From positions 1,894 to 65,893 of IMG/VR virus record IMGVR_UViG_3300026121_000002: 64,000 nucleotides of DNA. One strand, 5' to 3'. The notes under the pieces were generated by a model. The model was not told the DNA's origin. It saw only the letters and a list, made by a program, of their open reading frames with translations, and made no database searches. This document shows positions 1 through 64,000 of the stretch, one piece after another; the first letter of the stretch is position 1, and each line of letters opens with the position of its first letter. This DNA comes from a virus. Taxonomy: Duplodnaviria > Caudoviricetes. The translations under genes and the position numbers were made by a program.

Positions 1-138
1 CACACCCGCGGCATCCATGCGGTCGAGTGCGACGCGCAGGCAGGTGGACTTGCCCGTGCCGGGACCGCCGGTGAGGATCGCGAAGGGCGCGGTGCAGACG
101 AGCTCGACGGCGCGCTGCTGGCTTGGATCAAGTTCCAA
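1..138 (-). CDS. RecD-like SF1B helicase motor domain, N-terminal part (gene runs off the window start)
   Basis: Not in the ORF track. Manual translation from TTG at 138 (AGGAGG 5 nt upstream) gives LELDPSQQRAVELVCTAPFAILTGGPGTGKSTCL..., a Q motif plus RecD-type Walker A. Confidence 0.85.
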   Translation of the reverse strand, partial: MELDPSQQRAVELVCTAPFAILTGGPGTGKSTCLRVALDRMDAAGV

Positions 139-421
139 GGCAGCCTCCTACAAGCATCTGCACGTGAATGCGACTCTCGACGAAGGTCCACAGGCGCCAG
201 GCGCGGTCGGCGATATCTCGGTCCAAGAGGGCTTCTACATGCCCTCGCGCCTCCCCGATCGCGACGCCCGCGTAGAAGATGTTGAGGCGGCTCGGTTCGG
301 ACTCGGCATGCATGCGCGCATAAAACAGGCAGCGCGCAATCGAGCCGACGTGGAAGGCGTCGGACGGATCGGCAATAGAGCGATCGAGATCGAACCCTGT
401 ACTGGTCAGATGGTACGTCAC
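128..421 (-). CDS. hypothetical protein between the two RecD2 halves
   Basis: 97-aa ORF overlapping both neighbours; no motif recognised. Confidence 0.55.
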   Translation of the reverse strand: MTYHLTSTGFDLDRSIADPSDAFHVGSIARCLFYARMHAESEPSRLNIFYAGVAIGEARGHVEALLDRDIADRAWRLWTFVESRIHVQMLVGGCLGT

Positions 422-1335
422 GCCGCCCTCCCGGCGCGCTGCGCACGCATCGCGAATACCTTGGCGAGCCGGCCTTCCGCCTCCGCGAGCTCGGGCAGGT
501 AGATTCTGGCCTCAAGCCGGACCAGCTTTTCGCGCTCGAGCAGCGTTTCCAGCGCGCGGCGCACCGCGGCCTCGTCCGTGATGCGACAAATCTTCGTGGT
601 GACGACGGCGACCAGCTTGCCCTGGGACCAGTAACAGTGGCCTTGCGCGCGTGCCTCGCCCATGGCGTGAAGCAGCGCCGCCTGCAATCTCGGCGGCGAG
701 TCCATCTTCATGCCCATCTTTCGCGCGACCTGGTCCGCACGGACCCAGCCGAAGCCGTCGACGCACTCCATCAGCTCGTACGGATTGGCACTCATGCGCT
801 CTTCGGCGTCGTTGCCCCATTCCGTCGTGACGCGCGCGATCTGACCATCTGTCAGGCCCCAAGTCCGCAAGCGCACCAGCCGGTCGCGGTCACCCTTGTG
901 CTCGTGGTAGGCGGCGAGGATCTCCTGGGCGCGCGGCTCGGTGATGCCATCGACCACGCACAGCGCGGCAGTGTCACCGGCGTCGAGCAGCTTCCAGAGC
1001 GGGTCCACGCCGAAGCGCTCGACCAGCTGCTCCGCACGGCGGCGCGAGATCTGCGGGAGCTTGCCCGCCAGCCAGCCGACGACTCCGCTCACGTCGCTCG
1101 GGAGCAGCACCGTGCACGCGCTGAACTTGTACTGTCGGCCGTGCTTGGGATGGTCCATGAAGACGCCGACCAGCTCGACCGTGTCGCCTTCGGCGGCGCC
1201 GACAAGCTTGCCGACGATCGTGACGTCGCCTGCGTCGTGCTGGGTGCGAACGAGACCGACGCCCCAGAAGTCCGTTCCTCGGACCGTGAAGCTACGGAGC
1301 TCGCCTTTGATTGTCTCGCCCATGGGCATCCTCAA
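418..1335 (-). CDS. RecD2/TraA-like helicase N-terminal region (OB-fold and HhH), lacking the motor domain
   Basis: HPKHGRQYKF, VDGI, NPYELMECVDGFGWVRADQVA and GHCY are typical RecD2 N-terminal motifs; the ORF stops before Walker A. Confidence 0.85.
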   Translation of the reverse strand: MRMPMGETIKGELRSFTVRGTDFWGVGLVRTQHDAGDVTIVGKLVGAAEGDTVELVGVFMDHPKHGRQYKFSACTVLLPSDVSGVVGWLAGKLPQISRRRAEQLVERFGVDPLWKLLDAGDTAALCVVDGITEPRAQEILAAYHEHKGDRDRLVRLRTWGLTDGQIARVTTEWGNDAEERMSANPYELMECVDGFGWVRADQVARKMGMKMDSPPRLQAALLHAMGEARAQGHCYWSQGKLVAVVTTKICRITDEAAVRRALETLLEREKLVRLEARIYLPELAEAEGRLAKVFAMRAQRAGRAA

Positions 1336-1516
1336 CGGTGGGTCCTACCTGCTCAGTTGCCGGTCTTTCCCGGCTGTCAGCATCGAGGCGCGACCCTGCT
1401 GCAACAGCGTCGTTCCCTTTGGAGTCTCAGTTCGCTGAGTTGGGGCATGACTCCCGTCAGCGCTGAGTCTCCCCGGCATCGATGCGATGCCGTTCGGCCG
1501 GGGAAGCCGAAACCCT

Positions 1517-2398
1517 CTACCCCGCGAAGTCGTCTGCGCGGAGCGCTTCGCCCTGGGTCTCGACGGCGCCGCCCTCACCGACCTGCGTCTCCTTCTTCTC
1601 GGCCGCGCGCGTGACGTCGTCGGCCATCTCGCGGAAGCCCTTGGCCTGCTCGGAGAGCTGCAGCAGGAGATCCCGTGAGAGCACGTCGCCGCGCTCCAGG
1701 ATCGGCACCGCGAACTGCCCGCCCTTGTCCGCTTCGAGCCGGATGCGGACCGAGAACGCGAACAGCGGGACGTCCACCATCTTGCGGGTCTTGGGGTCCT
1801 GGCGACGCTTGATGTGGTGCTTCTGCAGGTGGGCCTTGAAAGGCTGCAGCGACGTCTTCTTGAAGCGGATCATGAACGGGCTGGTCGGGTTGCCGTCGCC
1901 GTCGAGCTCGACGCCGATCACCCCGTAGACCGGCGCGCAGTTGCGGACGTTCTTACCCTTGTCGTCCTTGTGCCACAGCGCATCGGGGCAGGTCGCGCAC
2001 GGGCGCACCGTGCCAGCGGGCTGGCCAGTATCTGGATGCTGCGCGCGCAGGGTGCCCGTCTCGCGGTCGTAGCTGGTGCAGACGCGAACGGTCTCCTGCT
2101 TGTCGTTGTCGAAGAATGCGTAGTCGTTCGTCTTGTGCAGCGTGACGAAGACACAGTGCAGCTCGCGCGTGGTCTGCTCGGTCAGCGTGTCGAAGAATTC
2201 ATCCACCTGGAACAGCCCCTTCCCGTCGGGCCGCTTGCTGCGCATGTTCCAGACTTTGGTACTGAATCGGAGATCGTCTGCATCGATCTCTTCCATGCCA
2301 GTGACTTCGAACTCGAGCTCATCGAGCACGGCCAACCCACCGGCCTCGTCTTGCGGCGATGCGAGCGCCAGTGCGCTCTGATCCTTACTCTTTGCCAT
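1517..2398 (-). CDS. putative phage ssDNA-binding/annealing protein with Cys cluster
   Basis: CTSYD...CATCP...NC cysteines, acidic C-terminus ending DDFAG, position between nuclease and helicase. Confidence 0.5.
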   Translation of the reverse strand: MAKSKDQSALALASPQDEAGGLAVLDELEFEVTGMEEIDADDLRFSTKVWNMRSKRPDGKGLFQVDEFFDTLTEQTTRELHCVFVTLHKTNDYAFFDNDKQETVRVCTSYDRETGTLRAQHPDTGQPAGTVRPCATCPDALWHKDDKGKNVRNCAPVYGVIGVELDGDGNPTSPFMIRFKKTSLQPFKAHLQKHHIKRRQDPKTRKMVDVPLFAFSVRIRLEADKGGQFAVPILERGDVLSRDLLLQLSEQAKGFREMADDVTRAAEKKETQVGEGGAVETQGEALRADDFAG

Positions 2399-2416
2399 GT
2401 GTCTATTCCCCCCTGT

Positions 2417-3709
2417 TCAGTCGTTGACGCTGAGCTCTTCGGACCCCAGGTCGATGTCTCGCAGTGCCGAGTTCAGCTCTTTCGCCGCATCCCCCGCGAG
2501 CGAATATCCGTCGGTCAAGCACGGCCCCTTGTAGGGGCAGCGGTTGCACTTCTCGCTGATGGCAGGCACGAACTTGCCGAAGCGCACCCAGCCGACGACG
2601 GTGCGCAGCATCTTGTCGAGCCGCGTGATGTCGTCGGCGGTTCGCTGCACGCGCATCCATGCGCCGCCGCGCGCCATGCCCTTGTCGTAGTTGATCTTGG
2701 CGCCGGCCTGGAGCTGCGCGTTCATCACGCGCGACCAGTGCTCGACATCCTCGGGGCGCTCGATGGTCTTCGTGCCCTTGCGCTCGTAGGGAACGTAGTC
2801 CGCGAGGTGCGTCTGGTAGATCGCCTCGGGGAACTGCCCGAAGACGCGCACGCCCTCGGGCAGCGGCTCGTCGCGCACGTACCGGCGCGCGATGCCGCGT
2901 AGCGCGATGTGCATCGCCTCGCGGTCGTTGTAGGCGAGGCCAAGCCGGATCGCATCCTCGTAGTCGAGCGGCACGCCCACTGGACCGACGAGCGCGGCAG
3001 CCTCGCGCCACGCGGCGAGGACGTCGGTGGGCAGGAACAGACCACGCTCGAGCGCGAGTGAGTAGAAGCCGCCCTCGTAGCCGTGGTCGAGCTCGATCTG
3101 ATGCGGCTTCGAGGCGCCCGTCTTCCAGTCGGTGAGCGCGAGCGCCTCGGGGTTCGCGGAGGGCCGGTACACCAGGTCGACGTGCCCCTCGATGAACAGG
3201 TCCCCGAGCTGCGCGATGAGCCCCGCCTCGACCAGTTCGACCTTGGCGACGTGCCGGTGCAGGTCGCGAAACAGCCCCTCGCACATCCACGACACGTCCT
3301 CGTGCACGCCCTCGTAGTCCGCCTTGCCGTACCAGGCGACCTGCTGGTCGCCACACGCGCGGCGGAACTCCTCGGTGACCACACGGCGCACGGTGTCGAT
3401 GGAGGGAACGCGCGCGCCCGAGAGCAGTCCCGCGAGGACCTCCTCGTTGCGCAGCGCGCGCGCAATCGTCTCGTGGCCAGCAGTGCCGAACTCGGTCTTG
3501 CCGGAGAGGACCTCGCGCTGCTCGCCGGAGCGCTCGCGCAGGCGGTCGCGACGGAACTGTTCTGTGCAAGAGAACTCGCCGAGCAACGTCGAGACGTGGC
3601 TCTTGTGGACCGGGTCTTCGAGGGTGCCGTACTTGCGGTAGTCCCAGCGCGGCGTGAGCACCTTCGCCCGGTCATCCGGCGCGAGCGGAAGCTTGCGGAC
3701 GGTACTCAT
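2417..3709 (-). CDS. PD-(D/E)XK exonuclease (AddB/Cas4-like)
   Basis: GTAGH, GHVDLVY, LTDWKTG and C-terminal CNRCPYKGPC. Confidence 0.85.
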   Translation of the reverse strand: MSTVRKLPLAPDDRAKVLTPRWDYRKYGTLEDPVHKSHVSTLLGEFSCTEQFRRDRLRERSGEQREVLSGKTEFGTAGHETIARALRNEEVLAGLLSGARVPSIDTVRRVVTEEFRRACGDQQVAWYGKADYEGVHEDVSWMCEGLFRDLHRHVAKVELVEAGLIAQLGDLFIEGHVDLVYRPSANPEALALTDWKTGASKPHQIELDHGYEGGFYSLALERGLFLPTDVLAAWREAAALVGPVGVPLDYEDAIRLGLAYNDREAMHIALRGIARRYVRDEPLPEGVRVFGQFPEAIYQTHLADYVPYERKGTKTIERPEDVEHWSRVMNAQLQAGAKINYDKGMARGGAWMRVQRTADDITRLDKMLRTVVGWVRFGKFVPAISEKCNRCPYKGPCLTDGYSLAGDAAKELNSALRDIDLGSEELSVND

Positions 3710-4086
3710 CGGGACGCCTCAAGTTGCTCGGCGTTTATGCTCTCGAGCTCGGCGATGGCGCGGTCACAGCTGGCACGTGCGGCCTCCGCGGTCGGGCACG
3801 TGCCGAGCTGCTCCACTTGACTTGGTCCGCCGAGCGTGGGCGTCCAGACCCGGATAGCGTGCCAGCTTCCTCCCATTTCGAAGACGCTGAACAGACCGTG
3901 CACATCGTGCTCCCGCTGATAGGTCTCCGTGTGCCAGGGGTCCTGACTTTTCTTGACGTCCACGGACTCCAGCACCGTGCGCATGACGCGCATGCTGGAG
4001 GCGGTGGGGCTCAGCGAGCGAGCGTAGTCTTTCTGGCCAAACCAGAGGGCGAGCGCATCGCGGACCTGGTCGTCGCTGACGATCAC
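3706..4086 (-). CDS. small hypothetical early protein
   Basis: GTG start overlapping the upstream stop; N-terminal SDDQVRDAL motif shared with ORFs ending at 63081 and 63851. Confidence 0.55.
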   Translation of the reverse strand: MIVSDDQVRDALALWFGQKDYARSLSPTASSMRVMRTVLESVDVKKSQDPWHTETYQREHDVHGLFSVFEMGGSWHAIRVWTPTLGGPSQVEQLGTCPTAEAARASCDRAIAELESINAEQLEASR

Positions 4087-4298
4087 GACATCCTCCGCTC
4101 TCGCATACTCAGATCGAGCAGACTCGCGATGTGCGGCGGAGCCTTGCCTCCGTGAGCAAGTCCGATCGCGACCTGGCAGGCCGCCCACTTCGAGACGTAC
4201 CAGTCGGCGCGCCCGTCGAAGAAGACGCGCCACAGGCCGTTCCGGTGCATGACATCGGCGCGGCCATGCTTGCCCGCGAAATGAATCCCCTGGCTCAT
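4083..4298 (-). CDS. hypothetical protein
   Basis: Translationally coupled on both sides within the leftward operon. Confidence 0.5.
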   Translation of the reverse strand: MSQGIHFAGKHGRADVMHRNGLWRVFFDGRADWYVSKWAACQVAIGLAHGGKAPPHIASLLDLSMRERRMS

Positions 4299-4519
4299 GA
4301 CAAGGCCTCAGGAGTCGCAAGGCGCTCTCGCGACGCGAGCAGATCGAGCGCGTTGCATGCGACGTTCGCGGCTTCGCAGTACCCGCAAATGACGCCCAGC
4401 GCGGTGCGCATCCGCTGGTGCGTGAGCTCGCCGCCTTCCTTCAGGCCGGCGATCTCGGCCGCGATGGCGTCGAGCTGGTCCGTGAGCTCGACCTCCAAGA
4501 TGGTCCTCGTCATGTTCAC
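4295..4519 (-). CDS. hypothetical protein
   Basis: Coupled ORF with GGGGA ribosome-binding site. Confidence 0.5.
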   Translation of the reverse strand: MNMTRTILEVELTDQLDAIAAEIAGLKEGGELTHQRMRTALGVICGYCEAANVACNALDLLASRERLATPEALS

Positions 4520-4838
4520 AGTTCCCCCTTGTCCAGGCCGAGCAGCGCCAGCGCTTCCGGTCGGAGTTCGCCGCGCGTGGCGGCATCGGCTTCGTGGTCA
4601 GGGGGGGACGTGTCGTTGTCGCGCAGCTCGGCCACCAGGTCGCGCTCGCAGTGCGCGCAGATGGGGCCGCTCAGGGGCGCGAGATCGGTGACGTCGACGA
4701 GCTTGTCGACGGCGAGGCGCACGCTGCAGTGGGCGCACGGGCGCTGCTCAAGCTCCGAGAGAATCAGGTCGGCGCGGCGCAGCTCGCTGAGAGCGGACAA
4801 GCGTTGTGCTGGAACGACGTGGGTCACACCGCAAGGAT

Positions 4839-4906
4839 AGACACTCAGTGTCCAGGCGACGAAGCACAATCGTCAGACTTCGTTCGCACGAAGACGTTTT
4901 TCGTCT
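4839..4906. promoter_or_regulatory. two putative repressor operators (OL-like)
   Basis: AGACA-CTCAG-TGTCC at 4839-4853 and AGACG-TTTTT-CGTCT at 4892-4906, matching the palindrome found three times between cI and cro. Confidence 0.65.
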
Positions 4907-5199
4907 AGGCGTTTTTGGTGACTCTGCCGCCCGCCAAGCGATCCGTCTTTTGGAGAACATATCTGCCGGTCATCAACCTGCAGCTCCGCTTGCGCGCTCA
5001 GACACGGTTCGCCTTGGCTCGGCGCCGCCATGCTCGTTCGATGAGCAGTCGGATCTGGTGCACGCGGTCTTCACCCGTGACGAGCTCCGCCAGCGGTTCG
5101 CATCCGAGCGCGGCAATGAGCGCCTTGCGTGTCCGCGCTCGCGCACTGCGCCCACGTGGAGACTGCAAGTAACGGTACAAAAGAGTCAACCGAACGGAG

Positions 5200-5679
5200 T
5201 TATGCGCCGCTGTCCCCATCAGTCGGTTGTTGCCTGGCTCGCAACCAGACCTCAAGCATAACTCTCCACTCGTCGAGGTCTTTCACCGTAGGGTGCGAGA
5301 CAATATCCGGCCACGGCATCTTCCGAAGGACGATCGCTGCAGCCGCCTCGACTGGACGCGACCGCAGATACTCGTCCACCTCGGGCAAGTTCGGCAGCGT
5401 GGTTTCCTCTCCGCTTTCAAGCCAGACCACGGTGCGGCCGACCAGCGCGGCGATCCTTTCGATGATTTGCCGGTCATTGTCACGAGGAAGATTGTCGCCG
5501 TCCTCCCACCGCTGCAGACGTCGCACTTGCACACCGACTGCTGCCGCGAAGTCTGGACGCTTCTTGAAGCCGGCTTCCTCGCGAGATCCGCGCACACGTG
5601 CGCCAAATCCCTGCTTATAGGGTGTCCGCTTCTTCTTCGACGCACCGCTCGCAGGGCGCTTCTTGGGCGGCTTAGACAT
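5200..5679 (-). CDS. CI-like XRE helix-turn-helix repressor
   Basis: FGARVRGSREEAG...FAAAVGVQVRRLQRWEDG HTH, divergent from a Cro-like gene; no S24 peptidase domain seen. Confidence 0.75.
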   Translation of the reverse strand: MSKPPKKRPASGASKKKRTPYKQGFGARVRGSREEAGFKKRPDFAAAVGVQVRRLQRWEDGDNLPRDNDRQIIERIAALVGRTVVWLESGEETTLPNLPEVDEYLRSRPVEAAAAIVLRKMPWPDIVSHPTVKDLDEWRVMLEVWLRARQQPTDGDSGA

Positions 5680-5798
5680 GAACTGTCTGCTGTCTAACAC
5701 GCGCCTCTAAGCGCCGAAAATGGTCAGCTTTCACGCTGATTTGGCGGTCCTCGCAGGCTAGGCACTAAATGTCTTTGCTGGCAGGACAAGATGTGTCT
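5674..5798. promoter_or_regulatory. three putative operators (OR-like) in the cI/cro divergent region
   Basis: AGACA-TGAAC-TGTCT at 5674-5688, AGGCA-CTAAA-TGTCT at 5760-5774, GGACA-AGATG-TGTCT at 5784-5798. Confidence 0.7.
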
Positions 5799-6030
5799 TA
5801 CCCTCGAAGAGATGGCGTTCTCTGAACTAGGAGCCCGACTGCGGCAAGCGCGCGAGCAGAAGGGGCTCACGCGGCAGTACGTCGCGAAGAATGTCGGCAT
5901 CAGCGTGCGCACGTTCGACCGGTGGGAGCGCGGCGACTTCGAGCCGTCGCTCAAGAAGCTCGCGCGGTTGGCGGAGCTCTACGGCACCTCGATCGGGTGG
6001 CTCATCGTCGGCGAGACCAACGCCGCCTGA
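5791..6030 (+). CDS. Cro-like XRE regulator (start may be ATG 5812)
   Basis: LGARLRQAREQKGLTRQYVAKNVGISVRTFDRWERGDFEPS is a canonical HTH_3. Confidence 0.85.
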   Translation: MCLTLEEMAFSELGARLRQAREQKGLTRQYVAKNVGISVRTFDRWERGDFEPSLKKLARLAELYGTSIGWLIVGETNAA

Positions 6031-6766
6031 CGTTTCTCAACATGCGCAACGGGGCAACACGGAAGCCGGGGGGCAACACCGTGACTCAGCGACTCGTCCA
6101 AACCTCAACTCCGTGCGCTCACGCAGCAAGCTTGCCCGCTTGCTGTGAGCGCGCTTTTGTCAGCGGCCTGCAGGCGCGTGGCGACTCACCTCCCGGGAGC
6201 GCGCCGCCTGCGGGTCGTTGCTTTTCCATCGCGAGCTCGCGCCATGGTTGACGTGCGCAGCGGCATCGCGCCCGGCGACACGGTGGTGATCGTCGATCGC
6301 GCCGGGCAGCTCGTGCGCTTTCGCGGTCGCGCGCTGCGCGGCATCGTCCTCTCGATCGCGTTCGGGGATCACTTTCGCATCCTCTGCGGCGCCGATGCGA
6401 TGGCCACCGTCTCGCTCGTGCGCAGTGGACGACAAGCTTCGATCAGGCTCGACTGTCTGCGCCGGTGTCCGCAGCTCGCTTATGTGCGGCCGCAAGAGCT
6501 GTCCCGGCGAGGCGCCCAATGACGCAGCGGGACGACACCCTCACAACCGAGGGCACGTTGCAGCTGCCTCGCGCATCCACCGTCCCCAAGGACGCGGCGT
6601 TCACGCTGATGGACTGCATCTGGTTCGGGCTCGCGCTCGGCATCGCGCTCAACGGCAGTCTGCTGGTGGTGCTGATGGAGCGCGCGCTCGCGTCCCTCGA
6701 GGCGATCGAACGCGCCGAGCTTCGAGAGCAGGAGCGTTCGACAGTCCGGACGCCGGAGACGCGCCC

Positions 6767-7240
6767 ATGATGCTACCCGTCCCCGGCATCGCGACGAAGG
6801 TGGCCGCGCGCATCCGCGAGTTGCGGCTCGATGCCGAGATGACCCAGACCGAGCTCGCGCGCCGAGTCGGAATCCATCGGCCGGTTCTGAGCCGCATCGA
6901 GAGCGGCAAGCACCTGGTCGACTTTGGAACGGTGGCGCGCATCGCCGCCGCGCTCGAGCTCGACCTGGGGACGGTGCTGGTCTGTCTCGATGACGAGTGG
7001 TGTACCGCCGCCAAGGAGGCCCGTATGAAGGCACGAAATGTCGTCCTGAGTGTGGTCGTAACCGTCGACGAAACGGGCGACTACCACGGCAGCGCCATGA
7101 TCGGCGAGGTCGCGCTCGTCACCGGGCCGTGGACCACCGTGGACGCGCTTTTGCACCACGTCGGGCGCGCGTTCGCCGAGCGCAAGCATCAGTCCGACAC
7201 CGAACACCACGACGCCGATGCGCGCACGTGGGTCGTTTGA
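6767..7240 (+). CDS. XRE-family HTH protein
   Basis: RIRELRLDAEMTQTELARRVGIHRPVLSRIESG; ATG overlaps the upstream stop. Confidence 0.8.
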   Translation: MMLPVPGIATKVAARIRELRLDAEMTQTELARRVGIHRPVLSRIESGKHLVDFGTVARIAAALELDLGTVLVCLDDEWCTAAKEARMKARNVVLSVVVTVDETGDYHGSAMIGEVALVTGPWTTVDALLHHVGRAFAERKHQSDTEHHDADARTWVV

Positions 7241-7258
7241 AAGAGAGAGAGCCCACGA

Positions 7259-9736
7259 GTGGTTGGTGCGTTGTCAGAGAATGAGCTGGGCTTGACCGGC
7301 GAGCAGTTCGAGGAGCTCATCAAAGGCTCTGCGATCTCGCTGGATGTGATCAAGCGGGCACGTCTGTACTCGGAGGCGGATGCGCGCGCAGCGACCAAGC
7401 TCCTCGGTCGCGCGCCGAAGTACTGGGAAGGCCATCTTCCCTGCCTCGTCTACCCGTACTACCTACCCTTTCATCGCGATCCCGTGCGCTACCGCGGCAA
7501 GCCCTCTAAGCCGTTCGAGACGCAGCGCGATGACGGATCGATCAGCCTGCAGAAATACGTCGAGCCAAAGAGCTCACCAGTGCATCTGTACTTCGGCGCG
7601 TCCCTCCTCGAGGGTCGCGCGCTGAAGGACGCCGCGGTCCCGCTCTGGCTCACGGAAGGCGAGAAGAAGTGCCTGTCGGCCGAGAGCCACGGGCTCGCTT
7701 GCCTCGCTGTCTCGGGGGTCCACCAGTGGCATGAGAAGGGCGTCAAGACGCTCCATCCCGACTTCGCGCATATCGCGCTCGAAGGTCGGGAGATCATGCT
7801 CGCGTTCGACCGCGACGCGCTCTCGAACCGCCAGGTGCGCGACCAAGAGATCGCGCTCGGCCGCGCACTGATGGGAGCCGGCGCTCGGGTGTTCGTCGTG
7901 CGCTTCCCCGAGGACGCGCCCAAGCTCGATGACTTCCTCGCACGACACGAGCGAACCGAGCTCGGCGCGCTGGTGGAGGATGCAAAGAAGCGTGGCGAGG
8001 TCGCCAAGGAGACGCACGTCTCCGGCGCACCGGCGCCCGCCACCGAGCTGACCGATCTCGCGAATGCGGAGCGCTTCGCGCGCTTACACAGCGAGGAGCT
8101 CCGATACTGTGAGCAGACCGCGACCTGGTACGCCTGGACCGGCAAGCGCTGGGAGCGCGACCAGACGCAGATCGTCGTGCGGCGCGCGATGGCGACCGTG
8201 CGCAGCATCTACCCCGAAGCGGACGCGGTCGGCGACGAGGACCTGCGTAATGCCATGCGTGCGCACGCGCGCCGCTCGGAAAGCTCGGGACGCATCGCCG
8301 CGATCACCAAGCTTGCGGGGGCGCTGCGCTCACTCGCGATCAGTCATGAGCAGTTCGACGCCGACCCGTGGCTGCTCAACTGCGAGAACGGGACGATCGA
8401 TTTGCGGACCGGCGAGCTGCTTGAGCACAGGCGCGATCGCTTCTGCACCAAGCTCGCGCCGGTGCACTTCGACCCGGCCGCGCGACACGAACGTTGGGAT
8501 AAGTTCCTCGAACACGTGACCGACGGAAGTGCGGAAGTCCGGGATTTCCTCGCACGCGCGGTCGGCTACTCGCTGACCGGCGACACGCGCGAGGACCGCT
8601 TCTTCTTCATCTACGGGCCGCCTGGCCGGGGCAAGAGCACGTTCGTCGGCGCCGTCGAGGCAGCGCTTGGAGAATACGCACGCGTCGCCGATATCGCGAC
8701 GTTCCTTGCCTCTCCGCACGGCAGTGGTGGTGACCGCCCGCGGCCCGACCTGGTACGACTCGCGGGTTCACGCATCTGCGTGTGCAAGGAGATCGATGCC
8801 GGCGCTCGGCTTGCGGAGGGCCTCGTTAAGACGATCTCCGGGGGCGATGTCATCACGGTCCGCGACCTGCACAGCAAGCCGCTCGAGATCCGCCCGTCCT
8901 TCAAGCTCTGGCTGGTCGCCAACGACCCGCCCACGATCCGCAGCGACGATGCGGGCATGTGGCGTCGCGTGGTACGCGTCCCCTTCACGCGGCCCGTCGA
9001 CAAGCCCGAGCAGGGCTTCCGCGAAGCGCTCATCGGGGAGCCCGAGCTGCGCACCGCGGTGCTGGCCTGGGCGGTGCACGGGGTGCGTGCGTGGCTCGAC
9101 GGCGGCCTCCAGATTCCGCCGGAGGTCCTCGACTCCACCGCCGAGTACCGCGCCGAGATGGATCCCGCCGGCGAGTTCTTCGAGCGTCACTGCGTCTTCG
9201 AGGAAGAGGCGCGCTGCGCGCGAAAGGAACTGCGCAAGACCTACGAGGATTGGTGCAAGGAAGATGGGCACGCCCCGCTCGGCGCTCGGCGCTTTTCGGC
9301 GGCGCTGCGCGAGCGGGTTCGCGAGCTCGGGTTCGATGAAGGGCGGCTTGATGTGTGCGTCCGGCTCGACAACCGTGTGGTGGATGGCTGGCGCTATGTT
9401 CGCTTGTTGAATGATTACGAGCGCTCCGTCGAGCGCGCAGGCCGAGCGTGGGGCAGCCGACCCAAGGTCCACGAAAACTCGGCCGTAGGGGACATAGGGA
9501 GCGCAGGGAGTTCAAAAGTATTTCCCCCACATTCGCGCGCGCCATTAGAGGGGACTTCTACTGCTAGCCAATACCCTAGTCACTACAGTCCCTACGGTCC
9601 CTACAAAGTAGAAAATGAACAGTTAGATCAAGGATCTAACTGTAGTGATTTTTGTAGTGACTGTAGGGAGGAAGAGAAAAAGGGAGAGGAAGAAGGCTCC
9701 AACTCCTGTGAGGGAGGCCAGAAATGGCTTCTCTGA
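7259..9736 (+). CDS. primase-helicase (DUF3854/TOPRIM-like domain plus D5/P4-family SF3 helicase)
   Basis: LTEGEKK and LAFDRD (TOPRIM); LNCENGTIDLRTGELL, YGPPGRGKST, KTISGGD and GMWRRV (P4/D5 helicase). Confidence 0.92.
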   Translation: MVGALSENELGLTGEQFEELIKGSAISLDVIKRARLYSEADARAATKLLGRAPKYWEGHLPCLVYPYYLPFHRDPVRYRGKPSKPFETQRDDGSISLQKYVEPKSSPVHLYFGASLLEGRALKDAAVPLWLTEGEKKCLSAESHGLACLAVSGVHQWHEKGVKTLHPDFAHIALEGREIMLAFDRDALSNRQVRDQEIALGRALMGAGARVFVVRFPEDAPKLDDFLARHERTELGALVEDAKKRGEVAKETHVSGAPAPATELTDLANAERFARLHSEELRYCEQTATWYAWTGKRWERDQTQIVVRRAMATVRSIYPEADAVGDEDLRNAMRAHARRSESSGRIAAITKLAGALRSLAISHEQFDADPWLLNCENGTIDLRTGELLEHRRDRFCTKLAPVHFDPAARHERWDKFLEHVTDGSAEVRDFLARAVGYSLTGDTREDRFFFIYGPPGRGKSTFVGAVEAALGEYARVADIATFLASPHGSGGDRPRPDLVRLAGSRICVCKEIDAGARLAEGLVKTISGGDVITVRDLHSKPLEIRPSFKLWLVANDPPTIRSDDAGMWRRVVRVPFTRPVDKPEQGFREALIGEPELRTAVLAWAVHGVRAWLDGGLQIPPEVLDSTAEYRAEMDPAGEFFERHCVFEEEARCARKELRKTYEDWCKEDGHAPLGARRFSAALRERVRELGFDEGRLDVCVRLDNRVVDGWRYVRLLNDYERSVERAGRAWGSRPKVHENSAVGDIGSAGSSKVFPPHSRAPLEGTSTASQYPSHYSPYGPYKVENEQLDQGSNCSDFCSDCREEEKKGEEEGSNSCEGGQKWLL
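9484..9670. repeat. iteron-like repeats plus palindrome, putative replication origin in the primase 3' end
   Basis: About 9-bp (T/C)GTAG(G/T)GA-type repeats in both orientations around the perfect inverted repeat ACAGTTAGATC-AAG-GATCTAACTGT (9619-9643); locally AT-rich. Confidence 0.6.
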
Positions 9737-10344
9737 GCGACTACGCGCAGGCCCTCGCGCTGTTCGATGCGTGTGTCGCCGCAGGTGTTGGCCTCGAGGT
9801 TGGCGAGGGCCGCCGCATCGCGGTGCTGACCCAGGAGCTGCCCGAGGGGTTGCGAGGGTGGCTCAAGAGCTTCTGCGGCGACCAAGAGGGCCGCGAGGGC
9901 CTTCCGAGCTACCGAGCGCTGCGCGCCATCGTCCGGGCGCCCTCGAGGGCCGCACGCGAGATCCTGACGTGCTTGGTGGCCTTCGCGGTCGGCCTGCCCG
10001 CCCCGTTCGTGATCACCTTTCGGCGTGGCGAGCGGCGCTGTGTCTGCGCGACAGCCAAGGCCGCCTACATGCGTGCCGTGCAAGAGGGCTGCCCGGCGTT
10101 CGTGATGGCGGAGCTCGGAGTGGCCGCCCTGGCCGTCGAGCAGGGGCGCGCCGGGCCTGGCGAGCTCGACCGCTGGCTCGCGCGCAAGCTACTCGGCAGT
10201 TGGCGCCTCACGCTCGAGCTTGCCGGCGTGGTCGAGCAGAAGGCGCTCGCTGGCTTGCACCCGACGATTTGTTTTGGGGAGCTGTTCGATGCGCTCGGCG
10301 CCGAGCTCGTCGACGTCGAACTGCTCGCGACGGAGGCCGCATGA
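9724..10344 (+). CDS. hypothetical protein
   Basis: GGAGG ribosome-binding site, coupled to the next gene. Confidence 0.6.
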   Translation: MASLSDYAQALALFDACVAAGVGLEVGEGRRIAVLTQELPEGLRGWLKSFCGDQEGREGLPSYRALRAIVRAPSRAAREILTCLVAFAVGLPAPFVITFRRGERRCVCATAKAAYMRAVQEGCPAFVMAELGVAALAVEQGRAGPGELDRWLARKLLGSWRLTLELAGVVEQKALAGLHPTICFGELFDALGAELVDVELLATEAA

Positions 10345-11024
10345 GGCGGCGCGCGAACCCGGCGCAGACGATGTTCGCCTGGGGCTTCGGCGCGAGGCCC
10401 CCGCGAGTCGACCCGCGCGCAGCCCTTCGGCCAAAACCGGAGTTCGCCGTCCCTGCGCGCCGGCACAAGACGCGCGAGAAGCTGGCGCCCTCCCCGGTGC
10501 CCCTCGACTGCGCGGTCATCGGCATCGACCCTGGCGAGCGCAGTGGGTACTCGATGTGGGAGCGCGGCAAGCTGGTCGAGTACGGCGAGTGCGACGTGTT
10601 CGGAACCGAGCCCACCCGAGTGCTCGAGGGGTTCCTCTTGTCGCTTCGTGGCCCGCACGTGATGGTCATCGAGCGCCCCTTCCGCGTGCGGTACCAGAAC
10701 CAAACGGGCATCGGCACGGCCGACAAGATCTGGCGTGTGCTGGCGGTCAAGCTCGGCTTTGCGCGACGCATCGTGCGCCTCTATCCAGGGACGTGGCGGT
10801 CCCGGACGCTCAGCAAGGGCTGGCACAAGGACAACCGCCAGGAGGTCAAGGCGCGCGAGCTACGCGAGGCACAAACGTTCGTGGTGGCGCAGCTCGGGTG
10901 GGACGCGCTCGATGTTGGCCCGGAGAGCGCGCCGGCGGTGTTCATCGGGCACGTCGGCTCATACGCCGGCGAGGTCCTCAAGGTCCTGCCCAAGGTGCGT
11001 GGGTCGAAAGCGAGGGCGGCGTGA
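10341..11024 (+). CDS. RuvC-like (RNase H fold) Holliday junction resolvase
   Basis: VIGIDPG...SG, VMVIERP and YPGTWR motifs; located downstream of the replication gene. Confidence 0.7.
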   Translation: MRRRANPAQTMFAWGFGARPPRVDPRAALRPKPEFAVPARRHKTREKLAPSPVPLDCAVIGIDPGERSGYSMWERGKLVEYGECDVFGTEPTRVLEGFLLSLRGPHVMVIERPFRVRYQNQTGIGTADKIWRVLAVKLGFARRIVRLYPGTWRSRTLSKGWHKDNRQEVKARELREAQTFVVAQLGWDALDVGPESAPAVFIGHVGSYAGEVLKVLPKVRGSKARAA

Positions 11025-11567
11025 AGGGTGGGCAAGAGCAGCTCGCGATGGACGGCCCCGAGACCATGCCGGCCGAAGTTGCTGGGGGCAGGCCATGATC
11101 GTCTGGCTATGGATCGGCGTCGCACTTCTCATCGCGACGCTTGGGTTCTTGGTGGGCGCTCTCGTCGGGGCCACCAACGCTGACGACAACTGGATCGATG
11201 CTGCAAGCGACGGTCGTTGCCGATGCGTGCGCGGTCGCCGTTATTACGTCCACGACGACTCTGACGAACGCCTGCGCAGTCAGATTGTCGCGATGCTCGC
11301 GAGGGACAGGTCATGAGGATGGGCCGACCCGACTACCTGAACATGCTCCTCGAGTGCGGTGCGCTCGCCAAGCAAATCGCTAACCGCGACTCGCTTGAGC
11401 TCGACGAGCGGCCCTTCGTGGAGCCGACGTTCGGACCTTGGTGCGCGGACTACGGGCATAGGGCGGGACGCACGCCCGAGCTCGAGCGGGCCTATCACGC
11501 GACGCTCGAGCAGCTCGGGATGCGGTTTGACGGGGAGCGGTGGTTCGTCACCGGGAGGGTCTAGGCA

Positions 11568-11852
11568 ATGGTGATGCTGCGGCTCGACTTGCTCGCACTC
11601 GACACGAGACGCCATCGCGGTTCGCGTTCGCTACGCGTTACGGCGTTGGAGATCGGTATTAGCGCCGGAACGCTTTACCGCGTCGAGCACTGCGGCGCGC
11701 CCGACCTCGAGAGTTTTGGCAATCTCTGCCGATGGCTCAGCGCCGACCCGAATCGTTACCTCGGGATAACGCGCGCTGTCGGTAGCCGTTCGGAGGCGGG
11801 ATTCCTCGCCGCCATCGAGCACTACGTCGAAAGCGGGAGAGTCCAGACATGA
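11568..11852 (+). CDS. XRE-like HTH protein
   Basis: SLRVTALEIGISAGTLYRVE...PDLESFGNLCRWL. Confidence 0.65.
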   Translation: MVMLRLDLLALDTRRHRGSRSLRVTALEIGISAGTLYRVEHCGAPDLESFGNLCRWLSADPNRYLGITRAVGSRSEAGFLAAIEHYVESGRVQT

Positions 11853-12393
11853 GCGGAGCGTACGGAACCATCTGCGGAGCGCAGTACGTCGACGCCAAAG
11901 GCACGGCCTTGCGGTGCTACGCGCGGGGCCAGAGTCGCTACGGCGGCAGGTGCTGGCATCACGAAGGCGCCGGCGAGGAATGTAGTAAGCCTCGGCAAGG
12001 TCCTCGATGCGGCTGGACGCGGACGGAGAATGGGCTGGCGTGCGCCAATCCCGTGTTCCGGTCGGGGCAGCGGTGTTCGCTGCATGCGCCGGAGCGACTT
12101 CAGGCCAGCCAAGCGCGCCGGCGCGCCGATCTCCTGGAGAAGCTCCGAGCAGAAGCTCGTGCAGCAACTCATTATCGCGCGCCACATCGCCACCGCTTCG
12201 CGTCGAACTCCAGGAGATCGGTGCGGGGACCGATCGAGAGGCGCGGGCATGGTCAAGCGGCTCGTGCATGTCGCGCCGGAGCAACACGGCGAGCCTCTCG
12301 CGCCAACTCGACGCGCTCAACGGACTGTCCGATCGCGAGCTTATCGCCGAGCTCGACAAACTCACGCGTAGCTATCGGCGAGGTGTGCTGTGA
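11849..12393 (+). CDS. Cys/His zinc-ribbon repeat protein, probably frameshifted
   Basis: Two CG...C...C..H modules; the plausible coupled C-terminus (LSDRELIAELDKL) is in another frame. Confidence 0.4.
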
Positions 12394-12719
12394 CACCGGT
12401 AGCAGGGCGCGTGGCCAAGTACCAATCAAAGCAAACTGTCGTCGAGGCGGTGCAATGGTTCAAGGACTACGACCATCTGCAAGTGGACCGCTACTCTCAT
12501 CCGGCTCGCTCCGGCGCTGGCGTGTGCGTGGCCTGCGGCAAGCAGCTGAAGGAACACGGCTGGCTTACATACGGTGGCTATGCCCCAGGCGGAGAGATCG
12601 TCTGTCCTGGTGATTGGATTGTCACGACTGTGTCGGTGAATGGTCGGCGCGTGGACGAACGACGCTTCGCGATCGCGGCTGACACGTTCTCTTCCGACTA
12701 CGAAGCGGTCGAGCAGTAA
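12390..12719 (+). CDS. conserved phage protein (PGDW/PGDYG-like)
   Basis: KY..K..VVEAVQW, VCPGDWIV, F...YEAV. Confidence 0.65.
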   Translation: MTPVAGRVAKYQSKQTVVEAVQWFKDYDHLQVDRYSHPARSGAGVCVACGKQLKEHGWLTYGGYAPGGEIVCPGDWIVTTVSVNGRRVDERRFAIAADTFSSDYEAVEQ

Positions 12720-12895
12720 GGAGACACCATGCTGATCGAGGACATGCGGCTCGACTGGGAAGCCAAGCAGCAGCGGATCGACGTTACGCGCGCTCACTGC
12801 AAGCGCAAGCGCGAGAAGTTCCGGCGTGATCGTCGCGCTCGGAGGCAGATGCGTTCCGCGGGTCAGAAGCCCGCGCGTTACCAGGGGGACGGACC

Positions 12896-13324
12896 ATGAA
12901 GCCAGCCAAGCAAAGCAGTCGTCGCGAGCGCGGTCTCCAGGCGGTCGAGAGCGAGCCGGTCAATAACCACGTGCCGCCCGCCGAGCCCAAGAGGCGGAAA
13001 CCTCGCCAGGCCCGCACCATCGAGGGCGACCTGCACGAGCTGCGCGTGACCTATGCCAAGCGCGTCAAGACGCTGGAGGACGAGCTCGGCAAGCTGGACT
13101 CGCGGCAGCGGGTGATCCTGGACGAGCTCGCCCCGGCACGTAGCGCGCTCGAGCGGGTGCTGTTCGTGATGGGCGGAGGGGACGGCCAGCCGACTCCAGA
13201 GGTACCACCTGAGCCTTCGCCGGTGCCCGCCGAAGAGCCTCCAGAGGTTGAGCCGGCCCAGACGCCGGCCGAGGAACCTCCGGCGCCTCCTGAACCGGTC
13301 GAGGAGCCCGCGCCGGCGGGATGA
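12896..13324 (+). CDS. hypothetical coiled-coil protein with Pro/Glu-rich tail
   Basis: Coupled ORF with normal codon usage. Confidence 0.55.
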   Translation: MKPAKQSSRRERGLQAVESEPVNNHVPPAEPKRRKPRQARTIEGDLHELRVTYAKRVKTLEDELGKLDSRQRVILDELAPARSALERVLFVMGGGDGQPTPEVPPEPSPVPAEEPPEVEPAQTPAEEPPAPPEPVEEPAPAG

Positions 13325-13707
13325 GGGATGCCGACCAATCTGCCGAAGCCGCCGCGCATACCGTGGGGCGATATCGCCCTCGTGGTGCTCGGGATGATCG
13401 GCGCGGCGACGCTCATGGTGGCGATGAGCCGATGCTGAGAAGAGGCTGACCATGAGCGAGCCAGACGAGCCCAGCAAGCTCACGAACCGAGCGAAGTGGC
13501 GATTCGCGGGCTGTGCTTTTGGCGCGTTGGCTTACTTGCACGGATTCCTGTCCGCCCTGCTCTCTCGAGCGGGGGAAAAGGAGCTCTCAGGATGGGCGGC
13601 GCTCGTCGCGTTTATCTGCGTGATTGGGGGCGGAGTCTGCTTGTCCTGTGCAAGCGAGAGCTACGACTAGAGCGAGTGGACGAACTGATCGGGAGAGGGG
13701 AACTTCG

Positions 13708-14598
13708 ATGACCAAGACCGCGGCAGACACTCTCGTTATCTATCACTCGGACTGTCCTGACGGCTTCTGCGCCGCTTGGCAGGCATGGCGAGCGCTCGGC
13801 GCGTCTGCGGATTACCAGCCCGCGCACTACGACGAAGCGCCGCCTGATGTCCGTGGCAAGCGCGTCTATGTCGTCGACTTCTGCTACCCGTACGAGGTCA
13901 CGGTGCAGATGATCGCCGAGTGTGCGCAGCTCGTGATCCTCGACCACCATAAGACGGCGCAGGAGGATCTGCGACGGTTGACGGACACTGAGACCACGAC
14001 GGGCAAGGTGCGGATCACGTTCGACCTGAACCGCTCGGGGGCAGGACTCGCGCGCGACTACTGGTATCCCCAAGACCGCGAGAACTGGATCGTCAACTAC
14101 ACCCAGGACCGCGACCTCTGGCGGTTTGCGCTGCCAGATTCGCAGACGATCAACGCGTACCTGCATACGTTGCCGCGCGACTTCGAGGTCTACGAGCGCG
14201 TACTGCAGACCGTAAGGCTCGAAGAGGCCTTGCAGCTCGGCCGCGGCGCCCAGGCGTACCGCGACATGTACGTCGCCATGACCAAGCGTCATGCAGTCCG
14301 GCAACGCTTCGCGGAGTACGACGACATCCCGGTGGTCAACGCGCCCTACGTGGCGATTTCCGACCTCGTCGGCGAGCTGGCGAAGGACGCTCTCTTCGCC
14401 GTCGGGTGGTGTCAGCGCGGCGATGGGCAGATCTCCTACTCGCTGCGCTCGCGCGGTGAGTTCGACGTGTCCAAACTCGCGGAGAGGTTCGGCGGTGGTG
14501 GGCACAAGGGCGCTGCGGGGTTTCGACTTGGCTGGAAGGTGCCAACGGTGGCCACGGCGTTCGCGCCGGCCGAAGAACAGAGCCAGGCGGTGCCATGA
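13708..14598 (+). CDS. DHH/DHHA1 phosphoesterase
   Basis: [24 protein letters not shown] and [12 protein letters not shown]. Confidence 0.9.
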
Positions 14599-14858
14599 GC
14601 TTGGCGATGGGCAGTCCTACTGCCGAAGGAGAGACCGTCATGACGATGGAGATCGCTCGTACAGGACCCGTCGAACGCGTCCTGCTGGCGCCAAAGGAAG
14701 TGGCGGAACTGCTCGGCGTGCATGAGAACACGCTCTACAAGTGGCGCGTAGCGGGCGAGGGGCCGCCGTACCTCAAGGTCGGTCAGCGTGAGCGCGCGTG
14801 CGTACGGTACGAACTTCCAGCGCTGCGTGCATGGATTGCAGCAGCGACTACTCGCTGA
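14595..14858 (+). CDS. HTH_17/AlpA-like DNA-binding protein
   Basis: [33 protein letters not shown]...VRY. Confidence 0.85.
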
Positions 14859-14939
14859 CCTCGACGCCGGCTTCAGCTTCGAGCATGCACCCCGTGCCAA
14901 CCGCCCTTCTTGGCGTCCTGAGGATCGGCTTTCGCCTTT

Positions 14940-15440
14940 TCACCGAGCGCTTGCTCGTTCACGTCCTGCTTTGCGCGTAGCCGTTGCCTTGTCTGCTGTG
15001 CGTCGAGCTTTTGGAGTCACCGCGCGTGCTGCGCGTCGTACGGCCTGAGCCTCTGCAAACTGCTGGACCCGCTGGTACGACATGCCTAGTAGCTCAGCGG
15101 CGTCGCGCCTGCTCAGGCCCGCTTGGGTCAGCAGTTCCGCAGCCGTCGAAGACGCCTTCAGGGAGGCTTCGAGCTGGCGCTGCGCCTCCTCGCGAGCCTG
15201 CAGCGCCCGCGATACAGCCGTCTTCGCGCTCCCCGGAAGCTTCACGTCATCCACCAGCACGGCGGCGTCGGCCGCAGCTTCGTCGTCCCAGTGAAAGGCC
15301 AGCGCGCCGCGGATGCGCTTGCGCGCTTCTCCGATGGAGCGGCCGCTCGCGATGCACGATTCATGGGCCGCGAGCTTCAGCACCGCCGTCCACATCGCAT
15401 CTTCGTCCCGCTCGTAAGTCACCGTGTATCGCTTGGCCAT
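14940..15440 (-). CDS. hicB: HicB-family antitoxin
   Basis: YTVTYERDED..W...CIASGRSIGEARKRIRGAL RNase H-like domain plus C-terminal HTH (LSRRDAAELLGMSYQRVQQ); follows hicA. Confidence 0.85.
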   Translation of the reverse strand: MAKRYTVTYERDEDAMWTAVLKLAAHESCIASGRSIGEARKRIRGALAFHWDDEAAADAAVLVDDVKLPGSAKTAVSRALQAREEAQRQLEASLKASSTAAELLTQAGLSRRDAAELLGMSYQRVQQFAEAQAVRRAARAVTPKARRTADKATATRKAGRERASAR

Positions 15441-15454
15441 CTCGTCGCCCCTTT

Positions 15455-15658
15455 TCATCGATCCAACCAGCCCTTGCCCAGGCAGGGCATCAGGTCGCGT
15501 TCGATTGCGCGCAGCGTGCCCTTCGGAATGTCCTTCGCCGCGTGATAGGCCACTGTCGTCTTGCACTGGCCGCACTGCACCGTGATGTGGCTGCCGGACT
15601 GACGAACCTCGATACATCCGTGGCTCTTCAAGACCTTCAGCAGCTCACGCGCCTTCAT
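15455..15658 (-). CDS. hicA: HicA-family mRNA interferase toxin
   Basis: 67 aa: MKARELLKVLKSHG...RQSGSH...H...DIPKGTLRAI. Confidence 0.92.
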   Translation of the reverse strand: MKARELLKVLKSHGCIEVRQSGSHITVQCGQCKTTVAYHAAKDIPKGTLRAIERDLMPCLGKGWLDR

Positions 15659-15665
15659 GTAAACA

Positions 15666-15710
15666 ATGATAGAGGGACGCGCTCTGTCTGTCAACTGCGT
15701 TAGACAGACA
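15666..15710 (-). promoter_or_regulatory. sigma70-type hicAB promoter with overlapping inverted repeat
   Basis: Minus strand reads TTGACA-17 nt-TATCAT-7 nt-ATG; TGTCTGTC/GACAGACA inverted repeat (15685-15710) overlaps the -35. Confidence 0.75.
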
Positions 15711-15866
15711 CATGAAACAAGTCCATGGAGACGTGGTCGCAGAACGAACACCCCGGGCATCGCCCGAGGACCATTGCCTATCGGGTCAACCTCCTTGTTG
15801 CTCCTTATGCCTCCCCTTGCGTGTCCGGATGGAGCAACTCCATGCCGATGGCGCATGATTTGCTCC

Positions 15867-16751
15867 ATGACGAGGGGACGAGCGCGAATCCATTTGGACG
15901 CTAGCCGGGCGGGCGACCCACTACGGCGCGCGCGCTGCGGCTGGCTCGACGTCGATACGGAGACGGATGCGACGAAGGTCACCTGCAAGAGCTGCCTGGC
16001 GCGTGTTGCGGCGTCTCGACTCGAGGCTGCACCTCGCGGGCGCGCGGCAACCGCCGACCTGACCAAGGAAATCAAGGCGGCGTTTCAGGCGACGCTCGCG
16101 CCGACGGCAAGCATCTCGCCTCGCATTACGCCTGCCCTCTGGGCAAGCTCGTGCAAGACCGCGGTCCGGCGCTGCGGGGAGTGCGAGTTGTGCCAGTGGG
16201 AGCGCGAGGCGCAGCTCTGGGCCGCGGTCAGCCCCTGGACGAAGCACCATGCGCTCATCCTCCCGGAAGGAGCGCCGCGCTGGTCGAGCCTGACGGCAGC
16301 ACTGGCGGCCTTCGTGGAGTTCGAGCGCCACGACCGAAGCTCCCCGAGCGCGCTTGGTGGCATCCTCGACCGTGTCCGACGTGGCGCGACTGGGGAAGCG
16401 ACCAGCGCCCGCCCGGACGATCCGCTGCTCAGGCGCGCCGGCGAGTTGGTGCGCGTCCGGCAGGCGCTCGAGCTCGCCTACCCCGATGGCGCGCACAGCA
16501 TCCCCGCCGAGAAGTGTCGGGCGCTCTTGCTGCTCCGGACGCCCGGGATCGTGGCGCAGGTGATGCCGGGCTATGAAGAGCTCGGCCAGCTCTTCGGGGC
16601 CGCCACTGGCGAGTTGCAGGCCCTGGTGCGCAATGGCCGCAAAGTGGTCGGCGACGAGCTCGCGCGCCGGGGGCTGATTCCCATCCCACGACCTGCACTG
16701 CGTGGCGGACTTCGGACGTCGGCGGCGCACTACGCAGAGGCGATTGGATGA
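15867..16751 (+). CDS. zinc-finger protein with possible C-terminal HTH, candidate late-gene regulator
   Basis: H..CG..VTCKSC and CGECELC motifs; located before the late operon. Function inferred from position. Confidence 0.45.
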   Translation: MTRGRARIHLDASRAGDPLRRARCGWLDVDTETDATKVTCKSCLARVAASRLEAAPRGRAATADLTKEIKAAFQATLAPTASISPRITPALWASSCKTAVRRCGECELCQWEREAQLWAAVSPWTKHHALILPEGAPRWSSLTAALAAFVEFERHDRSSPSALGGILDRVRRGATGEATSARPDDPLLRRAGELVRVRQALELAYPDGAHSIPAEKCRALLLLRTPGIVAQVMPGYEELGQLFGAATGELQALVRNGRKVVGDELARRGLIPIPRPALRGGLRTSAAHYAEAIG

Positions 16752-17134
16752 GGATCGCGGACGCGCTGATCAGGATGCTCGTGCGGGGACGTGTGGGGCC
16801 TCAGGTCTCGTTTGACGACAGGATGCTCATCCTCGATCGATGTTTGCGCGTGATGCGCCGTGGCGCGCGCCGACACGAGAGCGATGCGGATTGGCGAGCG
16901 TTCGAGCAGGCACGGGCCGCGCTGATCGAGGTCTGCACGGTCGAGCGCCTGCTCGCGCTTGTGGTCTACCGTAATGGCGAGTCAGGCAGGGCCATGGTGC
17001 AGCTTGGCGAGGCGCGCATCGATCTCGATCAGGTGCGGTACGAGCTCGAGCAGAGCCGCCTGGAAGCGGATCGGTACAGGCAAGAGTTCGCCGAGCTGTT
17101 GCGCGCAAAGGCCATCACCCCCTCGAGTCCCTAA
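16748..17134 (+). CDS. hypothetical protein
   Basis: Start overlaps the upstream stop (ATGA). Confidence 0.55.
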   Translation: MRIADALIRMLVRGRVGPQVSFDDRMLILDRCLRVMRRGARRHESDADWRAFEQARAALIEVCTVERLLALVVYRNGESGRAMVQLGEARIDLDQVRYELEQSRLEADRYRQEFAELLRAKAITPSSP

Positions 17135-17137
17135 GCC

Positions 17138-17368
17138 ATGGCCAACGAGGATCAGACCATGCTGACAACGACAGATGTGGCGGGCCGCCTTGGGGTGTCT
17201 GATGACAAGGTCAGGCGCATGTGCGAGGAGGGGGTGTTCGATGGTGAGGGGACGGCTCCGAGCGCATGGCGCGGGGGAGTCGGTCAGCACTGGCGGATCC
17301 CTCTGTCTGCAGTCGAGCGTTTCATCGACCGCACCCGGACACGCATCCTGCGGCGACCGGTGAAATGA
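17138..17368 (+). CDS. HTH_17 excisionase-like DNA-binding protein
   Basis: MLTTTDVAGRLGVSDDKVRRMCEEG...WRIPLSAVERF. Confidence 0.8.
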   Translation: MANEDQTMLTTTDVAGRLGVSDDKVRRMCEEGVFDGEGTAPSAWRGGVGQHWRIPLSAVERFIDRTRTRILRRPVK

Positions 17369-17640
17369 CGCGTCCAGGTGTCTGCAGACTCTACAACTCC
17401 GCAAGCCCCGCAAATACCGGGGCGTGCAGTTACGTTTCAACTTGCAGCGAACGATTGAGATCCCTCACAAATGGGCAAGCTGGCGCGAGTGCCCTAGATG
17501 ACGTCGGGAGATTCCTTGGACGGCCTCGACCCGAACCCATCGCGGGGACTCGCGAGTCGGCTTTCCAGTGTCGAGAGATCGGCGGCGTCGGTCGAGCAAC
17601 ACGCCGATCTCTCGACGCGCTTACCTGAGAGGTCGCGTCG

Positions 17641-18351
17641 ATGACGATCGTATCTGTCGACATGGCGCAGACGGAAGCGCTTGCGCAGAGCTTTGGGAAG
17701 CTCTCGAAGCGGGGCGCTGCCTATGCCGTGCGCGACACGCTGAATGACCTGGCGTTCGCCACGAAGGCAGCTTGGCCTCAGCGGATGGCGCGCAAGTTCA
17801 TCCTGCGTAACAAGTGGACCATCGGCTCGATCAGGCTCGAGAAGGCTACGATCGGGCCGATCGAGAACATGCAGTCTCGTGTGGGATCGGCGCTGCCGTA
17901 CATGCGGACGCAGGAGCTTGGTGGAACCGAACGCGCGAAGGGCAAGTACGGCGTGACGATTCCCACGACCAGCTCGGCGGGGCAGGCGATGAGGGCGCCC
18001 AGCCGTACGAAGCAAGTGCAGAAGAAGAACTGGCAGAGCGCGATCACGCTTGCGCGAACCGTCAGCGGGCGGCGCCAGCGTCAGAACGCGGTCGCTGTAC
18101 AGCTCGCAGCGAAGTCGGGCGGGGTTGCCTTTCTGCGGCTCGCAGGCGGGCGCAAGGGCATGTTTCGGGTCAGCGGGGGCGAGGGCAAGAAGAAGCGCGT
18201 GCGCATGATCTGGGACCTCTCGCGCAAGACGGTCACCGTGAAACCTCATCCGACGCTGGAGCCTGCCGTCCGCGAGGTCGAGGTCAGAGGGCCCGCAATG
18301 GCGGAAGCGGCCGTGCGCAAACAGGTCGAGCTGCACGTGCGCAAGAGGTAG
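17641..18351 (+). CDS. putative neck/tail-completion protein (lambda gpZ-like)
   Basis: Basic protein with AVRDTLNDLAF N-terminal helix, upstream of the terminase. Confidence 0.5.
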   Translation: MTIVSVDMAQTEALAQSFGKLSKRGAAYAVRDTLNDLAFATKAAWPQRMARKFILRNKWTIGSIRLEKATIGPIENMQSRVGSALPYMRTQELGGTERAKGKYGVTIPTTSSAGQAMRAPSRTKQVQKKNWQSAITLARTVSGRRQRQNAVAVQLAAKSGGVAFLRLAGGRKGMFRVSGGEGKKKRVRMIWDLSRKTVTVKPHPTLEPAVREVEVRGPAMAEAAVRKQVELHVRKR

Positions 18352-18683
18352 GGGGGGAGGCCTCATGCTCTCGCTCGCATGGCTGGCTCTATTTGCATGG
18401 GGGGATGTTCCGCCCACGCCGTGCAGGGTGCCCGCTTTCGTGGTCGAGGTTGAGCCGGCCGACGAGCCTAGGCGCACGTCGAAGCCCTGCCAGCGTCAGA
18501 GCAGGACGAAGAGCAGCTCGAGAGATCCGAACACGCAGACGTCGCGGCGACCCGAAGTTCGGGGCTCTAGGCGGCGAGGTCAGTAGACGGCCGGTGGTAC
18601 ATACATTGGGACGTGCGGAGGAACACTTTACAGAGAGCTGTCGATGGCACGGCGCGTGCCGACACGGACCATGCCATGCATGT

Positions 18684-18790
18684 GGGTCCTGTGGACCTAC
18701 CCCCCACCCCAGGCGCAGTTTAGATTCGCCACCCCGCATTTCTCAATGATTTTGACATCTGTTAGGCAGTTAGGCAGCGACATTAGGCAG
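18684..18790 (+). promoter_or_regulatory. putative cos/packaging region
   Basis: GGGTCCT (the lambda cosQ heptamer) at 18684-18690 and three TTAGGCAG direct repeats (18762, 18770, 18783) just upstream of terS. Confidence 0.45.
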
Positions 18791-18820
18791 AGCGGCGGAG
18801 TGTGTTAGCTTGGGTTGGCC

Positions 18821-19546
18821 ATGGCTCGTTTGGTGACAAAGTCACAGCTGGCACTGCTTGCAGGCGTAAAGAAGCCGTCGATCAGCCTCGCCGCTGTAAA
18901 GCAGTTCCCTGACGCTCTGATCGGAGGGCGGGTCGACCTCGACCATCCGGACGTGCGCAGATACCTGGCCGGACGCGATATCGACCCGACGCAGGTCGAG
19001 GATGCGGCTGCCAAAGCGGCTGCAGAGGCGACGGCGCCCCGACCCTCAAAACCTTCGGCGCTGGTCGATCCCTTCGCTGCACGCAATCCCGAGCGCTCTG
19101 GTGCGCTGCGGCGCGCAGTTGCTCGCATCTCCGTCGAGCAAGACGTCGATCGCGGCGATGTTGCGCTCTACCTCGACATGACGCTGCGCAAGATCGTGCT
19201 CGAGCACGGCACCGCGCCGGCGTTCGTCGACTTCCTGGACGCCCGCAAGCGTATCTCCGACATCACCGAAAAGGACCTCAAGAACGCCGAGCGCATCGGA
19301 CGGTTGATCCCGCGCGAGTTCGTTCGGGCGCACGTCTTCGCGCACATCGACGCCGGATACCGGCGACTGCTGACCGATACGGCCGCTACCATCGCGCGCC
19401 GCTGTTACGCCGCCGCGCGGGCGGGGCAGACCATCGAAGAAGGCGAAGCCCTGGTGCGCGAGCTCATCGGCTCGCAGCTGCAGCGGACCAAGACTGCAAT
19501 CGTGCACGCGCTGCGTGATGAGGCTGAAAAGGCGGGGGCGGCGTGA
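18821..19546 (+). CDS. terS: terminase small subunit
   Basis: N-terminal wHTH (TKSQLALLAGVKKPSIS) and Nu1-like 'GRLIPRE' C-terminal motif; precedes terL. Confidence 0.7.
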   Translation: MARLVTKSQLALLAGVKKPSISLAAVKQFPDALIGGRVDLDHPDVRRYLAGRDIDPTQVEDAAAKAAAEATAPRPSKPSALVDPFAARNPERSGALRRAVARISVEQDVDRGDVALYLDMTLRKIVLEHGTAPAFVDFLDARKRISDITEKDLKNAERIGRLIPREFVRAHVFAHIDAGYRRLLTDTAATIARRCYAAARAGQTIEEGEALVRELIGSQLQRTKTAIVHALRDEAEKAGAA

Positions 19547-19686
19547 ACGGTACGGCGATGCCTGTGTCCGTTACGGCTCGCTTCATGTACTGCGGCTGTG
19601 GGGAACCGGGCATCCCGTCGGGCTCATAACCCGGAGAAAGCGCGTTCGACTCGCGCCGCCGCTACCACTTTCCACCGGGGCACCCT

Positions 19687-22600
19687 GTGCACGACTTCCT
19701 CGCGACGTCAGAGCAGCGCGAATGGCTCGCGCAGCAGTTTGACGAGCTGCCGAGCGAGCACATTGTCGTCGCGCCGAGCGCGTGGGCCGAAGAACGCCGG
19801 TATTTGCCGGCGAGCGTGACGTCGCTCCCGGGGCCGTACCGCTTCGACGTCGTGCCGTACCTTCGCGAGGTCCTCGACTGCCTCTCCATCGACTCGCCCA
19901 TCCGCGAGGTCGTGATTCAAAAGGGCGCGCAGATCGGCGCGACGGTTGGCGTGCTCGAGAACGCCATCGGGTACTTCATCGACCACGTCCGGTGTGCGCC
20001 CTGCATGCTCGTGACGGCGGATGCCGAACTCGCGAAGCTTCGCATGGACTCCTACGTCATCCCGATGCTGCAGAGCTCGGGGCTCGACCATCTCATCACG
20101 TCCCACGACGAGATGAGCCATCGCAAGAGTGGCAAGGCGCTCTGGATTTCGACGCCAATTCCCACCCCTGCTGGATTCAGGCCGATCGGAGATATTCAAC
20201 CAGGAGACACGGTCTATGGAGCGGATGGGACGCCCGTCCGCGTTGACTGTGTCTCTCTTGTTCATGAACGCGAGTGCTACGAAGTAGCGTTTGCGAACGG
20301 CGACGTGATCGTTGCCAGTGACGATCACAAGTGGTTGGTGAGAACGACGCACGGATGCACCGACGAATGCAGAATCTATACGACGGCAGAGATGCATCGA
20401 TCCGGCTCTCAAAAAGGGATCGAACACTCGTTCCGAGTGGATGTTCCCAGCGCAGTCTCTGGCACGCCGAGTGATTTGCCGATTGCGCCGTACACGCTGG
20501 GCGCGTGGCTTGGCGATGGCTCTTCGCGCGGAGCGAACATTGCAATCGGAGATGCTGGATTAGGCGTTTTGCGGCGCATCGAGCAGGACGGCTACGAGAC
20601 GCGACAGTGGACCACATCGTTGGGAAAGTGCGCGGTGTTCGGGCTCTATGTCCCAGGCTGTGACGGCAAAGGGACGGACAACTTTTACTCGCGCCTTCGT
20701 CGACTCTCATTGATTGGCAACAAGCACATTCCGGATTCCTACCTGCATGCATCTTGCGAGCAACGTCTGGATTTGTTGTGTGGACTTATGGACACCGATG
20801 GCACGTGCTCCACAAATGGCGCGTGCCAGATTACCCAGAAGAACGAGCGGCTAGCGCGCGAAATCTGGTCGCTGGCAAACTCACTGGGATTCAAGGCGAG
20901 CTGGCGAAGCAGGAGCGCCAGGGCACAGACCGGCGCACCCATGACTGTGTTTGTCGTAGCGTTCTATGCGGACGTGAAGCGGCCGGTCTTCACGCTTCCA
21001 TACAAACTAGAGAGGCTAAAGGCATCGCTGGCTAGCCGATCGTCTGTGAACGCAATCGTTCGCATTGATCCCGTCGGCAAGCGTCTTGTGAAGTGCATTG
21101 GCGTTGATCATCCGAAGCACTTGTTCGTCTGCGGTCGTGGATATATCCCCACGCACAATACCGACAAGAAGCTCGAGTGGAAGGGCGGCGGCTTCCTGAT
21201 CCCGTTCGGCGCACAGTCCGCCAACAAGCTCAGGTCGATCTCCATCCAGATGCTGCTGCGCGACGAGATCGACGGCTGGCCTGACATCGTCGGCAAGGAT
21301 GGCGACCCGCTCAAGCTGGTCGGGGACCGGACTGCCGCCTACGAGCTGAGCCGGAAGATCCTCGACATCTCCACGCCGACCGTGAAGGGGTCGAGCAAGA
21401 TCGAAAAGCGCTTCGCCGCCGGCGACCAGCGCTACTACTTCGTCTGCTGCCTCAAGTGCGGCTTCCCGCAGCGCTTGCGGTGGCGAAGCCTTGAAGAGGG
21501 CGGGGTCATCACAGGGATCGTATGGGAGACCGAGAGTGGGCGCCTCGTCCAGGAGTCGGTCCGTTGGTGCTGCTCGAACTGCCACGCGGCTCATACCAAC
21601 GACGACAAGACGCGCCTGCTGTCTCCTGCCCACGGTGCGGAGTGGCGACCGACGGCGATCTCCTCGTCGCCCTTTCTTCGCAGCTACCATCTGAGCGCGC
21701 TCTACTCTCCCGTCGGGATGCAGTCGTGGGGTAGCTGCGTCGCGAAGTGGCTCGATGCGTGGGACTCCGAGCGTAACCGACCACGCGACACGCGACAGCT
21801 GCAGGTCTTCTACAACAACGTCCTGGGCGATCCCTTCGAGATTCGCGGCGAGCGGGTGCGCTTCGAGGCCGTCAGCGGGCATCGTCGCAGCTGGTACCTC
21901 TACTGCACACCAGACGACCCCACGACGCTCCCGAACCTGATCCCCAACACGACGTGCATGCGCTACTGCGGTAGCCCGGTTCTGTTCCTGACCGCGACCG
22001 TCGACGTGCACAGCGACAACCTGAAGGTCGCGGTCTGGGGCTGGTGCCGGGATCGGCGTGTGCTGCTGCTCGACTACTTCACCTTCGAAGGCGACACGGA
22101 GCAGATGGAGGCGCCGCCGTGGAAGGCCTTGCGCTCGCTGATCGAGGACAAGAGCTACGAGTCTGACGATGGGCATGCGTACGCGCTCGGGATCACGCTG
22201 GTCGACTCGGGCTACCGGACCGATCTGGTCTACCGCTTCTGCGCGGAGTACGAGTCTGGCGTCTTCCCCGTCAAGGGTCGCGAGGTCTCGCCACGAAACC
22301 AGCGCGACAAGGAGTTCTCGGAGTTCACAACTCCGACCGGGCAGCGTGCGTACGGCATCACGGTCGACTTCTACAAGGACCGCTGGTCTGCCGCGCTGAA
22401 GGTCGAGTGGGATCCGAGCCTCGGGATTCAGCCCGTGGGACACTTCAACGCACCGCAGAACGCGACCGACAAGCAGCTGCGCGAGCTGACGGCCGAGACG
22501 AAGGTGGCGCGCGTGGATGCCCGTACGGGGGAGCGGATCGGTTGGGAATGGCGCCGACCCAGTGGTGCTGCCAACGAACTCTGGGACCTGCTCGTCTACG

Positions 22601-22719
22601 GCAATGCCGCGGTGGACTTGGTCGCCTGGCACTACTGCCGGGACCAGCTCGAGCTCGAGCAAACGAACTGGCCCGCCTTTTGGGACGCGATGGTGGCGGA
22701 CGTAACCGGGAGCGGGTGA
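19687..22719 (+). CDS. terL: terminase large subunit, GpA family, intein-containing
   Basis: KGAQIGAT Walker A, LLRDEID Walker B, ISTPT, GDQRYYFVCC, LSALYSP, TVDVH, VDSGY and NELWDLLVY. Confidence 0.95.
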   Translation: MHDFLATSEQREWLAQQFDELPSEHIVVAPSAWAEERRYLPASVTSLPGPYRFDVVPYLREVLDCLSIDSPIREVVIQKGAQIGATVGVLENAIGYFIDHVRCAPCMLVTADAELAKLRMDSYVIPMLQSSGLDHLITSHDEMSHRKSGKALWISTPIPTPAGFRPIGDIQPGDTVYGADGTPVRVDCVSLVHERECYEVAFANGDVIVASDDHKWLVRTTHGCTDECRIYTTAEMHRSGSQKGIEHSFRVDVPSAVSGTPSDLPIAPYTLGAWLGDGSSRGANIAIGDAGLGVLRRIEQDGYETRQWTTSLGKCAVFGLYVPGCDGKGTDNFYSRLRRLSLIGNKHIPDSYLHASCEQRLDLLCGLMDTDGTCSTNGACQITQKNERLAREIWSLANSLGFKASWRSRSARAQTGAPMTVFVVAFYADVKRPVFTLPYKLERLKASLASRSSVNAIVRIDPVGKRLVKCIGVDHPKHLFVCGRGYIPTHNTDKKLEWKGGGFLIPFGAQSANKLRSISIQMLLRDEIDGWPDIVGKDGDPLKLVGDRTAAYELSRKILDISTPTVKGSSKIEKRFAAGDQRYYFVCCLKCGFPQRLRWRSLEEGGVITGIVWETESGRLVQESVRWCCSNCHAAHTNDDKTRLLSPAHGAEWRPTAISSSPFLRSYHLSALYSPVGMQSWGSCVAKWLDAWDSERNRPRDTRQLQVFYNNVLGDPFEIRGERVRFEAVSGHRRSWYLYCTPDDPTTLPNLIPNTTCMRYCGSPVLFLTATVDVHSDNLKVAVWGWCRDRRVLLLDYFTFEGDTEQMEAPPWKALRSLIEDKSYESDDGHAYALGITLVDSGYRTDLVYRFCAEYESGVFPVKGREVSPRNQRDKEFSEFTTPTGQRAYGITVDFYKDRWSAALKVEWDPSLGIQPVGHFNAPQNATDKQLRELTAETKVARVDARTGERIGWEWRRPSGAANELWDLLVYGNAAVDLVAWHYCRDQLELEQTNWPAFWDAMVADVTGSG
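20137..21159 (+). mobile_element. intein with LAGLIDADG homing endonuclease (class 3-type, Ala start)
   Basis: Junctions GK/ALWISTPIPTP and IPTHN/T; block B ASDDHKW, block F VKCIGVD; LGAWLGDG and GLMDTDG motifs; visibly lower GC. Confidence 0.92.
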
Positions 22720-22722
22720 GCC

Positions 22723-22995
22723 ATGTACCTGGAGCAGTGGCAGATCGACCACTACAAGCGGCGGCAGCTGGCGATCGAAGCTGAGCTCGCGGCGCTCGAC
22801 GCCTGCCTGCTCGCCTTCATCGCGAACCCGACGCAGTCCTACTCGCTCAACACTGGGCAGACCTCACAGCAGGTTACGCGTGCCAGCTTGCCTGCGCTGC
22901 GGGCCTGGCGTGACGGGCTACATGTCGAGCTTTTCGACCTGCTCGGGGCGCTGAACGCGTCGCCGCGCTCGCTCTACGTCCGTCCTGGCTTCTGA
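22723..22995 (+). CDS. head completion protein (gpW-like)
   Basis: QSYSLNTGQTSQQVTRASL; located between terL and portal. Confidence 0.7.
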   Translation: MYLEQWQIDHYKRRQLAIEAELAALDACLLAFIANPTQSYSLNTGQTSQQVTRASLPALRAWRDGLHVELFDLLGALNASPRSLYVRPGF

Positions 22996-23005
22996 GGAAC
23001 TATCC

Positions 23006-24691
23006 ATGCTTGATCGACTTCGCGGACGACTCGCCCAAGCGCGCGAGCGGATCGGCAATGCGATCGACGTGGCACTCGGGCAGCCTCCGCGAATTACCCT
23101 CGATGCACTCAGCCCCTACTCCGGCTTTGGCTTCGGCGGCTTCTCGAGGTTCGACAACGGGTCGAAGTTCGAGGGCGGGTTCGGTGAGACTGAACTGCTC
23201 ACCGCGGACTACTGGACGCTGCGCGCACGGTCGGCCCAGCTCTTCGAGACGAACCTCTACGCACGCGGTCTTCTGCGCCGGCTCGTGACGAACGAAATCA
23301 CGACGGGGCTCCACCTCGAAGCAACCCCGCGAGAGAAGCTGCTTGGCAAGCCTGAAGACTCGCTCGCTGAGTGGGCAGAAGACGTCGAGACGCACTTCGA
23401 ACTGTGGGGCGATGAGCCTTGGCTCTGCGACCACATGGAGCAGCAGACCTTCGGCGCGCTGCAAGTCCAGGCGCGACTGGAGGCCCTGATCGAGGGGGAT
23501 GTCCTCGTCGTTCTTCGTCAGTTTCAGCCGACCCAGCTGCCTCGTGTGCAGCTGATTAAGGGCGGCATGGTGCAGACCCCCTACATGAGCGGCGACTTCA
23601 AGCTCGCCACTGGACACCGCATCCTGCACGGCGTCGAGCTCGACGCCCTCGACCGGCCGGTCGGTTACTGGGTCACCCAGCGCGACGGCACCTCGAAGCG
23701 GCTCCCGGCGTACGGCGAGAAGTCAGGGCGGCGCATCGCGTGGTTGCTCTACGGGACGGAGAAGCGGCTCGACGACGTGCGCGGGAAGCCGGTTCTCTCG
23801 CTCGTTCTGCAGTCGCTGCGCGAGATCGACCGCTACCGTGACGCCACGCAACGCAAGGCTGTGATCAACAGCATGCTGGCGATGTTCGTGAAGAAGACTG
23901 AGAAGGCAGGGACTGGCAGTCGCCCCATGCTCTCCGGTGCCACCCGCCGCGGGACCGTCGAAACTCCGGACGCGGCCGGCCAGCCGCCCCGGCGTTTCAA
24001 CGTCGCCGAGATGATTCCCGGCCTGGTCCTCGACGAGCTCGCCTACGGGGAAGAGCCGCAGGGGTTCGCGCCAAACGGTACGGATGCGAAGTTCGGGGAG
24101 TTCGAAGAGGCGCTCATCCAGACCATCGCGTGGTCCTTCGAGATCCCCCCCGAGATCCTGCGGCTGGCGTTCAGCTCGAACTACTCCGCTAGCCAGGCGG
24201 CGATCAACGAGCTCAAGATCTACCTGAACAAGGTGCGCGTGTTCTTCGGCTGCAGCTTCACGCAGCCGATCTACGTGGAATGGCTGATCGCGATGGCGCT
24301 CACCGGCAAGGTGACGGCGCCCGGCCTCTTGGACGCATGGCGAGACGTGCGGCTCTACGACCTCTTCGCGTCGTGGGTCTCAGCGGACTGGTCGGGCAAC
24401 ATCAAGCCCGCCATGGACATGCTCAAGCAGGCCAAGGCCTACGACCAGATGATTTCCATGGGCGTGATCACGCGTGACCGTGCGACGCGAGAGCTGACGG
24501 GCACGAAGTTCTCTCAGAACGTGAAGAAGCTGCGCCTGGAGAACGAGGCGCTGGCGCGTGCGCGTGTTCCCATGCAGCAGTTCGACACGTCGTTCGCGCC
24601 TGCAGCACCCTCTCCCGATGACGACGCGGACGAAGGCAAAGGCGGCGAAGAAGAAGACGCCAGCATGTCTTCGCTTCGCGTCGTCTCCTAA
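23006..24691 (+). CDS. portal protein, lambda family
   Basis: LRARS, GVELDALDRPVGYW, VRGKP and NYSAS motifs. Confidence 0.93.
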   Translation: MLDRLRGRLAQARERIGNAIDVALGQPPRITLDALSPYSGFGFGGFSRFDNGSKFEGGFGETELLTADYWTLRARSAQLFETNLYARGLLRRLVTNEITTGLHLEATPREKLLGKPEDSLAEWAEDVETHFELWGDEPWLCDHMEQQTFGALQVQARLEALIEGDVLVVLRQFQPTQLPRVQLIKGGMVQTPYMSGDFKLATGHRILHGVELDALDRPVGYWVTQRDGTSKRLPAYGEKSGRRIAWLLYGTEKRLDDVRGKPVLSLVLQSLREIDRYRDATQRKAVINSMLAMFVKKTEKAGTGSRPMLSGATRRGTVETPDAAGQPPRRFNVAEMIPGLVLDELAYGEEPQGFAPNGTDAKFGEFEEALIQTIAWSFEIPPEILRLAFSSNYSASQAAINELKIYLNKVRVFFGCSFTQPIYVEWLIAMALTGKVTAPGLLDAWRDVRLYDLFASWVSADWSGNIKPAMDMLKQAKAYDQMISMGVITRDRATRELTGTKFSQNVKKLRLENEALARARVPMQQFDTSFAPAAPSPDDDADEGKGGEEEDASMSSLRVVS

Positions 24692-24710
24692 CACCCAGAG
24701 CGGGGCATTC

Positions 24711-25994
24711 ATGACGAGCTGGTTATTGGACGAGGGCGCGCTGCGGACTCTGCGCGAAGCGCGCCGCCTACAGATGCGACCGAGCGACGCACAGGCTCTG
24801 GTCTTTCAAGAGCGCGTGCGGGAAGAGGCACGCGCGGAGCTGCCAAGTATCATGGAGGTCGCCGGGGCGACGGCCGAGATCCGTATCGAAGGGATTCTGA
24901 CGAAGGCCCCCGACATCCTTGCCTTCTTCTTCGGGGGCGGAAACACGACCTACGCCGAGATCATCGCGAGCCTGGCGGTCGCGCAGAGTGATCCGTCGAT
25001 TCGGAACATCGTTCTGTGGGTCGACAGTCCGGGCGGAAGTGTTGACGGTCTCTTCGAAGCCCTTGCGGCGATCGAGATGGCGCGCTCGCAGAAGGCGAAG
25101 TCGGTCAGCGTCAAGGCAGCCAATGCACTGAGCGCGGCCTATGGGATCGCGGCTGTCGCCGGCAAAATCGAGGCGCAGAATATCGGCGCTCGCTTCGGCT
25201 CGGTGGGTGCCGCCGCGACCTACCTCGTAGAAGACGACGTCGTGGAGATCACCAACACCGACAGTCCCGACAAGCGCCCCGACGTCACGACCGAAGAGGG
25301 CAAGGCTGTCGTGCGGCGCGAGCTCGACGCCATCTACGAGTTGTTTATCGACGCCATTGCGCGCGGTCGTGGACTGAGTCCTGACGAAGTCCGCGAGACC
25401 TTCGGGCGCGGCGCGACGCTGCTGGCTGGGGACGCAAAGAAGCGCCGCATGGTCGATTCGGTGCTGCGGCCTGTGCTGCGCGCCGTCGGAGCCGCTGCAG
25501 AGCAGCTACCCAATATAGAGACGATCGGGGCGCAGAGCGCCGTCGACGACCAGAAACAGGAGATCACGATGGATCTGCGCACATTGAAATCACAGCACCC
25601 TGACGTGTATCAGGCTGCCTTCGCGGAAGGCGAAGCGGCCGAGCGCGACCGTGTCGGCGCGCATCTGACCCTTGGTCGCACGGGTGGCGAAGAGGGCCTG
25701 ACGATCGCGTATCAGGCGATCGAGAGCGGGGCGGCGCTCAACATGACCGCGAGCGCCCGCTACACCGCGCTCGCCCTAAACGCGCGCGATCGCGCCGTCC
25801 GGCAGAGCGACGATCGCCAGACCGCCAGCGCAGTCGATGCGCCGGCGCAGATCACGCCGCCGCCTGCGCCGAGCGCGCCGGCAGCGCAGCAGACAAGCAC
25901 GAGTGCACCGGCGGGTGCATCAGCGGTCGTGCCCGATCTCGGCGACAAGGTCGTCGATATTCTTCGGGCGCGGCAGGGGAAGGCGGGACGCTAA
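24711..25994 (+). CDS. S49 prohead protease with C-terminal scaffold region
   Basis: VDSPGG, ALSAAYGIA and GSVG; internal GGAG ribosome-binding site plus ATG (MDLRTLK) may give a separate scaffold product. Confidence 0.9.
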   Translation: MTSWLLDEGALRTLREARRLQMRPSDAQALVFQERVREEARAELPSIMEVAGATAEIRIEGILTKAPDILAFFFGGGNTTYAEIIASLAVAQSDPSIRNIVLWVDSPGGSVDGLFEALAAIEMARSQKAKSVSVKAANALSAAYGIAAVAGKIEAQNIGARFGSVGAAATYLVEDDVVEITNTDSPDKRPDVTTEEGKAVVRRELDAIYELFIDAIARGRGLSPDEVRETFGRGATLLAGDAKKRRMVDSVLRPVLRAVGAAAEQLPNIETIGAQSAVDDQKQEITMDLRTLKSQHPDVYQAAFAEGEAAERDRVGAHLTLGRTGGEEGLTIAYQAIESGAALNMTASARYTALALNARDRAVRQSDDRQTASAVDAPAQITPPPAPSAPAAQQTSTSAPAGASAVVPDLGDKVVDILRARQGKAGR

Positions 25995-26389
25995 TGGCAA
26001 CCATCGAAACGACCACGATCCGGTACGGCGGGTCGATCGCCCTCAAGGATGAGCAGTTCCGCGATGAGGTGATCACCTTTGCGGCAGCGGCGACGCTCCT
26101 CAAGGGGACTCTCCTTGGCCGCGTCACCGCGGGTGGCAAGCTCAAGGCATTCGCCACGGGCGCGAGCGACGGAAGCGAGAAGCCGGTCGCGGTGTTGACC
26201 TATGACGTCGTCGCAGTCGGCGCAGGCGATGTCCTGGCGCGACCGCTTATCAAGGGCGAGGTCAACCGTAATCGATTGATCATCGCAGCCGACGGCAACG
26301 GTAACAACCTCACCCCTGCCATTCTCGACCAGCTTCGCAACTACGGCATCACGCCGGTCGATGTGCAGCAAGTCGGGCAGACGGCCTAA
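25994..26389 (+). CDS. head decoration protein (gpD-like)
   Basis: GTLLGRVT..GKL...ASDGSEKPVAVL; precedes the capsid gene. Confidence 0.8.
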   Translation: MATIETTTIRYGGSIALKDEQFRDEVITFAAAATLLKGTLLGRVTAGGKLKAFATGASDGSEKPVAVLTYDVVAVGAGDVLARPLIKGEVNRNRLIIAADGNGNNLTPAILDQLRNYGITPVDVQQVGQTA

Positions 26390-26490
26390 CCCACCCTTCC
26401 ACTTCGAAGTCCGTCGGCGACCAACGTCGCGCTTCGCTGAACTGGTTCAGCGCGCGTGCTCGGTTCGGTGCGTCCGCAGGAGGTCTAGAC

Positions 26491-27570
26491 ATGAGCACCG
26501 AATCAACACAGCACCTGATCAGGATGTATGTGGAGCGGGCGAGCCCGGTCCTATTCCTGACGAGCTTCTTCGACAGCCCGCCGCAGAACTTCCACACGTC
26601 GGAGATGGTGTCGCTCGATATCATGCGCGACTCGGAAGAGGTCGCAATCGTCGTGCAGGACTTGAGTGCTGGGACGCGCGAGAACGAGCTCACGCTTTGG
26701 CAGAACAAAGGCTTCACGCCGCCCGTCTTCGATGAGTCTGCGACGATCACGTCCTACGACATGATTCGGCGCATGCCGGGCCAGGACATCTTCACCGATC
26801 CGAACTACCTCGCGAATGCCACGGAGCAGGCCTTTCAGGTATTTCGTAAGCTCGAGATGAAGATCCGTCGCTCGGTCGAGCTCATGGCTGCGCAGGTGCT
26901 GCAGACTGGAAAGCTGACCCTGACCGACAACGCGGGACGACCGCTTTTCGTGCTCGACTTCGGACCACGCACCGCGCACTTCCCGACCGCCAGCGCGGAC
27001 TGGGGGGCCGGCTCGGACAATCCGCTCGCGGACATTCAGTCGCTGGCGGACCAGGTGCGGCGCGACGGTCGCGGGCTGCCGAATCGGCTGATCTTCGGAA
27101 AGCGTGCCTGGCGCGACTTCTTCGCGAAGAAGGAAGTGCGGGAGCTCTTCAATCTTCTGCGGATCAATGTTGGCAACATCGAGCCGCGGCAGGTTCCGGG
27201 CGGAGGCTCCTACAAGGGAACCATCTTCCTGGATAACTACGAGTACGAGCTGTACGTCTACGACGGAACCTACGTCGATCCCCAGACGAACATCGTCAAG
27301 GAGTACGTCGGCACGGACAGCGTGATCATGCTGTCCGAAGGGACACGGCTCGACCTCACCTGGGGCGGCATCCCGCTGCTTCGTCCGCCGATCGCGCCTG
27401 CGCTCGAGTTTCTTCCGCCGCGCATCTCCGACGGCGCCTCGAAGCTGGACCTGACCGTCAACGCCTACTTCACGCCCGACGGCAAGCACTTGAAGCTCGA
27501 GGCGGGCACTCGCCCCCTCACGATCCCAACTGCGATCGACACGTTCGGTTGCCTCAAGACAAGGGTGTAA
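26491..27570 (+). CDS. major capsid protein E
   Basis: FLTSFF and IRRSVELMAAQVLQTGK; size and synteny. Confidence 0.92.
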   Translation: MSTESTQHLIRMYVERASPVLFLTSFFDSPPQNFHTSEMVSLDIMRDSEEVAIVVQDLSAGTRENELTLWQNKGFTPPVFDESATITSYDMIRRMPGQDIFTDPNYLANATEQAFQVFRKLEMKIRRSVELMAAQVLQTGKLTLTDNAGRPLFVLDFGPRTAHFPTASADWGAGSDNPLADIQSLADQVRRDGRGLPNRLIFGKRAWRDFFAKKEVRELFNLLRINVGNIEPRQVPGGGSYKGTIFLDNYEYELYVYDGTYVDPQTNIVKEYVGTDSVIMLSEGTRLDLTWGGIPLLRPPIAPALEFLPPRISDGASKLDLTVNAYFTPDGKHLKLEAGTRPLTIPTAIDTFGCLKTRV

Positions 27571-27579
27571 GGCGAGACC

Positions 27580-28098
27580 ATGGCAAACAAGCAAGACAAG
27601 CAGTTGGTCGATCAGATCAATCAGCTCGCGGGAACCCTGCAGATCTCCGCGCCCGACCTGACGAACCAGAGCACGCAGCAACTCGAAGACACGCTCGCCG
27701 CGCTGCAGAAGCTCAAGGCCGAGCGCGACGGGGGCGGCACGCAGGGTACGTCGGGCGGCGCGCAGACGACCGATCCGGCCCAGTCGAAGTCCCTCCCAAG
27801 CTCCGAGCCTGGAGAGATCGCGCCCATCCCCGGGCAGGTCGCGGGCAAGGACAAGCCCGAGCCCTCCGCGAGTGGTTACCGGGTCGCACCAGGGAAGTCG
27901 CTCACGGGCGCCCGGGGTGACCTGCATGATGCGGGCGCCGAGATCGGCGAGAAGGACGTCGCCGGCGGGGCCGAGCGGCTTACGGAGCTCGAGAAGCTCG
28001 GATACGTCGTCAAGACCGAGAAGAAGTCCAGCGAGCCTGCGCAGCCCGCTGAGTCCGGACAGTCGCCTGGTGGCGGCACGTCCTCGCCCACGGGGTGA
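27580..28098 (+). CDS. hypothetical head-associated protein (gpFI position)
   Basis: Synteny only; low-complexity linker. Confidence 0.5.
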   Translation: MANKQDKQLVDQINQLAGTLQISAPDLTNQSTQQLEDTLAALQKLKAERDGGGTQGTSGGAQTTDPAQSKSLPSSEPGEIAPIPGQVAGKDKPEPSASGYRVAPGKSLTGARGDLHDAGAEIGEKDVAGGAERLTELEKLGYVVKTEKKSSEPAQPAESGQSPGGGTSSPTG

Positions 28099-28476
28099 GT
28101 GAGCCTGCGCCTACTCGCGATCGCCGACCACGCGGCGATCCTTTCCGATGTGACGGCGTTCGCCACCGCGATCACCGTGACCAATCCCGCCGGCGTGAGC
28201 GTGACGCTTGCCGGGTTGGCGTCGGACGTCGGCGAGGTCGTGGACCCGGAGACGGGATTGGGAATCATGGGGCGACGCGTGACAGTGCAGCTGTTGCCCG
28301 CGGTGCTCGCACCTCTCGGCGAAGTGCGTGCCGTCTCGGAGGGGTCGTCCAAACCGTGGACGGTACGCTTTGCAGACGCGCACGGCGTCGAGCGCACGTA
28401 CAAGGTGATCGAGGTGCTGCCAGACAACGATCTCGGGAGCGTCCGGTGCGTCGGCGAAGTCTACAAGAGCGGGTGA
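28099..28476 (+). CDS. putative head-tail joining protein
   Basis: Synteny; VDPETG motif; beta-rich. Confidence 0.55.
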   Translation: MSLRLLAIADHAAILSDVTAFATAITVTNPAGVSVTLAGLASDVGEVVDPETGLGIMGRRVTVQLLPAVLAPLGEVRAVSEGSSKPWTVRFADAHGVERTYKVIEVLPDNDLGSVRCVGEVYKSG

Positions 28477-28480
28477 GCTG

Positions 28481-29167
28481 ATGCTGGCTCCCAAGCTCAC
28501 CGAGCTCGTCGACAAGGTCGACGTGTTCGAGCTGGTGCGAGATCAGATCGGAGCCCTGCTCTTGATCGAGACCGAGCAGCAGCAGCTCCTCGCCACCGCA
28601 GCCGCGCGCGACCCCACGCCTTGGGATCTGCGCGTGTACACGGAGCGGACCAACCCCTTCGGCGAGTTCGTTGACCTGGTCGAAGGGGAGGACCCACCTC
28701 GTCCCATCGTCAACGTCAGCTACTCGGGCTCGACCTACATCAAGTCGTCGTCCAACGTGGTCGAGCGTCAACGCGCGGACTCGACCTACTTCATCGACTG
28801 CTACGCAGTTGCTGTAAGCCAGGACGTCGCCGGGGGCGGGCACCGTCCAGGCGACGAGCTCGCCGCCCTCGAGGTGCAACGGGTCATCCGGCTCGTCCGG
28901 AACTACTTGATGAGTGCCGAGTACACCTATCTCGGGCTGCGCGGCACGGTTGGCGGACGCTGGATCGCCTCGATCGAAACGATGGATCCGCAGCTCGATG
29001 CGCTGCAGGTACAGCGGGTCGGCGCAGCGCGGATCACGCTCACCGTCGACCATTCCGAGTACTCGCCGCAGGTCCGCGGCGAGCCGCTCGAACTGCTCTC
29101 CCTCAACGTGCGACGCGCGGCGGACGGCGAGCTTTCCTATTTCACCGCGACCTTCCCGGGAGTCTGA
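28481..29167 (+). CDS. putative tail terminator/completion protein
   Basis: Synteny, immediately before the sheath. Confidence 0.55.
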   Translation: MLAPKLTELVDKVDVFELVRDQIGALLLIETEQQQLLATAAARDPTPWDLRVYTERTNPFGEFVDLVEGEDPPRPIVNVSYSGSTYIKSSSNVVERQRADSTYFIDCYAVAVSQDVAGGGHRPGDELAALEVQRVIRLVRNYLMSAEYTYLGLRGTVGGRWIASIETMDPQLDALQVQRVGAARITLTVDHSEYSPQVRGEPLELLSLNVRRAADGELSYFTATFPGV

Positions 29168-29171
29168 ACCC

Positions 29172-30941
29172 ATGACCATCGACGCATCCGCCGTTGCCCG
29201 TGTGCTCGGCATTGAGACGACCTACAAGGACTTGCGCGAAGGCGCGGTGCTCTACCTGCCGCAGCGGATTGCCGTGATCGCGCAGGGCGCAACCGACGCA
29301 GCCTATGGCTCGACGAAGTTCGCGGCGCGCACCGCCGGCGAGGTGGGGAGCAAAGTGGGGTACGGCTCGCCCGCACACCTCGCGATGCTTCAGCTGCAAC
29401 CGATCAATGGCGACGGAGTCGGCACGGTGCCCGTGACGGTCTATCCGCTGCAGCAAGCGGCCGGCGCAACTGAAGCTACGGGAGACATCACGGCCCTAGG
29501 AACCCAGACCCGCGCGGCCAGCTATCGCGTGAAGGTTGGCGGGATTCGCTCGTCGAGCTTCACGATCCCTGTAGGTGCGTCGGTCTCGGACATTCTGGGA
29601 TCGGTGATGGTCGCGATTCAGTCGGTGCTGGAGATGCCTGTGACGGTCCTGCCGACCTACGGGGCGGCGGCTTCCACGCCAGGCACGAACACGGGAAACG
29701 GCACCGTGACCGCGCTGTCGGTTGTCGGGACACCCCGTCCTGGCTCCTACAAGCTGGCTGTGACTGGAGCCATATCGGATGGGGGCAAGTTCGTACTGAG
29801 CGACCCGGACGGGATTGCGGTCTCGTCGGTCACGCTAACACCTGCACCCGGCGGAACGACCGAGGTCGACGCGGCGGGGCTGCAGTTCACGGTCACCGAT
29901 GGCACGACGGACTTCGTGGTCGGGGACAACTTCACGATCGAAGTGCCTGCGACGAAGCTCGACCTCACCTCGAAGTGGAAGGGGTCGAGCGCCAATGCCA
30001 TCCGCTTGTCGGTGGAAGGGGAGTCCTACGGCGTCTCGTTCGCCTTCACGCAGCCCTCGGGCGGCGCGGGGAACCCCTCGGTGGCGAGTGCGCTCGGGCA
30101 GATCGTGGACGTGTGGGAGACCCTCATCCTGAATGGCCTCGACGTCACGGACACAGAGGCGCTCGACGAGCTCGCGACCTTCGGCGAACAGCGATGGGGC
30201 GAGCTCGTCCGCAAGCCCTTCGTGTCGTTCGTCGGCACAACCGCGGCCGCCGTCGCCGAAGCCACCGCCGTCTCGGCAGGTCGACGGACGGATCGGGTCA
30301 ACGCGCAGATCGTGTCGCCAGGGGCCGAAGATCTCCCCGTCGTGGTTGCTGCGCGGGCGCTCGCGCGCATCGCACGGATCGCGAACAACAATCCACCGCG
30401 CGACTATGGTTCGCAGCGCCTGACGGGACTAACGCCCGGCCCTGACGGTGCACAGTGGGACTATCGGACGCGCGACATGGCCGTGAAGAACGGCTCGTCG
30501 ACGATCGAGATCAAGGACGGGATCGTCTGCCTGTCCGATGTCGTCACGTTCTACCGTCCGACGGGCGAAGAGCCGCCCGGCTTTCGGTACGTGTGCGACA
30601 TCGTCAAGCTGCAGAACATCATCTTCAACCTTTCGCTCATCTTCGAGAATGAAGACTGGGACGGGGCGCCGCTCGTGCCCAACGATCAGCCCGTCGTCAA
30701 CTACGCAGCACGTAAGCCGAAGGACGCCGTTGCCGCTGCGAATGCGCTGATCGACTCGCTCGGGCTGTACGCGTTTCTGTCGGACCCTGCGTCGGCCAAG
30801 AAGAAGACGACCGCGTCGATCAACGCGATGAACCCGAAGCGACTTGACCTTCGGCTGATCGTGCAGCTCTCGGGCAACACGGTCCAGAAGGGAATCGAGC
30901 TTGGGTTCGGCTTCTACTTCGGAGCGAGCGCAGCAGCGTAA
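29172..30941 (+). CDS. contractile tail sheath protein (Mu gpL-like)
   Basis: GYGSPAH, LTSKWKG, VVTFY and NPKRLD sheath motifs. Confidence 0.88.
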   Translation: MTIDASAVARVLGIETTYKDLREGAVLYLPQRIAVIAQGATDAAYGSTKFAARTAGEVGSKVGYGSPAHLAMLQLQPINGDGVGTVPVTVYPLQQAAGATEATGDITALGTQTRAASYRVKVGGIRSSSFTIPVGASVSDILGSVMVAIQSVLEMPVTVLPTYGAAASTPGTNTGNGTVTALSVVGTPRPGSYKLAVTGAISDGGKFVLSDPDGIAVSSVTLTPAPGGTTEVDAAGLQFTVTDGTTDFVVGDNFTIEVPATKLDLTSKWKGSSANAIRLSVEGESYGVSFAFTQPSGGAGNPSVASALGQIVDVWETLILNGLDVTDTEALDELATFGEQRWGELVRKPFVSFVGTTAAAVAEATAVSAGRRTDRVNAQIVSPGAEDLPVVVAARALARIARIANNNPPRDYGSQRLTGLTPGPDGAQWDYRTRDMAVKNGSSTIEIKDGIVCLSDVVTFYRPTGEEPPGFRYVCDIVKLQNIIFNLSLIFENEDWDGAPLVPNDQPVVNYAARKPKDAVAAANALIDSLGLYAFLSDPASAKKKTTASINAMNPKRLDLRLIVQLSGNTVQKGIELGFGFYFGASAAA

Positions 30942-30974
30942 CCCCACGACGCGGGCGCGCTGTCCGCAGGAGAG

Positions 30975-31376
30975 ATGGACATGTCGACTGGCGGAAGCAT
31001 CGAATCAGTGTCGATTCGCGGGCGCAACTTCAGCGTCGCGGCCGATGCGGACGTCGCGCGTAAGCTCGGCGGCTTCGAGAACGAGTTGCAGATGAACGGC
31101 GACAGCACCGCGCGGGTGATCAAGACGCGCACCGGCTGGTCGCTGAGTGGTGTCGTGATCGACGTCAACGACCTGCGGGCCGACCAAGAGTTTCTGCAGG
31201 AGCTGCAGAACGGGAGACGTGCCGACATCGACGGCTTTTACGCCATCGCGATCACCTACGCCTCGGGCGCCGTGTATTCGGGGCGCGGCACCGTCGTCGA
31301 CGCCGTCGAATACGCGTCGCAGGCGTCCACCGCGGGGCTGTCGCTTGCGGGGCCCGGAGAGCTGACCAAGCAGTAG
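30975..31376 (+). CDS. tail tube protein
   Basis: Follows the sheath; 133 aa, beta-rich, ends LAGPGEL. Confidence 0.75.
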   Translation: MDMSTGGSIESVSIRGRNFSVAADADVARKLGGFENELQMNGDSTARVIKTRTGWSLSGVVIDVNDLRADQEFLQELQNGRRADIDGFYAIAITYASGAVYSGRGTVVDAVEYASQASTAGLSLAGPGELTKQ

Positions 31377-31392
31377 GAATGAGGGGGGAGGC

Positions 31393-31821
31393 ATGGAATC
31401 AGCGAAGGTGCTCGACCTGGCGCGTGGGGTCGCACGCGAGGTCGCCGAAGCCGAGTTCGAGCGTTTCTGCGAAGCGATGGACTTGGACATCGACGCGTCA
31501 CGCATGGACGCGGACGACATCAAGGGCTTCGAAGAGGTCAAAGCCGTGATCGTGCGCGCGATCGAGCGGCAGCATGTCGTCATCGATGATCGCGGCCAGC
31601 CCGTCTTCACGCCGCAGTCAGGCGACGGTCGGGCGATCACCTTCTACGAGCCAACCGGCGCCACCTTCATGGCGACCGATGCGCACAAGAAGGGGCATGA
31701 CGTGGCGAAGATGATCGCAGTCCTGGCGGACATGACACGGACCGACGCCAAGACGTTCGCGAAGCTGGCGAGTCGCGACTTCAAGGTGTGTCAGACGTTT
31801 GTGAAACTTTTTTTGGGCTGA
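31393..31821 (+). CDS. tail assembly chaperone (G)
   Basis: Between tube and tape measure; slippery T TTT TTG just before the stop. Confidence 0.8.
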   Translation: MESAKVLDLARGVAREVAEAEFERFCEAMDLDIDASRMDADDIKGFEEVKAVIVRAIERQHVVIDDRGQPVFTPQSGDGRAITFYEPTGATFMATDAHKKGHDVAKMIAVLADMTRTDAKTFAKLASRDFKVCQTFVKLFLG

Positions 31822-32084
31822 GCGTCTCGACCCCGCTCGTGCGCGGCGGCGAAGACGCAAGGCTACACGCCCTACGCGGCGAACCTGGGCACACGCTCCT
31901 GCCCGTCTACGGTGAGATGCTGCTGCAGGTCTGCCGCGACTACCCGGGCGTCCCTGATCCACGCACGCTGACCATGGCCGAGATCCGCTTCTTCTATTCG
32001 GGGCTGCGGGCCGAGCTGAAGAAACACACCAAGCCGTCGGGTGGCCCCGTGGCGCGTCGACCCATTGCTCGTCGCCGAAAGTAA
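31809..32084 (+). CDS. tail assembly chaperone extension (GT) reached by -1 frameshift
   Basis: The -1 frame is open from the T7 run to 32084 and contains PDPRTLT..EIRFFY. Confidence 0.75.
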   Translation, partial: FFGLSVSTPLVRGGEDARLHALRGEPGHTLLPVYGEMLLQVCRDYPGVPDPRTLTMAEIRFFYSGLRAELKKHTKPSGGPVARRPIARRRK

Positions 32085-32092
32085 GGTGGTTC

Positions 32093-34189
32093 ATGGCTGG
32101 TCGCTTCAGCGTCGATGCGGTGTTCCGCGCGATCGACAAGATGACTGCGCCAATCACGAAGATGCAGTCACGCATGGAGCGCTTCACGAAGGCGACCGAG
32201 ATGAGCTTCAAGCAGCTCGACGGCGTGGCGGACAAGTGGATTGGTGGGCTGAAGAATGCCGGGATCGGCGCCGCCGCGGCTGTTGCTGGTGTGGGCGCCA
32301 CGCTCTGGGCGGCGGCGCAGCCGGGGCTGGAGTTTGACCAGGCTATGGCGAACCTCGGGGCGACGTCACTCCAGACACGCAACCAGCTCGGGGCGCTCGA
32401 GAAGGCAGCCAAGAAGCTTGGCGCCGAGACACAGTTCAGCTCGACCGACGTCGTGCATGCCATGGAGCAGATGAGCAAGGCGGGGCTTGATGAGCAGAAG
32501 ATCCTGGCCGCGATTCCCGGCATGGTCTACGCGGCGTCCGCCGCCGGCGAGGACCTTGCAGAGACGACTGCAGCCGTCACGCACGTCATGAAGGGCATGG
32601 GACTCGAAGCGAGCCAAGCCGAGTCCCTCGCGGATGCGATGGCGCTCGCAAGCGTGAAGACCGACAGCAGCATGTCTTCCCTTGCGGAGAGCATGTCGAA
32701 GCTCGCCCCAACTGCGAAGCAGTTCGGGATTCACGTGAACGACGCGCTTGCGATGGCGGCGCTCTTGCAGGACGTGGGCATCGATGCGTCCGAGGCTGGC
32801 ACGGCGGTTGCCACCATGCTGACCAAGCTCAGCGACCCGACGGATGAAGCGCGCGGCAAGATGAAGAAGTTCGGGATCTCCTTTCAAGATGCAGCCGGCA
32901 ACATGAAGAGCCCGGTGGAAGTCTTGAAGGCGTTCACGCAGGCCGCGAAGGGTGCAGGCGGCAACATGGCGCAGGCAGCTTTCTTCGCGGAGCTGGTCGG
33001 CATGCGTGGACAGCGCGCCGCGATCAATTTGAAGGACGCGCTGGGAAAGGCGAGCGGAGGCTATCTCGACCTGCAAGACGCGCTGTCCAAGTCTTCAGGC
33101 ACCGCCGAGAAGATGGCGAAGATCCGCATGAATACTCTCGGCGGCGACATCGACCGTCTCAAGGAAGGCTTCAACACCTTTTTGATCGATGTCTATGCGC
33201 TTCAGAGTGGCCCGTTGCGCAAGGTCATCCAGCAGATGGACGCCTGGCTCAGCAAGAACCAAGCGGCGATTGTCGAAGGCATCGGGAACGCCTTCAAGTG
33301 GATCGCGGACAACCTCGACACCATCCTTGCATGGGCGGGTCGGATCGCGCGCTTCATCGCGGTCATCACGGCGGTCGCAGTGGCGATCAAGCTGGTGACC
33401 GCTGCGGTGTGGTTGCTGAGTGCGACGCCCCTCACGATCTGGCTCGTCGCGATCACGGCAGCGCTTGCCCTCATCGTCGCGTTCTGGCCGGATATCGTCG
33501 CCTTCTTCGCGGCGATCTGGCAAGGCGTGGTCGACATGGCCGGCTTCATCGTCGAGAAAGTGGTGGGGGTATTCAGCGCTCTCTGGGGTGTCTTGAAACC
33601 TATCCTGATGGGCTATTTCGAATTCATCGTCGGCATGGTTGTGTTGATCTGGAAGCCAATCCTGGACCCGCTCTTCCAGATCTTGGCGACGGTCGGTGGT
33701 TTCCTGTACGACCGCGTGATCGATCCTGTCTTCGAGGCGTTTCGCTGGCTTTGGGATCAAGTCACAGCAGTTGCGAGCGTGGCATTTGACGCCGTCCTGG
33801 CGGTCGGCAAGGTCTGGTACGAGGGATTCACGACGATCTGGGGCGCGCTGACGGGCTTCTTTTCGAAGCTCTGGGCGGGCATTGCCGGCATCTTCGAGAG
33901 CGTGCTCGCTCCGATCTTCGACAAGATCACGTGGGCCGTGGACAAGGTGCGCGCGCTTGGGCGCTCGGTCCTCGGGACGGACGAAGAGCCCGGCGAAGGG
34001 ACGAGTCCACCCACGACGGGGCCGCAAGTCGTCAGCCCCGCCGACCGTGTTGCCCGCTCGATCAGCGAAACCACCACGACCAACCAGAGCGAGCTCGTGA
34101 TTCGCGACCAGACCGGCAAGGCCAGCTTCTCGAAGCATTCGCCGGGCGCCAACATGAGCCTTTCGCTCGCGCGGTCAGGCAGCTTCTAG
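32093..34189 (+). CDS. tape measure protein
   Basis: TP901-type core (GIDASEAGTA) and W/F-periodic helical repeats. Confidence 0.93.
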   Translation: MAGRFSVDAVFRAIDKMTAPITKMQSRMERFTKATEMSFKQLDGVADKWIGGLKNAGIGAAAAVAGVGATLWAAAQPGLEFDQAMANLGATSLQTRNQLGALEKAAKKLGAETQFSSTDVVHAMEQMSKAGLDEQKILAAIPGMVYAASAAGEDLAETTAAVTHVMKGMGLEASQAESLADAMALASVKTDSSMSSLAESMSKLAPTAKQFGIHVNDALAMAALLQDVGIDASEAGTAVATMLTKLSDPTDEARGKMKKFGISFQDAAGNMKSPVEVLKAFTQAAKGAGGNMAQAAFFAELVGMRGQRAAINLKDALGKASGGYLDLQDALSKSSGTAEKMAKIRMNTLGGDIDRLKEGFNTFLIDVYALQSGPLRKVIQQMDAWLSKNQAAIVEGIGNAFKWIADNLDTILAWAGRIARFIAVITAVAVAIKLVTAAVWLLSATPLTIWLVAITAALALIVAFWPDIVAFFAAIWQGVVDMAGFIVEKVVGVFSALWGVLKPILMGYFEFIVGMVVLIWKPILDPLFQILATVGGFLYDRVIDPVFEAFRWLWDQVTAVASVAFDAVLAVGKVWYEGFTTIWGALTGFFSKLWAGIAGIFESVLAPIFDKITWAVDKVRALGRSVLGTDEEPGEGTSPPTTGPQVVSPADRVARSISETTTTNQSELVIRDQTGKASFSKHSPGANMSLSLARSGSF

Positions 34190-35448
34190 TGGCCTGGCAG
34201 GATCGCGTGCGTGAGGGGGCCTATACGCCTCCGAGCGGAATCCGGATGACCTTCCTCTACGAGGACGTCTCGCGCGAGACCGACAAGCGCACCGCGCTGT
34301 TTCAGTTCCCGGGTGTCGACGGCGGCTATGTCCAGGACAACGGGTATGGCGTCCGGCGCTACCCGCTGCGCTGCTTCTTCACCGGCGAGAGCCATGACCT
34401 GGCGGCGACCGCGTTCGAGGTTGGGCTGCTCGAGCGTGGGATTGGTCGACTCGACCACCCCTTCTACGGCTCCTTCGACGCGATCCCCTACGGCACGATC
34501 ACGCGGCGGGACGACCTCAAGACGGGCGCGAATCAGTCGATCGTGGAGGTCACCTTCTTCGCTACGCTGGAGGCGCTCTACCCGTCCGGGCTTGCGAGTC
34601 CGCGCAACGAGCTGCTCGCCGCGCTCGACGCGGTGGACCTTGCCAGCTCCGAAGAGTTTGCGGAGCAGGTCGACTCGAAGACGGCGGCCGCGCGCGCTGT
34701 GACGAAGTCGACCTCGCGCGATCTGGTTCGGCTTGTCGCTGATGCCATGGGCGGCGCAGCGGACGCAGTGACCGCCGCCGATACGGCCTTTCGGGACGCG
34801 CAGAGTGCGATCAACTACGGGATCGATCTGCTGGTCGGGCAGCCCCTGCAGCTCGCGCAGCAGGTGATCAATCTGCTGCAGGCTCCGGCCCGCGCCGCAG
34901 TGGGAATTGAGATGCGGCTCGCGGGCTATCGCGACCTGGCGGAGCGAATCTTCGCCCGCGCGACCCTCGACACCTTCACGAGCCCGGTGCTTGCGGATCG
35001 TCAACTGCGGCTGGCGAACGACTTTCGGACGTCGGACTTCTTCGCGCAGCAAGCTGTCGGCGGTAGTCTGCGGACCGTCTACGAGACCCGCTTCGAAGCA
35101 AAGCCCGCCGCGCTGAACGCCGCTGAGGAAGTGCTCATGCAGTTCCGGCAGCTCGTCGCCTGGCGCGAGTATGCGGTCGTCTTCCTCGGCCTCCCTGATC
35201 CGGGCCGGGCGCAGCAGGCGCTACAGCATGGGACGGCGCGCGCCGTTGGGTACCTCATCGAGGCGAGCTTTGCGCTGGCCACGGAGCGGCGACTCGTGCT
35301 CGACCGGCCGCGAACGATCATCGACGTGGCGGCAGAGGTCTACGGCGCAGTCGATAGCCGGCTCGATTCCCTGATCAGCACGAACGAGCTTTCCGGTTCG
35401 GAGATACTCGAGCTGCCGGCGGGGGCGTCGATTGCCTACTACACGTGA
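34189..35448 (+). CDS. Mu-like DNA circularisation/baseplate protein
   Basis: WQDR, FPGVDGGYVQDNG and GRLDHPFYG N-terminal domain; LysM-like C-terminus. Confidence 0.85.
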   Translation: MAWQDRVREGAYTPPSGIRMTFLYEDVSRETDKRTALFQFPGVDGGYVQDNGYGVRRYPLRCFFTGESHDLAATAFEVGLLERGIGRLDHPFYGSFDAIPYGTITRRDDLKTGANQSIVEVTFFATLEALYPSGLASPRNELLAALDAVDLASSEEFAEQVDSKTAAARAVTKSTSRDLVRLVADAMGGAADAVTAADTAFRDAQSAINYGIDLLVGQPLQLAQQVINLLQAPARAAVGIEMRLAGYRDLAERIFARATLDTFTSPVLADRQLRLANDFRTSDFFAQQAVGGSLRTVYETRFEAKPAALNAAEEVLMQFRQLVAWREYAVVFLGLPDPGRAQQALQHGTARAVGYLIEASFALATERRLVLDRPRTIIDVAAEVYGAVDSRLDSLISTNELSGSEILELPAGASIAYYT

Positions 35449-36523
35449 GCTCGACGAAGTCGGGATCGAGATCGGTGGCAAGACCTGGCGCGCCTGGGAC
35501 GACCTCGAAGTTCATCTTGGACTCGATAGCCACCCGAGCGTGGGCTTTGCCGCGCCGTTCGAGCACACCCGGCTCGAGATGCGCGACGCCTTCCGGCCAT
35601 GCTCGTTTACGCCGCTCTCGTGCACGCTTGGGGGCGTCCCGCTGTTTGCTGGCCTGCTGGTCGGAGTCACTCCGCATGCCGCGGCAGACTCGACCACGGT
35701 CAGTTGCAGCGCCTACTCGAGGGCAGCTCTACTCGAAGACGTTAACCTGCCGGGGAACCTCGTTCCGTTCGAGACGGCCGGGCTGACGCTCAGGCAGATC
35801 GCGCAGCGACTGGCGGGAATCTACGGGGTTGGTGTCGACATGCGCGCGCCCGAGGGGCAGGCGTTTCGCAAGGTCAACACGAAGAGGAAGCGCTCGCGCG
35901 TGGATACGAAGGTCGACCACGACACGAAGGTCGACGACTTCCTGGTCGAGCTCGCCAAGCAGCGCGGCGTCGTGCGAAGCAGTAACGCGCGCGGGGACCT
36001 ACTGCTCTGGCAGAGCGTCAAGCCGGGCAAGCCTGTCGCACGTCTGCGTGAGGGCGAGGCGGGGATAGTGGAAGTGACGGCAACGTTCAGCCCGCAGGAG
36101 TACTACAGCGAGATCACCGGCTTCACGACGGCCAAGCGGGGAACGACGGGCTCGAAGTACACGCAGCGAAATGATCGACTCGCGGGGACGATCCTGCGCT
36201 CACTGTCGTTCACGCTCGATGACGTGGAAAAGGGCGACGCGCCTGCTGCCGTTCGCGCGAAGATGGCAAGGATGTTCGCGAATGCCGTCACGTACGTCGT
36301 GCAGCTTCCCAGCTGGCGTGATCCAAGCGGCAGGCTGTGGGAGCCGAACACCACGATCACGCTGCTCGCACCGCGGGCCATGGTCTACAGCGAAATGGAG
36401 CTGCTCGTGCGAGATGTCTACTTGAAGGAGAGCGAAGGTGAGCGCACCGCGTCGCTCGGGCTCGTGCTTCCAGGTGCTTTCAGTGGCGAAGCCCCACCTC
36501 GCATGCCGTGGGAAGAGGCATGA
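35432..36523 (+). CDS. baseplate hub protein (Mu gp44/P-like)
   Basis: IGGKTWRAW, SNARGDL and WRDPSGRLWEPN. Confidence 0.85.
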   Translation: MPTTRELDEVGIEIGGKTWRAWDDLEVHLGLDSHPSVGFAAPFEHTRLEMRDAFRPCSFTPLSCTLGGVPLFAGLLVGVTPHAAADSTTVSCSAYSRAALLEDVNLPGNLVPFETAGLTLRQIAQRLAGIYGVGVDMRAPEGQAFRKVNTKRKRSRVDTKVDHDTKVDDFLVELAKQRGVVRSSNARGDLLLWQSVKPGKPVARLREGEAGIVEVTATFSPQEYYSEITGFTTAKRGTTGSKYTQRNDRLAGTILRSLSFTLDDVEKGDAPAAVRAKMARMFANAVTYVVQLPSWRDPSGRLWEPNTTITLLAPRAMVYSEMELLVRDVYLKESEGERTASLGLVLPGAFSGEAPPRMPWEEA

Positions 36524-37086
36524 GCCGCGTCGCCTATCTCCTATCGTTCGATCGCGTGATCGAAGACGGGGCCCACGGAGCCGACGTGAAGTGCGATCCC
36601 GATGGAGGCAACATCGTCACGGCGCCGCACTTCGCCGACCCGGGTGACGACTCCGCCCCGCTGCCCGGGGATTACGTCGCGCTCGACGAATCAAGTGGGT
36701 CGGGAGGCGAGCACGCCACGGGTTACGCCGACGTGCGGAACGCTGGCAAGGCGGGTCCGGGCGAGAAGCGCCTGTACGCGCGCAAAGCGGATGGCGCGCC
36801 GGTCGTGGAGATCTGGTTGCACTCGGACGGCTCGGTCGTGATCGAGAACGCTTCGGCCATGTTCGAGATGAACGCGGACGGTAGCTTCAAAATCAGCGGC
36901 CGCGACGTCGTGATCAATGGCGTGAAGTTTACGGCAGCCGGCTCGATTGAAGCGCCGGGCGACGTGACTGCGATGACGGCTGGGCCCGTGAGCGTGACCC
37001 TCGCATCGCACGTGCACGCGACCGCCGCGCTCGGGACTCCATCCTCGGCGATCCCACCACCCGTACCCAAGCCTCCGGGGCCCTGA
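36520..37086 (+). CDS. baseplate spike (Mu gp45-like)
   Basis: PGEKRLY and C-terminal LASHVH (HxH spike-tip motif). Confidence 0.8.
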   Translation: MSRVAYLLSFDRVIEDGAHGADVKCDPDGGNIVTAPHFADPGDDSAPLPGDYVALDESSGSGGEHATGYADVRNAGKAGPGEKRLYARKADGAPVVEIWLHSDGSVVIENASAMFEMNADGSFKISGRDVVINGVKFTAAGSIEAPGDVTAMTAGPVSVTLASHVHATAALGTPSSAIPPPVPKPPGP

Positions 37087-37088
37087 CC

Positions 37089-38144
37089 ATGGCATTCGTC
37101 TACACAACCAACGTCCTCTTGCCCGCACTTGAGGACAAGCTCGGGCACGTTCTGATCGCGCTCAAGAACGCGCTCGTGGCGAGCGGCCGCTGGCGCGTCC
37201 GTGGCTCGGGCGATGGCAAGGCTGCATTCCAGCTCGACGGACAGACAGCAGGACCGAGCTTCGACGTCTTCACCGCGAGCCCTGCCTGGTCGCAAGACGC
37301 GACCGCCTACAACGCCGTCCGCAACAACTCGATCACGCAGCCGCGTGCCTGGCTCTTGCTGGAAGAGATCGCCAGCGGTCGCGTCCTCCTGATCCAGCGC
37401 AGCAGCGCCACCAGCAACAGCGACGCGGGCGCGTGCGCGGCGATTGCCGTCGCGACCGGCGTGGCCACCACGGGCGCATCCGCGCTCGCTCCGCCAGCCT
37501 TGACCGGCAACGTGGGGTTTCTGGCCGGCACCCTCTGGAACGGCAGCAGCGGCAGCTTCGCGGAGCTGGCGACGGGCAACCAGGGCGACTTCGGCATCAA
37601 CTCCACGCAGCAGTTCTGGCTGCAGATTGCCGTCGAGAACACGTCGCGCGCGGGCAACGTCGCGCCGTGGTTTTTCAGCGTCTGGAATCGCACCACGAAC
37701 GCGCCCTGCACAGGCGGTCTGTGGGAGTCGCTGACCGATGTCGATGTGGGAGTCACGCATCCCCTTGCCTGCGCGTTCGGCTCCTGGCCTCGCGTCTGGG
37801 GCACGGTCGGCAACGGCACCACCGGAGCTCTCTCTTCAGGCGGCTGGCGTGGTGGAGACACGCTCGCAGCGTGCACGCTCGGCTACAGCCAGAACGCCGG
37901 CATCGGCGCAACCCCGCCCTTCTACCAGCAGCCCGGCAACGATGGGCGCTTCCGCACCGAGCGCCCTTGGCTGCTGGTGCCCTCGATCGGGAGCCGGCAC
38001 ATCGGACGCTTGGAGCACGCCTTCATGAATAAGGTGGCGAGAGAATATCCGACCACCTACGACCTGGCAGGAGCAGCGCCGCGCCTGACGCTCGGCCACT
38101 TGATCATGCCGTGGACGGCGGTCGCGCCGGAAAGCTCGCCGTAA
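37089..38144 (+). CDS. hypothetical virion-associated protein
   Basis: Long G/A/T/W-rich ORF inside the baseplate operon. Confidence 0.55.
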   Translation: MAFVYTTNVLLPALEDKLGHVLIALKNALVASGRWRVRGSGDGKAAFQLDGQTAGPSFDVFTASPAWSQDATAYNAVRNNSITQPRAWLLLEEIASGRVLLIQRSSATSNSDAGACAAIAVATGVATTGASALAPPALTGNVGFLAGTLWNGSSGSFAELATGNQGDFGINSTQQFWLQIAVENTSRAGNVAPWFFSVWNRTTNAPCTGGLWESLTDVDVGVTHPLACAFGSWPRVWGTVGNGTTGALSSGGWRGGDTLAACTLGYSQNAGIGATPPFYQQPGNDGRFRTERPWLLVPSIGSRHIGRLEHAFMNKVAREYPTTYDLAGAAPRLTLGHLIMPWTAVAPESSP

Positions 38145-38145
38145 G

Positions 38146-39087
38146 ATGGCGGACTTCGTCGATAGCGTCTTCGCGCCAGCAGACGAGCTGTGGCTGCCGC
38201 GCATGGACGTCGCGTCGAATCTGACCAGCGCCATCTTCGAGGACGACCCCTGGCTCTCGCTGCGTCCTGACGACGCCCTCAGCGGCATCGACCAGCAGCC
38301 GCCTCTACTGACGATCATTCCCCCGAGCGGTAGTGCGCTCGCGCCGGGCGAGACGATCACGATCGAAGCCACTGACGATCGAGTCCTTGCGATTGTCACG
38401 GTCTATGCGGGTGATCGCGTCATCTACGATGGTGCGCGCTTTTCGACTGACTATCTGTCGAGCGTTCGAACGATCCTCACGGACGGAGTCCGACTGCAGG
38501 TCCGGCGCACGGGCGGCTGGAAAGGTACTGTCACGATCGACGCTGCCGTGATCGATAGTGGCGGGACCCTTCGGCGGGTTGTGACGGTCTACAATCCCCC
38601 ATCGACGCTTCAGCCAGGAATCAACTCACTCTCGAGACGGGCCACCGGATTCACCGACGTGCGTCTTTTCCACGCGCAGGACGGTGGGGAAATCGAGCTT
38701 ATCGGCGGCGAGCCGGTCATGGTCGCAGGGCTGGAGACAGCCGCCTATCTCTCGCTCTTCGGCGGGAACGAATCAGACAGTGGCCTGCCTGGCGACGATC
38801 TCAAGCAATGGTGGGGTAACTTCGGCGAGGCTGAGCCAGCCCGACGCTATCGCAGCGAGACGCAGCACTTGCTGGCGACCTTGCCGCCCACGACGGGCAA
38901 CCTCCGCCGCCTGGAGTTTGCCGTCCGCAACGATCTCGCCTGGCTGATTGCGCGCAAGCGCGTGGCGTCGGTCGATGTGCGGGCGAGCATGCCTGCGCGG
39001 AACCGCGTGCAGCTCGCGGTATGGTGCGCACTTGTGCCGGGTGAGCAGACGATCACGTTCGCGCACGATCAGGCCTGGGGTGGATGA
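38146..39087 (+). CDS. Mu gp46-like baseplate protein with extra N-terminal beta domain
   Basis: C-terminal half has GLETAAYLSLFGG, WWGN and DLAWL. Confidence 0.75.
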   Translation: MADFVDSVFAPADELWLPRMDVASNLTSAIFEDDPWLSLRPDDALSGIDQQPPLLTIIPPSGSALAPGETITIEATDDRVLAIVTVYAGDRVIYDGARFSTDYLSSVRTILTDGVRLQVRRTGGWKGTVTIDAAVIDSGGTLRRVVTVYNPPSTLQPGINSLSRRATGFTDVRLFHAQDGGEIELIGGEPVMVAGLETAAYLSLFGGNESDSGLPGDDLKQWWGNFGEAEPARRYRSETQHLLATLPPTTGNLRRLEFAVRNDLAWLIARKRVASVDVRASMPARNRVQLAVWCALVPGEQTITFAHDQAWGG

Positions 39088-40277
39088 TGAGCCAGCCGAT
39101 CCCGACGACGCAGCAGCTCGCAGACGACTACATCGCGCAGGTCGACGCGTCGGTCGAGCAGAGCACGCCGTTTCTGGACAAGGCCTACACGCGTGTCGTC
39201 GCCAAGGTGCAGGCGGGCATGAACGTGCTGCTCTACAAGTACGCGAGCTGGATCGTGCTCCAGATCTTCGTGTCGACCGCGAGCATGCGCGAGACGGAGA
39301 TTCTCGGGAGGATGGTTCGTCCGCTCGTCGAGTGGGGTCGCCTGATCGGCGTGGGGGATCCGATCGCTGCGACTCGCGCCGAGCTGCAGGTCGCAATCAA
39401 GGTGCAGCGCGAGAGCGCAACACCGCTGTCGGCTGGCGCGCAGCTCATCTATCCGGCCACGGGTGTCGTCTATGTGACGACTGCGCCCGTGCTGCTGGAC
39501 GCTGCCTCCGTGGTCGCCACGGTGCGCGCGTCGAGCGATCAGCAGGGCGGCCATGGGGAAGGGACGATCGGCAACGTGCTGGCCGGCGCCACCCTGCAGT
39601 TCGCCAATCCCCTACCGAACGTGGCGCGGGACGTGGCTGTCGTCGCCCAGGTCGTCACAGGTGCCAACGCGGAGAGTGAAGCAGCCTATCGAGGTCGGGT
39701 GATCCGACGCTGCCAGCGCAAGCCCCAGGGAGGCGCCGTGGCGGACTATGCCGTCTGGGCAGAAGAGGCGGCGGGCATCACGCACGCGTACGTCTATCGG
39801 GGCGCACCGGGCGAGGTCGATGTGTACGTCGAAGCGACTCCCGAGAGCTCGGGCAGCGAGGACGGGGTACCCACGGTCGCGCAACGCAGCGCCGTCGACG
39901 AGCTCATCCAGCTCGACGTTGCGGGCAAGGCCACGCGGCGCCCCGTCGGCGCCGCGGTCAACATCCTGCCGATCAGGCGCGCAGCCTTCGACGTGCGCGT
40001 GACCGGCCTTGAGGGCGACGTAAGTACTAGACAGTCGATCGAAGACGCGCTCGACGAGTACCTACGGACGCGTGAGCCTTTCATCACGGGGCTGTCGATT
40101 CTGCCGCGCGCCGATCGCGTCACGCTCGCGGCGGTCTCGGGGATTGTCGACGATGTGGCGAGCTCGCTCGGCGGGTCAGTCGCGTCGGTCACCCTGTCGT
40201 TCGCCAACGAGGCGATCCCCGCATACACGCTCGGGCAAGGCGAGAAGGCCAAGCTCGGATCGATCATTTTCGTCTGA
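39084..40277 (+). CDS. baseplate J-like protein (Mu gp47)
   Basis: LVEWG, G..GN, GANAESEAAYR, PQGGAVADYAVWA and PGEVDVY. Confidence 0.92.
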   Translation: MMSQPIPTTQQLADDYIAQVDASVEQSTPFLDKAYTRVVAKVQAGMNVLLYKYASWIVLQIFVSTASMRETEILGRMVRPLVEWGRLIGVGDPIAATRAELQVAIKVQRESATPLSAGAQLIYPATGVVYVTTAPVLLDAASVVATVRASSDQQGGHGEGTIGNVLAGATLQFANPLPNVARDVAVVAQVVTGANAESEAAYRGRVIRRCQRKPQGGAVADYAVWAEEAAGITHAYVYRGAPGEVDVYVEATPESSGSEDGVPTVAQRSAVDELIQLDVAGKATRRPVGAAVNILPIRRAAFDVRVTGLEGDVSTRQSIEDALDEYLRTREPFITGLSILPRADRVTLAAVSGIVDDVASSLGGSVASVTLSFANEAIPAYTLGQGEKAKLGSIIFV

Positions 40278-40290
40278 CCGAGGTTCGCTC

Positions 40291-41169
40291 GTGGCCATCA
40301 TTCCCAAGTCGAAGTACCCGGCACAGACCGAAGTCAACGACCCCGGCTACCCGAATGGCAAGGCGCGGAACGTAGGGACGCCTGGTGATGGCAGCGGGAC
40401 GCCCTGGGAAGCGGACCTGGTCAACGACCTCTGGGGGTTTCAGCAGGCCCTGCTCGCCGCAGGCGGCTTGGCTCCATCGAACACGCCCGATAAGGTTGGC
40501 GCGTCGCAGTACCTGACCGCGGTCAACAACATCGTCAGGGCCGCGACTAGCCTGCTCGCGGGAACGCTGTATCAGACCGTCAGCTTTCTGGAAAAGTCCT
40601 ATCAGTGGAAGGGGAGCCACGGCTTTGCGGAGAGCGTCGGCGTGTTCGATGCGTTCGTCGTCGGTGGCGACACGAACGAAATCACCTACGGAGATGACCT
40701 TGGCAGCGCGCGACCGCGCCTACGGACCAGGATGCTGCCGATTCTGAATGGGAGGGAGGGACTACAATCCGCGCAATGGAGCCACCTCGCCATTCTCGGC
40801 AATCCATCATCGATAGTGTCCGTGGTCGACAACGCAGTATTGGTCTTGAGCTTCAACCTGCCGCATGAATCAAAACTAACTCGTGTCCGAGTTGCGCTAA
40901 GCGATGGGCACGGCGCCGCATTCGACGTCCAGGCGAATCAGATTCGGACAGCACTCAGCCCGCCCTACCAAAACGCAGGGACCACCCTGGGAACAGACAC
41001 GCAGACATTCGCAGCAGACGGGCTCATTTCGATTGATACGAGCGCGACGGCGCTTCTCACGAATGGCGCGCAGGACGTGTTTCAGGTGACTCTGGTTGCC
41101 CATGCAGCCGCGCAAGCGATTACATTCTGCGAAGTGCAGTTCGCCGATCCAGGGCCCCGGAACTTTTGA
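40291..41169 (+). CDS. tail fibre/receptor-binding protein
   Basis: N-terminal GTPWEADLVND...SQYLTAV fibre anchor; C-terminal part has lower GC. Confidence 0.7.
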   Translation: MAIIPKSKYPAQTEVNDPGYPNGKARNVGTPGDGSGTPWEADLVNDLWGFQQALLAAGGLAPSNTPDKVGASQYLTAVNNIVRAATSLLAGTLYQTVSFLEKSYQWKGSHGFAESVGVFDAFVVGGDTNEITYGDDLGSARPRLRTRMLPILNGREGLQSAQWSHLAILGNPSSIVSVVDNAVLVLSFNLPHESKLTRVRVALSDGHGAAFDVQANQIRTALSPPYQNAGTTLGTDTQTFAADGLISIDTSATALLTNGAQDVFQVTLVAHAAAQAITFCEVQFADPGPRNF

Positions 41170-41416
41170 TGTGCTGCGGCAGGTTCGACCTGACCTTCGT
41201 GACCGTGCCGCGCAGATCGAAGTGCAGCTTGAGGGATGTGTTTTCGATCGCGACCATGGAATCGCGCTGATCCTTCTCGGCGTCGAAGTGCTCGAGCGCG
41301 CGGGCTTCGGACTGCCCGCGATTAATGTTCTGTTCGAGCAGATGATGGCAGTGCCTACCGAGGTCGACCCACGGACCGACACGCGAGGCACGTAAGGTGT
41401 AGGCGCACGAGAGAGG

Positions 41417-42160
41417 TTGCTGATGCTCTTCTTCCGGATCTACCAGCACCTCCTACCGCAGGCGACCGCCTGGCGGCTGACGATCGAGACCACTCTCCGG
41501 CGGTACTGGCTCGGGCTGTCGGCCGCGCCGGCGGACGTCCGGGCGCACCTTGACCAGACGTGGCGCGGGATCTTCCCGGATGCGACCGACGAGCTCGCGC
41601 TGTGGGAGCGGCAGTTCGGGCTGCTGCCTGCGGCGACCGAAGCGGATCGACGGCTGCAGCTTGCCGTGACGTGGGCGGCACAGGGTGGGCAGTCCCCGAG
41701 CTATCTCGAGGGGCTCGTCCGATCGGCGGGCTTCGACGTCTACCTCTACGAGTGGTGGACATCGGGCCCGCCGTACATGGCACGTGACCCTCGCACATAC
41801 ACGACGCAGCCGGAGATCGGGACCGTCCAGTGTGGCGAACCGCTCGCGCAGTGCACGGCGGCCGAGATGCTGCCGCCCGACCCGCTGCCCGACGGAGTCA
41901 CGCTGTCGGATCTGTACCCGCAGTGCAATCGCTTCCTACGGAACGAGCCAGGGTACCTGGTCAACGACAACCTCACACCGAATGCGCCGCCCGGTGTCCC
42001 CGACGACCCCGATGCGTGGCCCTACTTTGTCTACTGGTCGGGCTCGCCGATCAGCGTGAAGGCGCAGGTCCCTGCAACTCGTCGTGCGGAGCTCGAGCGC
42101 ATGCTGCTGAAGTACTGCCCTGAGCACTGCTGGATCGTGACCCACGTCGACTACGTCTAA
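41417..42160 (+). CDS. baseplate protein (DUF2313/Mu gp48-like)
   Basis: LLPQATAW, LALWERQFGL, GGQSPSYL and KYCPEH. Confidence 0.8.
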   Translation: MLMLFFRIYQHLLPQATAWRLTIETTLRRYWLGLSAAPADVRAHLDQTWRGIFPDATDELALWERQFGLLPAATEADRRLQLAVTWAAQGGQSPSYLEGLVRSAGFDVYLYEWWTSGPPYMARDPRTYTTQPEIGTVQCGEPLAQCTAAEMLPPDPLPDGVTLSDLYPQCNRFLRNEPGYLVNDNLTPNAPPGVPDDPDAWPYFVYWSGSPISVKAQVPATRRAELERMLLKYCPEHCWIVTHVDYV

Positions 42161-42169
42161 GGGGAAACC

Positions 42170-42586
42170 ATGGCCAATGAACGCAGCTCGATCCGAATCG
42201 GACCCTTTCATCTCGGCTCGGGTGGGCCGAACCAAGCTCTTGCGAGCGCGGAGAGCTTCTCGATTCCGAGCAGTGGGCAGCTCACGGTGCAGTGCGTGGT
42301 CTATGACAGCACAGGTGGCAAGACGGCCGCGCCGACCGACGGGCCAGCGGGGACCTTTCAGCTGTGGATCAGCGGCGACGACAAGGAACCGTTCACCCGC
42401 GTCACCGAAGCGGACGGGGCGGAGGGTCTTGGTCGCTTTTCGCTGACTGGGAACAACGTGCTGTTGAATGCACTGGTCAACTTCGAGAACGTGCCAGGTG
42501 TCCGCGCCAAGCTGCTTTTTGTCCGCACCGCAGGTGGCGCCGCGGGCGCGAATGCACGGTGTCAATTTTTGATCTCGAGAGGCTGA
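42170..42586 (+). CDS. hypothetical virion protein
   Basis: Good ribosome-binding site; beta-rich. Confidence 0.55.
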   Translation: MANERSSIRIGPFHLGSGGPNQALASAESFSIPSSGQLTVQCVVYDSTGGKTAAPTDGPAGTFQLWISGDDKEPFTRVTEADGAEGLGRFSLTGNNVLLNALVNFENVPGVRAKLLFVRTAGGAAGANARCQFLISRG

Positions 42587-42592
42587 TCCATC

Positions 42593-44194
42593 ATGCCGAA
42601 TCTCGCGAAGAACCTCGCTGCCCCGAGTGGTACCAGCACCGGCGGCGGGGGGGCGGTTGATTCCGTCTTTGGTCGCACTGGCGTTGTGCTGCCGGTAGCA
42701 AACGACTACGCCGCGTCGGAAGTTCGAAACGACTCGGGGGTGGATGGCAACACGGTTGCCGAGGCCCTTGCAGCGCTAGCAGCGACAAGTGGGGATGGCA
42801 CTGGCGCCAGCTCTTCGGACGACATCACCAATGAGTCCGATGTCGTCGGCGCGACGGTCACTCTCGCGCTCAATACCTTGAACGCAGACATCGCGTCTGC
42901 AGTTGTCGGCGGCAACGTCGGGTCCGATGCCGTCGCCAACGAATCGACTGTCACGGGGACGACCGTCTCGGATGCTCTGGAGTCACTAAAGACGAGTATT
43001 GGTACCACTGGCGGCAGTAGTAGCTCCGACGACGTCTCGAATGAGTCGGCCGTCACGGGCGCGACGGTGACTGTAGCACTCAACACGCTCAACGCGCGAC
43101 CGGCTGGTGGCGAAGTCAACCAGGCAGTCAACACCTCCCTCGTAACCGCTGGCCAGGCGTCAATTATCAGCGGCAAGGTCGGCACGGACCTCGTCTTTAA
43201 AAAGCTGCGCCGAGGTGCCAACATCATCTTTGACGCCATCCCCGATGAAGTGATGATCGGCGCCGCGATCATCGCGGGCCGCACCCTCGCCATCACGCTG
43301 ACCGGGCCAATGGACGCCGACTCCAGCGGGTCAGTGGTGGACGTGTCCGCCATTGCCTTCAGCGCGGCTACTCCGCAAACCGTGCTTGGCTTGGCGAGTC
43401 CTGGCCCCGACGGATACGTCCGCACTTACCTCGTCTACAACCCCGGCAACGTGCCGATCACGCTGAAGCACTCGGCCTCGACTTATGGCGCAGGCTCAAG
43501 CTTCGCGGGTCCCGGCAACGCGGACTATTTGCTGAAGCCGAATGCCGTCGTCATTGTCACGAAGGCTGACCAGGTCACGCCGTTCGTGATCCGTCCGCTC
43601 GCCACGCAGGCGGATCTCGTGGTGCCGGTGCCGAGCGTGTTCGGCCGGACCGGCGCGGTGGTTCCCGTCGCAGATGACTACCTCGCATCGCAAATCAAAA
43701 ATGATGCTGGCTTTGGTGGCGCCACGGTGGCCACGGCGCTCAACGCGCTCAACGCCAAAGCCATCCCCACGGGCTCCAGCGACCTCGCGAATCAATCAAG
43801 CGTGACGGGCGGCGGCGCTACCGTTACGACCGCGCTCAACGCATTGCAGACTGCGGTCGCAAGCGCTGGCGGCAGCGACGTTCTCACGTTCAATGACCAG
43901 ACCGGCACCGCCTACACGTTCGTGCTGACCGACGGCAAAAAGGACGTGCTCGTCCGAGGCAGCAACGCTGCATCGCAGACCTTCACCATCCCGTCGAACA
44001 GCACGGTACCGTTTCCGATCGGCACCGTGCTCGGGCTCCTCTGGTACGGCGTAGGCCAACCATCGTTCGCGATTGCCGGCCCTGACACACTCAACCCTGC
44101 TGGCACGACGCTCAAGCTGCGGCAGCGAAACTCGATTGCCTACGCAACGAAGATGACCGCCACGTCATGGATCGCCTCGGGAGACCTGGCCTGA
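42593..44194 (+). CDS. repeat-rich fibre-like virion protein
   Basis: Repeats of SVFGRTGxV and S..V.NES.V.G.TV..AL..L. Confidence 0.65.
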   Translation: MPNLAKNLAAPSGTSTGGGGAVDSVFGRTGVVLPVANDYAASEVRNDSGVDGNTVAEALAALAATSGDGTGASSSDDITNESDVVGATVTLALNTLNADIASAVVGGNVGSDAVANESTVTGTTVSDALESLKTSIGTTGGSSSSDDVSNESAVTGATVTVALNTLNARPAGGEVNQAVNTSLVTAGQASIISGKVGTDLVFKKLRRGANIIFDAIPDEVMIGAAIIAGRTLAITLTGPMDADSSGSVVDVSAIAFSAATPQTVLGLASPGPDGYVRTYLVYNPGNVPITLKHSASTYGAGSSFAGPGNADYLLKPNAVVIVTKADQVTPFVIRPLATQADLVVPVPSVFGRTGAVVPVADDYLASQIKNDAGFGGATVATALNALNAKAIPTGSSDLANQSSVTGGGATVTTALNALQTAVASAGGSDVLTFNDQTGTAYTFVLTDGKKDVLVRGSNAASQTFTIPSNSTVPFPIGTVLGLLWYGVGQPSFAIAGPDTLNPAGTTLKLRQRNSIAYATKMTATSWIASGDLA

Positions 44195-45732
44195 TGCGAC
44201 CCGGCTATGCCAGACGTCCTAGCGGTGCCAAGGCATTGCGCCCGAATTTCCACTACTCGGCAGCCCAAGCCGTGACGGATGGAACGAACTTGATCTCGCT
44301 GCCGGAGCTTATTGGCGGCGCCTCGTCGCTAGTCGTCTCGGCCGGTGTGATCGCGGCCCCTGCGCCGGATGCGCTGTTCAACGGGGCGCCGTCGATCGCA
44401 TTCACGGGGACGCAGCACGTGACGTCGGATGCGGCTGTCTCCCTTACCACGTTCATGCACGACGGCAGCGGCTGCGAGATTGCGCATGTCCTGGTCAACA
44501 CAGCGGCGGCGGGCAGTACGCGGACCGTCAGCAGCACGAACATGGGGTCGGCCGGCCAAGGCCACCTCATGTCGCACCACACGACGAACGACACCTACGT
44601 CGCCGTCACAGACAACGGCGGCACGCTGATCGCGCAAACGCTGATCGCGACTGGCGTCGGCAAGCCGGGCTATCCCGGCGTTCCCTACCTGTTCAATTGG
44701 CATGGTCAAAAGTTCTACGGGAACATGCAGGAGAACGTGCAGCACGTGAACGTGCTGTCGCAGACCGTACTCGCTGGTGCAGACCCGCCGTATCTTGGCA
44801 CGGCAGGACCCTTCCGCCTCGGCGCGCGCAACACGACGGCGGCAGGCGGACCCGGCAACAACTTCGGTCAGTTCCGCTGGTGTGAGACGTTCATCTTTAG
44901 CCGAATCCTGACGGCATACGAGCGCGAGCAACTTCGCGACTACGTCCAGCAGACGTACGGCATCGACGCGCATGCTTTCGCGTTCAACAACGCCGAGAGG
45001 CAAGTTCTTGCGCTCGATCCTTACTCCTGGCTGCGCCCTGACTACGTCACGATCGCGGCCGGCAAGGTAACCGAACTGAAGGAACTTTCTGGCAGCGGTG
45101 GGCTCTGGCCGCAGGCTACGACCACGCGGCAGATTGCAACGCCTGCGCCTGATGCTGAGTTCAACAATCAGCCCGTGGGCATTTTCACGGGTGCAGCGGC
45201 GCAGAGCTATCAGTACAGCCTGCCGACGTTCTCCTGGTCGAACGTAATATCCGGCCTCAGCGGCGGCGAGCACTGGCACGTGCTCGCGCCTACGGCAGCA
45301 GCCGCGTTCACGCTGCATCAAGTCGGCGGATCCGCCACTACCGATCCTCGGTACCTCCACAAGCTGGACCTGACGACGGGCGGAAGCTTGCCGGTGATCG
45401 GCGGCAACTCCGGTGCAGTCGTGGCGCCAGCAGGCGGCTCGGCAGTCGTGCTCAACGCTCCGACCTACGTAGGCGCGTACTACCAAAAAAACCGGCCCGG
45501 AAACGAGTGGGCGTCCTATCACAAGCGGACATTGCTGGCCTCGGGCAACGGGCTCACCGCCCCTGGTGGGAACGCTGGCTACCCCATGATGCTCGGCGCG
45601 TCTACGACGGCCGGCGCGACGCCCGCTGCGATGAGGTGGGCCGAGTCGATCTTCTTTCGGAAGGTGCTGACGGATGTCGACCGTCAGATTTGGTGGGACT
45701 ACCTCGCGCAGCGCTACGCGATGTCGGCGTGA
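44194..45732 (+). CDS. tandem LamG/ConA-like domain virion protein
   Basis: Two similar halves (FNGAPSIAF / FNNQPVGIF; RWCETFIFSRILT / RWAESIFFRKVLT). Confidence 0.6.
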   Translation: MRPGYARRPSGAKALRPNFHYSAAQAVTDGTNLISLPELIGGASSLVVSAGVIAAPAPDALFNGAPSIAFTGTQHVTSDAAVSLTTFMHDGSGCEIAHVLVNTAAAGSTRTVSSTNMGSAGQGHLMSHHTTNDTYVAVTDNGGTLIAQTLIATGVGKPGYPGVPYLFNWHGQKFYGNMQENVQHVNVLSQTVLAGADPPYLGTAGPFRLGARNTTAAGGPGNNFGQFRWCETFIFSRILTAYEREQLRDYVQQTYGIDAHAFAFNNAERQVLALDPYSWLRPDYVTIAAGKVTELKELSGSGGLWPQATTTRQIATPAPDAEFNNQPVGIFTGAAAQSYQYSLPTFSWSNVISGLSGGEHWHVLAPTAAAAFTLHQVGGSATTDPRYLHKLDLTTGGSLPVIGGNSGAVVAPAGGSAVVLNAPTYVGAYYQKNRPGNEWASYHKRTLLASGNGLTAPGGNAGYPMMLGASTTAGATPAAMRWAESIFFRKVLTDVDRQIWWDYLAQRYAMSA

Positions 45733-45747
45733 AGGAGGCAGCCGTGG

Positions 45748-46341
45748 ATGCAAACATGGTGGGCAGAGCATGGCGAGACGCTGACCAAGAGCGCAGGCGG
45801 CGCGCTGGCGGCCGTGGTGACGCTAGGGTTCGCGTTGCTCAAACGTGGGGCAGACAAGCGCCTGCAGAAGGCCGACAAGAGTCTGCCGCCGCCGACCCTG
45901 CCCCTGCCGCCGCCCGCTCCTGTGCGCCCGAGCGCGCCCTCAAAGTCGTTCGCCGTGCCGGAGATCTCGCGCGTTGCCTTCAGTGTCATCGAGGACATGC
46001 AACGCGAAGCGAGAAAGCTCCGCGCCGAACGCGACCAGCTCACGCACGAAAACGCGGTTCAAGCGACGGTGATCATGGGACTGCAAGCCGAGCTCGCGGA
46101 GCTGCAACGCGTGATCGCCGCCGGAGGTAGCTATGGAACCGGTAACGCCAGAGCAAACCGATCCGATCCTGACACTGGTACTCATCGCGATTTCAGCGAT
46201 CTTCAGTCTGCTAACCGCCGGCGCGCTATGGCTCAAAAAGAAGGGGCTCGAGCAGACCGAACGAGCGACGGGCATCAAGGCGAGCGACGGCGCGTCCAAG
46301 ACGATCGACCAGATCATCACCACCGTGATCGCCTACGCTGA
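45748..46341 (+). CDS. membrane-anchored coiled-coil protein (lysis region)
   Basis: AGGAGG ribosome-binding site, one TM segment, coiled coil; 3' end overlaps the holin by about 200 nt. Confidence 0.5.
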   Translation: MQTWWAEHGETLTKSAGGALAAVVTLGFALLKRGADKRLQKADKSLPPPTLPLPPPAPVRPSAPSKSFAVPEISRVAFSVIEDMQREARKLRAERDQLTHENAVQATVIMGLQAELAELQRVIAAGGSYGTGNARANRSDPDTGTHRDFSDLQSANRRRAMAQKEGARADRTSDGHQGERRRVQDDRPDHHHRDRLR

Positions 46342-46633
46342 GGAGCAAGCGCGGAAGTATGCCCGCGGCCTGAGCACGAGCGCTCCCGCCACCGGCGCGG
46401 ACAAGCTGCAAGTAGCTAAGTCGGCCGCACGGAGCATTGCGCCGGCCGGCATCCTCGAGTCCGTGAGCGAGGAGCAGCTCGAGATCTTGATCGAGGCCAA
46501 GTTGCAGAGCTTGCGACCGTCCATGTCGCCGCCGAGCTTGCCGCCGGTGCCGCGCTCGAGCTTGCCGCCACCGCCGAGCATCCCGAGCGGCTTCACGCTG
46601 CCCACGCCAGTGCCGCCGCGGAGGAACCCATGA
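46133..46633 (+). CDS. putative holin (LL-H-like)
   Basis: GGAGG ribosome-binding site; N-terminal TM; VIAYAEEQ...TGADKL...IEAKL pattern. Confidence 0.65.
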   Translation: MEPVTPEQTDPILTLVLIAISAIFSLLTAGALWLKKKGLEQTERATGIKASDGASKTIDQIITTVIAYAEEQARKYARGLSTSAPATGADKLQVAKSAARSIAPAGILESVSEEQLEILIEAKLQSLRPSMSPPSLPPVPRSSLPPPPSIPSGFTLPTPVPPRRNP

Positions 46634-47001
46634 GCTTCCTCGTCTGCAGTAAGGCGCACGCGCGTGTTCTGCGGCGCGCGCTTCGCTGTGCGGAGGGTCT
46701 ACCCGTTCGCGTGGAGTCGTCTGATCGGACGACCTACCCGAGCGACGTCAAGCTCGACGACAGCGGCGATCCCGTCGCGGCGCCGGGATGGATCACCGAG
46801 GCAACCGGCGAATACATCGAGGTCGGCGACTTGGCCGCGCTCGAGATACCGGCCGCGCTCGAGCGGCACCTCGCCGCTGTCATCATCGTGGACGGCCAGG
46901 CGGTCGAGATGCCCACCGAGGACGAGCTCGTCGAAGAGGCCGATTTGCCGCCCGAGCTGCAAGGCGCGCTCGCGGCACGACGAGCGCGGAGGGACCCATG
47001 A
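46630..47001 (+). CDS. hypothetical protein
   Basis: Start overlaps the upstream stop (ATGA). Confidence 0.55.
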   Translation: MSFLVCSKAHARVLRRALRCAEGLPVRVESSDRTTYPSDVKLDDSGDPVAAPGWITEATGEYIEVGDLAALEIPAALERHLAAVIIVDGQAVEMPTEDELVEEADLPPELQGALAARRARRDP

Positions 47002-47170
47002 ATGAAGATGCCCGAGACAAGGCCAAGGACATCGGAAAGCAGGCCGCGAGCAGTGTGGTCGGCGTCGTGCTCAAGCCGCTTGTGCGCTTGGTTGGCGACA
47101 AGATGGAGACGGCGAAGCGGCCGTTCTGGCGCAAGCTCGTGCGCGCGTTTCGTGGTGAGAAAAAGGAGCC

Positions 47171-47893
47171 GTGATGCCGCTCGCACCCGTGCCGAAGCGC
47201 ATGCTCTGTCTCGTGCCCGACCAGAACACGGTGGGCAAGAGCGATGCGACGGGTGCGTTCTTACCCGAGGCGCGCGCGTTCGCTCGCTGTCACGGCCAGA
47301 ACCCCGACGCGATCATCGCGCGCTTCCCTGCGCGTGAGCTGTTCCTGCGCCGGCGTGCGGTCTGTGTGCGCGCGATCGAAAGCGCTGCCCCGCTCGACGT
47401 GCTCGCCTTCTTTTGCCACGGCTGGCGGGACGGGCTGCAGGCCGGTTGGCAGCGGAACACCATTCTTCATCTGGCCCGGACCCTCGCCCAGCAGGCGGCG
47501 CGCGATGCACATGTGGTGCTGTACGCCTGTGACACCGGCCGCGACGTCGACGAGGCGCGAGAGGACGACAGGGAACCCGGCCCGGGTGGCGATGGCGGCT
47601 TTGCGGACGAGCTGCGCGACGCGTGCGAGGCGCTCGGGCGGCAGGTCACCGTGGTTGGTCATGCGACGCCGGGACACTGTACGTGGAACTCCTACGCCAG
47701 ACGCTTCGTGCCCGGCTGCGGCGGCCGCGGTGGGCAGTGGTTCGTCGAGCCCGCGTCGCCGCTGTGGCTGGCGTGGGTACGCGCGCTGCGCGAGCCACGG
47801 GGGACGCTCAGGTATCGGTTCTGGGGGATGACGCCGGCGGAGATCGCGGCCGAGCTCGGCGGGAGCGAGGGGAGCGGCCCGTTGGTCGCGTGA
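47171..47893 (+). CDS. hypothetical protein with caspase/clan-CD-like His-Gly...Ala-Cys motifs (DUF4347-like)
   Basis: LAFFCHG, VVLYACDTG and GFADEL. Confidence 0.5.
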   Translation: MMPLAPVPKRMLCLVPDQNTVGKSDATGAFLPEARAFARCHGQNPDAIIARFPARELFLRRRAVCVRAIESAAPLDVLAFFCHGWRDGLQAGWQRNTILHLARTLAQQAARDAHVVLYACDTGRDVDEAREDDREPGPGGDGGFADELRDACEALGRQVTVVGHATPGHCTWNSYARRFVPGCGGRGGQWFVEPASPLWLAWVRALREPRGTLRYRFWGMTPAEIAAELGGSEGSGPLVA

Positions 47894-47935
47894 AAACGCG
47901 AATGTCCAGACTAGACATCAACCCGCAAACTCGCC

Positions 47936-48138
47936 TGTGGATAACTTCTCTAAGTGGGGCTCCGCGCCGGAGCAAACACCTCTTACCAATGAGCCAAGCA
48001 ACTTATTGAATCTGCTCTATTCATACGTTTTTAAGAACCCCCCGAACGGCAGTTCCTTCGCTGCTCGGTTAAATGTGAGCAAGAAGTGGACAAACATGTG
48101 GACTAGTGTGGAGACGCCGTAGAGACGCCTGTGGACAA
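47936..48138. repeat. cluster of DnaA-box-like nonamers in an AT-rich intergenic region
   Basis: TGTGGATAA at 47936, AGTGGACAA at 48085, TGTGGACTA at 48097, TGTGGAGAC at 48107, TGTGGACAA at 48130. Confidence 0.5.
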
Positions 48139-48535
48139 CGATAAGTCCCCACATTTCAAGGCGCTAGCTGCGCAAGAAACCGTGCCTGGAACCCTTGACC
48201 AGTAAGGAGTGATCCCAGACAACTATGTGGGCATGACGCGCGCTGGTCGATTCGGCCATGTCGTCGACTGAAGGGGGAACAAGCCATCGAGCAAAAACTC
48301 ACGGCTTAAAAAGCAAGAGAGCCCGCGTTTGCCCGCGGACTCTCTGTGACTGAGCAAGCGCCTTGTGGGTACCCGCATCGTCGCGTCACGGCTTCGATGA
48401 TGGTGTCCGCTTGGCCGAAGGTCAAGCTGCGGACGGGGGTAGGACGCGCGGGGCGCGTGACCGTTCGCGGCCTGTTGTGGCGTGCCGCCTGTACGGAGGC
48501 GCCCGACCACAAGCCCTTGTGGCGTAGGGAGCACA

Positions 48536-48976
48536 ATGTCGAAGCGTAGTGGCGGCGGGGGCGCGGGCGCCCCCAAGACAAAGCTGACCAAGTCTAAGGA
48601 AGTTCAGCTTGCTGACATTCACCAGAAGATGGTCTTTTGGGACGGCGTCTGGGGAACGACACGCACATTCATCACATGGATCGGAGTGGTCGGTTGTGCG
48701 TTCTGCGTCTATCTTTCGGCGAAGGAACTCGCGGGTCGTCAGACCATCACGTTTTTCCAAGTCCTCGGTGAAATTCGAGCGGACCAATGGATCGCGTACA
48801 TCGTGGCTACAGTGAGTTCGACCGCTTCTGCGATCCTGCTGCGCACTAACCGACGTCTTGCCAAACAGAGACCTGAGTACGCAACGGAACTTGAGCGGCG
48901 CCTCGACCCAATGCGAACATCGAGTGGCCTAGACGAGACGGGCAAACCCCGGCCGGAGGATAAGGATGGAGGCTAG
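48536..48976 (+). CDS. moron-type membrane protein (2 TM)
   Basis: GGGAG ribosome-binding site; two hydrophobic segments; lower GC. Confidence 0.65.
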   Translation: MSKRSGGGGAGAPKTKLTKSKEVQLADIHQKMVFWDGVWGTTRTFITWIGVVGCAFCVYLSAKELAGRQTITFFQVLGEIRADQWIAYIVATVSSTASAILLRTNRRLAKQRPEYATELERRLDPMRTSSGLDETGKPRPEDKDGG

Positions 48977-49526
48977 ACTGACAGCGACAGCCATTTTGAC
49001 TGCCGTTTCAGTTTTGGCTTTGTTCAGTGCCTGGCGCTGGTGCTACCTGCCCGCAATCAACGCGGCGTTCCGACAGGACCTCTTTGCACTTCGTCGCGAG
49101 CTCTTCCTATATGCCGCCGATGGCAATATCCCATTCAGCTCGCCTGCCTACACGCATCTTCGATACGTACTGAACGGGTCACTCCGCTTCGCGGAGCGGA
49201 TGACTCTTGGCAGAGTCCTCTTCACGATCGCGATGACGCCACAATCTCTGTGCGAAACAGAGAGCGCCGCACTCATCGCTCAGATCGACGACTCCGGCGT
49301 GCGCGCGCGACTTCAGGACCTGCACTCTCGCTTCGGAGAAGTGGTCGGACGTCATATGCTACTTGGATCGCCCCCGCTTGCTTTGGTGATATTTACCGTG
49401 GCCATCGGATTCGTCGCGCTCACCTCACTGAGCCGAGCAAAGAAGGAAGCGGTCGCTCGAATTCAGAGAGTCGCCGAGCGTCTCTCAGAGACTGGTGGTG
49501 GTGGTAGCGCCTGCAACGCGCCATAG
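48966..49526 (+). CDS. moron-type membrane protein
   Basis: Coupled to the previous gene; N- and C-terminal TM; FRQDLFALRRELF. Confidence 0.65.
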   Translation: MEARLTATAILTAVSVLALFSAWRWCYLPAINAAFRQDLFALRRELFLYAADGNIPFSSPAYTHLRYVLNGSLRFAERMTLGRVLFTIAMTPQSLCETESAALIAQIDDSGVRARLQDLHSRFGEVVGRHMLLGSPPLALVIFTVAIGFVALTSLSRAKKEAVARIQRVAERLSETGGGGSACNAP

Positions 49527-49769
49527 AGGCGCGGCCTCACCCACTCCCCGCCTCCACCACCCGCACGACCCACCCCTCAATCCGCCAAACCCCGAAGCTC
49601 GCGCAGTACCCCCCGCCGTCCATCAGCTCGAGCGTGATGCGGCCGGCCGGCGTGATGACGTCGAAGGTGGTGCGCCCGAGTTCGAGGCGGCGGACAGTCC
49701 AGCGTGCGGAGGGGGCGGGCATGCTGGCGGGTATCGGCCTGAGCGAGAAGTCGTTGCTACGGGCAGCTC

Positions 49770-49925
49770 CTACTCCTTGGGCGCATCCCGCGTCGGCGCT
49801 TCCTTCGCTGGCTCCTTCGCTGGCGGTGGAGGCGGCGGCGGAGGGGGTGCCCAGTCGCGAAAGCGCTTGGGATCAGCTGAGTCAGCGCGCTTCCCGCTGC
49901 CGCCGCGGTCTTTCTTGTCGCTCAT
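49770..49925 (-). CDS. small Pro-rich peptide coupled to the SLATT-like gene
   Basis: Manual translation MSDKKDRG...WAPPPPPPPPPAKEPAKE; start overlaps the upstream stop. Confidence 0.5.
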   Translation of the reverse strand: MSDKKDRGGSGKRADSADPKRFRDWAPPPPPPPPPAKEPAKEAPTRDAPKE

Positions 49926-50401
49926 GACAGAACCGCGCCTCGGACGCGCTCGACGACCGGCATGATCTGCCCGATGAGCCGGTCGTCCTCGAAGCGGGCA
50001 CCGCGCACGATGGCCGCGCGGACCCGCTCATCGAGCTTGTCAAAAGCGGCCCGCGCACCCGCTGTCTCGCCTCTCTCGTACTCGGCCCACAGTGCGTCCC
50101 ACCGTGCGCTGATCTCGACCCAGTCTTGGCACAGGCGCTCCGCATCGAGCGCGTCTCGGCGAAAGTCCCACGCGCTGCTGATCGCCGTGAGCGCTACCGC
50201 CAACACGGCCAGTGTCAGCGATGCCGGCCTTCCAGCCGCCTCAGTCGCGAGGTTGAGCGCCGCGGCCGATGCCGCGATGACGCTGCTCGCGCTCAGCCAA
50301 CGGTGACGGCTCACCGCGCGCGCGACGAGCTTCTTGTAGAAGCGCTTGTTCATCTCCGCATCGAGCATGTGATCCCAGATCTCGCGCCGCATCGAGTCCA
50401 T
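49922..50401 (-). CDS. SLATT-like two-TM protein
   Basis: Helix, two TM segments (SSVIAASAAA; LTLAVLAVALTAIS), then a helical tail. Confidence 0.55.
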   Translation of the reverse strand: MDSMRREIWDHMLDAEMNKRFYKKLVARAVSRHRWLSASSVIAASAAALNLATEAAGRPASLTLAVLAVALTAISSAWDFRRDALDAERLCQDWVEISARWDALWAEYERGETAGARAAFDKLDERVRAAIVRGARFEDDRLIGQIMPVVERVRGAVLS

Positions 50402-50787
50402 GCCCGACAAGGTAGTACAGGTCTCTCGGCCGCTGGCGGGTATCAGCGCGAGGGCGGCGGGGTTGCGCGGGTGCAGGCGAGGGCCGACGGTAGTTGGACC
50501 GCCGACCCTCAAGCCACCCGATGAACCCGGGCTCACCTGGTGACCACGATGACGGTACCACTAGCCGGGAGGGGATTCGGGCTCCGAAGACGCACGGTTC
50601 TCGTCCCGCAGGTACTCGCGGTAGAAGTAGGGATCCGCCTCGACGTCCAGGGGAGACTTCCCATGGATCACACGTCGTGATGCCCAACGCGCCAACGGGT
50701 CCACGTACAAGCTCGCGAGAAGGCCGAAGAGCCCTCCGCCCGCGAACAGCGCAGCCATAGTCTCGATGGTTCCTTGACCACTCATCG

Positions 50788-51180
50788 CTACCTCGTGATG
50801 CGGACCTTGCCGGTCGGCGCTTCGACGCAAAAGCGGTGCAGCTTGCGTAGGAACTCCGTCGCGGACTCCCAGTCGCCCCACCCATTCGTCGCGTCGAACC
50901 GTCTGAGGTCACGGCTTGCCGTCACGTCGATGCGGGCCAGCGCGCTCCGGAGCCGAGCGGCGGCCTCCGGCGCGGCGAGCCTGTTGAGCGTGATCAGACC
51001 GTCCGCCGGACCGGCACCCAAGATCGCGTCGCGCGAATCACAGCGCGCGGTGGGGTCGGCGAACTCCGTGCCGTCGAGCGCCCATGCGAAGAAGGCGCCC
51101 ATGTTACTCGTGTAGTTCGCCCAGCGCTGGGACCCCTCGTCGTCGTCTCCCTCGACTTCCACGTAGACATCGAAGCTCAT
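50788..51180 (-). CDS. conserved phage hypothetical protein
   Basis: ANYTSNM...FDATNGWGDWESA pattern. Confidence 0.6.
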   Translation of the reverse strand: MSFDVYVEVEGDDDEGSQRWANYTSNMGAFFAWALDGTEFADPTARCDSRDAILGAGPADGLITLNRLAAPEAAARLRSALARIDVTASRDLRRFDATNGWGDWESATEFLRKLHRFCVEAPTGKVRITR

Positions 51181-51734
51181 GGGTCAGCCACCACCGACGG
51201 GTGCGCTTCTGTCATGGAGCCAGTACACGGCGTGCGGCAGCGCGCGCAGTCCGGCCACGTTGAGCGCATCAGCGAGCGGCAGCATCGGATGAATCACGCA
51301 GTTGTGGATCACGCACTTGACCCACCAGATCGTGGTTCGGTCACTCATCAGGCGCCTCCTCAGGACCTGATCGTCCCACACCTGGCGAGCGTGGGGCAGT
51401 CTCGCTGCGCTTGGCCATCTCGAGGTCGCGCAATACCGCCTCCCAGTCAGCCATCACCAGCTCGCAGTCGCTACGCTGCCGTCGCCGGCGATTAATCGCC
51501 GAGCGCCTGGGCTGCGCACGCAACGAACCACCGAAGTCGAACAGCCGTGCCGCTCCGAAGAGGATGCTCCTGAGCTGTTGCTTGGTCTTCACGCGCGCCC
51601 GACTGCTACTTCACGCGCCGGATGCATGCGGGATGAAAACCGACGACGCGACGACCCCCTGCATCGATCTCCCCGCACACCGCCGACGTGACCACCAGCA
51701 TCTCACTCGTCTTGCTATCCTGGCGATCGCAAAT

Positions 51735-52571
51735 TCACGAGAGCGGGAACACTGCAGGCTTCACTCGTCCGAGACCAACGTGCACCGCGCCGGCGATTGC
51801 TCCTGCCACGGCTTCGCGAAGATTCATGCGGAGAGCGCTGCCGTCGAGAGGCTCTGGCGATTCGAAGTCCCGCGGGCGCGTCGAGTCGACGGAGACGATA
51901 GCGAAGGGCTCGTAGGAGTCGGGGTCGCTTGCGCGTGGAACCGCACTGGGAACTGGAAATGCCCAGACTGAGCGGACATGCCGCATGTGTGAGCTCCAGT
52001 GGAGCGTAGAGTTTGCTCCCCACGTTCGCCATTGCGCCTCCCAAGAAGCGTGACGATCTTGGTCGCTGCCAGGGTAGTCGCTCTGCGCATGGATCTCGCC
52101 ACTATAGATCTCGCGTGCGCTTTCCCAGCACTTGCCGACGAACACTTCGCCACACGAGAACTCCGGGGAGCGAGCGAACCCTTCATCGCCGGGCGACAAC
52201 CATCGCGAAGGATTTGCCGATGTCACGCGGCAGATTGGGTACATGCGCGGCACGCTTTCTTTCGACCGCTTTGACGGCGCGAAAGCCGTCGCGCGAATCG
52301 TCGGCTCGCCACCGATCAGCGGCTCGCCCACCGCCAGATATGAACCAACCAGCGACATCAGCGAGTCCGCCATCGTCTGCTGAAGAAGCGTTCTGCCCTC
52401 AATCCGCGCGGCCAGCCAGTCCGCAGCGCTCGGTGCCCAAGGAGCTAGCGCCGCCACACCGGCCTCCCAAAAACGATGATCACCAGCGTTCAGCAGGACG
52501 ACGCTTCCAGCGGTAGCGCTGCCCAGCGCGACTTCCTTCCACCGCCAGAACCAATTGTCAGTGACTCGCAT
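51735..52571 (-). CDS. membrane protein with GAF-like domain
   Basis: N-terminal hydrophobic segment; FVGKCW...VRSVWAFPV...AIVSVDS GAF pattern. Confidence 0.55.
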   Translation of the reverse strand: MRVTDNWFWRWKEVALGSATAGSVVLLNAGDHRFWEAGVAALAPWAPSAADWLAARIEGRTLLQQTMADSLMSLVGSYLAVGEPLIGGEPTIRATAFAPSKRSKESVPRMYPICRVTSANPSRWLSPGDEGFARSPEFSCGEVFVGKCWESAREIYSGEIHAQSDYPGSDQDRHASWEAQWRTWGANSTLHWSSHMRHVRSVWAFPVPSAVPRASDPDSYEPFAIVSVDSTRPRDFESPEPLDGSALRMNLREAVAGAIAGAVHVGLGRVKPAVFPLS

Positions 52572-53094
52572 CGGGAGACTGATTTACACGCGCCGGATGC
52601 TCTTCGCACGCATCAGAGCCGCATAGAACGGGTTCGCGCGCGGCGCTGGTTGCGGCTTCGGGGCGGTCGTTGGGGTCTCGAGGTTTTGCTCCTGCGCGCC
52701 CTCAGCCGTGCCTTCGTGTCGCGATTCCCGCGACTCGGTGTCCCCATCCCGTTGGTCGTCCTTCGCGTTCGACACGGTCTTCCGTTACTCGATCTGGATC
52801 ACCAAGGCAACCTTGTCGCACACAAAGAGCGCACTCACGGCCAGTCTGCGAACTGCGGGAGAGGGTCCTTCGTCCCGGGCATCAGCTCGCCCCGCGCGCG
52901 CAGGGATTGCCGGTAGAGTTCATCGATGAGGTGCTGATCGGTCTTGCTGTCCGGCGGTGTGAGCCAGGCAGTGCAAAACGGCTGGCGGCCTCAGTGCCCG
53001 ACGGCGAGGAGGACCTGAGCGCGGCTGCGCGCCCTGCCGCCGCCGTTCAAGTTCTCGTCGCGTTCGTCCGAAGCCCTCTTCAAGGGTGGCAACG

Positions 53095-53652
53095 ATGAAG
53101 CGATTGATGTGCGTGGGCTTGCTCGGGCTGGTAGCCGTGGCGTGCGTGGACGAGCTCGCGGAAGGCGCGGGCGAGGTCCTGGTCGATGCAGGGCAGATGC
53201 TGCGTGATGCCGGTGCGGCCCTGGTGGACGCGGGCGACGACGTGGCGCGCGCGCAGGGTGAGGACGCTGGACCCGCAGCCGCGCCGAAGAGCGAGACGGT
53301 CGAGGTCGCGTGCGACAAGCGCTACGAGCGGACGGTGACGACCTACTACGATGCGGTTGGTGACTCGCCAATCGGCGAACCCGAGCATCAGGTCCGTTGG
53401 TATGCCGGGGTCGCGATAGACACGACTGCGATCACCGGCATCGACGTTCTCCTTTGCGACCTCGAGCAGATCGATCGTGTGCCCTGCGATGGCCGTACCG
53501 ACGGCGGGTTGAGGTACGTCTGCGACGGTAACTTCCCAGCGGAGGCGCGCTGTGTCATGGGGACGGCCGAGATCGTAGACGGCGCAGTGAGGGCACCTTG
53601 TGGTTACGCCGGTGCTCACCACAAGTCTGCTCGCTTGACCATACGTCGCTAG
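53095..53652 (+). CDS. putative lipoprotein
   Basis: MKRLMCVGLLGLVAVAC signal peptide with lipobox. Confidence 0.65.
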   Translation: MKRLMCVGLLGLVAVACVDELAEGAGEVLVDAGQMLRDAGAALVDAGDDVARAQGEDAGPAAAPKSETVEVACDKRYERTVTTYYDAVGDSPIGEPEHQVRWYAGVAIDTTAITGIDVLLCDLEQIDRVPCDGRTDGGLRYVCDGNFPAEARCVMGTAEIVDGAVRAPCGYAGAHHKSARLTIRR

Positions 53653-53738
53653 GCCAGCGCTTAGGTGTCGACCGCGCTCAAACGGCACGCCGAAACCGGG
53701 AAGTGCTTCAGCCGATGATGCTCGGAGCGGACCAGATT

Positions 53739-53957
53739 TTCCCCCACCCACTTCCCCCACCCGAGCCGAAACTCCACACCACGCCATAACGAGCCAGCGG
53801 CTTCGGATGTGCGGATTTGCCGCAATAAATAGGGTGTCGCTTGGCGTGGAACGGCATGCCGTTGACATGGCCGCTCATATGGTTGTCTCCAATTCCATTT
53901 TATTTCCGAGCCTTTGATGCGGGGGGTAGGGCGTCTCCCCCACCTTTTCCCCCACCC
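53739..53957. other. putative intact attP
   Basis: Tandem pairs of TTCCCCCACCC-like arm sites (53739, 53752; 53935, 53947) flank an AT-richer core containing the perfect palindrome AACGGCATGCCGTT (53850-53863), at the int 3' end. Confidence 0.7.
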
Positions 53958-55186
53958 GGGGCCTCGGAGCGTAGCTTCTGCTCGAGCCGCGCCGCGAAGT
54001 CGACGATCTCGGCCTGGGGCACGTGGGTGTAGTGCTCGGTCATCTCGACGGTCGCGTGGCCGACGAAGTCCTGCAGCATGCTGCGCTCGGCCTTCTGCCC
54101 GGTGAGGGCACGGGCGGCGAGGTTCTGTCCCTCTACCTGAGCGAGCGTGATCATGGTGTGGCGCATGGCGTGGGTCACACAGCGCCAAAGGACAACCCCC
54201 GTGGCGTCCATGGCGCGTCGGTACGTATCACGCGTGGTCGAGTAGGTGTAGAGACAGTCGGCCCGGCGGCGGTTGGCCGCGTACGGGGCGGGGAAGCACC
54301 ACTCGTCGATGCCGGCGCGACCGAGGTGGACCAGACGCCGGCGGTGGGCCTGCAGGATGCCGAGCCAGGTGGGGCCGACGGCAACCTCGCGGGCTTCGCC
54401 GTTCTTGGGCGTGCCCATCTCGCCCTCGTACTGGGCCCGGCGGATGGTGATCAGGCCGGTGTGCATGTCGATGTCCCGCCAGCGCAGCGCGCTCACCTCG
54501 CCAAAGCGACAGCCGAGCAGGAACTGCACGCCGGCCATAACCTGCACGTCGGGGTTGTCGGCGTAGAGGGCGTCGAGAAAGCGGTTGAGCTCGTCGGCGC
54601 TCATGGTCTTGCGCTTCTTGGGCGCGTCCATCGCGGCGAGCAGTTCGGCGCCCGTCTTGCGCGTCTTGCGGCGCACCGTCTCGAGCGCGACGTTGTCTCG
54701 CACGTAGCCCTGTTCTTTGGCCCACGTGAAAAGCGAGCGCATGGCGACTCGGATCTGGATCGCCGTCACGTCGGACACCTTGGCCTGCGCGATCACACGC
54801 TGGAGCTCCTGCGGCTGGATCTCGTCGAGCGGGCGATCGTCACCGAGGGCGGCGCGGTACTTCTTGAGGTGGGAGCCGTAGGGGACGCGGGTGCCCTTGC
54901 GAAGTGTGGCAAGGAAGGCGTCGCACGCGGGGCCAAGCGCGATGCGATCAGTGATGCGGTTACCGAGCTTCGTCTGCACGGCTTCCTCGAGTCGCCGCGC
55001 TTTCTCGATAAGCGCCTCGGCCTTCGAATCGGCCAGGATGATGGCGGTCGTGTCGACAATGAGCTTGCCACCCTGCTTCTTGCGGAGGGTAGCTTCGTAC
55101 TTGAGCTTGCCCGCCTCGCGGCCGAGAAGCTTCAGGCCGTCACTACTCTTGGGTTTGGCTTTCTTCGACACGGGTACTCCTGTCAT
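53900..55186 (-). CDS. int: tyrosine recombinase (integrase)
   Basis: GCRFGE, PKNG, HAMRH and GHATVEMTEHY give the R-K-H-R-H-Y catalytic set. Confidence 0.95.
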   Translation of the reverse strand: MTGVPVSKKAKPKSSDGLKLLGREAGKLKYEATLRKKQGGKLIVDTTAIILADSKAEALIEKARRLEEAVQTKLGNRITDRIALGPACDAFLATLRKGTRVPYGSHLKKYRAALGDDRPLDEIQPQELQRVIAQAKVSDVTAIQIRVAMRSLFTWAKEQGYVRDNVALETVRRKTRKTGAELLAAMDAPKKRKTMSADELNRFLDALYADNPDVQVMAGVQFLLGCRFGEVSALRWRDIDMHTGLITIRRAQYEGEMGTPKNGEAREVAVGPTWLGILQAHRRRLVHLGRAGIDEWCFPAPYAANRRRADCLYTYSTTRDTYRRAMDATGVVLWRCVTHAMRHTMITLAQVEGQNLAARALTGQKAERSMLQDFVGHATVEMTEHYTHVPQAEIVDFAARLEQKLRSEAPGGGKGGGDALPPASKARK

Positions 55187-55485
55187 CCCACTACGCGCTT
55201 GCAGAACGCGTCGAGCGTCTGCCGCGAGAAGCGATTGCCCTTCATGCCGCCACCGCGCTGCCCGCGATGATCTGGCGTGAGCTTTCCGCGAGCGACGGCC
55301 GTGCGCAGGCTGCTCACCGTCGTCCCCAGGTACGACGCCGCCTGCTCGGTGTCGAGGTAGCCCTCCGGCTGATGCTTCTGTGCGCTGAGCGCCTCGCAGA
55401 CGGCATCCTTGACGAGCGAGTGCAGCTGCTCCTGTGTCAGCGTCACCACCAGCGTGTTCGGTTCCATTTGCTTCGCCGCTCCCAT
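55183..55485 (-). CDS. xis: excisionase-like HTH protein
   Basis: YLDTEQAASYLGTTVSSLRTAVARGKL; coupled to int. Confidence 0.75.
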   Translation of the reverse strand: MGAAKQMEPNTLVVTLTQEQLHSLVKDAVCEALSAQKHQPEGYLDTEQAASYLGTTVSSLRTAVARGKLTPDHRGQRGGGMKGNRFSRQTLDAFCKRVVG

Positions 55486-55525
55486 CGTTCCCTCCCCATC
55501 ACTTCAAGCCCAGTTCCCCCACGCC

Positions 55526-56187
55526 TGCCGCGCCCGGTCTTGCCGAACCTCACCGTGCCTCGCCGGCCGTGCCAGACCTCGCCATGCTCGGGCTAGCCGC
55601 GCCACGCCCTGCCTGCCGTGCCCTGCGATGCGTAGCCCAGGCTTGCGTTGCTGCGCCTGCGCAGCCGTGCCCTTCGAGGCCCAGCGCTGCCCCGCGATGT
55701 CCGTGCCTGCCGTGCCGCGCCGTGCCGCGCCTAGCCGTGCCCGACCGTGCCAGACCACTCCGAGCCTGCCTTGCCTTGCGCTTGCATGCCCAGCCCCGCC
55801 GGCCGAGCCGGACCTCGCCTCGCCTAGCGAGGCGATACCTGCCCCGCCCCGTTCGACCCAGCCTTGCCGGGCCGCGCCTAGCGCTGCCTGCTCGGCCAAG
55901 CCGTGCCCCGCCATGTCTTTCCCTGCGGTGCCTAGCGCCGCCTGCCTGGTCTCGCCCAACCTACCCACGTCTTGCCTCGCCTTGCCGTGCCTGCCGCGCC
56001 CATCAGTGCTCTGTCGGTCCGAACCTCGCGCCACCTAGCCTGCCGATCCGAGCCCTGCCGCGCCTAGCGATGCCGTGCACTTCCTCGCCTGCCCCGCCCC
56101 GCCGAGCCATGCCGTGCCCGGCCGAGCCCTGCCTAGCGTTGCCAGCGGTACCCAGCCGAGCCTTGTCGAGCCTCACGCTGCCCTGCC
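55526..56187 (-). ncRNA. GGY-NN pentamer array of 14 units, putative guide-RNA array of a RAMP-associated system
   Basis: The minus strand parses into about 121 pentamers, each a near-constant triplet (mostly GGC/GGT) plus a variable dinucleotide. The run is broken every 6-11 pentamers by a 4-nt step, mostly GGCA. RNA status is inferred. Confidence 0.8.
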
Positions 56188-56193
56188 CGCCCA

Positions 56194-57105
56194 TCAGCCC
56201 GTGGCCCGCAGCGCCGCGAGTACCTCCCCGCGATCAACGGCGTGCGCTCGAGCAGCGCGTTCCGCCGCGGTGAACCTGTCCATGCCGGCGCGCTCGTACT
56301 CGCGGGCGAGCTCGACGGTTGCGAGGAGCCGACTATCCGCGGCGCGGTCGACGGCATCCGGCTTCACGAGTCGATCGAACTGTTCGAACACAGGCCGCAG
56401 CTCGATAAGGTGCGCGTAACGTCGGCGGACTACCGCGAGCTCGGCCAGCGCCTGGTGAAGCAACTGCTGCGCGCCGTGCTGGTCGATCTTGATGGTCATG
56501 CTGCTCGCACGATGGCGGACCGCCGGCACATCGGGCTGCGTGGCGTCTTCGTCGTCGTCCTCGTCGTCCTCGTCATCCTCGTCATCCTCGTCGTCGAGGT
56601 CGCCGTGCTCGTCGAAGCCATCACCATCGTCATCATCGCCGTCGTCGGGCTCCGGAGCCGGCGCGGGCTTCGGCGCGGGTGCTGGAGCGGGCGTGGCAAC
56701 CGCAAACAGAGGTTCCATGTGCTGTCGCGCCTCACTCCGAAGTCGCTCTCCCTCATCTTGAAGCCTGTCGAGGTCAAGAGGTTCAGAAGTTCGGGACGCC
56801 GCCGGCTTCAGCCACGGGCAGTTCGTCTCGCGGCCGTACTCGATCGACGCCGACTGCACGAGCGCGCGGATGGTGCGCGGCTTGTCGTCCTCGCGCGGCA
56901 GGATGCGTACACGTACCTTGCAGATGAGCCGGTCGGCCTGCTCGATTCGGTAGGCTTGTGCGGCCAGCGCATCATCCCAGCTGAAGAACCCATGCAGCGC
57001 GCTGCCCGGGTTTCGCGCGACCTCGAGGACGTGCACGGGTGCGAGCTTGCCGTCGCGGTCGAGCTCGCCGAGCTCGTCAATGGCGGACTGACTGAGATCT
57101 GGCAT
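56194..57105 (-). CDS. RAMP-associated accessory protein with long acidic insertion
   Basis: GKLAPVHVLEVARNPGSALHGFFSWDD..AA..YR N-domain, poly-D/E linker, ALAEL...RRYAHL.EL C-domain; coupled to the RAMP gene. Confidence 0.75.
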   Translation of the reverse strand: MPDLSQSAIDELGELDRDGKLAPVHVLEVARNPGSALHGFFSWDDALAAQAYRIEQADRLICKVRVRILPREDDKPRTIRALVQSASIEYGRETNCPWLKPAASRTSEPLDLDRLQDEGERLRSEARQHMEPLFAVATPAPAPAPKPAPAPEPDDGDDDDGDGFDEHGDLDDEDDEDDEDDEDDDEDATQPDVPAVRHRASSMTIKIDQHGAQQLLHQALAELAVVRRRYAHLIELRPVFEQFDRLVKPDAVDRAADSRLLATVELAREYERAGMDRFTAAERAARAHAVDRGEVLAALRATG

Positions 57106-57803
57106 CAGCCTTCCCCATCGATGCTGAAGGTTCCCCAGCCCATGCCCGTGAGTGACTTCTTGCTGTCTGGCCGCCCCTCGCCGACACCGACCTGCATGCC
57201 CGCGCGCATGAGCAGATTGGCGACGTCGGTGGCGGTGAACTGATCGGCGTCGTAGCGGACGCGCAAGTTACAAGCCCACTCGCGCCACATCGGACGCGAG
57301 CGGATGTCGACCACGCCGGTCTCATTGCGCACGTGCGCGGTGTGCTGCTCGGGCGTGCCCTCGATCTTCACGATGGGCGAGCCGTCCTCGTCGAGGCCGT
57401 CGGCGAGGACGAAGAGAGAGAGCTTGGCGCGCGTCATCTGAAAGCCCACCAGGCGGCAGGCCGAGATCATCGCGGCGCGGAAGCTCGCCGCCGGGATGCC
57501 GCACCAGCCCTCGGGAGCCTTGTGCTTGGCATTCTCGAACAGCGCCTCGAAGTCCTTCGGAGCGCGGGCCTTCTTCTTGTTGGTGCCGCCCTCTTGCTGC
57601 GCGGCGATCATCGCGCCCTTGTTCCAGAACCGGTTCTGCACATAGGGCGCACTGCCCACGATGCGAAACTCGGCGACCCGGATATCCGGCGCGGCGATGG
57701 TGATGCGCTGTTCTGGCGATGCGCTCGCCGCCGACTGCTTCGATGTGCCTTGCTTGGGCGTCTTGAGCTTGGGCGTGTCTGTCGTCTCTGTTGATTTGGC
57801 CAC
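57105..57803 (-). CDS. stand-alone RAMP/Cas7-like protein
   Basis: GTG start with G-rich ribosome-binding site; FRIVGSAPY first strand, GIPAASFRAAM, C-terminal Gly-rich loop AGMQVGVGEGRP...GMGWGTF. Confidence 0.75.
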   Translation of the reverse strand: MAKSTETTDTPKLKTPKQGTSKQSAASASPEQRITIAAPDIRVAEFRIVGSAPYVQNRFWNKGAMIAAQQEGGTNKKKARAPKDFEALFENAKHKAPEGWCGIPAASFRAAMISACRLVGFQMTRAKLSLFVLADGLDEDGSPIVKIEGTPEQHTAHVRNETGVVDIRSRPMWREWACNLRVRYDADQFTATDVANLLMRAGMQVGVGEGRPDSKKSLTGMGWGTFSIDGEG

Positions 57804-57905
57804 GTGTCTTCCCCCCCTGATGATGTTGTGTCTGCAGACTCGCCAACGGCTCGAGTCGATGATCATGGTGTCGCTCAGCTCTCTTACCTGGCTCCGCGCG
57901 AGCAG

Positions 57906-58673
57906 TTACTCTGCAGCTGCTTGACTCGGTGCCCAGCCGCGGCGGTGTCGATTGCGCAGCACGCTTCCGACCAGCACCCCGATGCCTTCCTCGATGCTAA
58001 GCGCTGGGCAGTGCATCGAAAACGTGGCGTCGTCGCCGCAGTCCCATGAGTTCTCTCCCTTGCCGGGAAAAGGGATCTGCTCGCCCTCAAGCATGTCGAT
58101 GTCGACGTGCGTCCGCGCCCGATCGAAGGCGCGTGGCAGGCGTGTGAGGCCCCAGCGCGAACGCGTGAGCTTGGCGCGTGCTCGATAGCTACGCTCTGTC
58201 ATCGGCACCAGCACATCGCGCTCTTCGAGCACTTCCACCTTGCCCTGCCTCATGTGAAAGCCGAGCGGGTGCCAACTGCCGTCCACCCTTCGCGGCGTCG
58301 AAGATGACCAACTGTTCATCGGCGCGAACAGCTTCCAGTACAGCGCCGAGTCGTGGATCGATATGTCCAGCGCTCGACTCGGTCCGCGCCAGCACATGTT
58401 GAGCAAATCGATCGAGAGCCAGAACTGCGCGACCAGTGGCACCTGCACGCCCAGCGTGACGGTGTGCTCATCCTCCAACCAGACGTGCAACCCGCACGCG
58501 CCGCTACGCAAGTGGTACTCGAGACGGAGGCCCAGCGGTGCCCTGTCGTCTGTCCACACGGAAGCCGACAGAGCCCCCTCGCGAGCGCTGTCCTTGCAAT
58601 GACGCGCGCGCCACTCAAGCCCGTGCCACACGCGTGCCCAACTCCACTCATCCGCGAATCTGGTCATGTCCAT
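57906..58673 (-). CDS. hypothetical Trp-rich phage protein
   Basis: Long ORF with GGAGG ribosome-binding site. Confidence 0.6.
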   Translation of the reverse strand: MDMTRFADEWSWARVWHGLEWRARHCKDSAREGALSASVWTDDRAPLGLRLEYHLRSGACGLHVWLEDEHTVTLGVQVPLVAQFWLSIDLLNMCWRGPSRALDISIHDSALYWKLFAPMNSWSSSTPRRVDGSWHPLGFHMRQGKVEVLEERDVLVPMTERSYRARAKLTRSRWGLTRLPRAFDRARTHVDIDMLEGEQIPFPGKGENSWDCGDDATFSMHCPALSIEEGIGVLVGSVLRNRHRRGWAPSQAAAE

Positions 58674-58984
58674 CCCTCCAGCGTCCGAAACTCCACCGGC
58701 CGCCCCTTGCAGTGCGCGTCCTCGATGCCCCTCCGCATGCCGCGCGAGACACCTAAGTCGGTGTAGACGACGGACTTCTCGAGGCGCGCTCCGAGCGCCA
58801 GGCCCGCGAGGATGCCGAGCTCGCGATCGTCCGGCTCACCGTCGTCGAGCACCTGGGTAAAGAGGAGATGGCTCGCAAACGGGGCCTCGCCACGCCGCAG
58901 ACAGTCGAGCATGCAAGCGCGCGCATAGGCCGTGTTGCGCTCGACGTCGCCGGCGAGCGGGGATTCGAGGATGACGGTGATCAT
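58664..58984 (-). CDS. nucleoside-deoxyribosyltransferase-like small protein
   Basis: VILESPLAGDVERN..YAR, PFASHL and GVSRGM pattern. Confidence 0.65.
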   Translation of the reverse strand: MITVILESPLAGDVERNTAYARACMLDCLRRGEAPFASHLLFTQVLDDGEPDDRELGILAGLALGARLEKSVVYTDLGVSRGMRRGIEDAHCKGRPVEFRTLEGWT

Positions 58985-59259
58985 TGGCGACTCCGTTCGC
59001 GAGGGTCCAGTCCGAGCAGCAAGTCCCACATCGCGACCATCGCGCCGTTCTTGGTGAAGCCGTGCTCTTCGATGAATGCACTTTCGAGGACGTGCGCTCG
59101 CGCTACGTAGCCGCCATTCGGATCGACCCAGACTGAGAGGCTCTTGCAGCTGCCAAAAACGCGGCGAGCTTCGCCCTTGAGCCGGACGAGGGTGACGGTG
59201 CGTCCCTTCAGGCGCTCTCGCTCCAGGACGCGCCCGTGGCTGAGTAGCGTCTTACCCAT
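58981..59259 (-). CDS. hypothetical protein
   Basis: Coupled ORF. Confidence 0.5.
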   Translation of the reverse strand: MGKTLLSHGRVLERERLKGRTVTLVRLKGEARRVFGSCKSLSVWVDPNGGYVARAHVLESAFIEEHGFTKNGAMVAMWDLLLGLDPRERSRQ

Positions 59260-60040
59260 GCGCCACCACCTTTCGATCTGCAGACTCGACGCGCTTGAAG
59301 CTCAGCACCCAGACCCACGGGTTGCTCGACCAGGGCGCGCGCTTGGCGTTGAGCGAGTCCCAGAGCGCTCGATAGGACTCGACGGCAATGCGATCGCTCT
59401 TCGCAAAATGGGGCTCCTCCTCGCGCCAGTTCTGAAAGAACTCGCCGTCTGTCAGGTAGTTGGGCGCGATGAGTGCAGCGTCCCAGACGTCCAGAGGGAT
59501 GCCCTCCGCGCGCGCGTCCGCTTCACTGATGTCCTGCAGCCGCTCGACGCGCACGTCGGTGATCTCAAGCGTCAGGCGCGAGGCCCAGCGGGGCATGTGT
59601 AACGACGGGCGCCACTTTGGGCAGCTCGAGTCCGTCTCTGACGCGGGGCAGTCTGGCCACTCGCCGGGGTAGCGCTTACCGGGATGGTCGGCGCGATACT
59701 CGACTTCATTCTCGCGAATGTCGTCAGGCTCGTATTCGCCAGGCCAGATCAACGCGAACGTCTCGCGCACCCACAGCCGATCGCCAGGCACGCCGAACGG
59801 CGACCAGCGGTCTGCACACCGTGGCCAGGGTGTGCAGAACGTTCCGCGCCAGCGCCAAACCGCTGGCTCGTCCTTAGGAATTAGCCCGACATCCATCGCT
59901 GCATGGAACGAGCGCGATGTCGCAGCATCCATGATGGCCAGTTGAGGCTGTGGGGACAGCAGCCGGCGAGTCTGCGTCTTCGCGCCAGCCAAAATCGCAC
60001 GGATCATCGGCGCCGCGAACAAGATGGGCCGTTCACGCAT
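59252..60040 (-). CDS. ASCH/PUA-like phage protein
   Basis: ERPILF..MIRAILAG.KTQTRR, PGDRLWVRET, WRPSLHMPRWASR, VERLQDISE and NPWVWV. Confidence 0.85.
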   Translation of the reverse strand: MRERPILFAAPMIRAILAGAKTQTRRLLSPQPQLAIMDAATSRSFHAAMDVGLIPKDEPAVWRWRGTFCTPWPRCADRWSPFGVPGDRLWVRETFALIWPGEYEPDDIRENEVEYRADHPGKRYPGEWPDCPASETDSSCPKWRPSLHMPRWASRLTLEITDVRVERLQDISEADARAEGIPLDVWDAALIAPNYLTDGEFFQNWREEEPHFAKSDRIAVESYRALWDSLNAKRAPWSSNPWVWVLSFKRVESADRKVVAHG

Positions 60041-60227
60041 CTCGCACCTCGCGGTACCGACGCCCGTACCTGCTCGCCAGTCTCATCGCGCGGTCACACG
60101 CGTCCACGATCGTGCGGCACCTCTTGCATGTGACCTCGCCGAGCTCACGCGTGACGATGCCCCGCTCGGTACCGCAGCACGGCCGGCCGTAGAGGAGATC
60201 AGCGAAGTGGAGCTTGAGATGGGTCAT
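60033..60227 (-). CDS. small zinc-ribbon protein
   Basis: H...CG...EVTCKRC. Confidence 0.55.
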   Translation of the reverse strand: MTHLKLHFADLLYGRPCCGTERGIVTRELGEVTCKRCRTIVDACDRAMRLASRYGRRYREVRDA

Positions 60228-60415
60228 CGTTGACACTCCGCGCGGGCGAGCTCGAGCTCGTTCATCCACGCCATGAATGAATCGCCGCAGCTTGGGCAGA
60301 GGTCGACGCGGCCGCGCGGCGAGCGCTTGGCGATAACGAACCGCAGCGAGACCAGCACGATGGGTTCGCCCTCGATCGGGTCGCCGCAGCGGTCGCACTG
60401 ATACTGCGCAGTCAT
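60224..60415 (-). CDS. small zinc-finger protein
   Basis: YQCDRCG...DLCPSC. Confidence 0.6.
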   Translation of the reverse strand: MTAQYQCDRCGDPIEGEPIVLVSLRFVIAKRSPRGRVDLCPSCGDSFMAWMNELELARAECQR

Positions 60416-61979
60416 CGTGGCATCTCCAGTTGCGCACACTCCGCAGTCGATCGGCCGGCCTTGAGGCAGACCTGCCGCGTTTCATTGTCCTGTCGATTGC
60501 AGGTCGCGCGAGAGGTGCCGATCACGCCCACGAATGCGACCATCCCGAAGACGGCGATCAGGAGCTGCAGCGTGCCGTTCGTCTCTTTACTGAGCGCCAT
60601 CAGTTCCTCCCTACGCGAGACGGTGGCGGCGGTGGTAGCGGCCAGTCTCGAGCCGTCCAGCACTCCCAGCAATCGACACAGACCTGGTCAATAGGAATGG
60701 ACCCCATGCGAGCGTAGGTCGCCCAGACGTGACCAAGTAGGAGGCAGCGAAAGCTCATAACGCGATCTCCTGCGCCGTCTTCATGGCCAGCTCTCGCGCC
60801 TGCTCTCCTGCGAGCACCGTGATGTGGTGGAGCGCCATGGCCGTATAGAGGATGGCAGCCGCCATCGGCTCAACGGTTGGACTCAGCACCGCCTCTGACG
60901 CTCGAATGAGCAGCTCAATCGCCTTCTGACGCCGCCACTCTCGTTCCTTGTACAGCATCACGCGCGCTCCTTCCCGCGCCGTCGCTCGGCACTGCGAGCG
61001 CGCTTGGCGGCCCACTCGATCCAATGCCAGGGCTCGTCACCGGGCCGGAAGAGTCGCTCGGCACTGCGCGCGCAGACCATGCACAGGCCAAGGTAGTCAG
61101 CGCAGGGATTGGTGCGGTCGAGACAGCTGCGGTCCTGGCAGACGATGCACTTCATGGCCGCTCTCCCGGCTCGAGCTCGTCGGCGTGATCGGCGTCGCAG
61201 ACAGGGCAGAGCACGCCGCCAGCGCCCGCTCCTGAGTAATAGGCAAGCGTGGCGCCGCACTCGCAGCGGCCTTCCTTCGCCGCAACTGGCAACCGTGCCT
61301 CCACCGCAGACCGCGGCTCGCAGTTGTCAGCTATCCACTTCAGGGTGCCCGGCTTGAGCGGCCCGCCGCGGTACCAGGCGCCCACCGCGCACGCGCCTCC
61401 TTTGGGCAGATGCTGGAACGAGATGGTGCTGACACCAGCTGCCATCAGCTCGCGCTCGACAAGCTCGTAGGCACGGCGGCGAAACTCTGCATGCGCCTTG
61501 TGGGCGAAGTCGTCGCATGCCTTCGCCGAAGCCGCGACCTTGGGGTCCTCGCGCGCGAGCTGGTCGAGGTCGGCCTGAAGCGAGGTCCGCTTCCCTTTGC
61601 TCACTGTGCACCGCCTTTCGCAGCTTCGAGCAGCTGCAACGCAAGCGACCTGTAGCAGCGCTCGCCAGTGAGAACGGCTGCGCGCACATAGGGGATGCTT
61701 TGATCGTACTTCTCGTACTTGGGGATGCGCTTGGCCTCGGCCAGCCACTCTTCCGCGAGCTCGGTGGCCCAACTCGGCGGCTCACCCGCGAGCACACGGA
61801 GAGCGGCTTCGATCGCGTCGAGGGCGCGCGGCCCTTCGAACATCATCATGTTGTGCTGCCCATCTGTCAGGACAGCTGCCCCTCGCCCGAGGGTATAGAC
61901 GCCGGGCAAATGGTGTTCGTCGGTGAGGTAGACGCGCTGTGCCAACTCGGTCAGCCGCGCGGTGCGCTCGTCTGCCGAC

Positions 61980-62168
61980 TCAGCCACGCGACACCTCCTT
62001 CGGCAACGCGCGCTCTCCCACCGGGAACCAGCCGCGACATGTCTTGCACGTGACTTCCGCGTTGATGCTGGTGAGGCGGGCGATCTTCTTGCTGCGCGAA
62101 CTCGAACCAGCGCCACACATTGCGCGCCCATCGCCGGGATGACGCTTGTGAACCTTCGGCTCACTCAT
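61980..62168 (-). CDS. small zinc-ribbon protein
   Basis: H...MCG...EVTCKTC. Confidence 0.55.
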   Translation of the reverse strand: MSEPKVHKRHPGDGRAMCGAGSSSRSKKIARLTSINAEVTCKTCRGWFPVGERALPKEVSRG

Positions 62169-63081
62169 GGCCGTCTCCTGCCAAGCGCACCAGCTCGTCG
62201 AGGGCGGCCCTGCGGTCTTCTGCACGCGGAGCCGTATTGATCAGCTTCCGCAGCTCCCTAGCCCGCTCGCCATCCTTCGCGCGAATCTGTTCGCTAACGT
62301 CAGCCGTGAGCTGAATCCAAGCTTCGTCAGTCGAGGCGTCGAGCGCGATCCGCAGCTCGGCGGCACACCTGGAGAGATCCGGCTTCTGTTGTTTGCGGCG
62401 GCGCTCATCCCAGTAATCGGGAAGCTGAGAGATGTCCGTAGGCGCGTCTGGCTGGGGCTCGGCGGGCGCCAGGACGAGCGGCAGGTCGCCTATCGCTGCT
62501 GCGGCGAGCAAGTCGCTCGCATACGTCTCCGCGTCTCGAACAGCGTGGTAGTTGCCAGCCTGTTCGCCCTCCCAACGAGAGGCGAGGTCGACGGCCCAGC
62601 GTGGTGGTTTCGGCGTGGAGATGTCAGGCTGGGGCTCGGCGGGGGCCAGGACGAGCGGGGCGAAGGTTGCGCAGTGCAGTAGTTCGGCCGCGCACTGGTT
62701 GTAGAAGCCACGGGGGTTGCCCTCAAAGTAGCGAGTGTCGAGAGGACGCGTGGCCCAGTCCTCTGCAAGCGCGATGAGCGCGCGGCGCATCGCTGAGTCG
62801 TGCATGGGCACGCTGGCCGCCTCGATTTCGGCGCGATAGGCAGCGATGGTATCGACCGGTGAGCCGACGCGCATCATGGCGTCGCTGCGGAGCTTGTTAG
62901 CGACCTCCTTGTCCCGTGCCGTGGGCTTGCTCGATGGCTCGTGCTGCTGCTGCGCGGGCACGCTGGCGGCGGCGAGCATCAGCCGCACTATGCGATTGTC
63001 CTCGCGAAGGGTCGCACGCGCCTGGTGAAGGACTGCAAGCGCCGCCTCGACCTGCGCGTCGCTGTATTGATCACTGGTCAT
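62161..63081 (-). CDS. modular hypothetical early protein with internal linker repeats
   Basis: PLVLAPAEPQPD twice and AASVP twice. Confidence 0.6.
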   Translation of the reverse strand: MTSDQYSDAQVEAALAVLHQARATLREDNRIVRLMLAAASVPAQQQHEPSSKPTARDKEVANKLRSDAMMRVGSPVDTIAAYRAEIEAASVPMHDSAMRRALIALAEDWATRPLDTRYFEGNPRGFYNQCAAELLHCATFAPLVLAPAEPQPDISTPKPPRWAVDLASRWEGEQAGNYHAVRDAETYASDLLAAAAIGDLPLVLAPAEPQPDAPTDISQLPDYWDERRRKQQKPDLSRCAAELRIALDASTDEAWIQLTADVSEQIRAKDGERARELRKLINTAPRAEDRRAALDELVRLAGDGHE

Positions 63082-63360
63082 GGTGTACCGAGGCCTTGAT
63101 CTTGAGTTCCAGAATGCGCTCGTCGAGCTTGCTGGCACGGGCAGCGAAGAAGAAGATCCCCGGCAGAAGCACGAATACCAGTACGCCAGAGAGCGCGAAG
63201 AGGACGCGGTTACAGATCGCGCGGTCTGCGCCCGTGAGCCCCGTAATGCAGTTGCCGGACAGCAGGATGGCTACGACATGCGAGGCGACGCCCAGCCGGA
63301 TGAGCCATCCTGAGCATTCGCGAAGCTTGACGCGCAGCCTTGCCAGTTCGTCGGGGGCGG

Positions 63361-63594
63361 TCATGGGATCTCCTTGCGCAGCTTTGCCACCAAGTCAGCA
63401 AGGTCGAGCCCCTGGTGATCGGTGCCATTCAGCCAGTGGTCGATCTCGTCCAGCAACAGCCCGCGCTCGGCCGCGATCACGCTCTGCACCTGAGCGTTCA
63501 GGGCCTCCACTTCAGTGCCGGTGAAGTCGTGATCAACCAGGCTCATCAGCTCCGCGACAGCCTCGTCGCAGTGGTCGCACTCGCGCGCGGTCAC
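63361..63594 (-). CDS. hypothetical protein
   Basis: Coupled ORF. Confidence 0.5.
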   Translation of the reverse strand: MTARECDHCDEAVAELMSLVDHDFTGTEVEALNAQVQSVIAAERGLLLDEIDHWLNGTDHQGLDLADLVAKLRKEIP

Positions 63595-63851
63595 GGCCCA
63601 CCGCCTGCCAAGCAGACCAACTCATGCAGCGCCTCCCAGGCCGGGCCAGCTAGACGCTCCCCCCGCAGGATGGTGTCTCGCAGCTGGTGGACCCGCGTGC
63701 GCTGCTCGGTCCGCGTCACACTCGCTGCCGCTGCGAGGGCGGCGCGCATCCTTTCGGAGTTACTGTCGCGCATTGCGACGCCCTCAAAAGCGGCGGGCCA
63801 GTTTTTGAACCATACCTCGAGCGCCGCATCGACCTGCTCGTCGCTAATCAT
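63591..63851 (-). CDS. hypothetical protein
   Basis: MISDEQVDAALEVWF; coupled ORF. Confidence 0.55.
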   Translation of the reverse strand: MISDEQVDAALEVWFKNWPAAFEGVAMRDSNSERMRAALAAAASVTRTEQRTRVHQLRDTILRGERLAGPAWEALHELVCLAGGGP

Positions 63852-64000
63852 GGTGTCCCCTTCGAGTTGGACATCAAGACCGAAGTGGCGATCTCGTCGA
63901 GCGGTGTGAAACGTGGACGCATCACGCCGTCAGCCCACTGCACGCGCTCGTGGAACATGACCCACGGCCGCACCCAGACAGAGCCGAGCTGATGCGAGAT
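63848..64000 (-). CDS. DUF1653-like protein, C-terminal part (partial)
   Basis: Manual translation ...GSVWVRPWVMFHERVQWADGVMRPRF... Confidence 0.65.
   Translation of the reverse strand: MSHQLGSVWVRPWVMFHERVQWADGVMRPRFTPLDEIATSVLMSNSKGTP

Follow-up and report, generated by a model that had tools for sequence, protein, structure and literature searches.

Three closely linked elements lie on the minus strand at positions 55526 to 57803 of the window, that is, of the whole 64-kb stretch of phage DNA that was analysed. The vipr gene (57105..57803) encodes a 232-aa, stand-alone, single-RRM RAMP (Cas7-like) protein, and is followed by a vap-like accessory gene (56194..57105) of 303 aa, which overlaps it by one base, and by a staggered vrRNA array of GGY-NN five-base units (55526..56193), which is non-coding, spans 668 nt and holds about 12 guides. 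All three elements (232-aa gene, 303-aa partner and array) were found where an earlier note had placed them; however, the array does not start 6 nt after the partner's stop, as claimed there, since its first GGY triplet lies 2 nt and its first long in-register run 11 nt past that stop. The location is viral: the window, part of a 65,893-bp virus record, carries genes for terminase, portal, capsid, sheath, tube, tape measure, baseplate, primase and integrase, and is a complete-looking tailed phage with an integrase, in which phage structural, replication and integrase genes accompany the locus. Moreover, vipr, the vap-like gene and the array share their direction of transcription with the downstream excisionase-like and integrase genes. 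PADLOC assigned none of the window's 79 ORFs to a Cas family (E <= 1e-3), and no CRISPR repeat-spacer array was found in the window, where the only short-range direct repeats are those inside the GGY-NN array, in agreement with the absence of cas genes and CRISPR array previously noted. No Rfam family matched in 55200-58000, and a scan for promoter and terminator consensus at the locus gave nothing above shuffled sequences.

The vipr gene starts with GTG, preceded by a G-rich ribosome-binding stretch, and an alternative, longer form with an ATG start extends to 57866. The protein has a G-loop, GVGEGRP, at residues 206-212 and a thumb hairpin near residues 152-173. Its structural model adopts a Cas7-family RAMP fold, with 45 Foldseek matches at E <= 0.001, so the structure check proposed along with the initial RAMP/Cas7-like assignment bears that assignment out. 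Among the matches listed, all are chains of CRISPR Csm, Cmr, type III-D/E or type VII effector complexes, the best being Csm3 subunits of RNA-targeting type III complexes. At the sequence level, the sole significant match among 177,635 sequences of solved chains is Vipr of Escherichia phage SUSP1 (36pp_D), with an E-value of 0.0032 for the protein searched by itself and of 1.7e-5 when the family profile was used, the aligned stretch being just 46 residues. This alignment, which leaves out SUSP1 residues H17, K33 and E71/M72, covers four residues that contact the GGY triplet in SUSP1 (R138, D177, W178 and R179), three of which are kept or conservatively replaced in the phage protein: R138 corresponds to R170, D177 to E209 and R179 to R211. 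R170, E209 and R211 are invariant in the family alignment A1. The fourth residue, W178, which is reported to stack on G2 in SUSP1 (10.64898/2026.04.26.720927), is replaced by G210, and this Gly is also invariant in alignment A1.

The Vipr family is very large, comprising 2,465 clusters at 50% identity in a search against representatives; in named phage records its homologues, annotated only as hypothetical, occur in 27 Mycobacterium phages, 5 Gordonia phages and one cyanophage. The linkage of gene and array was followed in 55 genomic loci encoding a Vipr homologue, with runs of at least five units being counted. GGY-NN runs are present on the strand of the gene in 48 of the 55 loci and on the opposite strand in none, so that the homologue comparison that had been proposed as a check came out in favour of the linkage, with gene and array invariably on one strand. 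A homologue of the vap-like protein adjoins vipr, on the same strand, in 40/55 loci (tblastn; alignment A2), which upholds the association of the partner gene as well. In the cyanophage Cy-LDV1, the order is the same, with vipr, array, vap, array and excisionase.

The ATG of the vap-like gene uses the A of the upstream vipr TGA (TGATG). Its product consists of a conserved N-terminal part (approximately residues 1-80) with three helices and a beta-hairpin that together look like a winged helix, a low-complexity linker rich in Pro and Asp/Glu (approximately residues 84-205), and a helical C-terminal part. Residues 15-77 match phrog_15946 (E 5.7e-15). The model of the whole protein, with a pLDDT of 71.8, gave nothing better than E 3 against the PDB in Foldseek, a profile search of solved structures gave E-values of 0.21 or higher, and the ESM Atlas matches are unnamed viral clusters only. 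At 303 aa, the protein is long compared with the 121-226 aa of 39 relatives. By analogy with vap1 in SUSP1, it probably assists silencing.

The five-base period of the array is far beyond chance. Base autocorrelation is 0.497 at lag 5, whereas lags 1-4 and 6-8 give 0.23-0.33, and in the adjacent coding DNA the peak is at lag 3 instead. On the array strand, the stretch 55600-56300 holds 8-21 pairs of GGY triplets at a five-base distance per 200 nt, compared with a mean of 0.54 per 200 nt for that strand over the window and a maximum of 3 on the other strand. Twelve runs of 4-11 units lie within 55525-56187 on the minus strand, with none on the plus strand, and no further run of at least six units was found elsewhere in the 64 kb.

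One-base slips at GGCA|GGY junctions cut the array into units, which on the minus strand are U1a (56182-56144), U1b (56143-56090), U2 (56089-56041), U3 (56040-55992), U4 (55991-55943), U5 (55942-55889), U6 (55888-55840), U7 (55839-55767), U8 (55766-55708), U9 (55707-55614), U10 (55613-55560) and U11 (55559-55526). The GGCA delimiters are at 56093, 56044, 55995, 55946, 55843, 55770, 55711, 55617 and 55529 (minus strand), the register moving by -1 after each of them, and the array parse reads two further delimiters in degenerate form, AGCA at 55892 and GCGA at 55563. The same GGCA punctuation is common to the arrays of relatives, where GGCAGGY is present at 43 of 51 loci. Most units have the length of 34-59 nt given in the earlier note; however, the full range is 34-94 nt, the two longest units, U7 (73 nt) and U9 (94 nt), containing internal indels. 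By a hand count of ten guides, GGY occupies 65 of 90 in-register units; it is present in 9/10 units of U1b and in just 4/9 of U3. The motif GCTAGGC occurs in six units of the array; its NN is TA, which reads as a Tyr codon in the reverse complement.

Taken together, these features make it very probable that this temperate, myovirus-like phage carries at the locus a VIPR (Viral Interference Programmable Repeat) system, composed of vipr, a vap-type gene and a staggered vrRNA array. VIPR was first described in 2026 preprints (bioRxiv 10.64898/2026.04.26.720920) as a CRISPR-related, RNA-guided DNA silencer, in agreement with the earlier note's mention of reports on 'VIPR'-type systems. Expression, processing, ribonucleoprotein formation and silencing at the phage locus are inferred here by homology to the SUSP1 system. 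The GGCA|GGY junctions would be the points at which the array transcript is cut or read out, yielding guides of approximately 34-59 nt, and the proposal that each unit is one guide fits both the conserved punctuation and the legend of fig. S18 in 10.64898/2026.04.26.720920. Vipr protomers may then polymerise along the guide, one per five-base repeat, holding GGY and presenting the NN dinucleotides. For SUSP1, the 2026 VIPR preprints report one subunit per five-base repeat, with GGY held by protein and NN exposed for pairing, as the earlier note had proposed for the phage locus; the proposal needs amending in that two adjacent protomers jointly hold each GGY (10.64898/2026.04.26.720927). The filament would bind double-stranded DNA by reading NN-x-NN-x..., with one base in three skipped, as the gapped code reported for SUSP1 Vipr in the same preprints. 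Finally, DNA binding would block the transcription of genes of rival mobile elements, and transcriptional silencing of such elements, also anticipated in the earlier note, is the output reported for SUSP1 (10.64898/2026.04.26.720920).

A different view of the locus is that it is eroding and largely inactive, the protein genes being intact while the array has decayed by point changes and indels and retains few or no working guides. In this respect, 25 of the 90 in-register units (28%) are not GGY, two units contain indels, most guides are without a detectable target, and the GGY occupancy of 0.73 is below the relatives' median of 0.81, ranking 35th of 52 arrays. Since GGY substitutions are reported to have abolished SUSP1 silencing (fig. 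S12 legend in 10.64898/2026.04.26.720920), several guides may be weak or dead. However, this occupancy is inside the relatives' range of 0.38-1.03, U8 (10/11 GGY) and U1b remain in good condition, neither gene is truncated and both retain every invariant family column, and U8 matches a real gene perfectly and in phase; a largely inactive locus seems unlikely.

The working VIPR system favoured here can also be set against readings that assign other roles to the protein or to the array. The best structural matches, being type III Csm3 subunits, might suggest that Vipr binds or cuts RNA targets along a contiguous guide, as Csm3 or Cmr4 do, instead of silencing DNA through a gapped code. Nevertheless, neither a CRISPR array nor a Cas10, Csm or Cmr partner was found in the window, the guides consist of five-base GGY-NN repeats and not of spacers, the one solved structure related in sequence is reported in the preprints to be a gapped-code binder of double-stranded DNA, and the U8 match obeys the one-base-skip rule exactly, which makes such action very improbable. 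Slightly more remote is a role of the array as DNA, either as protein-binding sites near the integration module or as a recombination-prone simple repeat with an incidental RAMP neighbour, for which its place immediately before the excisionase-like and integrase genes and the lack of a predicted promoter or terminator could be invoked; against it, the arrays of relatives follow vipr and vap on the same strand whatever their neighbours (48/55 vs 0/55), and vrRNAs of the same repeat type are reported to be transcribed and to co-purify with Vipr in published systems (10.64898/2026.04.26.720920). It is scarcely conceivable that the repeat region is protein-coding or a chance low-complexity tract. 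Long ORFs do overlap it on both strands (a 176-aa ORF at 55504-56034, minus, and a 279-aa ORF, plus), as is expected by chance because the DNA has 65% G+C; yet the period is 5 and not 3, lag-3 autocorrelation is 0.242 in the array vs 0.367 in the adjacent gene, and the one-base register slips recur every 34-94 nt.

The VIPR reading gives its most concrete result in guide U8 (55708..55766, minus strand), the best-preserved guide, with 11 units, of which 10 are GGY, followed by GGCA. Its NN string is TC GT CT AC CG AC TA GC AC GC AC and, by the published one-base-skip rule, all 22 of its NN bases match positions 928-959 of L057, a metagenomic sequence, within a serine recombinase gene with a PF00239 resolvase domain (E 1.3e-40). 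The matched stretch spells VAVAYVRVSTE, and all 10 skipped bases are third codon positions. This is a single match, for which the chance expectation is about 0.1 by a rough, uncalibrated estimate, and U8 is the sole guide with a candidate natural target. Searching viral_contigs for the exact gapped patterns of U8, U1b, U10, U5, U6 and U2 gave 0 matches. When tried against 13 viral relatives of the recombinase in L057, U8 reached at best 16/22, inside the controls (mean 15.1, maximum 17), and none of ten guides exceeded shuffled controls on the 13 viral loci that carry these relatives. Within the contig of the phage itself, matches to the guides stay within the range of shuffled controls, and published VIPR systems are likewise described as free of self-targeting in 10.64898/2026.04.26.720920. 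Of 259 guides from the window and relatives, just 1 spells the motif Y-x-R-[VI]-S-[TS], so the idea that the clade repeatedly targets recombinases was rejected; for the U8 target itself, this one occurrence counts in favour, as order shuffles would give 0.022.

There is about an even chance that U8 is aimed at the 5' coding region of the serine recombinase of a competing element, at its catalytic Ser motif. Such a reading would parallel SUSP1, which silences the recombinase of its satellite. A more specific proposal, somewhat less likely than not, is that U8 reads in codon phase the catalytic-serine motif (V-A-V-A-Y-V-R-V-S-T-E) encoded at the 5' end of serine recombinase genes, by which the integration or excision enzyme of rival plasmids, satellites or prophages would be silenced. 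Escape by mutation would then be hard, since only the first two bases of each codon are read and the motif cannot be changed by the enzyme. If this reading of U8 is true, the GCTAGGC units could mark paralogous guides against the same region in diverged recombinase alleles, and recombinase silencing, so far described for SUSP1 and its satellite only, would be a more general VIPR strategy. For one guide, the locus supplies a concrete natural candidate target that is open to testing.

VIPR is a recently described form of RNA-guided DNA recognition that uses a non-contiguous code and has been proposed to be older than CRISPR. As the kind is already published, the phage locus is real but a further example of it, which adds a well-resolved natural staggered array from a high-G+C temperate phage and leaves the known mechanism unchanged. 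Its closest counterparts are the staggered-array VIPR systems (10.64898/2026.04.26.720920), with which, as they are described there, it shares a stand-alone single-RRM RAMP, a vap gene, GGY/NN pentamer guides and a viral, temperate-phage context with neither cas genes, CRISPR array nor self-targeting. Moreover, its guides abut with a one-base overlap (GGCA|GGY), corresponding to the 'one-nt overlapping' arrays of the fig. S18 legend. Against that description no difference is categorical, the phage locus being set apart by its long vap gene with an acidic, proline-rich linker and by an array whose degeneracy is somewhat above the median of relatives.

The likeness to type II VIPR, represented by SUSP1 (10.64898/2026.04.26.720920; structures in 10.64898/2026.04.26.720927; competition study in 10.64898/2026.10.15.759431), resides in the homologous Vipr, with a G-loop of GVGDWRP in SUSP1 and GVGEGRP in the phage, in the five-base GGY-NN code and in the candidate target, a rival recombinase read in codon phase, as reported for SUSP1 vrRNA4. 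However, the G2-stacking Trp of SUSP1 is Gly in the phage protein, and the vap genes are apparently different. In addition, vrRNAs of type II (SUSP1/P. fulva clade) are described as each having a structured 3' tail that is invariable and, in the SUSP1 clade, contains a pseudoknot, those of SUSP1 being approximately 100 nt long, whereas the phage guides are tail-less and directly consecutive. Thus, as no conserved tail lies between the guides at GGCA|GGY, the locus is not filed as type II. With respect to the Cas7 backbone subunits (Csm3, Cmr4, type VII Cas7 and the domains of Cas7-11), sequence identity is 9-17%, and these subunits advance along the guide in six-base steps with one base flipped, whereas VIPR takes five-base steps with three bases sequestered; the phage locus also differs in having neither Cas partners nor a repeat-spacer array. 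It therefore has a fold in common with class 1 CRISPR-Cas effectors, yet it is not a CRISPR-Cas locus.

The 232-aa protein encoded at 57105-57803 (minus strand), Vipr, has no Pfam family that could be found and matches phrog_4652, of unknown function. In an AlphaFold model with 30 homologues as input (pLDDT 83.9), it resembles Cas7-family RAMPs: Foldseek returned 45 matches at E ≤ 0.001, every listed one being a subunit of a Csm, Cmr, type III-D/E or type VII effector complex. Among solved structures, only the 'SUSP1 Vipr protein' (36pp_D) of an Escherichia phage with a characterised VIPR system is significantly related by sequence (E 0.0032 with the single sequence, 1.7e-5 with the family profile), the match covering the thumb-to-G-loop stretch. 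Residues R138, D177 and R179 of SUSP1 Vipr, which are among the GGY contacts described in a preprint (10.64898/2026.04.26.720927), align with the invariant R170, E209 and R211 of the 232-aa protein, while W178 aligns with a Gly that is invariant in its family. This family is very large, comprising 5,491 of 5,672 candidate proteins at E ≤ 0.001 and, when clustered at 50% identity, 2,465 representatives.

The partner gene, encoding 303 aa (56194-57105, minus strand), begins with an ATG that overlaps the TGA before it by one base, and is followed by 668 nt without credible coding potential (55526-56193, minus strand). Base autocorrelation within this array is highest at lag 5 (0.497), compared with lag 3 in the adjacent gene, and GGY triplets at five-base spacing number 8-21 per 200 nt versus a window mean of about 0.5; no comparable GGY five-base periodicity was found elsewhere in the whole 64 kb on either strand. 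Two readings of the earlier note, a RAMP/Cas7-like protein and a GGY-NN array beside two linked minus-strand genes, are borne out, the former by the Foldseek and SUSP1 Vipr matches and the latter by the lag-5 autocorrelation and GGY spacing counts.

When read in register, the array consists of successive GGY-NN units broken by one-base register losses, nine of which are an identical four-base unit, GGCA, followed by GGY, and two further ones degenerate forms of it, AGCA and GCGA. Cutting at these losses gives units of 49, 49, 49, 54, 49, 73, 59, 94, 54 and 34 nt, with about 100 nt beyond them at the 5' end of the array. Non-GGY triplets occupy 25 of the 90 in-register units, and the resulting GGY occupancy, 0.73, is inside the range of relatives. 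Another preprint (10.64898/2026.04.26.720920) describes degeneracy inside arrays as frequent and silencing as abolished by GGY substitutions in SUSP1; by analogy, some guides here, foremost U3 (55992-56040, minus strand), may thus be non-functional. The heptamer GCTAGGC has six of its eight occurrences in the window inside the 668-nt array (55729-56137, minus strand), in the form of a [C/G]GCTA unit and then GGC, with TA, a Tyr codon in reverse complement, as NN. Its copies lie at differing positions in guides U1b, U2, U5, U6, U7 and U8, and may reflect either guide duplication or a common target motif.

Five-base-periodic GGY arrays near homologues, proposed as a check in the earlier note, were indeed found. 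Among 55 genomic loci encoding Vipr homologues, runs of at least five GGY-NN units occur on the vipr strand in 48 and on the opposite strand in none; they adjoin vipr in 47, the only run of L041 being 5 kb off. Seven loci lack such a run (L010, L017, L021, L043, L047, L053 and L054); several are short contigs, and four of the seven have weak arrays under a looser measure. GGCA punctuation also separates blocks of 8-11 units in the arrays of relatives, and 43 of 51 related loci have GGCAGGY in their arrays. A partner homologue is encoded on the vipr strand in 40 of the 55 loci, in 39 via its N-terminal domain. The named cyanophage Cy-LDV1 (BK059895.1, locus 4031-5637) has a homologue with 56% identity and the order vipr, array, vap, array, excisionase; its two flanking GGY-NN arrays are unannotated in the record. 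Vipr homologues with about 32% identity also appear in 27 Mycobacterium and five Gordonia phage records. In the deposited Cy-LDV1, Mycobacterium and Gordonia phage genomes, these homologues are annotated just as 'hypothetical protein'.

Residues 1 to about 80 of the partner form a confident three-helix-plus-hairpin domain in the structure model, conserved clade-wide as F-x-W-D-D...A-A...Y-R-L-x-Q-A-R, followed by a disordered linker rich in Pro and Asp/Glu (residues ~84-205) and a helical C-terminus. The linker varies in length among near-identical relatives (303 versus 276 versus 272 aa, 88-89% overall identity) and is usually absent in clade members, where the partner measures 121-226 aa. 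Profile and structure searches gave no nameable fold or family. We infer, only by its likeness to vap1 of SUSP1, which raised protection (10.64898/2026.04.26.720920), that the partner would be accessory to silencing.

The window (65% G+C), from a virus record of 65,893 bp, has the look of a complete temperate tailed phage, with family matches to terminase, portal, protease, major head, tail sheath, tube, tape measure, baseplate and primase. The vipr gene, partner and array lie upstream of an HTH/excisionase-like gene (55183-55485), all on the minus strand with it, as is a tyrosine integrase gene (53900-55186). Upstream of vipr, 57906-60040 (minus strand) holds three genes: one of unknown function matches phrog_20814, one is DUF7768/nucleoside 2-deoxyribosyltransferase-like (58664-59029), and one, at 59252-60040, matches phrog_874 and, weakly, ASCH. 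At 19592-22719, a tRNA-Met gene (19592-19663, plus strand) directly precedes the terminase large subunit gene, whose product is unusually long (1010 aa) and matches, in its N-terminal half, separate terminase families as well as, weakly, DnaC/primase-like ones; this may be a fusion protein or one with an inserted segment.

Under the one-base-skip rule, none of the ten cleanly parsed guides matched the phage's own contig above order-shuffled controls, and six exact gapped guide patterns gave no match in viral_contigs. U8 (55708-55766, minus strand; 22 specified bases), the guide in the best state of preservation, was scanned against a metagenome collection and gave a single match, at 928-959 of contig L057, which corresponds to codons 8-18 of a 235-aa gene whose Resolvase N-terminal domain matches PF00239 at E 1.3e-40. 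U8 agrees with the contig at each of the 22 bases read, the ten skipped bases all fall on third codon positions, and the peptide encoded, VAVAYVRVSTE, is the motif that holds the catalytic serine in serine recombinases. Of 259 guides taken from the window and its relatives, U8 is the sole one to encode Y-x-R-[VI]-S-[TS] (0.022 expected from shuffles). Against the recombinase reading, there is one hit only, with a chance expectation of about 0.1, a rough estimate with the collection's size in bases not known. Also against it, U8 reaches only 16/22 on 13 viral relatives of the recombinase, a value within the spread of the controls, and none of the other guides points to these relatives. The recombinase has only the first half of the Recombinase domain and is followed by an adjoining NikA-like mobilisation gene (both within L057 37-980, minus strand), which suggests that L057 is not a phage but a small mobilisable element. 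Judged from sequence, it is roughly an even call that U8 would be aimed at a serine recombinase gene. In SUSP1, according to a third preprint (10.64898/2026.10.15.759431), a satellite's excision recombinase is silenced by a guide that reads codon positions 1-2 and skips wobble bases.

These three 2026 preprints on VIPR systems were retrieved by a literature search. The preprint 10.64898/2026.04.26.720920 presents Vipr as an ancestral stand-alone RAMP with an accessory vap gene, and vrRNAs as 9-16 YNNGG repeats that pair with double-stranded DNA through their NN dinucleotides, leaving out one target base in three and repressing transcription, with rival phages and satellites as natural targets and seven VIPR types; 10.64898/2026.04.26.720927 assigns one repeat to each protomer, two neighbouring protomers sequestering GGY. 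The match to these features supports the overall reading first offered, an RNA-guided RAMP with a GGY-NN array. The locus has sequence homology to a characterised Vipr, GGY-NN runs on the vipr strand, a linked partner gene and a viral location, and none of 79 ORFs in the window matched a Cas family in PADLOC at E ≤ 1e-3; three of four SUSP1 GGY-contact positions are kept or conservatively replaced, and one guide has a candidate one-base-skip target. The type II 3' tail is lacking: whereas type II vrRNAs carry such a tail, the staggered array here does not. The locus is a bona fide staggered-array VIPR system and a further example of already published ones.
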